A stretch of DNA of 63,919 nucleotides, counting the filler, from Atractiella rhizophila (taxonomy: Eukaryota), in the NCBI GenBank assembly GCA_021432655.1. It is 4 parts of 3 records of this genome, joined end to end, with 100 filler letters (N's around TTAATTAATTAA, not from the genome) between each part and the next. Parts side by side here need not be neighbours in the genome. Positions count along the whole stretch, not along the records: positions 1 to 31,593 come from MU271694.1; 3 more parts are not named here. The stretch is one strand, 5' to 3'. The first letter of the stretch is position 1. Each line of letters starts with the position of its first letter. This document shows, piece by piece, positions 1 to 63,919 of this stretch. Position numbers and translations under genes: made by a program. The notes under the pieces are model-generated. The model did no database searches. It had not been told where the DNA came from and saw nothing but the letters and a program-made list of their open reading frames with translations.

Positions 1-469
1 GAGATCTCGTCCTCCTCTATCACCTATGCGAAGCACAATGCCAAGCTGAACGGGATTGAGGACGTCGACTTCGTGCTCGGGAAGGCGGAGGAGATATTCT
101 CAGTCAGTCTCTTTCTATCTAGCTTGTGAACATGAATCCGAGGTCTGTTGAAAGAGCATCGACTTCCCTTCCGCCGATTCAGTGCTAATAATCGATCCTC
201 CAAGGAAAGGATGCGACTCCCTATTCCTCGATCAGGTCACAACATTCAAGCCTGAAACAATAGTTTATGTCAGTTGTAATGTTCATACGCAGGCAAGAGA
301 TGTCGGGTATCTGTTGGAAAAAGGTCAACAGAAAGGTTATGACTTGAGAATCGAGAGTTTGAGAGGCATGGATTTTTTTCCCCAGACGCACCACATCGAA
401 GGACTGTGTATCTTACGTCGTTTTCACAAAGACAAAGAGAACTTGGTAGAGGTGACAATGGAAACCTGA
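1..469 (+). CDS. TRM2: tRNA (uracil-54-C5)-methyltransferase, 3' part (truncated by window start)
   Basis: Translation AKHNAKLNGIEDVDFVLGKAE, an intron, then IIDPPRKGC...IVYVSCNVHTQARD...DFFPQTHHIE: the TrmA/RumA/Trm2 C-terminal motifs including the catalytic Cys (YVSCN). Confidence 0.9.
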
Positions 470-560
470 TCTGACTTGTGTTCTTACATTGCACCGCTTC
501 AATTGTAACCAATACCCTCATTTCTCACACTCATGCAACTACAAATCTCCTAGGACAAGC

Positions 561-2644
561 TCAGCTCTCCCCTCTCCTGAATCTCTCCTCCATTTCTAAT
601 GCTTTAGCTAGCCCGTCTGCCGCTCTTCGGACGTCCTCGAAATTGTTGTACAAAGGCACAGGAGCTAGACGAATGACGTCCGGTGCGCGTTCATCTCCCA
701 CAATGCCCCATTCCGAAAGGATCTGTTGGACGCGTTCCATCACCCCTGAATTACGAGGAAGAAATAGGAGCGACAGCTGGCACCCCCGCTGTGAGACTTG
801 GGAAGGAGTGATGATGGTAAATTTGGGAGGGATGGACGCCGTCTCCTCCCTCTGTCGAGCTAGCTCCTCCTCCGTCTCATCCTCGCTAAGTTCGGAGCAA
901 CCGGGGAACTTGAGTTCTGCATCTGTCGGAGTGAGGTAAAACCGGGACCCCTTCAGCAAAGCTTCCAAATAACCCGTCAGCTGTTCACTCCTTTCCCGAA
1001 GAAATCTCATCGGGCCGTTGGCACTGCCATTCCTGGATGGACCCGATGAGGTATTGCCATCCGCAACTGCGGCTGCTAATGCCACAGCAGCGGTCTCGCC
1101 AGCTTCTTGGAAAAGGAGGAGGGACGAATAGAGCGGGATGAGTGCGAGGACAGACGGGTTGGACATTTGAAAGGACGCGGCACCGGGAATGGGGTCGTAG
1201 AGACGAGGCATCTGGAAACGGGTAGCCGTGTTGTGACCCCACCAGCCTCCCAACCTGTGGACATTTGAAAATGCAGTTCAGTGTTCGATGAGAAGGACTA
1301 ACCGAGGGCGACTTAAGGGATCTTTGTGATCCGAGTGGACAAAGATGCCCGCGATGGCACCAGGGCCACTGTTGAGGTATTTGTAGGTGCACCATGCGGC
1401 AAAGTCGACATCCCATTTATGAAGTTGAAGGGGAACGTTGCCTATTGCGTGCGCCAGATCCCAACCGACGATACATCCCTATGATATCATAAAACTTCAT
1501 CCTGAGCATCAAACAGGGATCCTACATACCTTTGACTTTGCACGCTTAGTGATTTTTTCCATCTCAAAGAATTGTCCGGTGTAGAACTGCACTCCGCTAA
1601 ACATAACCAGCGCAATCTCCTCACCCATCGCATCCAGAATGTCCATAATGTCCTCTGTCCGCAGGTTGAACTCGCCCCTGCGAGGATAGACGGGTATGAG
1701 CGCGACTTCCGGATCGAGGCCATGAATAACGTTTACATGCGTATGTAGGGCATACTCGTCTGAAGGGAAAGCCTTGCCTTCAAAGAGAATCTTGATGCGT
1801 CCTGTTTCATAGTTCGGCTTGTAAAAGGAGGCGAGGAGAAAATGTAAGTTGGCCGTTAACGTCCCCATTACTGCAATTTCAGACACATTGGCAGCCCCTA
1901 TCTTGACCTTCCATCACGCCCATCCTTCCCTCGAAGAGTCGAGCGAGACGCACCAACTAGCTCTGCGAGTTGGGGTAAGCAGATTTGCTCGATCGATTTC
2001 CATGGGCGATCCTCTGGGTGGTCAAAGTGGCCTAAGACTGCTCTATTTTGCTTTTCAGGCAAGGAGAATCTGGAAGAGAGATAGATGCGAACCGATCAGC
2101 CCAGACGGAAAGCTCCTGCTGTACCAACGAAGGTGTCTGTTTTGGCATCAGTCCCAGGGAGTTCCCACACAGATAAGTGCACGGCTGATTGGCTACAATT
2201 GGTTCATTCAGCGTTAGGCATCCATCAATCGGCTACACTCCAGACGATAACAGCGATGATTATTTGAACAGGAAAGATCCCAAGGCACACTTTTTAAATC
2301 TAGTGGGGAAAAGAAAGCACAAAGCAAACAAGTGCTTCCCAGTCTCCGAGTGTTATAATAACCATCTGTGATCCATCTATCGCAGAGAAGTGACACGCCA
2401 AGGCAATTTCGTCGCAGGAGCTTAAGCTCGATTTCTTCTCTTCCCACACAGAGAACGTCTAGAACAACATACCATCTACGGTGGAAACTCCTCCCATCCT
2501 ACCTCTGGTGGGAAAAGCGAACTCATCACGAAATTTCTTGAAAACATCGTCCATGTTGTCCATCCACTTTGAAAACCTGGAGTCGAGAAGGGAAGGCGCG
2601 CCGGACGCTGAGAGTTGACGGGCAAAAGTAGTTGTTGGAGACAT
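561..2644 (-). CDS. BNA5: Kynureninase (PLP-dependent), multi-exon
   Basis: Exons give [102 protein letters not shown] and [17 protein letters not shown]. Start at MSPTTT (2644) is inferred. Confidence 0.93.
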
Positions 2645-2830
2645 GTCTACGTTCTGCTCTGCGTGCTGGCACTTGCTGGAGAGCTGCGAGATGAAGAGCC
2701 GATGCTGGTTGTTGTGAGCGATCAGTGGGATGCCATGATGCAAGTTTGCTGTTGATTGGCACTTCTTCCCGACACCAAAAAATTTCGACCAACACCTTGA
2801 CCAACATCAGAGACGCTTTGTGAGGCTAAG
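2645..2830. promoter_or_regulatory. Probable compact bidirectional promoter between BNA5 and RRP5
   Basis: Only ~186 bp separate the divergent start codons. No specific motif identified. Confidence 0.4.
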
Positions 2831-5800
2831 ATGTCGCTGAAGAGGCCTGCATCTGTGCTTCAGACTCAGGAAGTTGACTTTCCGCGAGGTGGAGGGACGT
2901 CCCTTACCCAAGTCGAAGTGAAGCAGCTCCGCTTGGAAGGCAGGAAAGAAGCGGACGCAGTAAGTCTCATTAGCATCGTTCGCTTTACGGTTTTCTGAAC
3001 ATGAACGTTTTATAAGGCACTCACGAGACCAACGAAGAAACGAAAATATACCAACAAAAACGACGCTCTCCTCCTGGAAGGCGAGAAAAAAAAGGAGGCA
3101 CCGAATCCGAAGATTGCCCAACTCTCCTATGCTCGTCTGTCTCCCAACTCCCGGCTTCTTGTTCTTGTGACGCGGATCGAGCGCACCCGCCTACTCGTAT
3201 CGCTGCCTGGGAGGGAAATGCGTGGATTTGTGCCTCTAGATAGCGAGCAGGAGGGAGCCTGGTTCAAGGTTGGACAGGTTTGGCCTGCTACCGTGAAGGA
3301 CGTCTTGTCCGGGGAGAAGGAGAGAGACAGAGTTCACGTAGAGATTGGAGATGGGGAGATGTCAAAGGCGGATTTGGCGACTGGACAGGTATGCTCTACT
3401 ATTTACTTCTCTCCTGCCATCCACTCTAGCTGAATCAGACCTACTTAGATTGTAGTGGCAAGAGTAAAGAGCGTAGAAGACAAGGGATACGTTCTCTCTC
3501 TGCCTGCTCCGGAGGTTACGTCCTTCCTCCCCTTCTCTAGCCTCTCCTCCGATTCTACTCTCGTTGCCGATCAGCCCATACTTGTCACGATCACCTCCCC
3601 TCCAACGCGCAACTCCCGCACAGTTCCTACAACGCTGATTCACAAGTTTATGACCCAACCCCCAACTATCAGGTCTATCGTGCCACTCTCCCAAGTCAAT
3701 GCAACAATCACTGACGTGACGCCGCATGGAGTGAAAGTGAAGTTCGGCAAAGACCCCATCTGGAAAGGCACCGTCGAAGCTATCCATCTACAACACTCTA
3801 CGGAGAATTACAAAGAGGGCAAGAAAATCCAATTGCGCGTTCTGTACCCTATACCCGAACCGGAAGAGACGACATGGGCATTGAGTGAGCTACAAGGAGT
3901 GATGAAGCTCATGGCAGACAGGATGGATGGCCAGGAGGTGGGGAGTATGGTGCAAGCTGAGGTGGAGAGAGTGGAAAAAGAATGGGGAGTTTGGGTTTCT
4001 TTCGACAATGGAGAGAGGGGCTGGATCCACGTAAGTTTGGATTTCGTTCAATCCTTGTTAACGCGATAATGGATAGATTTCGCACTTATCTGACGAACGA
4101 CTGACAAATATCGAAAGAGACGGACCATTTGCTCTCCATTCCCAACACAAAGCTCGCATTCTCTCTTTTTCTCCTCTCGAAGGCTATCATTCGCTCACCC
4201 TCCGCCCATCCTTGCTCGCCATGCCGCACTTCTCCCTTTCCAGCGTTCAACCCGGGCAGAAACTGAAATGTACTGTGAAGCGTGTCACTCCAGGGGCCCT
4301 CTTCGTAGATTATGGGGGGAAGACCGACGGTGTCATATTCCCGAATCATTGGGCGGATGTAAAGGTGAAAGAGAAGGATATGGAAAAGAAGTGGGGGGTT
4401 GGGAAGACAGTCAAGGCGAGAGTATGGAGTGTGACGCAGGGCACCGAGAGGGTTGTTCTGACGCTCCGCAAAAGTTTAGTCGATTCTGAGGAAGGCTTGG
4501 AAGGCTTAGATAGAGGAACTATGAGAAAGGCGCTGGTGGTGAAGGCTGTAGAGGACAGAGGAATGTTGGTGGAGAGCTGGGGGGCGACAAAGATGTGGAT
4601 CAGCGCTAAAGACATGCCGTATGACCTCCTTCCCTAAGCTTTTTACATTAAAGTTGAGAGAATGACATAGCAAACCGCCCCATAGCAAACCGCCCTCTAC
4701 CTACGCGCCAGAATCAGTCGTTACCTCCTACATACTGACATCTGACCCTGTGACACACAAGATCACGGCTTCCTTACTACCACCTCCTCCAGAGCCACCT
4801 GCTCCGGGAACATCATTGACAGGTCGGTTGACAGCGACTCAGCCACCAAACGCAATCTTTTCTCTACCCGCTGTCCCTGGCTACACAGGCCTTTGCTCCC
4901 TCGCTGCCATCGGTCCAATTGTCACCGGAACAGAAGTCGAAGGTCTGATCGTCAGTGTCGTCAACGAGCAGAAGAGACTCATAGTGCTGCGTCCATCTAA
5001 GCATAGCGGTGGGCATACGAGGAAGGACGTAATTGAACCTGGAGCGAAAGTGCAAGTCAAGGTCCTTGGCTCATTTGCTGGTGGCTGGCGCATGCAAATT
5101 AACGGCGCAAGGATGATGAAAGCTTGGATGCATTGGTGTGAAGTCGATGATTACGATTTGCTGAACGATGGATTAGAGGGGGAGGCGACGGTGATAAAAG
5201 TGGAGGCGGGCGGTAGGGTGGAGCTTTCAATGCGTACGGCGGTGAATGGGGAGAAAGATGAGCGGATTGAGAGTGTTGCAAAATTAAAGGAGGGAGAGTG
5301 GAGGCGGGGCTTTGTCAAAGGCGTCGGTAGAGGGGGAGTTTTTGTTGCCCTTGGAAAAAGCGTGGATGCGCGTGTTCAGATCAAGGTGCGCATTCCAGAC
5401 ACAAGTTCCCTTGACTTGCATTCAGCAATCTGATTCTTTCCCCTATTCAGGAACTTGCGGACGAATTCATAAAAGAATGGATGGACAAGTTTCATATAGG
5501 GCAGCTAGTCCGGGGAAAGATTCTGAAGTCTGTTTCCTTTTTCCAGTCACGTGCATGTTAACAACCTCTGAAGGATCGATTCCGATTCAAAACGGGTTGA
5601 GATGACCTTCCGCACCCGCCCGGCCGCAAAAAAGAAGTCTGAGAAATCAATTTCTGACTATCAAGTCGGAGAAAAGGTTCGAGGAACGGTCAAACGGAAG
5701 GAACCCTATGGGTTGTTCATCAAGATCGATGGATCAAGACTCAGTGGACTCTGTCACAAATCTCAGGTCGGTCAATACCCTTATCAGGACACGGTGGCTT

Positions 5801-7151
5801 AGTTTCTGCTTGCAGGTGCCAGGCGAAGACCTGGACGCTTTTGACGAGGGAGATGAAGTACGAGCATCGATAACGAGTGTCGATGTGGAGAAAGGAAGAC
5901 TCGCTTTCAGCTTGTTAGAAGCGGAGGAGAGCACGGAAGAAGAAGAGAAGGAGGAAGCAGAGAATGAGGAGTCCACAGCCATGCAGGTGGACGTTGCCGA
6001 AACGGGAAGAGATGAAGAGGTGGTCGCACCACTCAAAGCTGGTGGTTTTAATTGGGGAGCAGATGAGTCTGATGGCGACCAAGATGATGCAGAGATGGCT
6101 CCTCTCGCTCAAGAGAACGAAGAGCATCTCGACACAGCTGTCACAGCAGAATCGTTTGAGAGTGAAATCGCTGCGACCCCACACTTGGCTGCTCCTTGGA
6201 TCAAGATGATATCGTTTCACGTTCAGTTGCACCAACTCGTACAAGCTCGGCAGGTCTGCCATCGAGCGTTGGCTGCTATTCCATTTCGTGAAGAAGAGGA
6301 AAAGCTCAAGATCTGGTTGGCATGGCTCAACGTTGAGAACTCGTATGGAACCGGTGAGACATGGGATGTCTGTTTAGGACAGGCGGAAGAGAAAAATGAA
6401 GCCAAACACCTCTGGTTGGGTGTGGTGAAGATTTTGGAACGTTCTGGAAAGCTTAACGTGCGTCATGTTCTGTTCCTTTGTTGCAGGGATGGTGACTCGC
6501 GCACAGCGAGAAGAAGAGATTTGGAAGAAGCTCTTCGCCAAGTACAAGACCAGCTCGAAGGTCTGGACGCTTTACGGACAACACCTGCTTAACCTCGCCA
6601 CTCCAGATAGCAAGGTCGAATTCCAATCGACACTTCCAAAATCCCTGAAGTCTCTCCCTAAACACAAACGTTTGTCCATTCCCAATCTGTGTTGCCGTAT
6701 TATTGAAGTTGTCCACGCAGACGTCAAAACTATCGTTGCCTTCGGACGAATGGAGTTCCTCTCTGGAGCTTCGGAGCGTGGTCGTACCATATTCGAAGGA
6801 GTGCTCGACAGTTTCCCTAAGCGTCTAGACGTATGGAAGGTATACCTTGATCTGGAGAAGAAGGTCGGAAACTTCGACGCAACCCGCAACTTGTTTGAGC
6901 GCGTCACGAAAGCCAAATGGAGCAGCAGTAAGGCATTTCTATTTTACGTACCCTAGACTAAGATTCATGTTCCTCGCCATCAGAAAAAAGCAAATTCTTG
7001 TTTAAGAGTTGGCTGGAATTTGAGAAGGAGCATGGGAATGAGAGGACTGTCGAACAAGTAAAGCAGAAAGCTGTGCGTTGTCCTTTCTGACAGACCGTGG
7101 CGCTGATTGAAGATTCCTTGTTAGGTCGACTATGTGCAAAATGTGTTATAA
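2831..7151 (+). CDS. RRP5: rRNA biogenesis protein Rrp5 (multiple S1 domains plus C-terminal HAT/TPR repeats), multi-exon
   Basis: N-terminal EVDFPRGGG motif; repeated S1-like segments (YGLFIKIDGSRLSGLCHKSQ, GGVFVALGKSVDARVQIK); C-terminal FREEEEKLKIWLAWLNVENSYG and ERGRTIFEGVLDSFPKRLDVW. Confidence 0.92.
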
Positions 7152-7500
7152 ATACATTGTATACTTGCTGATTTATGAAAGATGCAAGGCCTTGTCCACC
7201 CACGCCTTGTCACTACAACTCCATAGAGCCCTTTGCAAACGAGCTGGGAGAGTCCTTGTCCGATTTCCCATGCCATTCGGTTGTCATTTCCCGTCTGCTG
7301 AAAGCTGAAAGAGGTGAGTTGGTAATAATCCCGCTGTGTCGGGGGCGGTTGTAGTCAAGGCAGCACAAACTCCACAAAAACGACGAGCACACCTCTGGGC
7401 TTCAGATTTCTCTTCACTTGCACATTTCTTACTCCACAGAGCCCACGGTGGCCGTTCCCTCTCTTTCATTACTTTCCTTTCATCACAGAGTCTCGACGAC

Positions 7501-9323
7501 ATGCGTTTTATTTCCCTTCTCCCCTTCCTCGCCTACGCCGCACTCGCTCTCCCCCAAAACGTAGTTCCTACCGGAGACCTCTTGGGCTCGTCCAACTCCT
7601 CACCGGCGAAGAATGAATCCGTGTCTATTTCTGGCGCGAGGACCGTTGGTAGCGAGCCAGAGGAAAAAACAGTGGGTGTTGGAGCAAAGGTGTTCGGCTG
7701 GTGGAGGGTATTCGTTAAGCAGGAATGCTTGGATGACGATGTGTGCTTCTCAAAGGGTGTTGCTGCTTTGAACAAGGGAGAGAGAGCGGCAAAGAGGCTG
7801 AAGGATGTCACTGTAAGTTTCTCCCTGTGGATATGCAATTGAGGGGGTTGCGATGGGGCTGAAGTGGAATGGTATGAGGCTCGTGTGGTATTGCGGATGA
7901 CAGAATATTATTGTCGTCTTGGCTCCAGCTGTTCTTCAGGGCTGGATTGGCTCGACAGTCTACCGTGTTGCACGAAGTGTTCTTTGTTGAGAATCTGTTT
8001 TGCTGAATGCTCACGACACATGATGTTCGCAGTGTATTCCTTCAAGGTACACATGCGCGTCACCGCGGTGACATGCGAGGACCTCCATGCGAGATGTAGT
8101 CACGGGAGCAACCAACATTTTTATCACGGACAAAAGTACTGATGCTTCATACTGCTTTAGTCCATCGCATCTAGTGCCAAAGCAACCAAGACCTCTGGTA
8201 AAAAGGTTTCCAAGACTTCTTCTGCAAAAGCGGAAGCGACCACAAGTGTTCGAAAGAACAACGCTGCCGCTCTACATGGTGCCGCTCGCAAGCCACACTC
8301 AAAGACAAGGCGGCCATTACGACCCACCTCAACGACTATCTCTTCTTCCGAGTTGCCCCAACCAACCATTACCTCGTCCTCTAAGGTAGAAGAACCCACT
8401 TCAGTCGCCAAGACGACTACTTCCAAAGAGGATCCACCCTCGTCCTCAGCGGAGGCCGAGCCCACAACCTCCAGGGAAGAGGACCCTTCAACTACATCTA
8501 AATCAGCCCCCACCCCGTCTGCCGAGCCTGAGGAGCCGTCCACCTCGTCCTCTTCCACCCCAAAATCGGCACCTACGTCCGGTTCCGGCCTTTCCGGTCT
8601 TTCCGCTTTCGCGAAAGAGGCATTGAAAGGCCACAACGACTTTCGCGCCCAGTACGGGGCTGAGGCCCTCAGTTGGTCTGATGAACTTGAGGCTGCTGCT
8701 CAGAAATGGACAGATAGGTGTGTTTTCGAACACGGAGGTGGTGTCGCTCTCGGTGCTGGCGAGAAGTAAGTTCCATCGTTCGTGTGAGATTGATCGTTGA
8801 CTTCTTGACTATGCAGTATCGCAGCGGGGCAAAATAGTATCAGTAGCGCTATCAAGAATTGGGGCCGTGCGTCATCCACCTAGCATTTCGACGTCAGTGT
8901 ATCCGATTCCTAACCAATGTTGCTATAGCCGACGAAGCAGCGGACTATAACCCTAATGCTGTCGAAGCATCGCATTTCACTCAGGTATGCGTGTTTGATG
9001 TCGCTCTCTCTGTATTTTGCGTGGTAACCGCTCCCGGTAGATGGTTTGGAAAGCGACTACACAAGTTGGGTGTGCAGTCACCCAATGTGATTCTCTCGCC
9101 ATTTTTGGAGGAGGACCTGGAGCTCTTTACGCTTGCGAATATCTTACTGCGGTACGCTAACGTCAATGAAATCTTGCGTGAAGACTTGCTGAAAGATTTT
9201 TGGTGCAGGGTAACGTCTTCCCAGCAGAAAACTTCCTGCAAGTCATTCCTCATCGTTCATTTCAGCGTAGATCTAATAATGCACTTCGAGAACAGGAAAA
9301 ACGTTGGATCCTTCCAGGGTTAA
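7501..9323 (+). CDS. Secreted CAP/SCP (PR-1/Pry1-like) protein with Ser/Thr/Pro-rich linker
   Basis: Signal peptide MRFISLLPFLAYAALA; S/T/P/E-rich stalk; CAP motifs HNDFRAQYGAEALSWSDEL...CVFEH, HFTQ, VWKATTQVGCA, YACEY..GNV. The 5' exon structure was not fully resolved. Confidence 0.85.
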
Positions 9324-9957
9324 GAGCAAACTGATATCACACCCTCATCAACTGAGGATTCATGATACCCTATTCGGATGGAGCCAGTCTCCCTTGTTGT
9401 TTGTTGTAAGGTCGTTCGTGAACCAAATGGCACAGGCATGTCTTTGCTGTTTACTGCTGCCTCCGCAATGCTCTTGTCCCACTTGAGATCATCGATATAA
9501 TGTCGGACGCGTACGACCTAGACGCGTAGTTAGGACCTTTAACCCTTATATGCTTCTTATTCTCCCTCTTCTGTTCGCTTCAAGCTTCAGTTGAGATTCG
9601 TCGTGCCACATTGCCCAGTCTTTAGGAACATGAGCGCAATTCCCGGTTCCCTTCAACCGACACCCGCCCCCCTCCCTAACGAGTTAATTGAAGCTTGAAG
9701 TAGCGTCATGAGGGCGAACAGTCTGGTAGGTTAGCTTGATGGATGACCAGGTTGTGTCAGCATGAAAGTTATGCAGCGTCCGGACGCCGTTCTCCTGCCA
9801 TGATCTGGCCCGACATCATCAACTGAGTTCCTCGACATTCAGTTGTTTAGAATTTGAATCTTCATCCTTGTATTTTGATCTCCCTTCAGCTCGAGCAAGA
9901 GTGGTAGATAGATGCTGAAAGCCGAGTTTCGTAGTCGCGCAACGAAGCAACGCAAGC

Positions 9958-11634
9958 ATGATCTCATCCCTGTCTGTAGTTCTCCTCTCATCATGCATCC
10001 CAGCTCCTCAACACAGGTTTGTTCAGGATTCCCAGGAACGGGGGGCTACAGGGCTGATTAATGTCATGATGAGCCGACACAGCACTTTGCTCAGGCTCTC
10101 CATTCTGCCCTCTTTCCTATCTTACCTTGCTCCATCAGTTCACGTACTCTACTTCACACTCGTCTTGCCAGTTTCATTGCCCGAAGGGAATCTTCCAGTC
10201 ATGTCGACAACTTTGTTCTGTTTCTCAGTTGAACAACTTGGCAACGCAGTGAAAGCTGATGGTGTGCTGGGTCTTCGGCTGACCTGGGACCTGAAGCATA
10301 TCACACTGATTTTTGCTGAGGTCGATCGGGACCATCTGCCTTTACCTGCGGAGTCTTTCACTTGCACAGTTCCTCTGCCACCAGAAAACCGCTCTCAGGC
10401 AATCTTGGTCCCCCTCGCCGTGTACTCCGATGAAAAACGCTGCTTTGTCCCAGTCAAAGACAGTGACTCTCCATCCATCCAAACGCTTCAGCAGAGCGCT
10501 CCTACAACCATCCAACTCTCACTCTCCTTAACTCCGAAGGTTGAGCCATGTCACATCTCACGCCTCCCTGTCGAGCTCCTCTCTCTCATCTTTGATCTCC
10601 TGCCAGCCAGCCAAGTGGATTCTTTGGGATACCACAACGCTTCTGGGTTCCATCAACTATGTCAACTCTGGAGAGCTGTTTCACCCGGTTGTTCAGAGTA
10701 CCCCGGTGCTCGTCAGTGGAGAACGTTGTGGTTCACGGAAGGCATGAGTGCTAAAATGGTGAAAGAGATTACTATTGGGGCACCAAATATTACTAAAGTG
10801 TGGATGAAAGCGCTTTGGAATGAAAAAGAGACGGGGATGGTGTTGAATGCAATCGAAGGCTTGGAAAGGTTGGACGACATTACCTTTGGTGATCGGGGCC
10901 TTAGAAAGTGGAAGAAGGAAGAGGTAGACAGCTTCGCACTGAGGATGGGTGCGAGGATCAAAGGGTTCAGAGCTTATGAAGTGGATGACTCTCCCTGCTC
11001 TTGCTCTGTCCCTTTAGCACCAGGAGGCCTTCAACTACTACCAGGTTTAACATCCCTCATACTTCGAGAGTATCCCCCTCTGCAATCACTTTCTCTTCCG
11101 CACACCCTCCAAGTGCTGACTCTGTCCAATATGTGTCCCTTACCTCTATCCATCACAGCATCCCCTCTGCCACCTTTTCTAGAATACCTCGATATCACGC
11201 TGGCACCATTCTCTGCCGCTGGTCGTATCTCTATCTTACCAAGCCCATTTGACTTATCTCACCTCACACGGCTTACTGTGCTGATCCTCAATGGTGCCGA
11301 GGAAACTTCGAACTTGGTAATCCCTCAGGTTCTTAGTAGTCTCAAAAATGCAAAGGCAATAAAACGGATAGATATTAACTATTGCGTGGTTGACTGGCTG
11401 GAGGTTACAGACTTCATTCACTGGTTTTTCGGAGATCGCGGTGTAAAGAAGAATGGCACACCACAAGAGGCTGTATCTGAAGAGGAGAAAGAGGGCTACT
11501 TATGCATTCTCCTATTCTTTGGAGAGTGGAATATCCACACTATTGAGATTGCAAGGGATATAATGACAGAGTACGGGGATGGGGTGAATGGTGAAAATGA
11601 CTCGTGGATTTTGGAGTCTGGGGATGAGGATTGA
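9958..11634 (+). CDS. Intronless F-box protein with a leucine-rich (LRR/RNI-like) C-terminal half; true start possibly 10201
   Basis: 558-codon uninterrupted ORF with F-box-like HISRLPVELLSLIFDLL...LCQLWRAV, followed by LxxLxL repeats (LPGLTSLILREY, LQVLTLSN, LEYLDITL, LTRLTVLILNG). Confidence 0.65.
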   Translation: MISSLSVVLLSSCIPAPQHRFVQDSQERGATGLINVMMSRHSTLLRLSILPSFLSYLAPSVHVLYFTLVLPVSLPEGNLPVMSTTLFCFSVEQLGNAVKADGVLGLRLTWDLKHITLIFAEVDRDHLPLPAESFTCTVPLPPENRSQAILVPLAVYSDEKRCFVPVKDSDSPSIQTLQQSAPTTIQLSLSLTPKVEPCHISRLPVELLSLIFDLLPASQVDSLGYHNASGFHQLCQLWRAVSPGCSEYPGARQWRTLWFTEGMSAKMVKEITIGAPNITKVWMKALWNEKETGMVLNAIEGLERLDDITFGDRGLRKWKKEEVDSFALRMGARIKGFRAYEVDDSPCSCSVPLAPGGLQLLPGLTSLILREYPPLQSLSLPHTLQVLTLSNMCPLPLSITASPLPPFLEYLDITLAPFSAAGRISILPSPFDLSHLTRLTVLILNGAEETSNLVIPQVLSSLKNAKAIKRIDINYCVVDWLEVTDFIHWFFGDRGVKKNGTPQEAVSEEEKEGYLCILLFFGEWNIHTIEIARDIMTEYGDGVNGENDSWILESGDED

Positions 11635-12580
11635 TGGTCACTCAGATGATATTTAGTCTACATTTGTTACGGCAATCAAAGGGTTAATTTTGCTTGTATG
11701 GATTTTGCGTCAAGACACCCCGGGAGTCTCGAACATTTTGTTGAGTTCCAAACCTCCTCTTCCGTCTTGACCTTTTCTCTAATAGGGTGTGGGACGAGAA
11801 AGACGGTCAGGGACGGGAAGAGGAGTGGAGGGTGAGGGATGACGAAAAGCTAATATGGAGCACGGGCTCGCCATGTTCGGTTAGTGGAGAGCCCTAGTGA
11901 AACGGTACAGGTGGGATATGGGGCTGATATTCATGCATCAAAATACGGGAGGTTCGTATTCTTTAAGTCCTCATCCCTCGGCATGGCCTTTAACATGCTT
12001 ACTTGCCGCCAATAGTGGTCTTCCCAGTCTCGAGAAAGACCTACGCGAGGGACGGGTGGAACCTCAACAATCTCCCTATCCTACCAGGGTCCCTCCTGCG
12101 ATACATCTGACGTTTCTGGCATGGCTTTCCTTGGGTTTATGTTGGGATGCTCTTCTCCACCTTTGCGTGGCATAAGGAAGACCATTACACCTACTCGTGA
12201 GCTCACTCGCTTATGATTGGCGCCGTCACGGCGTACTGGATGGTTATCAAACCTTGCACCGTTAGTGACACTTAAGGCTGGATCTTTTCGACCTTCGATC
12301 TCATTGCGGCAAACAACATCCTCGAAGGAAACCAACAGCAAGACTCTAACGTCTTTGGTGCGTTGCGCGCGGCGAAAACCGAGTTGGGCCGACTATTCCA
12401 GCTTCTGGAGATGCTTGAAGCTGTTGCGAGAGCAGCGGCAACATCATTGGGAAATAAATGTTTTCGGAAGGACTGTGAACCAAGCTCGAAGAGCATCGGC
12501 AACGGAGCTTCTTCATTATTATCAGGTTACTTCGGTTCCTCCAACAATGACAAGAGTTTTAGAGAAAAAGGAGGCATATT

Positions 12581-13224
12581 TCAACTGGACCTGCAAGATG
12601 CCCGTAGCCAGAGAGCTCTCCCAACGCCGAAGTGCCAGAGTCCATTTGATAGGTCATGGATCCCCGCGTTTTCGCTATGGTTATTGTGTCTTTGCTGCCG
12701 ATAATGGTAAAACCAATCTTTCTGATCTCTTGGTACCAAGTGAGCACAGTGCAAAGAAGAAGCGATCCCTAGTCGCAATTAGCCATAGTTCACCAAGAGG
12801 AGAGCTTACACCATAAAGTAATGACACACTTCCCATCTGCCTTTGATATCTCTGACATTTCAGACGCTGGAACACCTGCGCGAGGGCGGGATCTCTGGTC
12901 AGGGGGAGGCCATAGCGCCTCCAAAGCCTGCGTCCAATGCTCTGGTGGGTTATCAGGCGGCTTCCATCCTCGAAAAGAAGCCACAACAGGATACTTGGAA
13001 CGCCCTTCTGAGTAGTAGAAGCATTCGGATTCCCCCAAGGTTACGACGGAGTCCTTGATCTTAACGTTAGCTCGGTTCTGAAAGTGTCCGCCAGAGTCGT
13101 TTGCCAGCACCCGACAGACATCGAGCGCGAATTTGTGATTGATACCAAAATTCGTACTACTTGACAACTGATCAAGCTTGGGCAGGATAATGAGGATTTC
13201 CCAAGGCTCAGGTCGATAGAACAT
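12581..13224 (-). pseudogene. Fungal HNH-endonuclease-like (HNH_2 type) gene fragment, apparently truncated
   Basis: Removing a GTAAGC..GCTAAT..TAG intron joins ADGKCVITLW to WIASSLHCAHLVPRDQKDWF...IHDLSNGL, matching the CVIT..AH(L/I)(V/I)P..WF..D..N pattern. The expected LR.D.H..FD half is missing and a stop follows. Confidence 0.55.
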
Positions 13225-14899
13225 GACGTGGTCGAAAGAGCCCGCGCTGCTTTCGACAGGGGGTTATGGTTGAGGTCTTACGGTAGGGGTCGCCATGTTT
13301 CTATGTAGTAAATAACAGTTCAGTGCTGTAACTGAGAGGCAAGATCATAAAGCAGGATTTCGCATCATGCGAGTGGCTGTGAGGTTGTAGGATGTGGGAC
13401 AAAAACACTACAAAAACCTTCAACTTTGGAGTCACGTACCAAATCAGAGCTTGCTCTCAAGTTCTCGTAGCCTCTCTTAACTCCTACGTTACAGTATCTC
13501 AAAGTGGCTTGGGGAACTGGATGTAACCAGGTGAGTAAGAAGATAACAGCTATTGCGATGGTTGGATATGCCTGAATATGCCAATCAGCCAACAAGACCT
13601 TATTGGTCTCAATCACTTGTCGAGTCATATGGCATTCATCATTTTCAAAGCATTGACCTCCGAGTCGATCGACCAAGCGTTTCGCTTCCTCATCCTTCAA
13701 TGATGATTTACCGAGAGGTGACTGCATCAGTAAACAACTATGGATCAGGGAGCCCATTGCACCCAGCACTACTCCCACCGTCTCCGCACCCAGTCCTCTC
13801 ACTGCCACACTGGTCGATAGTAGGATCCTTGTTGCCATGGAGCTTAGTGTCCCTGAGAAGTGGATATGACCTCCACATCTCCTCTTTTCCCTCCTCCCTT
13901 TTCCTTCCGCCCCTAAGTCAGTCCACCGAACGCGGTCCAAAACAAGTCCACGCAGCTGCGGAACTCGAGCACTTCGCACCTTCGTCTGCCTCGCCATCCT
14001 CCTCACGACCGCCATCAGCGCAACAAACCGAAGGTTGGGGGTTGTGACGACGAGCTTCTGGACCAGCTGGGCTGGAGGCTGGAGGCGTGGACGTCCCTCT
14101 TGCCTTCTACCCCCTTTTTCTCTTGTTTGAGATGATAGTTATAGGAGTTGTAGATCTTGAGCTCTGAAGCAACCATGGCTCCCTCAGCTCCTGCCCTCAA
14201 TCCCTCTTGATCGTAGCCGAACATAGCACCATCCTCCGCTCTCTCCTGTTGAAGCTCAACTAGCTCAACAACTTCGCGATCTCCCCCAGTCAAGGGATGA
14301 AACCCAAAACGCCCATTCGATCCCCTTCGTCAATGACAAGCCACGTCAGCACACCCAATTCATATCCCTCCCTCGCGCCTTTCTGCGCGACTCCGTACTC
14401 TTCAAGTGATCGAACCCTCCCGGTGTTACTACCATCTTAACCGTCACTGTCTCACCCCTCCACGCTCCATCCCTACCTCTCCGCCCTTCAGGCATGCTCA
14501 TCAAAGCCGGTATCGCCAAACACTGTATTGGGGTCGGGTGCGTTACTTCAGCATCTTTGTGAGGCTGTGGGGGATGAAGCGCGCGAATCCGAAGGATTGG
14601 GACGAGGAGGGGCAGGCGAGCGTTCAATGGCTCATGTCATGCCCCCGTGCTGTTCGAAGTGAAGGTGGTGCTGGACTTTGTGGCGGAAGTGGAGGGTGAG
14701 ATTGGCCAAGCTTTGGGATATGGTCGACTCGCCATCATTCTTAAAGATCTGCGAAAAGCAAATGCAGGAATCGTTCATATATTCTTGAAGAAACTTCATT
14801 ATGCGTAGAACCATGCTTTTATTGATATTCCCCAGAGATTGCAAAATGTTATAGTCGCTAGGACACGAAATGTGCGGGTAGATGAGTAGATATTGAATC

Positions 14900-17182
14900 C
14901 AAAATTTCTAAAGGATTCAGCGTTTCGCCCGCGTCTCTACAGATTACCTCGCCTCCTCGAACGCCTTCAGAGCGTCCTCCTTCCGTGCGTATCGAAAATC
15001 AATATCTCCGAGCTTGCGTAAGAGATCCTGACCTGTCGATCTCCGAGTTCCGTGTAGAGATACTTCGCCTGCTTGAACTTCGCCAGCGCACTCTCGTTCT
15101 CGCTATGGTCAAGAAAGCAGTGGCCAAGGATCATCGTGAACGAAACCTTCAGTTCTAACCAACTAGACTATGTGTGACCAGCAGACAGCGGCATTCCGAG
15201 GGTCGTATCACAACACGCATAACCTGTTGGAAGAGTGAAGTTAGGAGCCGATGTTTCAGGCCTAGGAACTCAGATATTTTCTCTGAGCGCTGAAGGATCG
15301 GTAAGGGTCTGTAGGTGCAGCCAAGCCTTCGAGGGTTTTTCAAGATTCGCATCTTGTCCACGGAAGGGAGGCAGTGCATGATGACCTGGCACTGTTCGAC
15401 GTTTTTCTCTGCCTTTACCATGAGGTGGTTCAGAAGCGGCTGGAGTGATAGAGAACTACTCATGGAAAACGGTTTGGAATTAGAGACAAGATAGTTGAGG
15501 AATCCATGAATGGGAGCGAGCATACGAAGAGCACCTTTGATGTCATTGAAGTCCAATCTTTGAAATAACAGCAATGACCTGGAAGATATCCTGAGATCCA
15601 TAGGAGCTGGAATGAGTGCTGAGAGATCGTTGAGTCTAACCCTCTGGCACAGGTGACATGACAGCAGTGCAAGCGCAAAGACAGTACTCGCACTGCTTTT
15701 GAGATCGAGCGGGAACGATATAGAGGTATTGAAGGTGATTGCCTCTTTGCTATTTCATCCCATAAAACAGCTACACATGTCTTTTTGTCCTTCCACTTGT
15801 TTGTCAGTTGCTCGAGTGTCATGGTTGAATCCTCGTTGAGTGAATACCTTAATGGATAGGGCGTGGAAGTCCAGCTGGCGAACTAGCCCCTGGAGGCGGC
15901 AACAGAAACCTTCGACGAACTGCAATCTGTTCGCTGTACACTGTCAGAACATCAACATAGTAACGAAACGGGAGGTGAGAGATCATACCTAGTATGAGAG
16001 GGTTGGCAGCATGACGCGCTTCATGACCCATCACGTCAATATACGCTTTCGTACGGCCGACCACGACCTGAGTTCGCTCCCACTCCTCCCACTTGATGCT
16101 TCCCACTGTATGGACGGAAAAGCGATGGTAGCGATAACCCAGACGTTGTTCTTGCGTCATCATTTTCACCTGATTCGCCACGCGGGAGCAATCCTCGACG
16201 ATCTCCTTCACAGCCCGCCGCTCAACCTGAGCCATCGTATGACAACGAGACAGCCTGAGCAAGCCCTGACCCAAAAGATACGAGACAGGCAACTTGGCTT
16301 CTTTCTCCACAAATCCTCTTTGACTCTGATGTTGCTGGATTGTTGTTTCCCATAGCGACATATTTCGTTTTGTCGATGACAACAGGAGAGAAGTCAGGAT
16401 CAGAAGAAGTTGCTCCAGCTGCCACACCGCACATTGAGCAGCAAAGCGAGCTGCAGGGCGGACGTCGTACGTGCACATTCCTGTCGAAACGAAGGCGTCT
16501 GATTTGTAGCTAGAGACAAAAAAACATTCTGCATCGATCTCCGATCTCGTCGTCCTTCACAGGAAGATGGGACGACGGCACAAATGATGTAGCGCGGCGA
16601 GCAATGACGCCGAGGAAGAGGGCCAGCAACCAACGAGTTGCTGAACTGGAGGATATTTGATCGACTCTAGAAGAGGTTGAAGAGGCGGAATGCGGGCGGG
16701 AATCCCTTTTGTGCAGCTTGTTGCCCCCTTAGACTATGCGCTTTCCATTCATTAGAGAACTCCACCAGTTCTTCAGGACAGCAGCCGAAGTTGCATCCAA
16801 CTTTAAGTTCCCATTCTTTTGCCGTATGTCCCATTTGTGATGGGACTACCTCACAACCTTGACGCCTTCTGCACTGCAAGATGCTTAATCGGGAACTGAA
16901 CAAGGATTGAAGTGAGGTACTCAACGGTGACACAAGGAAGGACCGCATTGGTAGCTCTCAGCATCTCGTTTCGCCTGAGGCGTAGATTGGTCTTGACGTC
17001 GTCTCGAATTGAGGAGGTGAACTTGGGCGGGTTGAGGAGGAGAGGAATTGGCGGAGCTGGAGGAGGCTGTCCTTAGAAGCTTGGTCCAATTGTTCGGTGG
17101 CAACGACATGTTTTTTTGCAGGAGATATATCAAGGCTACCGATGGGCTTCGCAAGAGCTTGAAGCTGCTTACGTTGGGTCAT
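14900..17182 (-). pseudogene. Decayed multi-fragment coding sequence with a TPR-like helix near the 3' end
   Basis: Chain of minus-strand ORF fragments with stops and frameshifts. LGHCFLDHSENESALAKFKQAKYLYTELGD (~15040-15130) resembles a TPR unit. Family not recognised. Confidence 0.25.
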
Positions 17183-19978
17183 GCTCGCTTCAAGAGATTT
17201 CTGTTAAGATGATCCTAGCCGAACAGGGTCCCTTTCGATATTCTTGTCCAATGCCGGTATAGTAATGCTTGTAGGCACTAGACGTTGATTGGAACGCGTG
17301 CCGCCGTGTTCAAACCGTGATCGTATGGCTGCACTGATGTGTCTTGGGCAGCATTGCTCAATCGTCGAACTTGGCACCACAACCGTCCCAAAAATTGACA
17401 AGACGATACTGAAATTGAGTGTTAACCGTTTGAAGAGAATGATCCGTCGAGGGATTGGACTACGAAGTTGGGCTACAGTGGGTAGGAAGAACCCTCTTTC
17501 GCGGCCCATGAAGTGGCGTGTTGTTGGTTTTAAGGGCTTACTGAGAGAATTCTAAAAGAGGCAGTAGAATGTCGACTGGGCGGACCGGATAAAGCCTCGA
17601 ATTGAGAACGGACGAAGTGAAAACGACATCCAGACCAGACTGGAAGGCAACGATTAGCGATGGTACATACCACCGAACAAGACCACTTACCCGTGTGGTC
17701 AGGTTTCGTTGTTTGACATCGTGCGTCCTTTCTTCTTGTGCCCGGGAGCCTAGAATGAGACTTCGTAGCAGGTGGAATTTGAGGTGCCGATGAAGAAACT
17801 TGAAACCAGAGGGGAGGGTGATCGGAAGGCGGTTGGAGGATTGCATCCTCCAAACACTGCCCGTGATCGTTTTGATAACTAGAGAACCAACGACATTGCA
17901 CCTATCGGAACACAATCGGTAGGATCGATCGGATGTGATGTCTCGCTGGAAAAGATGAAGGACGTTCCACCAAAGAGTAGGCTAAATGTCGCGTTGTTTA
18001 TGGACATCTTTTTCCCTAGCTTGGGAAATTGTTAGGATGGTGAGGGATACGGACTGGACGAACTTTTGTCACTATTGAACGTGCTCCAGCTTCAGTTCCG
18101 TCGCCTGCGTGATATAAGTTGGTGCCATAACCATCGTCGCTCTTGCCCATGGCAACAATTTGATCTCCATAGTTAGTAGAAATGAGGAGGCTTTTGCGTT
18201 AGGCTTGGACCTTGGCGTCCTAATCGACCGCGAACCCGCCGTCGGTGCGAGTACCTTGATTGGCAGGATCACATTCAAATTCTAGGATCAAGTTGGTCGC
18301 TTCTTCGAAAGCATCGGTGATAGGAAGCTGCTAAGATGAGAAGTAGCGATGCTTTCGTCTCCGACAGGGTTTCGAGCGATAGCGCGCAAGTGAACATGCA
18401 AAGAACTTTGAAGCTGATCTGAGGCGAGTTGGGGTCCCAAGATACGCTCTGTGGCGTCGCAAACGTCCTCGAGCAAGCGGGGTCGACGGCGGAGGTGATA
18501 GGGACGAAGTCTTATGCTCCGCTCTAAAGTTTTCGGGATGGTTACAGCTTTCCTAAGTCGAGTATCCCAAGGAAGGACAGTGCGATCGAGGAGGTCGGCT
18601 ATGGTGGACATGGCGACTCAAACAGATTGCTCCGCGTAGCGGCAGATACTGTGAGAAATCAGGGACCATAATCACCGTAGATCCTTAGCATCTCGTATTG
18701 GAACCGCGGTGAAGCGGTGAATGTGGCGGACTTTCTGCCCAACATCGAACAGATGATATGTCTGTAGTGTAATGTCCTAAATTTAACACAAGGAGCTTGG
18801 AGGAGAGAGATGCAGAGGGACAAGTAGAGGAGACTGTGCTCTCTCGCCTTCTACATTCACCTCCAAGTCCTCGTCTCTCCCCTCCCTCAAATTGTGAAAT
18901 GGGGAGGTGTTGAGAGTCAGCGCCGCATGGGAAAATCGGATAGGTGCAAATAGTGCTACTGGTAAACGCTAAGTCCTGAAGGAACTTTGCGCGCATTGTT
19001 AGCCCTAAGATACAAGGACAGTCAAGTGGAAGGGCAGGCAGCGGAATCCATGTTGCCGTGAATGCCAGTGCTGCCCAACTCACCAAATCCTTCCCACCAG
19101 CTGGTCCGAAGTGGTCATCACCACGTTTTTTACTCCTTGGCTTCGCATTTAAGTTATGTTTTCGCTCCAATCTTGCTGCATCGTGCTGAATTTCGTAGAG
19201 ACGGAGACCGTGTATGCAAGGGTCCGCAATCGTTGAGTTAAGAGCTTGCGACTGGCTGCTAGTGGACAATGACAGTTCGTCGCAGAGGATCGAGTTGATA
19301 GTAGCAAGACGTCCTGTCTCTTGTTCATGGTTTTTCCAGGGTTTTTTCTTCTTGGAACATTGTCAGAAATGGTTGACTTATAGTAGTCCAGCTCTGGAGG
19401 TTTGGAGGATGCGGTATGCTCGTGGGGAGAAGTAACGGTGCGATTTTGGGATATGTTCCTATCTTCTCGTGATGCTAGTATGGGGCGAGTCGATGTTGCT
19501 GATGGCGAATTTTCATGCTCCTACTACTAGGCTCTGTGGGAACTCTTTTCATGTGGGAGTCGACGTCTTCAACTCCAAGTGTTGACGCAATTTGTATATT
19601 CCATTGTTCTAACATCGATCCATGACAACAGAACTGGAGGAGGGTGGTAGCGAGATAACTTCTATACCTTCTGCTATCTCATGAGGCATTTGCAAGAGGC
19701 GCTCTGGCATCAGTCCGCACACTCCCTCGCCACAATTAGTGCCCTTGATCGAGTGAATGCTGTCGGGATATTCACAGCCCGCAGCTCCTGGAACGAAGTG
19801 GATGGACGAGGCTGACGAGGCTGACGAGCCTTATCAAGCTGGCTTCCTTTCCACCACCATCTCTCACTCATCTCTTTGAACCACGCTCGAGAGCAAGTTA
19901 AGTTTCTAGAGCCTCGTAGTCACCGATACCTAATCTTCAACTCATCCGAATTGCATCGTCACCAGATTAAAGGACAAG

Positions 19979-21144
19979 ATGGTAGATTTTGTCAAGCTCG
20001 CAGGCTTTCTGTTTGAAACCGGATTGAAAATCTGTGAACTTCGGGGACTGGTTCGTGCTTTCTTCCAAAAAGTGCGAGCTCCTGACCAACTGTGGCTTAG
20101 ATGAAAGACAACTCGGAAGAGTTCAAGTCTCTTCCTGGCCGGATCTTTACACTGTCTAGCTTGACCAGGATGGCTACTGAGAAAGGGGTCCCGCAAGAGA
20201 ATAACGCCATAGTCCACCGGTGAGTCAAGCCTATTGCAGTTTTGATTCCTTTGTTCTTTGAATAATGAAGGAAGGATAGTGTGATTGCGGACGCTAAAAC
20301 AGTGCACAAGCTAATCGCAAAGCAACTGGATGCCTTTTTAGGTGGCATGAGGTATGCCCACAGCATCAAGAAGGGATTGGAGGAGCTCTCTCGAGGCGTC
20401 GACAAGGCGATTGCATTATACAGCGTAGGCTCTTCCTCCATACTAGTAGTTAGCAAAACCTCATCAATTCTTGCAGGCCACAAACATTGTACACCTTTAC
20501 CAGATCGTCAACGCCATTAAACTGGAACTGGAGAAGGTTTCTAGCGGCACCGCAAACCTGGTACGCTGTACCCGTTAGTTAACTGGACTCAGTATTTCTT
20601 CACAGACTCTAAACATTACAGAAGTGTTGACGGTCGTCAACGCCATTGCGACCAATCAAGTCGTGCAAGGCAGTCTCATCCAGGAACCGGGTGCTCGCGC
20701 CGACTCGATTTCGCGCAAGCTTCAGAATGTTCCAGAGGCGAAGTTGAAGCGAGCTAGTATCTGTAGCATTGTGACCACTATCGAAGGCATGGAATTCAAA
20801 CGCAACAGTATGGTGCAAGACGCCACACCCATGGACTCTCAACGCAATATCGACTTTATGGCACAGTTCTATGGCGAATGCTTGGTTACAACGGAATCGT
20901 CTCGACCTACACAGAATCTTCAAGTCTTGCGGGAAGAGAATGAAGTTTGTGAAAAGGTTTGCTTCTGCCTACTTCCAATCAAAGGCTGACGTTGATACCG
21001 CAGGAAGAGACCTTAGCACCGTCCTCACATCCAAAGGACTCACCAGCTCTTTCCCAAAAGTCTGAGGAAGGAGGTGGACCTCCACCTTACTCGGAATCAC
21101 GTGATGATAGGGCTTTGGTATGTACATTCTTCGTTCAGAGATAA
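19979..21144 (+). CDS. Multi-exon protein with an N-terminal MLKL/RPW8/HeLo-like helical-bundle-type domain and a C-terminal PPPY motif
   Basis: Canonical introns join MVDFVKLAGFLFETGLKICELRGL|MKDNSEEFKSLPGRIFTLSSLTRM...VHR|VIADAKTVHKLIAKQLDAFLGGMRYAHSIKKGLEELSRGVDKAIALYS|...; the last exon read contains GGGPPPYSES. Domain call is by pattern only and the 3' end is uncertain. Confidence 0.5.
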
Positions 21145-21291
21145 GTGGCGAATAGATAATGTTTGTCCTTGCCACGTCGGAGTGATCTGGTGGATCAACC
21201 GGAATCATCGCTCATGAGAGCTTCTGGTATCTCTCATCTGCTCTCTATGGTTCACTTTCCTTTTTTTTCTCCGTATTGATAGGGTGGTTGA

Positions 21292-22042
21292 ATGTCTAGC
21301 TCATCATACCAGATCAATAAAGGACATTCAAAGCAAAACACATCTTCTTCGTTCTATCAACAAAACGCTACGTATCAGGGCACCTTCGTCTGCATGATCC
21401 AGCAATTTACTAACTTTGTCTCCGTCTTTTAGCCTTACGGTTGGGTTAAGCAATGGAATGAACAGTACAGCCGCTACTTTTACGTTGATGTCCGGGCGAA
21501 TCCTCCGCGCTCAGTTTGGGAGCATCCACTGAACACAGATGAATACAAGGTGTCCGCCCTTCCTCCCTCTCATGGCCCTGCAGTGGGTCCTCCTCCCGCC
21601 TGTCCACCTGGTGGTTCCTCAGGACGCAATCAGAGAAGTATGTTCCAATACCATCAGTCTGGTCGGACCCTGCCACCACATCAACAGGCCTACAATCCTT
21701 ATCCCCAACATGGTGGACACAGTGGACCTCCATCCGGTGCATTTGGAGGACCACCTCTGGGAGTGAGTTGTTTGGACTGTTTGAATTCTGTTACACCCAG
21801 TTGTTGACTTTTGCAAAGATGTACGGCGGGTATCCTGGTCAGTACGGCGGTCCTCCATATGTTGGATATCCGGGTTACCGTCCACCTCCGAGGGTGTGTG
21901 GTAGATGTTATTGATCCTATATTTTTTACTCATGTGGGAACAGGTGTACTACTATGGCCCCCCTCCCAGTGGATACTATCCTCAGCAAAACTTTGTTGGA
22001 CCACCTATTCTCTATACTTTCCCCCCTCTCGCTGGTCTCTAA
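21292..22042 (+). CDS. WW-domain protein with a Pro/Gly/Tyr-rich low-complexity tail (Wwm1-like)
   Basis: The exon from 21433 reads PYGWVKQWNEQYSRYFYVDVRANPPRSVWEHP (WW signature W..YFYVD..W.HP), followed by PGY-rich exons. First exon and start are uncertain. Confidence 0.75.
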
Positions 22043-22220
22043 TCCTCACTCTTGTTAACTATAACCAGGATGGATTACGCATCTGAATGGGGAACAAATG
22101 ACAATTTGGTATCAATTTGGTGTTTCGCTGTATGATATACCACAGAGTGGGTTGTAACAATGAATCATTTGCCATATTAGAACAATGTCCTTCTGTCTGC
22201 TTGCTGCCGTCTCCCACTAT

Positions 22221-22865
22221 TACTACTATTCCTTCACGATGGAACTGTTCCGTCAGCCTACTAACAGTACTTTAGGGTTCAACCCTGGCTCTTTCAGGAA
22301 TGAGATCCAGGCTGAATCCTTGCCTCCTGGGCACCTAGGGTACAACCCTGCCTCTGTCAGGAACAGGATCCTGGCTGAATCCTGGCCTCCTCGCGGCCCA
22401 GGGTACAACCCTGCCTGTGTCAGGACATGATCCTGCCTACATCCTTGCCTCCTCGCCGCCTAGGGTACAACCCTGCCTATGTCAGGAACAGGATCCTACT
22501 ACTATTCCTTCGCGACGGAACTGTTCCGTCAGTCAAATTTGGCTGGGGAACGGAGTTAGGGTCAGGGCCAGGATGAGTCCGTCAGCCCAGTTGCGAGGCT
22601 CTGACTGACGGAACTAACCTGACGGGACGGAACGCACCGTTGAGTCCCGTCAGCTCGGACGCGACGGCCAAATTGTCTCGCGAGGTTGGGATCAGCCCCG
22701 ATGCGAAGCTCAAACATGTGAGGTTCATCGCGTGGGCACGAAGATCGCTACCAGTCGCAAAGTGGGCACTTCGGGTCGCTGGCTGGCTGCAACGTGCGAA
22801 GTGCCTTCCAGTCGCGAAAGGTGAAGTTTAGTTCAGCGATGGGTTGCAACGTGCGAAATGCCCCC
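22221..22865 (+). mobile_element. Stacked truncated element ends: module X (22221-22256 and 22497-22865) alternating with the end of the 63-bp-repeat element (22259-22494)
   Basis: TACTACTATTCCTTC(A/G)CGA(T/C)GGAACTGTTCCGTCAG occurs at 22221 and 22497. X carries the palindrome GACGGAA-CTG-TTCCGTC and scattered GACGG/CCGTC and TGCAACGTGCGAA repeats. Confidence 0.5.
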
Positions 22866-22867
22866 TA

Positions 22868-23650
22868 CTAAGGGTACTTTAGGGTTCAACCCTGGCTCTT
22901 TCAGGAATGAGATCCAGGCTGAATCCTTGCCTCCTGGGCACATAGGGTACAACCCTGCCTATGTCAGGAACTGGATCCCGGCTGAATCCTTGCCTCCTCG
23001 TGGCCCAGCGTACAACCCTGCCTATGTCAGGACATGATCCTGCCTACATCCTTGCCTCCTCGCTGCCTAGGGTACAACCCTGCCTCTTTCAGGAATGAGA
23101 TCCAGGCTGAATCCTTGCCTCCTCGCGGCCCAGGGTACAACCCTGCCTATGTCAGGACGTGATCCTGCCTACATCCTTGCCTCTTAAGCAGCCAAGGTAT
23201 GAACCTGATGCTGTCAGGAACAGGATGCTGTGTACATCTTTGCCTCCTCGCCGCCTAGGGTACAACCCTGCCTATGTCAGGAACAGGATCCTGGCTGAAT
23301 CCTTGCCTCCTCGCGGCCCAGGGTACAACCCTGCCTGTATCAGGACATGATCCTGGCTAGATCCTTGCCTGTTAGGCACCCAGGGTACGACCCTGATGCT
23401 ATCAGGAACAGGATCCCACCTACATCCTTGCTTCCTCGCCGCCTAGGGTACAACCCTGTGTGTGTCACAAACAGGATCCTGGCTATATCCTTGCCCCTCC
23501 ATGCCGCTCAGGTTGCAACACTGCCTCTGCCAGGAACAGGATCCTGGCTATATCCTTGCCTCCTAGGCACCCAAGGTGCGACCCTGCCCCAATAAAAACA
23601 GCATCATTACAAAACTGTTGTCTCTTAGTCAACCAGGGTAGAACCCTGCC
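22868..23650 (+). repeat. Tandem array A, 62-64-bp period, ~13 units (4 more at 22261-22494; ~5 inverted units at ~29085-29363)
   Basis: Core (C/T)AGGGT-ACA-ACCCTG recurs at about 22882, 22945, 23008, 23070, 23133, 23195, 23258, 23321, 23383, 23446, 23510, 23573 and 23636. Confidence 0.9.
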
Positions 23651-23879
23651 ATAGATAGGAATAACAATCCAGTCAAATTGTCATGTACGTATAAACACTC
23701 GCAGGCACAGGCAATGTCCTCTCTAAGACATCTTAAAACACTTATATATTGAAATCCTTGCTTCATTGGAGAGCTTTGGTTCATATTTCGCATATATGTC
23801 CAATTGAACAAAGTACATTCAAAGTTGCAAAATTAATTTATAACATTTAGCAATGTGTTTGCTGTACGTTATTGTCGAT

Positions 23880-24315
23880 AAGTGCAATTTTGGCAAAACC
23901 GCGCCAGATTGATAGGTTATCGACATCAGGTAGAGAGGGGTCGTATGAGTACAATTTTGTTGAAAGTGGCCCATGTCGATAGGTTATCGACACCAGGTAT
24001 AGAGGGGTCTGAGGGGTGCAATTTTGTTGAAAGTGGCCCATGTCGATAGGTTATCGACACCTCGTGTAGAGGGGTCTGAGGGGAGCAATTTTGTTGAAAG
24101 TGGCCCATGTCGACAGGTTTTCGACACAGGAGCCGAGGGGCAATTTTGTTCAAAACGTTCCCAGTCGATAGGTTATCGACACTGGTGTAGAGGGGGTCTG
24201 AAAAGAGCAATTTCGCTCAAAACGTCACCAGTCGATAGGTTATCGACACAGGAGCCGAGGGGGTCACAGCAGGGCAATTTCATTCAAAACGTTCCCAGTC
24301 AATAGGTTAACACCA
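23880..24315 (+). repeat. Tandem array B, 67-bp period, 7 units (one shortened to 55 bp)
   Basis: Palindromic core GTCGATA-GGT-TATCGAC (some copies degenerate), with its GAT at 23911, 23978, 24045, 24112, 24167, 24234 and 24301. Confidence 0.9.
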
Positions 24316-25034
24316 AAGGTAGCCCAAGAGGATGTCGAAACCTATATATACATGCAATTTCCATATCCATGATATATCGGTGCCACACCGATGCTCTAGC
24401 TCCACATGCTTGACGTGATAAAACGTTCGTTCAGCCCAGGCTCACCATAGCATGTTTTACATTCTTGGTCTCACTCCTCTTACATTCAGTAGACATATAA
24501 ATGACAAACGGTTTAGAATCGCATAATATGCGCTTGTCTTCATGTAAAATCTTTCAGGAATGATCTTATTTATGGGAACTCAAATCATTCTATCATCTAT
24601 TTATCGTCATCTTCGATCATAATGATTCAAACCACACTCTTTAATAGGTCACATTTGTTAAATCATTCTTACACGTTGTTATTTTAATTATATTAATATT
24701 TTTAAGGCCTCCATCATCGTGATCATTGGTCATACACTCAAGTTTGTGGATATACCCGATTGCTTCTGCACAATTTGCCCCCTTGATTGCTCAAGGATAC
24801 ATCCATTGCATGTACTACTTTCAGCAGGATATCAATTTATCCATGCCCGTAATCAATCTTAAGTGGCTGCATGGCTCAGTTTCACAAAATTTTCGTGCTC
24901 AGACCCCCCTACATCAGGTGTCGATAACCTATCGACATGGGCCAGTTTTAACAAAATTGCACTCCTTGGACCCCTTTACACCTAGTGTCGATAACCTATG
25001 TACATGCCTNNNNNNNNNNNNNNNNNNNNNNNNN

Positions 25035-28000
25035 TGCAAGGGTCAGTTATCCAATTGTGGTTTCCATCGGGTTCTCCTACAGCTTTGGATATATATGTAC
25101 GTTAAAGGTATAGGTACTATATAGCCACGGTGTGGCTACGAGATCGAGGTGTACGAACTGCACTATTTTGCAAGCAAGTCGGGTCCGAGTGGTATCGTAC
25201 AAAATGTAAGAACCAGAGTGAGGAGAATGTAAGTCATCTGTATATTTACTGTTTGCCAAATCTTAGCGTATTATACGCGAACAGAAGTACATTTTAGAAA
25301 GTCCTTACTAGAATAAATACCCTTGAGTTTAGTAAGATAGTAGATAAATAGCAGTAGAAGCTAGTATTACTAAGTTTGGTGTGAGAAATTATCCAGTGTA
25401 AACAATTTAGTAAGAATGTGCAACAATAAAATTAATATAATTATAAAAATTCCGGAGGTAGTAGCACTAGTAACCAGTATGTGAGTTCAAACACCTATAT
25501 GGGCTAACGAAGACGTGTTAAACGGGGGAACTAACGAGTTCCTATGTAGGTAACGTACATGATGAAAGTCGTCCTATAGTTAAATAGGTACGGGCATTAG
25601 TTAGAATTCACCGACGTACCGAGTCAAAGTGTTTTAAAAGCACGAGTCTGGGGGGATGTAGTCCACAGCTATTGGATAGCTGTACCCGGTCAAAATTGTT
25701 TTAACGTGAGGAACCTGGGGAAATGTGGATCACAGCTATTGGATACATGTACGGAGTCAAACTTACTTTAAAAGCTAGAGTCTGGGGGATGTGGTCCACA
25801 GCTATTGGATAGCTGTACCCGGTCAAAGGTGTTTTAACGTGAGGAGTTTGGGGGTATGTGGACCACAGCTATTGGATAACTGTACCCAGTCAAACTTACT
25901 TTAAAAGCAAGAGTCTGGGGAGATGTGGACGACAGCTATTGGAAAGCTGTACCCGGTCAAAGTTGGTTTAACGTGAGGAGTCTGGGGGGATGTGGACCAC
26001 AGCTATTGGATAGCTGTACCCAGTCAAAGTTGGTTCAACGTGAAGAGTTTGGGGAGAAGTCAACAACAGCTATTGGATAACTGGACCGGGTCAAAATGGT
26101 TTTAACGTGAATCTCAATTGTTGCATATCTGGTGTGTAGAGTTGGTAATATTAAATTAAAACGTTGAAAATTACAGAACCACTATATACTATTTATATTT
26201 GGTCTCGTCAGATGCCTTCGTTCCTAAAGTTACCTATTCACTAAATTCTACACAGAATCTCTCCTGTAACGGACACGGACGATCACAAATACGCATGCAC
26301 TGTAAAACTGAGCTAACAATAAGAATAGACAGCGACCCAAGATGGGACTAACTGATTCTCGGTCAAAGCACTACTACAACAAAAATAACGTCCGTCCCAG
26401 CATGGGATTCCACGGATTCTCCGGTCCTACATCGGTCCTAGAAGAAGGACTGTCTCCGTCCCAACATGGGATCTGCCGGTCCTCCGTTCCTAAGTCGGAC
26501 CTAGATCAAGGACTGTCTCCGTCCCAACATGGGACCTGCCGGTCCTCCGTTCCTAAGTCGGTCATAGATCAAGGACTGTCTCCGTCCCAACTTGGGATTT
26601 CATGACAATCATCGTGTAGTTTTTAAGAGGGTGGACCACCGCAGTCGGGGAGATATCCACAATGAGGATACTAGGACTCGTATTTCGGAACGTAATATCT
26701 CTCTAAGGGAAAGTGACTCGTGATCATGTGAGTCCTATCCCACAAGGTCAGTGAGGTAATACCTGTGACACTTGATCCACAAAAGCGATCTAAGTGTGGA
26801 CCTCTCGCAACCAGAGGACTTCCTAAGGAGGACGTAAAGTTACTGCTTTAAAAGCAGGTTTATTTCGATCGTTTATAGTCATTTGTGAAGACTATTAATG
26901 GATATGTCTATTGTACAGTCTATAGCTATACTATCTAGGGTCGTTGCTGAGACGACCGCTACGGGACGACCTCTACTACTGCTTAGGTGGTTAGTGCTTA
27001 CCCAGTCGGTATAGCCTGGTGCGACGACGGGATTAGTCTCGACGTTAATGTTTCTAAGTCACTCAAGATGAGAGTCTCCGTTTGGTGTCTGATTTTTAGT
27101 AGTGGCGAGCTATTTTTCCGAAGTTCGATTCTCCCCAGTGCGACGAGTGTCCTGAAGTGTCGTCGACTAGTTCCTAAACTCACTACTTTTCTGTGGGTTT
27201 CACTCAAGTATCGTAGGAGTAATGCGGGGAGTGTTGGGGGTATCTGGAAATTTGGTACCTAGCTACGGACCGGATGCTATCAGCTACCCCTACCTCTAGA
27301 CTTATTTGTCGATCTTCTGTACTTCTTTCAGTGTCAGTGTTTCCGACATGTCTGGTAACGTGTTACCTTCCTGGAGGTTCGTTTTGCGACGAAACCAATG
27401 ACACGACGTTTCCCTTCGTATCGCTAGCTCAACCGCTGTTTCGAGTTGTTCAAAATGTGGAGGGAGTGGCTTCGGGTGGGACTCGTCTTCCTATGGTAAC
27501 TATCCCTTGCTTTCGACCGGAGGCTTAGTACCCTCCGTGAGTCTTTCCTGCGGTAGTAGGTCCCTTTTCGACGTCGTCTACTTAAGCTCGTCGTTTTTGC
27601 GGAGCCTGTACTTTCGTCTTTCGAACTATGAAACTTGTCCCAGGCTCACTCAGATGAGAGGAGACCGTGGCTTGGACGACTCTTGTGATGGTTTCCGTTT
27701 TTCGTTCGGGTTGTCTGGGGTCTCTGGGCCTGTTCTAGCTGCCCCTAGTGTTTCTCCTTCCCCGTCCCCTCCTTTTGCGTACATCGTTCATCTTTGTCTG
27801 TAGTGAAGAGTTTCTTTGCACCTTACTTCCTATACGATGTGTAGTAACTAGCACGTTTCTCTTGAGCTCTTTCGCAGTCTGTTTGTAACGTTTTTGTGTT
27901 AGACTTGGGACTACTCTGGGACTAGTCCAAGTAGCTCGAACCCTAGGAACTAGCGGGGCATGTGCTGGGGTGTCCCTTTCCTGGTTCGCCTTCTCTTTTA

Positions 28001-28485
28001 TTGGAGGAGTCCGATCCGTTATTTAAGTATGGAACAGGCTTTGGTGCAGATCTGCAGTAGCTACTTCGGTAGCTTTCGAAGTTTGCCTGGTATTCCGAGT
28101 TCGTAATGAAAGTCCTGTTTCTTTTGAGACTCTAAGGAGCTACCTCCTGGTACTCACGGACCGTTGGGGGACTCTCGAGAGGTCTCGACCTTTCGCGCGG
28201 GACTCCTTTGATCTCGTACGAGACTTTCGCTTGGATCTGAGACATGTATCACGTCTGTTCGTTTTGTACAGTTTGGTGAGTTCTTCTCCGGATCTTACGA
28301 ACAATGTTGTTGGTCTGTATGAACATTATAACTGTCTGTTCTTAGAGCCGATGCGCCGGCAGCTATACCCGACCATACAGAGTGTTCGTGACTACGTGGA
28401 GCTTTTATTTCTGCAGATGGGACACTGTTTGCTCCTCTCCCGGGAACGACGGTGCTCACTGCTCCCAATCCCAATCCCAATCCCA
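25035..28485. other. Complemented-but-not-reversed copy of the flanking sequence (assembly/gap-fill artefact); all ORFs listed inside it are spurious
   Basis: 25035 TGCAAGGGTCAGTTATCC is the base-wise complement of 24289 ACGTTCCCAGTCAATAGG. The match runs through 25009, continues into 28509 onward and into the Penelope-like ORF. The block is preceded by a 25-N gap. Confidence 0.95.
28464..28485. repeat. Telomeric repeat visible only after complementing: (CCCAAT)3CCCA = GGGTTAGGGTTAGGGTTAGGGT
   Basis: These are the last 22 nt of the complemented block. TTAGGG is the common fungal telomere unit. Confidence 0.8.
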
Positions 28486-28865
28486 GTCGATAACCTATGT
28501 ACATGCCTCAGTTTGAATGAAATTTTCGATCTCAGACCCCCTACACCAGGTGTCGATAACCTATCGACATGGGCCAGTTTCCACAAAATTGCACTCCTCA
28601 AACCCCCATACACCTGGTGTCGATAACCTATTGACATGGGTCAGTTTGAATGAAATTTTCGTTCTCAGACCCCTCTACACCTGCTGTCGATAACCTTTCG
28701 ACATGGGCCAGTTTCAACCAAATTGCACTCCTCAGACCCCCCTACACCTGGTGTCGATAACCTATCGACATGGGTCAGTTTCAACCAAGTTGCACTTCTC
28801 AAACCCCTCTTCAGTTGTTGTCGATAACCTATTGACCTGGCCCAGTTTTACCAAAATTGCACTTA
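28486..28865 (-). repeat. Inverted copy of tandem array B (begins at ~24880-25009, left of the gap)
   Basis: GTCGATAACCTATCGAC-type cores at 24920, 24987 (=28486), 28552, 28619, 28686, 28753 and 28820. Confidence 0.9.
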
Positions 28866-29621
28866 GAGTTAACAACGTATAGACCACACATCTCAACCAT
28901 TATAATTTAATTTTGCAACTTTTAATGTCTTGGTGATATATGATAAATATAAACCAGAGCAGTCTACGGAAGCAAGGATTTCAATGGATAAGTGATTTAA
29001 GATGTGTCTTAGAGAGGACATTGCCTGTGCCTGCTAGTGTTTATGCGTACGTGACATTTTGACTCGATTGTTATTCTTATCTGTCGCTGGGTTCTACCCT
29101 GATTGACTAAGAGCCAGTTTCGTGATGATGTTGTTTTTATTGCAGGCAGGGTCGTACCCTAAGGTGCCTAAGAGGCCAGGATGTAGCCAGGATCTTCTTC
29201 CTGACAGAGGCAGGGTTGTACCCTAGACGGCCAGGAGGCAAGGATTCAGCCTGGATCTAGTTCCTGACAGAGGCAGGGTTGTACCCTGGACGGCCAGGAG
29301 GCAAGGATTCAGCCAGTATCTAGTTCCTGACAGAGGCAGGGTTGAACCCTAAAGTACTGTTAGTAGCACATCAAAAATTCTCCCACCTGGTGGCGTCAGC
29401 CCCTCTATAGGTGTTACTCCTATGATCCTGAGCATAAAGCCTTGCATTATAGAGAGATTCCCTTTCACTGAGCACTAGTACACTCAGGATAGGGTGTTCC
29501 AGTCACTCCATTATGGACACTGTGAACTAGGTGTTTTCGCTAGATTCACACCTGGAGAGCGTTGGTCTCCTGATGGCCATCTAAGTGGTGGCCTGAAGGA
29601 TTCCTCCTGCATTTCAATGAC

Positions 29622-31113
29622 GAAATTTTCGTCCAAATAAAGCTAGCAAATATCAGTAAACACTTCTGATAATTACCTATACAGATAACATGTCAGATAT
29701 CGATATGATAGATCCCAGCAACGACTCTGCTGGCGATGCCCTGCTGGAGATGATGACGAATCCACCAATCACGAATGGGTCAGCCATATCGGACCACGCT
29801 GCTGCCCTAATCAGAGCTGCAATTACAAAGATTCAGTGAGTTCTACTCTCAGAAGCAAACCACAGACTAAAAATCATCACCGCTCGATAAAAAAGCCTCA
29901 AACTAAGAGGGGTCACGCTGCTCACAGGACTTCACAACAGCTGATCAAGGATTTGAGTGATGAAAAGACACCCAAAGTAAGTTCATAGCATCCTCATTAC
30001 GCCCCTCACAACCCCCATAGACCTTTAAACCATGGATCGATGCCTGGCCTACGATAGTCGATGGGGATGGAGATCTGAATAAACAGCTAGAAGACATGAA
30101 GAAAGTCACAGTCACAAAGGCTGTACAGACCATTGCACAATGGAAGGACCTCCAAGCAAAACGCTGCTTTGGTTACTGTGCTGCAAAGGGAAGCATAGCG
30201 ATCGAGTTGGCGACAAAGCTCAACAAGTTTTACACCTCCCTCACCGAAGCCCACCCTGAGCAGAAGGATACCATTGATAGGGAACGAAAGCTGGCCTCCG
30301 AATCATGGGAGGCACTCAGAAAGGACGCCATCATCCAGGGAAAAGCTGCAGCAGATGAATTCGAGCAGAAATTTTCGTCCAAATAAAGCTAGCAAATATC
30401 AGTAAACACTTCTGATAATTACCTATACAGATAACATGTCAGATATCGATATGATAGATCCCAGCAACGACTCTGCTGGCGATGCCCTGCTGGAGATGAT
30501 GACGAATCCACCAATCACGAATGGGTCAGCCATATCGGACCACGCTGCTGCCCTAATCAGAGCTGCAATTACAAAGATTCAGTGAGTTCTACTCTCAGAA
30601 GCAAACCACAGACTAAAAATCATCACCGCTCGATAAAAAAGCCTCAAACTAAGAGGGGTCACGCTGCTCACAGGACTTCACAACAGCTGATCAAGGATTT
30701 GAGTGATGAAAAGACACCCAAAGTAAGTTCATAGCATCCTCATTACGCCCCTCACAACCCCCATAGACCTTTAAACCATGGATCGATGCCTGGCCTACGA
30801 TAGTCGATGGGGATGGAGATCTAAAGAAACAGCTAGAAGACATGAAGAAAGTCACAGTCACAAAGGCTGTACAGACCATTGCACAATGGAAGGACCTCCA
30901 AGCAAAACGCTGCTTTGGTTACTGTGCTGCAAAGGGAAGCATAGCGATCGAGTTGGCGACAAAGCTCAACAAGTTTTACACCTCCCTCACCGAAGCCCAC
31001 CCTGAGCAGAAGGATACCATTGATAGGGAACGAAAGCTGGCCTCCGAATCATGGGAGGCACTCAGAAAGGACGCCATCATCCAGGGAAAAGCTGCAGCAG
31101 ATGAATTCGAGCA
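29622..31113 (+). repeat. 746-bp near-identical tandem duplication of the PLE 5' region (29622-30367 and 30368-31113)
   Basis: Direct comparison; the only difference noticed is CTGAATAAAC vs CTAAAGAAAC. Confidence 0.9.
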
Positions 31114-31593
31114 GCAAAAACGCCTCGGACATGAAAGCAGAAAGCTTGACACTTTGAACAGGGTCCGAGTGAGTCTACTCTCCTCTGGCACCGAACCTGC
31201 TGAGAACACTACCAAAGGCAAAAAGCAAGCCCAACAGACCCCAGAGACCCGGACAAGATCGACGGGGATCACAAAGAGGAAGGGGCAGGGGAGGAAAACG
31301 CATGTAGCAAGTAGAAACAGACATCACTTCTCAAAGAAACGTGGAATGAAGGATATGCTACACATCATTGATCGTGCAAAGAGAACTCGAGAAAGCGTCA
31401 GACAAACATTGCAAAAACACAATCTGAATCCTGATGAGACCGTGATCAGGTTCATCGAGCTTGGGATCCTTGATTGCCCCGTACATGACCTTACGGGGAA
31501 AGGACTAAGCGGAAGAGAAAAGGACCTCCTCAGGCTAGGCAATAAATTCATACCTTGTCCGAAACCACGCCTAGACGTCATCGATGAAGCCAT
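30436..31593 (+). CDS. PLE polyprotein N-terminal region, spliced, 3'-incomplete
   Basis: ATG at 30436 (MSDIDMIDP...). A phase-0 GTAAGT..CTCAC..ATAG intron at 30723-30766 joins ...DLSDEKTPK|TFKPWIDAWP in frame with the listed 30842 ORF. An earlier GTGAGT intron is plausible but its acceptor is unclear. Confidence 0.6.
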
Positions 31594-31693
31594 NNNNNNN
31601 NNNNNNNNNNNNNNNNNNNNNNNNNNNNNNNNNNNNNTTAATTAATTAANNNNNNNNNNNNNNNNNNNNNNNNNNNNNNNNNNNNNNNNNNNN
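31594..31693. other. 100-nt scaffolding placeholder with a synthetic TTAATTAATTAA linker (also at 51801-51900 and 62329-62428)
   Basis: Identical N44-TTAATTAATTAA-N44 layout occurs three times; the linker puts stop codons in all six frames. Confidence 0.95.
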
Positions 31694-31884
31694 TGTTTAT
31701 CAACTCCATAACTATGATTCGATTTATATAATGTAATGTGTTTGAGGAACCAGAATGACCCATAGGATAAGACAAACACATCGTAGCGTCAGATGGAGAA
31801 AAACATTAATTATTTAAGAATAGGTATACCCAGTCAATCACAAGCATTCACATCGCATCCTCGCGAGATTCACAGAAACGACTG

Positions 31885-33746
31885 TCAAACAGTTTTCTCG
31901 CCCGCCATATCATCTCTGGCTCCGACCGTTGTGCTGGACCTGTTAGCCATGGTGTTGTCGCCCAACTCGTCGTAAGTAGGAGTACAACCTTCTTCGACCA
32001 TCACGAAGCTTTCTCTGGGCTTTCGAGTAGGAGAAGGCTGAAGGAATCGAATGTTGAGCGGAGAGTCTGAACCAGCTGTTCCAAATCACGGTCATTGGTT
32101 GGCTCTAGAAAGAATGGATGAAGGTGGGGACGACGGACTGTAGATAAAGAGATCGTAGAGGAAGATTCCAACGATTCCTCCGCTGATACACGCAGCGGTA
32201 GGGAGCCATATACCTGTTTATCCATTAAATTGTCAAGGCAGAATCCTTTGGACACTGAGAAGATCATACCAGAGTAGGAGCGAATGGTCCAAATATCACT
32301 AGGATATCCAGCCATGGAAGCCATCATACGAGGACCCAAATCCTGCAACCATCAAAATTGTCGACGTTCAGCCATCATGCAAAGAAGCGATTGAGCAACG
32401 AACCCTAGCAGGATTGATAGCGAAACCAGTCAAGCTCCCAGTTGCCATCCCAACCCCACTGATAACCCAAAGGATGACCATCGGGCTCATTCCGACCGAA
32501 GGAGGCGTGTTCCTGACGTCTCCAACTGCGGCGACTGCTATCAAAAGCAGAGCAGTTCCGACGAGTTCAGCCACGAAAGCGGTTCCAATATCCACATAAT
32601 CGTGTTGAGGGCCAGTGACGAAAATTCCCACCGTATTGAGGGAGAGGTCGGCAGAACCAGCGGCGTGTTCGAACGAGTAGATGGACGTTCGAAAGATGGC
32701 AAACACGATGGCTGACCCAGCGATGGCACCGAGGAGCTGGGCAAAAATATACAGTGGAACTTTTCGGAGGGGAAAGCGCCGGAAGAGAGCCAGAGAAACC
32801 GTAACCGCTGGGTTGAGATGTGCACCAGAGATGCCTGACACCATCCACCCAATGATTCATTCGTCCTATATTCTCGCTTGGATGAGGGAAAAAGGGCAGA
32901 CAAACCACCAGCGACGTAGATTCCGACGAGAGCACCAATTCCCCAGCCGAAGCAGAGACTGAGCCAGTCTCCCTATTTCCAATCCGAAACGGAGCCATCA
33001 AAATCAGGAAGGATGTAAAAGAGATGCTCACCCTTGTGCCCCTCTCCAGCACGAATTGAGCAATTGCCCCTTCTCCAAAAAGGAGGAGAACCAGAGTTCC
33101 GAGAAACTATTGCCGTACACAATGGTTAGAGTCTGAAGGAAGAAACGAGTGAAGGAGGAAGGATGGAAGTAAAGGACGAGAATCTTACTTCAGCAAATGG
33201 TTCCCTGATCATATGCCTAACCTTCTCCCATGGATTATTAAACACAACCAAGATCTCTCCGTCTTCTTCCCCTTCTCTCAGCATACCAGTTCGGTTATGA
33301 GTGAGATCTATGACCGTATGAGGATTCGCTCCCGGTCCAAGGAGGGTCGGTTGCTTTGCCATCAGCCTATTCCCATTGGTATTCGCCTGTGATGGATTAG
33401 CTCCGAGGGTACAATTGCCAGTGTTGCTGGAGCGGGTGGAGAGAACAGGATTCCCAAGAGCATTCGCATTCTGATGCTGACCATCCATCCCATTCGTTCC
33501 TCGTCCCCCCAATATACCCTGTACCGTGTTCGTGGAACACGTAGGATCTCTTTGCAGGGCGAAATCAACAGCGGCTTGATGACCCTGATCTATTGCCTGT
33601 GCTTGAGCGTTGGGATAATTATGCTCGGTGGGATCGAGGACGAGGTGAGTACGGTGCGACTGTTTCGACGTTCCCGACGCTGAGTGTTGCATGGCAGGAA
33701 CACCCATGGGGACGGGTTGGACGACCGTCAGAGTCGAGGAGGCCAT
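31885..33746 (-). CDS. Aquaglyceroporin (MIP family) with a long N-terminal extension
   Basis: ISGAHLNPAVT and GFAINPAR(D) NPA boxes; REPFAE|FLGTLVLLLFGEG; hydrophobic helices. Confidence 0.9.
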
Positions 33747-34499
33747 GAGGAAGATGAGATAGGTGATTCACAAGCAAAGGCAAAGCGTAAAATGTCGGAA
33801 TGAAAACAAATGAGCAGAAAATATGTGAGAGGAAATTGGAGGCAGGAACAAGGCCTTTATAGGTTCTTCGAAACCCCTTAATGCGCCAGGCGGGAAGGGA
33901 CTCGCCAAAAAGTTCTCAGGATAGAGTTAGTAGCGGGAAATGACCCAACGTGTAGACTGCCGAAGAAGAAATCCTTGGCAAAAATAATACTTCCCGCTCA
34001 TCGACAGAAAGACGAGGCAGGTGCACATCTACGCAGCACCATAATTTTCTCGCCGATATGATAACGCGGACAATGATGAATATAACTCGTTATAGATAGC
34101 TTCGATGCGTTTGCAGAGGTCTTTCATGACCCGAAGTCCATACAACATCTCCATCTCAACTGGTTAACCTGAAATGAGATGCCTCGAAAGTACGCTGCTA
34201 GCTAACACCTTCACTTGAGGGGACGCCTTCGAAGTCTTACCTCCTCATTTCATGTCGGCTACCCCTCCTCAACCCCTAACAATATCCCAGTCCTTCGGGT
34301 TAATCTTGCTTCTATCCGGGCGTTCATTCACTCTCATAGCCATCGTCGTTGTAGCGCAGCAATAGTAAGAGTTGAGTCAGGCTCACTCCTTTTATCTCGA
34401 TCACTTGTCTTCCTAAATTTATTCACAACCAACGACTCAGCAAAAATTCCTGTAAAATAATCCAGGGACCGTGACAAAAACCATTGACATATTTAAAAA

Positions 34500-36716
<2,217 letters not shown>

Positions 36717-37344
36717 GGATATGCAAAAGACCGTATGTAGGAATCAGTCCTCCCGAAACGATAAAATGCAGGCGTTTGAGCATCACCATGTATTCTAGAG
36801 TCAGACTGCTTCAATGAAGATTGCTCATCTGCATTTCCCCTGAATTGGAACCGTGCTTTCCAGTTTCAACTGTCTGCTCTCCTTACGATAGACATGTTAA
36901 TGGTGAAATGAGCGCCTTGTGTAGTTTCAAGTACGTGTAACGGCGACCAGCAAAAACCAACAGGCTGAAAAAAAAAATACAGACTAGCTCAAAAAAGAGG
37001 CGAAGAATAACCACCCGAGCGTCCCAGCTTCAACAAAAACTGCACCTCACGACGGGGTAAGGGTAACGTAAACAACCTTCGCTTGCTTCCGACTCGGAAG
37101 ACCAAAAGGGGATGGTGGCATCTCTCGCAGACGAGATGCGACGAAGGTAAAAGAAAAGATTGAAGAGACGATAAGATACGGACTAAAGTGAATCAGGTAG
37201 AAGACAAATTTAACGAAGCGAAGCTGAAGTTGAAGCAGGAACCTTTCTCCCAAACCGAACCGATCTGATGACTGAAGAAAACTCAACCTTTCTTCCTCCT
37301 AACCTAGGTAACTGTACACAAAACCCACATGCGATGAGAAGTGA

Positions 37345-38969
37345 TCAAAGGAGCCCGCACTCCCTTAAGTTTTGTTGGATGACCGTATCATTGACCGCCG
37401 AAAGTACGAATTTGATTTGGGTAGTGTCGGTTGCGCAAGTCAAATGAACATAGCTATCGACAAGTGTTCAGTTTCTAAATCAAGAAAGATGGATAGGAGG
37501 AGACATACACTTGCTTGCTTGGCGACTGGTTGAGCGAAACAAACCTTCCGGAGAAGTAATCACAAGCTGCCTGGAGGTTATTTCCTCCCTGATAATCGGG
37601 GAAGAAAGGTTCTATGGGAGACCGCTGAAGTTTCTCTTTGAAGAGGTCGATCTTGTTCAAGAAGAGGATGATTGACGTCCTCACGAACCAACGCGAGTTG
37701 CAGATGGAGTCGAACAGGACGAGCGATTCCTGCATCCGATTCACGCTTTCGTCTTCGTATAATTGTTGATCGTACTCCGACAGTGCGACCAGGAAGACGA
37801 TCGCCGTCACGTTTTCGAAACAGTGGATCCTAAGTCGTCCATTGGTCTCATGAGCGATCACATCCCGACTGACACGAAGAGGTAGACATAGGAAAAGGAG
37901 GGATACATACCACTTCTTCCGCTCCGAACGCTGACCTCCCACGTCGAACATCCTATACTTGAGCTCTCCAATCTGGAAATGAGTCTCCGTGATACCCGTC
38001 GTCTTGACACGTGATCGCAGAACATCCTGATCAGTAGGGAGGTAGTTAGATGAGGCTATGCGTTGAATGGAGTCGAAGTAGCTAAGGGCGATCGCCACCA
38101 AGAAGTTCGCGTTCAATCAGCAAAGTTCGGAAATTGCGTCTAGCGTGGGACGCAGCGAGCAGGAGGGAAGAGGGTGAGACGTACTATTGGGCGGAATCGT
38201 TCAGCTGGAATTCACGACTGCGCTCAAAGCACTTCCTCACGCCTGCATCCTGCCAGAGCTCATAAATGGCCTGCACATCCCCCACAATCAGCCGAATGCT
38301 GCAGGTAGAGAACCGTGACGCGCCTGTCCAATTTGCGGTGGAAGCTCCTCGCCCTCGATTTGGTGAGGCTGGCCCATGATGACGTTCGCCATGTCTTGCG
38401 AACCGGGGTTAGTAAGGGAGATGCCCATCATTTCCATCGCATCCAGGATAACCTGTCAAAAGAGACACCGAATCAATATGCATCGCCGTTGGACTAACGT
38501 AAACGTGATGTGGGGAGAAGGGATGAGGGTTTCGGAATACTGACGTGCATGGATTGGACGGTGTTGGAAAAGATGATTTCTTTGTAGGAATCCCGCTCTT
38601 CCGGAGAATACGAGCCCTCGTGAATGAGCTTCATCTGTTTGAGGATAGTCGACTTTCCGGACTCTCCTGCTCCCAGCTTGATTTGCTAATTCAGCACCTT
38701 CCTCCGACTGCCAAAAGGCGCGAGACGCTTACCAGAAGCATCTAGAGCACAAAAGTCCAGCATCAGGACAATGCCAAGCTGGTAAGAAAGCGAGACAGAC
38801 AGACCTTGATCTCATTCCTTCAAAGCACACGTAAATCGTGTCAACCTCGCCCAAGTGACCGACAGCAGAGAGCGCACCTCATGTTCATCTTATCCTTCTT
38901 AAGCTGGGCCTCGATGGCGGCATTGGTCTCGCTCGCCGCCGAATCCTCTTTCGAACCGCCACAACCCAT
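37345..38969 (-). CDS. Heterotrimeric G-protein alpha subunit, group I (Gi-like)
   Basis: MGCGGS lipidation site; [46 protein letters not shown]-terminal CGLL. Confidence 0.95.
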
Positions 38970-39829
38970 TTTGGCTGTATGCTACTTGGAAGTTGGAGTT
39001 GGAGAAAAAGGTGTGGAGTGCGATTGGAAAGTGGTAGGAAAGAGTGAGGGATTGGTAGTCTAACAGCTGAAATGGGCTGAAATAGGAAGAAAGGGAGAGA
39101 AAGGGAAGAAGAAGGTGACAGACTTTTATGATTGAAACGAATTGAAGAAGAACTTTGGACAGACACTCATTTAGGTTCCGCTAGATGCAGATCATTCCCA
39201 TTCCCACACAAGAACAAGAACAGCCTTACCCCAGCTTGTAATTGCTCTGTTCTGCCTTGTGACAACATTATCCGTGCAATGCCGCCATTACGATAATTGT
39301 GCATTAATTACGACTGTGGCTGGTAATTTGCTATCGCTTTAGGCTGGGAATTCAGCTGGGAACGCGTGCTGCCGCCTGAAAAGTAACTGCAATGCAGCAC
39401 CAATAATCCCTGCTTGGAGCTATGGAGCCAGCACAATGTCTTCCGGACGTGCACGGTTATTCCATCTTCTCCACCGAGCCTGGCTTCTATCTGTTCCAAA
39501 AGCTGCCAATGCTCCAATTCAAGTTTGCAATTCGAACCACACATGGACAGTTCCAACCGGACCCCCAGCGTCCCTGAGTTCGGCAAACGGCACAAGCATT
39601 TCATTGTTGCCATCCCCGCGTGCGTGATAGGAACCGCGCGTTGAGGTTGACAAATGCGATCTTGGGAGGAACAAAGTGGAGGTGGAAAGTGGTGCTAGGC
39701 GAAGGGAAGAATTTGGAATTACATCATCTCATCTCATTTCATCGCTCTGCAAGTATAAAAGGCCACGACCTCTTTGCGCGATCCCTGCTGCTTCTCCTTT
39801 CTGTCAGTCTACTTTGGCCAACTGCCCTG

Positions 39830-41889
39830 ATGTTCGCTAACGCTCTCTCTAGATCATCCAAAAGGCTTTTGTCAACCACACCGATCAACTGCAAGATGTC
39901 GCCAGCATACGATCCCAAGAACATGGTCCGTCTTCATCTACGTCTCCTAGCAAGGGACGCGCAAAGCAGAGAGCTGATGGGTGGATCGCGATGACAGATC
40001 TTCCGCAATCTGGGCTACTCTGGATTGCGCGTCAGCGTGTTCAGCTACGGAGGTCCGCCTTTCTTTCTGTCCCTCATCCCAATCTCAGCTGATGAAATCA
40101 ACATTGTGCCTGTGCAGGCTGGCTTACCGTGGGAGGTGTGCTTGCCCTTCGTCTACGTGACTGATCGATTGATGTGTGTTTGCACAAAGGAACTGTCAAT
40201 GGAGGTAGGCTCCTCTCCCTCTTGGTTGAGATCGCGCTCTGAAGCATGCGTCTAGATCCCGTGAAGGAGCTGATGCAAACTGCCTTTGAAGCTGGGATCA
40301 AGTACGCCATACACCATCCATCAGTGTGCACGCGTGTTGTTGACTGACTACGACTTCAGCTTCTTCGACAATGGTCAGCGCCTCATCTTCCGTCTAATTA
40401 ATACCGGCGCTGATATCCCTGATGCGACAGCTGAGACGTATGCAAGCGGACAGTCTGAGAGAGAGATGGGCAGGGTGATCAAGGAGCTCGGATGGAAGAG
40501 GAGCGACATCGTTCTTACCACGAAGGTGCGTCTGATTTAGGTGCGATGAGCTAAAGAGCTGATAGAGTGGTCACTGCAGATATTCTTTGGCACCGGCGGG
40601 AAAGAGCCGAATGGTTCGTCTCTGTTTAGGTCCAGAGAAGACGTGAAATCTGACGGACGTCTTCATTCGGGGTGTTAAGCGAGAGGATTGAGCAGAAAGC
40701 ATATCGTTGAAGGCTTGCAGGCTAGTTTGGAGAGGCTTCAAACTCCTTATGTCGATGTGTAAGTTCTCTCCTTCTCTTCTCCACCACGACGCTCTCATCA
40801 AAGGCGGGGACTTCAGTGTTTTCGCCCACCGACCCGATGCCACGACTCCAATGGAAGAAGTTGTGCGAGCTTTCAACCACGTACTCTTCCCCCCTTCAGC
40901 CGAAATCAGTGATTGTTAAGTGCGCGTCTGCAGGTGATTGATCGAGGAATGGCTTTCTATTGGGGAACGAGCGAGTTCACAGCCGCCCAAATCGCTGAAG
41001 CTTGCGAGATCGCGAAGACTTTGGGATTGATCGCTCCCATTTGTGAACAACCACAATACTCGATGTTGAAGAGGGATAGGTTTTGAGGTGGAATACGACA
41101 CCATCTTCCGGTAAGACCCTCCTCTTCTCTTGACGATGTAGGTGCTGGTGCTGACCTGGATTCCAGAAAATATAAATATGGCGTGAGCTTCTCTCGAGTG
41201 CTTTCTACTGATTGGACGGTGCTGAGCAATTTCCTGAAGAGCACGATTTGGTCGCCTTTGGCCAGCGGTGTTTTTGACGGGAAAGTACAATGTATGTCCA
41301 CCCTTGATTTCGGGGCGTTCCACTTTGACACGAGGGTTCACAGGATGGAATCCCTCCAGGTTCTCGATTCGATACCAACAAGGACTTCTTCAAGGACACA
41401 ATATCTGAATTCGATTTGCCAGAAGGCAAGCTCAAGTCCGTTTCCGCCTTTTACGCTTCCTGCTCTTCGAGAAGGAGAACTAATTCATCGGACTGATCTG
41501 ATTGACTGGGACAGGTTCGAGAAGATCAAGCAGCTCGGAGAAATTGCGAAGAGGTTAGGCACTAATCAGTCGGCTCTCGCACTCGCTTGGACGGTAAAGA
41601 ACCCTAACGTCTCGTATGTCGCTTCCATCCTCCTTATATCACCGCTAGGATGAGAGGTTGATGCAATGTTGGAAAGGACTTGCATCCTCGGTGCTACAAA
41701 GCCTGAGCAGCTTAAAGAGAACCTGGAAGCACTCAACGTTATTCCCAAGCTCACTGATCAGGTCATGCAGGTCTGTCTCCCAGTCTAATTAGTCAGTGTA
41801 AAGTTGACGATGATTGCATAAAGGAAATCGAGGAGATTCTTCAGAATAGGCCTAGGCCAGCCCCCACGTACGGGCGCGTCCGCATCTGA
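39830..41889 (+). CDS. Aldo-keto reductase, Kv-beta-like subfamily, many short exons; two apparent +1 frameshifts
   Basis: [105 protein letters not shown]. Confidence 0.88.
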
Positions 41890-42045
41890 AATTCATGCTC
41901 GAACTTCAAACAGTATAAAGAATTGTAGAATAAAACCAAGATTTATCATTTCTTTGCACCACAGTGTAATGCATCACGTGAAAGGGTCAACTTGCCAAAC
42001 CATAATGCGCGCCAACTTCACCCAGACTGAAGGCGACAGCTCAGG

Positions 42046-42947
42046 ATGGTGCAGCACTGTCCCTCTATAATCCCACGCTCCTCACGCGTCCCCTACACTG
42101 TCCCCACCTTTCACCTTCCAACTCATCGTGGCTTGCATCTGCCAACAACATTAACGAAGCGCGAGAGAACCTTGGAGGAGGAAGCTTCCCAGCTTTCTGA
42201 CGAGGAATGGGAAGCTGAAAGGAGGGACAGAATCAAGAAAAAGAGTGTTGGGAAGCATCTGGTATTGATTGGAAAAACTCGCGGGGAGGATGAGGACGCT
42301 GAAGTTCGTTCTCCCCCTCCGTTCATGTCAGACAGGTCAGTTGATGGCTCCCGTGTGTTGCGAAGAGCGAGGACGAAGAAACGCGTCGACGCTTTCGACA
42401 AAACCTTTCGTCTGTAGGTTTGTCTGCAGGCGCAGGTGGGACCACTGGAGGAGGGGGAACGGATGTGGCCGCCGGAGCAGAAGACGCTGCAGATCCAGAC
42501 CAAGAGGATGGGACAGCAGAGTCCGAGACATCTGAAGAAGCAGAGGATGATGACGACGACGAAGGCGAGGGAGAAGCTGAGGCCGAAGCAGAAGAGCCGG
42601 AACAAGAACAAGAACGCGATCTCGACGCGTCCATCGAAGACGCGGACGCAAACGAGGCGGAGACAACCGTCGACACCGTTGCAGATGTCACTGGCGCGAC
42701 GGGCGTGACGAATGCGAGCATTGGAGAAGCGGAGGGGAGTACGAGCGTGAGCGGACTGGGCATGCAGGACGTTTCTGCGGCTGTCGAAGATGCAAGTCAA
42801 AGTCAGGCGATGACTGGAGTGGTGGAAGGAGACAGTTCCGCTGCAAGCGGGATTGCAGAAAGCAGTATTGATGCTAGTTCTCCCTCAGTTGGCTCGGATT
42901 CGATGGGCATGGACGAGATCATCCCAGACGACTTACGGATGCGTTAA
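42046..42947 (+). CDS. Small protein with a long acidic tail, possibly Apc15/Mnd2-like
   Basis: QLSDEEWEAERRDRIKKKSVGKHLVLIGKTRGEDE followed, after an intron, by a D/E-rich tail with RDLDASIEDAD. Resemblance judged by eye only. Confidence 0.4.
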
Positions 42948-43024
42948 CACTGCGATGCTCCTTGTTCTGTACCATTTCGAAGTTCATTGTCTAATATATG
43001 GGAAATATCTTAAATGTATGGGAA

Positions 43025-45439
43025 TCAAACGAGTACCATTCCGCCCTCGACTGCACATCCAATCCCTAAAGAAAGTAACAATTGTGGAACGACCACAGCG
43101 GCAAACAATGGAACAGTCCTCGTTCCCATCGTGAAGAACTCATACAACAACCTCTCCACCTCCGGTGTTCCTCTCAATACCACAATGCACATCGTAACAG
43201 CAGCGACGAACCAACTCCCCAGAAGCCTCGTCAAAGCCGCCTTCTCTGTCCATTCTCGTTGCTGGGGTGAAGGCGAGACGAAGAGTGCTAAGGGTATGAG
43301 TGTAAGAGAAAGGATAACGGAGAGGCCGTAGTTGTTGATGCTAAGAATACAGATAGACAGACCGAGAGTGAGTAGTTGAAAAATGGACAATATTCGAGCG
43401 GAGGGAGGAATGACCCGTTTTGATGTGTCGCTGCTGTTGACGTCGAGGCGAGGAGGACCACGAAGGGTATACAGCGCCAGACCGGGTGAGATAATGAGCA
43501 TGAGATTGAGGAAGCGGAGAGGTTCCTTGAATTACTTTAGATCAGCTTTCGCGACAGCTAGAGAAGGACAAAACATACAGCAAAGATCAGAACGGTAATA
43601 TACCAAATGCCTCCAGCGCCGAAGGTAGCACCTACAACAGCTAGCGCCTCATACACTTCTTTCTTATTGTCTAGCGCATGCCTCAACACCTTCGCTTTCT
43701 CCTCTACCGACTTCTCTCCCTTCAACTCCTTAGTTTTTCCGTCAACAGGGTTATTTGCAGAGTTGACGAAGGCAATCCACATCCCGCCGGCCCTGAAAAT
43801 GCACGCAGCGCCGAGGATGACGGTAGAGAAGAGGTAGTAGGAGACGTTGAGGAATCTTCGCGCGCCAAGCATCAAATAGAGCGTTTGAGAGTGGTGTAAG
43901 CGCTCGAGGAGGTTATTGAACGAGCGGAAGACGGATTCGGTCGCACTTTGTATGTCATATCAGTAAAATGGCGTGCAAAGAGAGGTGACAGCAGACCGTC
44001 CAAGTGTGTGAAAGCCGTGAGGGCCCTCTGCCGGAACACCGAAAAGTGCAACAGAGTCTATAGCGTATCTGTGTAAGATTTCGGGTCAGCCTGATTTCCA
44101 GGACAACAATAAACAAATAAGCAACCTTCCGTAAACACCTTCGGGACCACTGGCCCTCCCTGCAGCTTGATAACCAATCTGTTTGGCAGCATGTCTCAGG
44201 GCCACCTCTCCGCTCTTCGCCCACATCCAGCTCTTTCCCAAGCCTAAACGGTTGGCGAGGAGAGATGAAATATCCTCCTCTTTCCAATTTTGAGATTGGA
44301 TTCCTTCGCCGGGTGTACCATGTAGTGTGATGGGGACGTTGATTACGTTCGTCGCGACTTTGGTGACCACATTCAACGTGTCCAGGTTAGGGACATGGGC
44401 GTCGAGTCCCTCTGTCACATTTCTGAGTCAGTCGTTCTCTTGAGAGAGGAATATGAGGCGAACCGTAGTACATCGAAAAGTGGGAGAAAGAGTGGTAGGG
44501 ATAATCGAGTGCGAGAGCAAGCCAGATAGGGCCGGTGGTTGCAGAGAGGTGGGTAGAAATGAGATCTGTCCCAAATATGGTAACTATGTGGTGTTAACTG
44601 GTGATCACAGAACAGGTATACTTGATGGCAATGAATGATGATAGGCAGCCAACCAAGCATTCGCGCCTTCGGTATAACCGTCCGAAATGACAAAAAGGAT
44701 ATCTTTGCTCCAATATGCATACTCTGCCATACCATTTGTCAGCTATCGATTTTATACATAGGTGAAGAGGGCGACGCACTAGAAAAGTACTTGCTCATAG
44801 CCAACACCGTCGCGATTCCTCTCCTGTTGACGCCTGCTCCTAGACCTGTGCGTTGGCGCGAAAGCCAGGAAGCAGAGAGAACGAGAGCCTCTGAGCCATC
44901 TGTTTTAGGTGCACGCAGAAGAGCATGGACATTCGTTCCATTCAACATCTGGACTTTAGTCAAGCCTGGTTTACATGGTACAGCAACAAAGATGCGTACT
45001 TGGCCCGTTGGGAAGGTATACGTGTAAGATTGGACAGAAGTCAATAATCCTACTTCTTTAAACTCTTTCTCTATAGCTCTTGCGCGGCTGTTCGTTAAAA
45101 AATACGTCAAATAGGGATAACGAAATTGAAGGAAGGAATTGACGAATAATGGTCCAAATGTTCCCACTGGTCCACTCCATCAGCATATCTGTCCGCACGC
45201 TTCACGTCTGGCCAGTCCCACCGAACTGTCGCTGATCCAACCTGGAGAGCATTTTCGGAGATGTAATGTTTTGAGTGAAAGTTGGGAAGGAAGGGCAGAA
45301 GCATGAGGGAGAGGTACCCGGCAAGGAGGAGAGGGTATGGCGCATAGCTGAGCAGTAGATGGAGGTAGTAGCCGATAATGTGGTTGCGTTTAATTCGTTT
45401 TAACGACTTCTGATTCGCCTTTTTGTCGTCGGACGCCAT
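43025..45439 (-). CDS. GAA1: GPI transamidase subunit Gaa1
   Basis: N-terminal TM helix then YISENALQ; VHALLRAPKTDGSEALVLSASW; RGIATVLA; EGLDAHVPNLD; multiple C-terminal TM helices. Confidence 0.9.
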
Positions 45440-46163
45440 TTGCAGTGTGTTTCCTGCTGACACTGACATTCCCTTGTAACTCTATCTTGACGAAGCTTCG
45501 GACCATTTATTTTAGATTCGTTTACCGGTATGAATGGTTGAAATAGAAATAAAGCATGCCTCTTGCAACATCCAACAGCAGTCCACAGTTCATCGACGTC
45601 AATATCACAAATCAGACACTCTAGACGTAACTCCTAGATCCAAGGTCTGCGCGCATACGACCGTGGCGTGGATTGCTCATTGCTCTGTTTGGCTTTCTTC
45701 AATTCATGTAAAAGAGGTACTCTAGTGGCTATTCTACTGAGTAACAAGCATTTGTCCTATGTAATAGTTTTCAGGAACACTCCGACTCAGTTCCACGTTC
45801 TTCCATCGCCTACCTCCGACGCTCGTTCCGGCTCACTGTTGACTTACCTCAATGACTTCGCTCCTCTGAATACTATAGTGCCGTTCTCCCCTACTCTTAT
45901 TGAAAGTTTCCGATGTTCTCTCAAAAATACTTTCAAGACGCTGTCTGGGATTTTCGCCTGGTCGTCTTGAAAATGGCAGCAACCATGGGGAGGGAGACGC
46001 ATCTGCACACGTCGCCACTCAAACGTCAGCACCGTTCAGATTCCTCCTCGAGATTTCCCAATATTCTTTTCTGTGGATAAGTAACTTTACGGTGCAACAG
46101 AGAGAATGGTGATCACACCCATAATTTGCAGCGTAACGTTGTCGCACTCTCCGCAACGCTCGT

Positions 46164-48204
46164 ATGGTTCTCTACCGACATCTACAACCCCTCGGTCTCC
46201 TACTCGTGTTCGTCATACTTCCCACCGTCCAGAAGTTTGAAACTTTTGGGGGAGCATGGGGTGGGGTTAGCGCCAACCTGAACACCTTTAGAGAGCTCGA
46301 TAAGAGCGACAGACTCCCAAGCAACAGAAATATGAGATGTTTGCCGTTCTCTTCCACACCTTTTACTTTTACCTCTTGGGGTTTCCTCACAAGGGTGTAA
46401 ACAATGGCCAAACCAAGCAGTAGATCATCTCGAAGCCGTCCTGTATGAAGGAAGGAATGAAAATATCGACTTGGGTAACCTTGTTCGGCAAAATTGCATA
46501 GTGAATCGAACGACGAGGATTGGGGCTCAATGGCTTCGCGTTGTAGGAATTTCCTTTCTCCCACGTAAAATGCGCCGTTAAATGTAGAAAAGGCATATCA
46601 CGACATGGCGACATTCAATGTCGATGACGGTAGCATTTCGCTCGAAATATCGAGACCATGCCTTGATTGGATCATCTACCAGGTACTGGAGGTATAGATT
46701 ATTCGATAGGCTTTGAACTGGACCGCCCAGAAGTACGTAGGATAGTCTCGTTACAAGAAATGGTTACAACTAATCGATAGAATGTCGGTCAAGGACAAAT
46801 CAATGCGCTGGGAGACTACAAGTCAACTGCAAGCCCATACATCAGTAGTCCGTTACCCCCCTTCTTTCTTCTGCGTCCGTTCACCCTTATTCAGTGGCGG
46901 ATATGATCGCTCTCGGTGTCGTTCTCACTGGCGTTGGATGTGGAGGTGATATGCCCATGATTCCGTACCGAATGGGGCGAATCGACAGTTATGCAGCCGG
47001 GAGGGAGGGTGTGCCTCAACCGCACGAGCCGCTCGATAAGCATATAGAATCCTTCAGACAACAAGGATTCAACGCTACAGAAATGATACAGCTCGTTGCT
47101 TGGTCAGTTCATCCTCTGTTTCTGGACAGTTTCCAATGACGAGATCGAGGTAGCGGACACAGTATTGGAGCGCTTCGTGGAATAGATTTTCCGGGAATCA
47201 CGGCTAAAGGAAACTTTCCTCCATTCGACACAACTGAAGGGCTCTTCGACAATAAAATCGGGACGGAATATCTAGCTGGGACGACCAAAAATCCCCTAGT
47301 CGTAGCACCTAACGAAACGTTTCGTTCAGACGCTAGGATATTCAGCTCGGATGGGAATGCGACCATCGAAGCTTTGTCATCCTCATCTTCAACGTTCACT
47401 AATACCTGCGCTGGTCTATTCGAGCGCATGATCAACACGGTTCCTAGGGACGTCACACTCTCTGAACCCCTTGAACCAATCGAATACAAGGTCGACACCA
47501 CACTTTTCGAGGTCTCGGGAGAATCCCTGCTGCTCAAAACAGGGTTGAGGATCCTAAAGCCCACATCTGATGGGAGAGTGGTAACACTTTACTGGCAGGA
47601 GAGGACTGGGACGCCATGCTCTCGAGAAACTTGCTCATCCAAAGCGATTTCTTCTTCCTCAGTCTCGAGCATCATTTTCACCAAACTCCAACTTGCTCCC
47701 CAACGCTACCTCTTTGAATCTCCGATTGACGCCACCCAAGGCATAGCGAAATTTTGGTTCGAGATTGAAGAAGGTGGAGAGACAAGCATCGTCGATAACA
47801 ACGGCTGTGGTTATAATTTCGCAAATTCTGAAGATCTCTTCTTTTACGATCGATCGAGGAGTTTCGATAACTTCGGCCGCTTTCTTGTTGCAGCAGTAAG
47901 TCATAACTCGGCAGCTTCAGCTTGGAACTAGCTCAATCCGTGTTAGGTCCACGAATCCGTTAGCCCAACCAAAGTCACAGTTCAGACGTACACTCTCACT
48001 GGGCAAACCGTCCCACTCGTCAGAGAGTATACTATGCTGCTCGACACCACTCTTCCCAACAGCTTGGGATATAGTTTCTATTCCGTCAAAGTGCCATTCG
48101 ATAGCTCAGTTTCCAGCTTCGACCAATTCACATTGCATGCAGAAACGACAGAAAGAATGTACGATACGGAATGGCTACCTGCCGGGATGGTTGATTTCTC
48201 GTAA
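46164..48204 (+). CDS. Secreted heme peroxidase (non-animal peroxidase superfamily, atypical fungal type)
   Basis: AQWLRV|AYHDMAT (distal Arg/His region); GGIDYSIGFELDRPE; ADMIALG; YRMGRID; GFNATEMIQLVA(C)GHSIG (proximal His). First exon boundary is uncertain. Confidence 0.8.
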
Positions 48205-48627
48205 ATTAAACTACTATGGATATTGTCACAGCGATATAGTTTCTGCCTATATGCCATTTGGATGATGATGAAATAGACTCGCCGTTGCGGTTTTGTCGCG
48301 GTGGGAGCACTACCCTAGGAAAAAATAAAGGAATAGGGGAAAGAAGGCCTCATACTGGGTTCCGAACGTAGAGACCAGAGCAGAGTAGCTATCCCTTCCA
48401 CTCAGATATTATGGAATCACTCTTTTTGCCAATAGGATAAGCCAGTCCAAAGCCGCAGGCTGCTCCGAATGAAAGCCTAAAGCAGAAACTGAAAATGGAG
48501 CTCGCACCTTTTAGTATATCCTTTCAGCCGAGCGTGGGTCAAGGTACCACCAATTTACTCGTGGCTAGAGCGGGCCAATTTTGGCGGTACCGTCAGCTTT
48601 TCAACACTGCAACTTTGACCACCACCA

Positions 48628-50029
48628 TGAGCGACACAATTCCACTCTTTACTCCAAACCGGAACCTCCAAAGCTGTTGGTGCAGGAGCAACTGCCATTG
48701 CAAAACCAGATAAGAGATACACGGCTTCTAGCGCAGGATTATTATAAGCAGGCGACTGAGCAGGCAAGAGGGTTGACTGACAGGTGGATTGGGTGGGAGA
48801 GGGGTGTTGAGGGTATGTTTGTCTCTCTGAGAAGATTGGGCAAAAGGCTCGAGCAACGCTTCGGCCTGCTTAGCTTGTTTTGTCTTCCTCGCTGTGAGCT
48901 TGGCAGAGTATTGTGCTCTGTTTTGTCTGTGGACTCAATATGGCATCAACTGCTCTCAGCGGAGTCCGCTGATGATGCAAGTTGTAGCCGTTAAGTTGAT
49001 GGAAAGCAGGCAGCGTTCTTCCCAGTCCAAAACGTAGTTTGAACTGAACTGACCGTCACTGTTCGTAGACGAGGTCCACCGTGTTCTCCCTAAAGACGAG
49101 AAGCTAACGCCTGGGATACTCTAGTGAGCTTTCATTGTCTGAATAGCAGGAATATCCTAATTGCAACCAGTGTCGGCATCTCGTTTCTCGCTGGTTCTCT
49201 AGTTGCGCGAGGTCGTTCATTTCCCATCCGCCTACTTCTCCCTCCTACCTTCCTCGTCGGTTCCTCCATCTACTTCTTGCCCAAAACCTCTCAATCCATC
49301 CGTTCCTACTACAACCACCACGAGTCTTCACGCTTTCCTGATTTCCATAAAACACGGCAACAGTACATTCATTCGACTACCGAATGGGGGCGGAATAATC
49401 TGCAATGGGTTCAAGGATTGCAAGGCAAGGCGAAAGAATTGACACGTTCTGCGGTGCAGGAGGGAGAGAAGAGGACAGGTTTGAAACTGGGTTCCTTGGT
49501 TGATGAAGCAAGGGAGAAAATTGAGAAAGTGAAGGACAGCGAGATGGCGCAGAAAGCGCTGGGAGAAGTGAGGAAGCTGGAAAATGAGGCGGAGAAGACG
49601 ATCTACTTCTTGCCCAAAACCTCTCAATCCATCCGTTCCTACTACAACCACCACGAGTCTTCACGCTTTCCTGATTTCCATAAAACACGGCAACAGTACA
49701 TTCATTCGACTACCGAATGGGGGCGGAATAATCTGCAATGGGTTCAAGGATTGCAAGGCAAGGCGAAAGAATTGACACGTTCTGCGGTGCAGGAGGGAGA
49801 GAAGAGGACAGGTTTGAAACTGGGTTCCTTGGTTGATGAAGCAAGGGAGAAAATTGAGAAAGTGAAGGACAGCGAGATGGCGCAGAAAGCGCTGGGAGAA
49901 GTGAGGAAGCTGGAAAATGAGGCGGAGAAGACGGCACTTGTTATTGTGGAAGGGGTGAAAGGAAAGGGAGCAGAGACCAAAGATAAATTGGATGAAAACG
50001 TGGAGGAAAAGGTGGCGCCGAAGCCTTAG
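48628..50029 (+). CDS. MICOS subunit Mic26/Mic27 (apolipoprotein O family)
   Basis: LQNQIRDTR...DRWIGWERGVE|DEVHRVLPKDEKLTPGILY..GISFLAGSLVARGRSFPIRLLLPP..YFLPKTSQ. The ATG at 48628 is out of frame with LYSKPEP, so there may be an indel or a different start. Confidence 0.75.
49268..49933 (+). repeat. Exact in-frame 333-bp tandem duplication inside the MIC26/27 ORF
   Basis: 49268-49600 equals 49601-49933 (IYFLPKTSQ...ENEAEKT twice). Confidence 0.95.
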
Positions 50030-50189
50030 ATAGATGAGCATGGCTTAATTTATCGTTCTCTGCACATGCTGGCCTGCTTCGCCTTAGAACTTGGGAAAAG
50101 ACGGAATGCTCCAGATATCATTACAATATAACGGTAGTTGTTGTAGCACGCCAAAGTGAAGGACTATACACAATTGCAGGGTGGTAGGT

Positions 50190-53100
50190 CTAGAAATATT
50201 TTGATTTGACGACGTCATCTTTCGTTCCTGTTTCTGCGCCAGCCTCCTCTTGAAACTTAGCTTGTAAATTCCTCAGCAAGCTAGTCTTCATCCTCTTCTC
50301 GAACAGCGCCTGATCTCCCTCACCAAGAGTAACCGTATTCTCGACCTTTTCGACTTGGCCAGTCGTTTGTGTCATTCCAGCGCCGGAGATCAAGCTCTGG
50401 TTGTCCTTAGAAGCTGAAGAAACCGACTCATCCAACTTGAGCTTCGATTGAGCTATGTTGTAGATATCCTCTTCGATCGTACCCCGACTGATTAAACGGA
50501 TCACGGTCACATCCCTTGTTTGACCTAGACGAAATGCTCGATCTTCTGCTTGTCGATCGTTATGAGGGTTGAAGTCTTGGTCGTGAATGATGACTGGAGC
50601 GCAACCCTGGATCAGACGATGAGAGAGAAAGGAAGACGAAAGGGTATACCTGTGTTAGCTGCCATCAAATTCAGTCCCAAGCCTCCTGCTCGAGTTGAGA
50701 GAAGGAAGACTGTGATGTCGGTATCCTCTGTGAAGGTATCGACGAGACCCTGCCGATCTGAAACTGTAGTTTGACCAGTGAGTTTGAGGTATCGAATTTG
50801 CATCGTATCGAGGACGGCCTCCAGGATATCAAGGACGCTTGTAAACTGCGAAAAGAGGAGAATACGGTCTCCTTTTTCTTTCAACTCAGGTATCAGTTGC
50901 CGGAGAACATCGATCTTTCCTCCCTGCATCCACGGCTCGTTCGGGAGCTTGTACTTCTGCAATGAGTGTCGAGTGGCACATATTCGATGGAGCTCGTAGT
51001 CCGTGTACAGCTCGAGCTCTTCGACAATGTGTTCGAGCTCAGAGTCCATGAAATCTGGCTCCATTAGACATGATTTGCTGATTTCTCGAACCTTTGCATC
51101 AGAGTAAAGCTTTCGAAAGAGCATCGGGTGATTCGCTGCCTTGCGAAGTTCCATGAGCACATTGGCGGAGGAGTTATTTGTCGTCTTCCTGCCTGTCTTC
51201 GTAGTCTTTGTGTTCTTCTTGACCTCTTCACTCGATTCTTCCCCTGCGAGTTTGTTAATGTCGGCGGCACCCAATAGGGTCTTTTTTGATCGAAGCTTTG
51301 CTTGTCGTGAGTTTTCAAACAATGAAATGAGCACAACACACACCATGGTTTCTCGATAGACTTGACGCTGCATGTCTGTGAGCTCGCAGTATTCGATGCG
51401 TTCCAATTTTTGAGGAAGATCTTTGAGAACCTGAAACTTTTTTCGCCGCAAGACAACTGGAAATGGACCATCAGCGCGTGTGCCAAAACCGAAAAGGACA
51501 CCTTACAAGGAGTCATCATCTTCTTGGCTCGAGTGATACGCTCTCGTGAAAAGTTTACTTGAGCTTCAGGAGGCACCTTAAAGATGGCGCGGAGACTTTC
51601 TGCGGCATCCTTGTCGAAAATGTGAGGCATGATGAAGCTGAGAAGGGACTGCATTCGAATGCATCTCCATCAGTTGGCACACACAAGGCGACTTATTTGA
51701 CACGGACCACGAGTTCCTGCAGATTGTTCTGCAACGGAGTGCCTGTCAGGAGCAGGCGCCATGAAACCCGTATTTGCATTAGCTCCTTGTACTTCTTTGA
51801 NNNNNNNNNNNNNNNNNNNNNNNNNNNNNNNNNNNNNNNNNNNNTTAATTAATTAANNNNNNNNNNNNNNNNNNNNNNNNNNNNNNNNNNNNNNNNNNNN
51901 AGGATTTCCCCCGAGCTCAACCCTTCTTGCTCTTTCCCTCCCTTCAAATTCACTATCGCTATCTCCACCAGAGAATACCGCTTCCTCCTCGTCCTCATCA
52001 TTGTTGTCCTCGATCTTCCTCTTCTTCCCTTTATTCGTATGTTCCGTTCTCTTAGGTTCCAACTTCTTTTGTAGTGGCGGAGGCTTCGATGTCTTGACAA
52101 TATAATTTTTGGCTGGAGGTTGTGATGGAGGTGGAGCAGCAGAAATCACCCTGTCTCTCCCCCTCTTCTCCATCACAGCCTCCCTCGCTCTCCCAGCATC
52201 CGTTCCAAACTCTGCCCTCAGCTGCTTCAGTTCCGAACCTGAGAGCCGGAGATCCATAAGATCGTCGAGGAACTTCTTCTCTCTGTCCTTCTCGCTCAGT
52301 TGTATCGATGCCACCTCCTTCGTTAGACCTAAGGAACTCGTAGACGATGCTGCACTCTCGTTGGTGCGGAGATAGGGACGCCGCGTCAATGTGACGGCCG
52401 GGGAAGAGTCGAGATTGACTGGGGAAGCTTTACGCTTGTTCTTGGAAGATGCAGAAGGGGTATCGAGGTTCATCACGCTGCGTCCGTTCGTTTGCTTTCC
52501 AGATGAGGAGGAGACTTGCTCTCCATCGTCCATCTCAACATCTGACGAATTGACGACAGTCTTTGCAGTCCGCTTCAATTTGATCTTGACAGACTTCCTC
52601 TGCTGGACGGGGCTACTCTTTTCTCCATGCCCTTCCTCATCTGAATGGATGACTCCGTGCTTGATCTTCACTCGTGCAGCACTCCGTGCAATCGATTGAG
52701 CGGCCGACTGCAGATCGAGATCGATCATATCGCTGTCGAGGGAGGAGCGGCGAGACGCGGAGGTGTTTGGAGGGGATGTGAGGATGATAGGCGAACTGAC
52801 CTCCTTCTTCTTTCCCTTCCCATTCCTGGCAACCTCCACCACCTCATCGCTAGACGGCACTTCCTCCTCCTCTTCCTCCACAGCCCTCCGAAGTTTCTTC
52901 TTCGGTCGCTCCTCCTTCTTTCCGGTGGCCTCATCACGTCGAGAAGTAGTAGGAACGCCACCCTTTCCCCAACCCACCTTCGTCGCGGCCTCCAGCATCG
53001 GATCAACATAGTCTTCTCCCACTCCAACAGACTCCTCTCTCCGCCCGCGCTTTCCATTGCCATTGTTATGCTTCTCAGGAAGCTTGAGCAAAATCTTCCT

Positions 53101-53358
53101 CCGAGGCGAACCCTCCTGGAGAGTGGAGGCAGAAGAAGGATAGGGACTTTCCGCGGCTGAGAGAGAGGTGGAAGCAGAACTGGAGGGGAAGGCAGCGGCG
53201 GATCGGGCGTTGATTGATGTTATTAGGCCTATGGATAAAGGTTGGGCGTCAATCAGGGTTGTCACTTTGATATCGATGATGGACTGGGATTGATTACATA
53301 TGTTCGTAAAATGATGCAAGTACATGGGTGCACCAACCGCCGCATTGCAAGACTGCAT
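50190..53358 (-). CDS. FUN30: SNF2-family chromatin remodeller of the Fun30/SMARCAD1 type; helicase motifs I-II lost in the 51801-51900 gap
   Basis: [86 protein letters not shown] low-complexity N-terminal ORF lies beyond the gap; linkage across the placeholder gap and the start are inferred. Confidence 0.82.
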
Positions 53359-54250
53359 GCATCGTCGACACCGTCAACGCGTCCATCGCGAAAGCGTCAG
53401 GTAGCTCTACTGCACCAGGTACAAAAGTAAGGCTCCCTACACTCCATTTCGGGATAAAAATTCAAGCACATCCATTCCAACCAAAAACCCAAAGACGCGA
53501 CCTTGACAAAGCCCAGTACAGAGGGAAGATACGCACCACTCGTCTCTCTCGTTTCCCTGTCACTTCGTACCATCTTTCCTACCTTCAAGTCAGGTCTCTA
53601 CTGCTCTATCAGCAAATGCTAGGAATCTAGTTCTACCCTTCGTTCTGCTATGGTTGCTGTGTTTTGTGATGCCAGAAGAGGTCGATTTGAGAGTTCCGAC
53701 TGGCGCACATCAACTTGTCCGAACCAGAGAGATTTGGCCACGTGATGTAATTGCGAATCTGCTGCCACACAAGTTTCCTCACTTGCCAGTATTCTCTTTC
53801 TTCTCTTCATTGTTTCCTTTGCCATTATCAGTTTATGACTGCACTGTTGAGTTACGAAAGCAGCATGCAAACGTGTCGGCGGAACAGTAAATCCAAACTC
53901 GCCATGTCTGTGAAAGGAAGTGCGGACTCGGAGGGTCGCAGAGGCGCTATGAAAAGCTCTTCTCACAAGCGCGTGGGAACGAACTTGAAATGAAACGGGT
54001 GGTGTAATCTCACACAATCCCTGATCTTCTCCTCATCATCAGCGCTGCACTCGTGCTCGCTCGGATGAAGTTACTCAGATCTCGCACTAGCATTGTGATG
54101 CGAGGGCTCTAGGCTCGGAGTATATATAGACATATATAGCTGCGTCTTATCTATCTCTCAAGAAATCGAAATTCCTCTGCTCAAAAGGGAGGACGTTCTT
54201 CCTGCGCTCGCCGTTCCGAGTCGTTATCCATTCACGGATTGCTTCGAGAG

Positions 54251-56496
54251 ATGTTCCTCCCACTCATCTCCCTCCTTCCCCTCGTCCAACTGACGGCTGC
54301 CTCTCCCCTCCTACCTCGCAACTCTTCCCATCCTCTCCGTGATGGCGAGGCGAAAGGAAGTCGGGGAGCAGCAGTCTCGGAAGTGTCAGTGTGCAGCGAG
54401 CTCGGAGTAGGCATTCTCAAAAAGGGCGGAAACGCAGCTGACGCCGTATGCTGTCTTTTTCCCCTCCTGTGCAGATTTCAAACGGATTGTAGGCCATAAC
54501 CACTTCTCTTTGCGTGGGAGTGACCGCTTCCTACCACTCCGGCATCGGCGGTGGTGGATTCATGCTAGTCCGCTATCCGAAGGCACACTACTCATCCAAG
54601 GGCCAAATCAAGTCCTGGAGCCACGAATATACATCCTTCGACTTCCGAGAGACCATGCCTGCTCTAGGAAATGAGACTATGTATCTCAACTCAACCATTC
54701 CAAAGCCTTCGACGGTCGGAGGATTGGCTGTAGGAGTGCCAGGAGAGATGAGGGGATGGGAGAAGTTGCATGGACGCTTTGGCAAGCTGTCGTGGAAGGA
54801 AATCGTTACTCCTGTCGTTGAATTGGCAAGGGGAGGGTTTAAGGTCCATGTGGATTTGGCAAATGCTTTGAATGCCAGTATGTCTTTAATCACGACCTAC
54901 CTCTCCGCCGCATTGATGAGAGAATAGATACTTACCCGTTCTTACTCAACGATACACTATGGGCTGAATCTTTCGCTCCTAATGGGACACTACTGAAGGA
55001 AGGGGACACCTGTTATCGACACCGTTTGGCGGACACGTTAGAGAGGTGTGTCTCTTCTCATATGTTCCTTCTCAGCTTAATCGTGGGAGGCAACAGAATA
55101 GCAAACAACGGCCCGTCATACTTCTACCACTCTAGCATTGCGGAAAACATCGTCTATGGTTTGTCTTCCTTTCCCTGAATGAATCGGTCATTCCTGACCC
55201 CCTCACAAAGCTGCTGGAAACCGTTCCGGGATAATCCAACTCTCCGACCTCCAATCCTACACAGCTATCGAGCGTTCTCCCGCCCAAATCAGCTATCGCG
55301 GTCATAAGGTCACTTCCACCATCGCACCCAGCAGTGGTACGGTGGTGCTGAGTGCCCTCAAAATATTCGAGGGATTTGAACCTAAAAAGCTGGGATGGAA
55401 CGAGAGCACTCATCGGATTATTGAGGCTGATAGATGGGGATATGCCCAGAGGACGGAGTACGGAGATCCCGCGTTCACGAAGAATGTCTCGTGGTTAGAA
55501 AAGTGTGTTGCCTGCCCCTTTTCTCAACATTGGAGAGAAGGACTAATGCTGATGATGGGCAGGCAAAGTCTTACCCCAGCTGTTTATGAAGCTGCCAGGG
55601 CCAGGATTGACAATACGAGCCATCCTGCTGTTTACTATGTGCGCAGTCCAATCCTGTCATTGACCCATAGTGATGAAGATGTGAGACAGAACCCAGACAA
55701 CAACGTCGTACTTGACGACCATGGGACCTCCCACATCGCAACCGTGGACGACAGCGGCCTCGCCGTCACTCTCACTACCACTGTAAACCTCTACTGGGGT
55801 AGTCAAGTAATGACGGAAGATGGGATCATCTTGAACGATGAAATGGACGATTTCTCCGTATGTCTCTCATCTCCCCACCTCCCCGCTTCTCTCGCTTGCA
55901 ACAAGCTGAATGCCGACACAGAGCCCGGGACAAACGAACGCATTCGGCTACGCTGCTTCTCCAGCCAACTACATCCGTCCAGGAAAGAGACCCCAAAGCT
56001 CCATCAGTGCAAGCATGGTAGAGGATCTTCAAACTGGGACCTTACAATATATTACTGGCGCAGCTGGAGGAAGCAGGATCATCACTGCGAACCTGGAGCA
56101 TATCAGCCAGTACGTGGATTGGGGTAAGGATGCTTGGGAAAGCGCTCACGAGCCAAGGTGGCACGATCAGCTCGGGAACGTCACTTATGTATGTTGTCTT
56201 TCCTCCTTCTGTCTGTCTTCGAGGATATTGAAGAGCAGGGGCACAGGTGGAATGGAAAACACCCCGTATTGCGGGATTCAACAATGCTACTGTTGAATTC
56301 TTGAAGGGGAGAGGACATAATATCTCGTACACTGACGATCAGGGTAGCACGAGCCATGTCATCACGAGAGATTGGGTAAGGGCACTCTTCCTCCACCGCA
56401 GTTACTTGGGGGACCTGATTGTCATCTGAACAGGATGGCACGTTCACTGCTGTCGCTGATCCAAGGAAAGCAGCTGGAAGGGGAGCAGCTTACTAA
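54251..56496 (+). CDS. Gamma-glutamyltranspeptidase with an N-terminal signal peptide
   Basis: GAAVSEVSVCSELGVGILKKGGNAADA; SGIGGGGFML; DFRETMP; VGVPGE; DHGTSH (Thr nucleophile); TTTVNLYWGS; LNDEMDDFS; PGKRPQSS; GAAGGSRI; DPRK. Confidence 0.93.
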
Positions 56497-57688
56497 TTTA
56501 TTTGAACAATCATCAAAAGCATACTTCTATACTAGGGACGCCTAGTTGATATACCTAATCCGTAACACACCTGTGCACCAATGCTTCAGATTGCTCGCTT
56601 AACTAGTCCATGTCTGCGTGACTTAGGGTCAGGGTCTCAATTTCGTAAACCTCCACGTTCTGCTCCCTCTCATAATCGCAGTTTCTTCCAGCCATGCGTG
56701 AAGTCGGTATTCTACGTCCTTTAAATAACCATGTCATGGGCAAGCTATTGCTCTCCTGCCTCTCCGACTGCAAGATCGACGGATTCAGTATGCCTTAGCA
56801 AGAAATACCAACGTTAAACCTCTAGGCTCTTTACTGAGGGAAACGCGAAGGAGTTGCTGATCTGTTCCAGTGAAACTGAGAGATTGCGATTAATGGGGAG
56901 AAATAAGCCTAATTTGGCTGGAAGGCGTCTTAGAATAACAAGAGAGTGTTAATGTTGGATGTGCTTTTTTTGCGGACGAGTATTGGTGCGCATGTCTTTT
57001 TCGGGGCTGAAGAAAGAAAATATGGGAGGGAGGTCCGCCAAATTTGTACAAACGGCTTCTCCAGTAATGAGTGATACCTGCTCGAGGCTTCAAAAGGTAT
57101 CTGCAAGACGAATGCTATCTGCCGTGTATTAATCGATCAAGTAGTTCTGATGAGTGCGGAAGCTAATGGTGACTCTGATTCCTACATGGATACATTGCAC
57201 TCTCCCGTTGATGGTATTCAGACACCGGCCATTTTTAGTGCCAATCCACCCTCCTGTATCTACTCTCTGCATTTCCATTTCCTCGATTTTGTTGATGTTG
57301 AAAGATATCTGTATCACTTGACATTGCTTGCTTCAAAAAGGAAATTTTTTTGTTGCTCTCTGAGCTCTAAGCGAATCCACATGGCAAATTTGTATTTCGA
57401 TTTTCATTTTTCAATTGCGATCAATACTGGGCTTGCTGCATTCCTCTGACTTCCTGGAAGTGTCTGACTCTATACGGTGGCCTATATCCCTTCTGTTGCC
57501 ATGCACACATAATCCAATGTTCTGCATCAGAAAGCTTTGTCACAAAGGCGGGTGGAATCACATGACTTTGAACTTTAGTGACGAGGGTGACTAATAAGCC
57601 TGGTCAAAGTGCATTAATGAAAGAAGACCCAGATTGAAAGGTGGGGAAGGAGGAGGCTGCATCTTCACACGATTGAGCGAAGATTGAA

Positions 57689-59189
57689 ATGGTCGCTTCA
57701 CTCCACCATATCCCAGCTTTCTTCTACCGCGGTGGAACAAGCCGCGGTCTCATTTTCCGTGCCTCCCATCTCGCATCCTTGCGGCCATCCGCTCGTGCCC
57801 AAGTTCTGCTTCAAAGTCTTGGATCTCCAGACCCGAATGGTCGCCAGATTGATGGCCTTGGAGGTGGAGTAAGCTCTCTTAGTAAAGCGTGCGTTATCAG
57901 CGCCCCGGGAGAAGGTTTGGACAGTATGAGGAAGTATGGAAGGTTAGAAGGTGTGGAATGGGCCGATGACGTGCAACGGGCAAAAGGGGAGAACGGATGG
58001 GACGTCGTATATCGGTGAGCACACTCTAGCCCATGACAAAGACACAATCTCATTTGTTGTACCTAGCTTCTGTCAGGTTGGAGTAAGGAATGACAACTTG
58101 GATTGGTTTGATCTTGTTCATTGCTTGGCTGCAGCGGAACTGATTCATTCCAAGGTCTGGAACGTGTGGAAACATGCTCTCAGCAGTTGCACATGCCGCA
58201 GTCAACCATGGGATTGTCCAACCAACTGAATCTGAAGATGCAGCCATTTCCACCCAAAGTATCCGCATCCTTGCAGCTGGCATCGGTACAATATTTACTT
58301 GCCAGGTTCCCATTGATCATGCATCTGGGAATGTATATCTCCCTGGTTCTTCAGGTGAAGACCATTTTTGGACTACTCACATTGCTGGAGTTCCTGGAAA
58401 AGGGACTAGGATCCAGTGTTGGACCCCTTTGAAGAGCGCAAAGGCAGCAGCTGAGAAGATGATGGGGTTGGTCACATCCAGAGAGTTGGATACTCTGAAT
58501 GATAAGGTCCTTCAATTTCTTGTTGCAGAGATGTTTTGATATTGTCAAACAGTTTAAGTTCTCAGTCATCGATGCCGGACTTGCGAACATCTTCCTTGAC
58601 TGGCAGGAAATAGGCCACTTGATTGACATATACCAGACAAAGAATTCGGTTCCCCCTCTGCAAATCCTTCAGCCAGCTGAACTGGATTCCACACCAGAAC
58701 TACATCAAATACTTGAAGGTATCCGAAAAGAAATCTGCCAAACTGTGCGTGGCTCCTACCCTAGTCGCAACCCGCTAACAGGCTCTTATTGATGCAGTAT
58801 CATATCCCGATGACATCTGCAGGACCAAAAATTGTCTTGCTCGACCGCGTCAACCCTAAGCATCCCATCAAGTTCACAGATGGATCGACGCTCGGTGCGG
58901 ATAAGCCCGCTCCTTCTCTCATTGTCAGAGCCATAAGCGTTGGCAACTTCCACCGCACCATCCCTGGTACAACGCTCGCCAATTTGGTCCTCTCCCAAAA
59001 GTATAAAGGATCTTTGCCTTCTCTCATCTCTGGTTCAGCCACAACGGGTAGCTCTGCAAGCAGTGTCGTCGTGGCGCATCCAGCTGGAATTGTTGAGGGA
59101 ACGTTGAGAGACGAAGGGGGAATTCCTCATAGCGTGGTGGAAAGAACTGCAAGGGAAATCATGCGTGGTTCAGTTGCGGTGACGTTGAC
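57689..59189 (+). CDS. PrpF-family isomerase (diaminopimelate-epimerase-like fold); 3' end abuts a gap
   Basis: YRGGTSRGL; GSPDPNGRQIDGLGGGVSSLSK; FCQVGV...D(W)SGTCGNMLSAV; C-terminal VERTAREIMRG. Confidence 0.88.
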
Positions 59190-60094
59190 NNNNNNNNNNN
59201 NNNNNNNNNNNNNNNNNNNNNNNNNNNNNNNNNNNNNNNNNNNNNNNNNNNNNNNNNNNNNNNNNNNNNNNNNNNNNNNNNNNNNNNNNNNNNNNNNNNN
59301 NNNNNNNNNNNNNNNNNNNNNNNNNNNNNNNNNNNNNNNNNNNNNNNNNNNNNNNNNNNNNNNNNNNNNNNNNNNNNNNNNNNNNNNNNNNNNNNNNNNN
59401 NNNNNNNNNNNNNNNNNNNNNNNNNNNNNNNNNNNNNNNNNNNNNNNNNNNNNNNNNNNNNNNNNNNNNNNNNNNNNNNNNNNNNNNNNNNNNNNNNNNN
59501 NNNNNNNNNNNNNNNNNNNNNNNNNNNNNNNNNNNNNNNNNNNNNNNNNNNNNNNNNNNNNNNNNNNNNNNNNNNNNNNNNNNNNNNNNNNNNNNNNNNN
59601 NNNNNNNNNNNNNNNNNNNNNNNNNNNNNNNNNNNNNNNNNNNNNNNNNNNNNNNNNNNNNNNNNNNNNNNNNNNNNNNNNNNNNNNNNNNNNNNNNNNN
59701 NNNNNNNNNNNNNNNNNNNNNNNNNNNNNNNNNNNNNNNNNNNNNNNNNNNNNNNNNNNNNNNNNNNNNNNNNNNNNNNNNNNNNNNNNNNNNNNNNNNN
59801 NNNNNNNNNNNNNNNNNNNNNNNNNNNNNNNNNNNNNNNNNNNNNNNNNNNNNNNNNNNNNNNNNNNNNNNNNNNNNNNNNNNNNNNNNNNNNNNNNNNN
59901 NNNNNNNNNNNNNNNNNNNNNNNNNNNNNNNNNNNNNNNNNNNNNNNNNNNNNNNNNNNNNNNNNNNNNNNNNNNNNNNNNNNNNNNNNNNNNNNNNNNN
60001 NNNNNNNNNNNNNNNNNNNNNNNNNNNNNNNNNNNNNNNNNNNNNNNNNNNNNNNNNNNNNNNNNNNNNNNNNNNNNNNNNNNNNNNNNNNNNN

Positions 60095-60507
60095 ATTGCT
60101 CCAGTGAGGATACACACGTTGCAAAACAGCTCTCCGCTCAGCCATAGCATTGTCTTCGAGGTCTCAACAATGCGGATGACGATATCTACATCCTGCCCTA
60201 CCTCGGAGCGACGTAAATAATGACCCACTATGTGAACTGGGTGTTTGTCTTTCGAAGGCAGCAAATCCACGCCATCTGGAGGAGAACTGATAAATGACAT
60301 CGTAGCGCTCAAAATAATACCGAGTAGGTAACCTTTATCCACACAACATTAATGGGTGAGCAGAAGAACACAAAATAACTTGCCGCCTTGAGGAACATTC
60401 CCAAAATCGAACGCCCAATCGGGATCTATCGTCTGCCTGTAGACTGCCGCTGTGTTGTCTAGAGTTTTCCAAAAGGAGGACACAAGAGCTTTGTTCAACG
60501 GCGCCAT
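60095..60507 (-). CDS. Thioesterase-like (hot-dog fold) protein, 5' part; the rest lies in the gap
   Basis: MAPLNKAL...IDPDWAFDFGNVPQGG|YLLGIIL...HPVHIVGHYLRRSEVG: the W..VP.GGY and HP..(S/G)H(F/Y)L pattern of fungal thioesterase-like proteins. Confidence 0.65.
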
Positions 60508-61420
60508 ATCTCTGAGGGATCAGCCCCCATCAGCAGGCTTTTATGTTCGCGGCTACGGGATTTAAAGATTTACATGCTGACGTGCAAACCGCTGACAGCG
60601 GTGACCGTTCTGCTTGATATTTCCGTCACGCTGGCACTCAAGTGCTTAAGGTTGAAGCCTGGAAGAGCTGCCGCTCCACCACGGAATATCTACGATTTTC
60701 AGTCTGCTGCAGACGTCCAACCTGACACTGTCACAAAAGAGTTATACGTATGCTAACATTAGGTTCTCATTTCTTCCCTGCTTCTTCCAACAGTGTTTAT
60801 CACTGATCTACCAAATATCAGGCTGAAAAGGTTGGAGTTGAATTGGTCCTTAGGATTGTAGCAGACCCGTCCCATCACGAAACATGCTAGGACCGAAAGG
60901 TCAATAATATGCCCGCCCCTTTGCAAAAGGGAATCACTTGAGATCTCTTACTAGAACTATGCAAGGACGCGAAGAAAACAAAACCAAGAGTCAGTTTGCC
61001 GTTGTTGATGCCTTTCAGGGAAAGAATCATATCGCTTCTTCTTCGCATCTTCCAGAAGGTCAAAACGCCATTATGCCAGTCTACAGCACATAATTAGAAG
61101 GCTAATGTTGGCTAATGAACGAGCCGGAGCAGAGACGGACGAAGTTGACGAAGCCTAGAAGGCGTCGGAACGGACTACGAACATCCACGACATCCTGAAT
61201 CAGAAAATATAAATTGAGCACACACGCTACTTCCAAACCTCTTATCGGTAGGTTTGCTCACTGCTCCAACGTACTGTACCGTCCAGATACCTCTCGTCGA
61301 CAAGTGGCTGCAGTATTTCTGCTGTTGTTTTGGATTTGTCATCCTTCGTGGTCAGGTGATCAATTTGAGCTTGTTTTCTTTTCGGTTTCAACCACCGAGG
61401 CGATAGATGCCCTGCTCAGG

Positions 61421-62328
61421 ATGCTGCACTCTCGACCTGTCGAACACGCTCAATCCCGCCGCCGGATCCACGTAGACAAGGAAAATCCCTCGTCCGCCCA
61501 CCTTCCAAAACTCGCGGGTAAAAGCGCCATCCTGAATGACGTCCCAGGGCATTCAGGGAAACAGAATGAAGGGAAAGAGGGCAAGGAAAAGATTTTGCTC
61601 ACGGTCAATGTGAAAGGGGTAAAAGGCAAAGAGAGAGGTACGTGTTCTTGTTTTTCAGACGTGTTGGAGGGGTTTGTAGCGGTTTGTAATGTTTGAAAGG
61701 GCTGCATGATCTTGCATGACTTGTCAGAAAATTTTGGGGGCATGAAAGCCGACTTATTTCGTTATCCGATGATTGATATCGGTGTTCGGCGCGATAAAAA
61801 GGAAACATCTCTCGTGTTATCCTACTTTCGGCGAAAGCGAGATGAATCTGACTGCTTTCCTTCCCTCAGCGTTATCGCCTCCCCCCAAGACTCCCGGTCC
61901 TGCTCCTCAGACTGGTAGGAAGCCTAATCCCAGTACTGCTCTTCGCCCAAAGCCGCTCAACACCACTGCGAAGAAGCAAAGATCGTCGTTGAAGTCAACT
62001 ACTCCTCTCGCACCACCGCCACCTCCCGCTCTTCTTCCTCGACAGTCCGCCTTCTCTCCAGGCAGCCTTAAGACTCCGTCCCCAGGGAAGAGAAAGAAGA
62101 TCCGATTTTCCACACCTCTTGATCCAGGTCTGCTCAATCTCAATGGGGAAGAAAGTGTTCAGGAGACGGAAGAGCAGAAGTCGAGGAGAGAATTTATGGA
62201 GCGTGCGTTGAGAGGCGAGGAGGATGTAGAACATATGCCTGGGAGGGAAACGGAGGAGGAGACAGATGCTAGAGAAGAGCGCATCGCGTATGAGGAGATC
62301 TTACAAGATGTAGAGGTGCCCAGGTTGC
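61421..62328 (+). CDS. Disordered protein with a KEN box and an EDVEHMP motif, securin candidate (3' end in gap)
   Basis: Exon 1 has DKENP. Intron 61638-61869 joins it in frame to a TP/SP-rich basic region followed by EEDVEHMP. Confidence 0.35.
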
Positions 62329-62617
62329 NNNNNNNNNNNNNNNNNNNNNNNNNNNNNNNNNNNNNNNNNNNNTTAATTAATTAANNNNNNNNNNNNNNNN
62401 NNNNNNNNNNNNNNNNNNNNNNNNNNNNCTGATTTAACCTAGCTACTCTTTTCACGAAGGCGGAGGCATAGGTGCCACTGGTCTGTCTTCAACTCCACCG
62501 TATTGTCCTGAACTTATTATTGAAAACTGTAAAGGCGTTTGGGATTTTGGGACATATCTTGTTCACGACTCGAATTCAGGAGGTGATCTCGACCCTTCAA
62601 CCTCTGAAGACTCAGAT

Positions 62618-63289
62618 GTGGGACCTAGCTCTTTAGCCCAAGATATTTCTAAGTGGCCCGGCTACATTCAAGAACAGCGGCTGGGGAAAGCATATCGAGC
62701 TGTAACCTCTGCAGCTGATGATGGGGGCGTCCTGACACGGTCTCAACGCTCAAATCATACCTCAAAGAAAACACGAGGGTTCATTGTGGAGCTGATCGGA
62801 AAACGATATCACATCAAGATCGCTTTTACACACGAAATTGGAAATGTCAAATATTCAAAGTCCAAGTATAACGGAGCCGCACAGATTAGGAGGAATTGGA
62901 TCTTACAACTCGCGACCAAGGGAGGCAGGATATTTAAGGAGGATACGAGCACCGATCTAAAGGATAAGAGTCTGCTTACTGGACGAACTATGGACCAGAT
63001 CAAGAAAGACGGGGTTGATTTAATTGAATTCGATGGGACGGTGCCGCGCGAAGATGGGTTGGAGTTCAATGATTCGGAGGAAGGGGATGATATAGAAGAC
63101 TTTACCACTACTGAGGGAGAGAGGAGCGTTCGCCGACCTGTAAGAACAACGAGGGAGGATGCGGAGCTCATCAGAAACTTGAGAATGAGACCGGGAGGCG
63201 GTACGAAACCTGTCCTGGAACTTCCCATTCCTGGTCCTAGTCGAGGAAGGGGAAGGGCAAAGGGAAAGGTAAGGGGTCTGAAAAAATAA
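62618..63289 (+). CDS. Hypothetical protein, probable 3' exon of an unrecognised gene
   Basis: 223-codon open frame without an ATG start, ending in acidic then basic stretches. No family recognised. Confidence 0.35.
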   Translation: MGPSSLAQDISKWPGYIQEQRLGKAYRAVTSAADDGGVLTRSQRSNHTSKKTRGFIVELIGKRYHIKIAFTHEIGNVKYSKSKYNGAAQIRRNWILQLATKGGRIFKEDTSTDLKDKSLLTGRTMDQIKKDGVDLIEFDGTVPREDGLEFNDSEEGDDIEDFTTTEGERSVRRPVRTTREDAELIRNLRMRPGGGTKPVLELPIPGPSRGRGRAKGKVRGLKK

Positions 63290-63323
63290 TATACGTATGT
63301 CTGTGTTTCCTTTAGTCAGCCGT

Positions 63324-63660
63324 CTATGTGCAACGCTGTGATATCTCATCCACCCCTGAGAGATGTCCTTTTACGAGGAGATGTGGTGCGATTGCAGAAA
63401 CTGGAAACTGGCGAAAATCTAGATGAGAAGAGCGGTGGGCCTTCACTCTTTGACGAGTGCAATCAAGGTTTGGTGCTACTGCTCGTACCATTCCATGGTC
63501 AATTTTCAACGCAACCCTGGCTGGTTCTGGGTCATGTAGCGTCCCTCGGTAGACATGAGCGTGATAGGTGGAAGTAGATTTTGCACCAATTGCACCATCT
63601 TCGCAACCGTGGTCTAAGGAGGGAGGACCGTACAGGCTATCCGGCCCTGAGCCTGCGTAG
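63324..63660 (-). pseudogene. Possible degenerate protein-kinase N-lobe fragment
   Basis: One frame reads AHVYRGTLHDPEPARVALKI (subdomain I-II-like), but no HRD or DFG motif follows. Confidence 0.25.
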
Positions 63661-63919
63661 AACTGTCAACCATGTAACATGCTCCTCCTCCACTCATTTC
63701 CACAGGTGCTCATGCAAACCCGCGTGTTCCTTCCGCATCAATCTTTGTGAGCAGTCGACACATCATGAATGGCCTGTGTCAAACCCGTTGAATTCAAGCA
63801 CCTTGAGGGACCCGATGAAACATCCAATCGACCTCTTGGGGCCTTAGACATTCCACCTTGGAAGTCTCGCGTCATCATGGTACCACTGTAGCTCTAAGAT
63901 GACAGAATTTGAGAAATCA

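Follow-up and report, generated by a model that had tools for sequence, protein, structure and literature searches.

A block of 3451 nt in the Atractiella rhizophila assembly GCA_021432655.1 is written as the base-wise complement, without reversal, of sequence that is also present on both sides of it. The block lies within the 63 919 nt stretch of DNA analysed here (filler included), which is referred to as the window. It is almost certainly an artefact of assembly or scaffolding, in which a real piece from a variant copy was mis-written and pasted in where the DNA has no gap. Four direct observations carry this verdict: the block matches only as an unreversed complement, it is the one such match in the window, the two flanks overlap each other, and read contigs skip the block.

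Complement-only match of the block

Comparisons were made with X, the base-wise complement, unreversed, of window positions 25035–28485, in which x is the window position minus 25034 (Table 1). Aligned to the window in this form, X could be placed over 3037 nt at 99.4 % identity, and it is exact for the first 1786 nt. The beginning of X, x1–721, equals 24289–25009 (mismatches 0/721) and x699–1786 equals 28486–29573 (0/1088), the two matches overlapping by 23 nt because the 23-mer at 24987–25009 recurs at 28486–28508. Further on, x1782–2558 corresponds to 29592–30368 (6/777) and x2559–3037 to 31115–31593 (12/479). Past 29573, X differs from 29592–31593 by 18 mismatches, one 23 nt indel, and a 746 nt unit that is present once and not twice. 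It had been predicted that the block complements 24289–25009 base by base, which holds at every position. The match had also been predicted to continue to the right; this is exact up to 29573, but inexact beyond that point, and the last 414 nt are unmatched in the window. This tail of the block has no partner there because the contig ends at 31593.

Table 1. Features of the window at and around the complement-only block
Feature	Position	Strand	Description
Inverted-repeat left arm	23382..24309	+	Partner is 24925–25009 plus 28509–29350, continuous only without the block
Real left flank	24289..25009	+	Last part of the contig piece that precedes the spacer; copied by the first 721 nt of the block; covered by read contigs
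Shared 23-mer	24987..25009	+	Identical to 28486–28508; true overlap of the flanks
25-N spacer	25010..25034	.	Marks a gap absent from the DNA; read contigs join the flanks across it
Block, almost certainly an artefact	25035..28485	.	3451 nt; X in base-wise complement without reversal (equivalent to the opposite strand written backwards)
Block tail	28072..28485	.	414 nt, x3038–3451; without a partner in the window
AATCCC repeats	28464..28485	.	Base-wise complement of the TTAGGG telomere-type repeat; two overlapping matches, both here
Real right flank	28486..31593	+	Right arm of the inverted repeat, then the ORF-bearing repeat; copied from x699; covered by read contigs
23 nt insertion	29574..29596	+	In the window and not in X; bounded by a 5 nt CCTGA direct repeat
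746 nt tandem duplication	29622..31113	+	29622–30367 and 30368–31113, with 2 differences; single copy in X
N44-TTAATTAATTAA-N44 linker	31594..31693	.	Contig boundary in the concatenated record

A self-comparison of the window using 16-mers gave 7352 complement-only seeds, every one of which involves the block, and no second complement-only match was found in the window (0 seeds with both ends outside the block). The window was also compared with itself under 24 letter permutations in both directions, making 48 maps. Four of these are above background: the complement-only map (7326 seeds), direct repeats (3676 seeds), the reverse-only map (611 seeds), and the reverse complement (603 seeds). The remaining maps have no more than 8 seeds each, which is the background. 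The reverse-only signal is due to the block matching the left arm of the real inverted repeat. Chance is excluded as the source of the complement-only match. A complement-only or reversal-only relation, taken here as one mark of an artefact, is present in the block at 25035–28485.

It is the flanks, and not the block, that are in the correct form, because the left contig piece has ordinary eukaryotic genes that can be read as deposited, including a kynureninase C-terminal domain and S1/Rrp5-like repeats (Pfam). Domains of isopropylmalate synthase, G-alpha, SNF2 helicase, and gamma-glutamyltranspeptidase were identified in the later contig pieces, from a Pfam scan that took in 20 of the 70 listed window ORFs of at least 140 aa. 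Together with the TTAGGG repeat, these genes may point to a fungal origin. Within the block, open frames reach 153 aa at most in the deposited letters, as against 319 aa when complemented, and the 319 aa frame is that of the window ORF at 30767–31593, which it extends beyond the contig end without a change of frame. Biologically, the block is meaningful only when complemented. When complemented, the tail extends this same frame past the contig end and then, following a frame shift, reaches TTAGGG-type repeats. A blastn search with the tail region returned only a 37 nt overlap, with 31557–31593, and a search of both strands of the window showed that TTAGGGTTAGGG is absent from them.

Based on its 18 mismatches, its indel, and its 414 nt extension, X is considered to be independent real sequence. 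It is also considered to be a real variant copy, not one computed from the window, because contigs of one sequencing run (X1, below) carry the letter of X at four of the 20 differing positions (29854, 29937, 30823, and 30826). In the second run (X2), position 28996 of the right arm is immediately preceded, in one read contig, by a CCCTAA-type repeat (printed AACCCT...). The point at which copies of the repeat family meet telomere-type repeats appears to vary, and in the complemented block it is inside the ORF.

Flanks, read contigs and the joined locus

The 23-mer shared by the flanks occurs only twice in the window, with up to one mismatch allowed, and 0 occurrences are expected by chance. 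The original prediction had described both a 23 nt overlap of the real flanks and a 25-N spacer before the block, and both are present as described: the 23-mer is at those two places only and the block starts immediately after exactly 25 N. On its other side, the block passes into the right flank without any intervening N (28485/28486). X itself holds the direct join of the flanks (x699–721). In addition to these seams, the block is redundant with its surroundings, sharing 721 nt with the left flank and approximately 2.7 kb with the right. The pieces stand in the order in which they start on the true sequence, these being the left contig, X, 28486–30367, and 30368–31593, and this order may point to end-to-end pasting of pieces that overlap. 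The number 746 turns up twice, as 721 plus 25 N and as the period of the tandem duplication, as does 23, being the length of both the flank overlap and the indel; a link between the two 746s, or between the two 23s, was sought and none was worked out.

Read data were analysed as Logan contigs of X1 and X2, two public DNA runs that belong to one study and to one sample, possibly the source of the assembly itself, and therefore count as one independent source. Sampled words of 23500–31593 were present at 0.41 and 0.37 in the two runs. Across the block, depth is 0 in 12 of 12 bins (25120–28359) in both runs, in contigs that show presence better than absence and from which rare variants are dropped. 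Depth was seen in 17 of the 30 bins, all in the flanks. Each run has one contig in which 24986 is followed directly by 28486, skipping 3499 nt, with 23 letters that fit either side of the joint and 68 letters on its shorter side. The depth of the joint, 120.7 and 40.5 in the two runs, is similar to that of neighbouring unitigs (111–417 in X1), although in this repetitive region the bridging contig could in principle derive from another copy of the element. It had been predicted that reads would give zero cover on the block and would join 25009 to 28509, closing the gap, and contigs of this one sample agree on both points. Absence from the sequencing data, a further mark of an artefact, was found for the block in the contigs of both runs.

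When the flanks are joined at the 23-mer, a 947 nt inverted repeat with 77 % identity runs through the join (blastn). The arms are made up of 67 nt and 63 nt tandem units and the loop is approximately 615 nt. Judged by its sequence features, having long arms, tandem subrepeats, and a short loop, the joined locus is classed as a putative foldback-type structure. The ORF-bearing repeat adjoins this structure on the right.

Within the right flank, the window form of 29574–29596 is supported by contigs covering 29339–29718 (X1) and 29510–29718 (X2), with 0 differences in each. This segment contains a short inverted repeat (GGCCA...TGGCC) and resembles a natural indel or the footprint of an excision. 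For the 746 nt tandem duplication, read contigs cover both of the single-copy edge contexts (29339–29718 and 30707–31149), and the junction at 30367/30368 falls in a coverage hole that gives no verdict, with bin 30250–30519 uncovered and no joining contig in both runs. The duplication truncates one copy of the ORF, and it may be either genuine or a second product of pasting. At 49268–49933, an ORF with an ApoO/MICOS-type domain contains an exact, in-frame tandem duplication of 333 nt (111 aa, 0 differences), which either arose very recently or is a further artefact of the assembly. In both runs, contigs join 29718 to 31499, skipping 1780 nt with GA between (depth 145.8 and 71.1), and the form they represent is the ORF-bearing repeat with an internal deletion.

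Separate contigs have been joined to make up the window, as shown by three N44-TTAATTAATTAA-N44 linkers, two of which are beyond the one in Table 1 (51801–51900 and 62329–62428). Six-frame-stop spacers are used to concatenate contigs, according to the available part of one report (PMC4494045). There is also one gap of 905 N, at 59190–60094.

The ORF-bearing right repeat had been labelled as Penelope-like, and this label was not confirmed. For ORF 30767–31591, Pfam returned 0 families and Atlas no usable hit, and among longer proteins none of 2842 candidate homologues was at E≤0.001. Rfam returned 0 matches for 20000–32000 at E≤1, the hammerhead ribozyme included. No reverse transcriptase was found in the window ORF; as the contig ends before any reverse transcriptase could start, the repeat may nevertheless belong to the Penelope-like elements. 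N-terminal GxKF/Y and DKG motifs are named for these elements (PMC8557442, in the part available). The window ORF contains G-N-K-F, and D-K-N occurs in the shifted frame of the complemented tail, both being short motifs that are no proof alone.

Origin of the block and its consequences

In the proposed mechanism, X would derive, as a contig or a consensus, from a variant copy of the foldback-plus-ORF repeat, and it would span the true junction of the flanks and run 414 nt further into TTAGGG repeats. The simplest single fault would be that an opposite-strand piece was reversed but not complemented, at scaffolding or at gap improvement; alternatively, a spurious complement of a plus-strand piece would give the same string. 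X is collinear with both flanks in the written left-to-right order, which is the order expected of a piece that was put in the right place but only reversed. With the wrong letters, neither the 721 nt overlap with the left contig nor that of approximately 2.7 kb with the right contig would have been recognisable, and it is probably for this reason that X was pasted whole behind a minimal 25-N spacer and not merged. The flanks, truly overlapping by 23 nt, would then have stayed apart, with the 23 nt 'negative gap' never closed. A step of scaffolding or gap improvement would be consistent with the 25-N spacer taken together with this 'negative gap'. The original prediction had attributed the block to a gap-filling software error. 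That it is an artefact is supported by the contigs and by the complement-only match, whereas gap-filling software, like the failed operation and the pipeline step, belongs to the inferred part of this account.

Other origins would also account for some of these features. It is very unlikely that the block is an artefact of colour-space (two-base-encoded) data, decoded from the wrong seed base after the N run. In two-base encoding, a sequence and its base-wise complement share one colour string, the complement being one of three exchanges that preserve the colours. In keeping with this origin, the block begins right after the Ns, where a decoder would be without a preceding base, and the 23-base overlap amounts to 22 colours, which is k−1 for k=23. 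However, the other preserving exchanges are at background (4 seeds for A↔C+G↔T and 0 forward seeds for A↔G+C↔T), and this variant is rated below the reverse-only fault because these two exchanges are absent from the window. In addition, the letters return to normal at 28485/28486 without any N, the block duplicates its neighbours rather than replacing sequence in place, and platform information is absent from the record ('library not on record').

It is highly improbable that the locus truly holds an extra, inverted copy of X, as a reverse-complement duplication in which only the letters have been mis-written. A foldback-type repeat region is prone to inverted duplications, the left junction would be hidden by the N spacer, and the bridging contig may stem from another repeat copy, yet the flanks overlap by an exact 23-mer that is nowhere else in the window, X is collinear with both flanks as written, and the direct join in X1 has a depth of 120.7 as against 111–417 in the adjoining unitigs. 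There is only a vanishingly small probability that the block is real DNA, being an in vivo parallel complement ('swinger' A↔T+C↔G) of the neighbouring sequence. To our knowledge, no polymerase copies its template in parallel orientation. The type of exchange is exactly that reported for DNA, with a sharp switch inside a regular record (PMC4942731, in the part available), but depth over the block is zero and bridging contigs are present in both runs, the block follows an assembly spacer, its neighbours are duplicated and not replaced, and a one-line fault in string handling gives an identical string. The exchanged sequence was not found in the data from the organism, these being contigs that drop rare variants, and it is barely conceivable that the deposited letters are real in some cells or molecules that are too scarce to survive in read contigs.

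As a mis-written and pasted piece, the block inserts 3.5 kb that match nothing on either strand, splits the foldback repeat, and conceals 414 nt of real sequence with which the contig reaches the TTAGGG-type repeat. Spurious ORFs and spurious repeats had been anticipated and both occur. Of 38 listed stop-to-stop ORFs of at least 60 aa in 24000–31700, 18 overlap the block, which also contains four Tandem Repeats Finder arrays, with periods of 67, 134, 63, and 35. These arrays mirror the real ones of the right flank, where the period-63 and period-35 arrays are exactly 2753 nt downstream of their copies. The biological weight of the block is very low, because it is almost certainly a writing error in a deposited assembly; its main relevance is to data hygiene, and the record should be corrected. 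Self-comparison of k-mers under complement-only and reverse-only maps would find such blocks across assemblies.

Comparison with known systems

Palindromic or inverted-duplication chimeras are produced by missed hairpin adapters or are amplification chimeras, and they are true reverse complements that exist in the library. The block resembles them in being a spurious extra copy beside the original. Unlike them, it has no match on either strand, and the read contigs lack it.

In gap improvement by PBJelly, negative and 'overfilled' gaps are described and 25 N is the minimum gap length (PMC3504050); a 25-N threshold is also found in PMC6240028, both sources being available in part. As in the PBJelly cases, overlapping contigs are here kept apart by Ns, and a flank is extended into the gap with Ns remaining. 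Complement-only output, however, is undescribed in the available parts of these sources, and the present block is a whole overlapping piece and not a mere overhang. A literature search for phrases describing reverse-only or complement-only assembly errors found none among the matches listed, judged by titles and the beginnings of abstracts.

Among sources available in part, a single published biological interpretation of such blocks was found, the 'swinger DNA' of Seligmann. In the available part of that report, an A↔T+C↔G exchange affects the 16S rDNA in the otherwise regular mitogenome of the insect Kamimuria wangi, and swinger DNA is stated to have been found so far for this exchange only (PMC4942731). 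The present block is similarly a contiguous, sharp-edged block in a regular record, and it matches after A↔T+C↔G exchange without reversal. The swinger gene, in contrast, is replaced in place, whereas here the neighbours are duplicated after an N spacer. Swinger DNA has been read as an unusual state of the polymerase; unlike in that reading, the present block is shown to be an artefact, because the read contigs skip it. A handling error that is reverse-only or complement-only would yield exactly the one-rule pattern of swinger DNA. The block is a read-tested example that A↔T+C↔G blocks in public records can be artefacts, and as such it bears on claims of unusual polymerisation.
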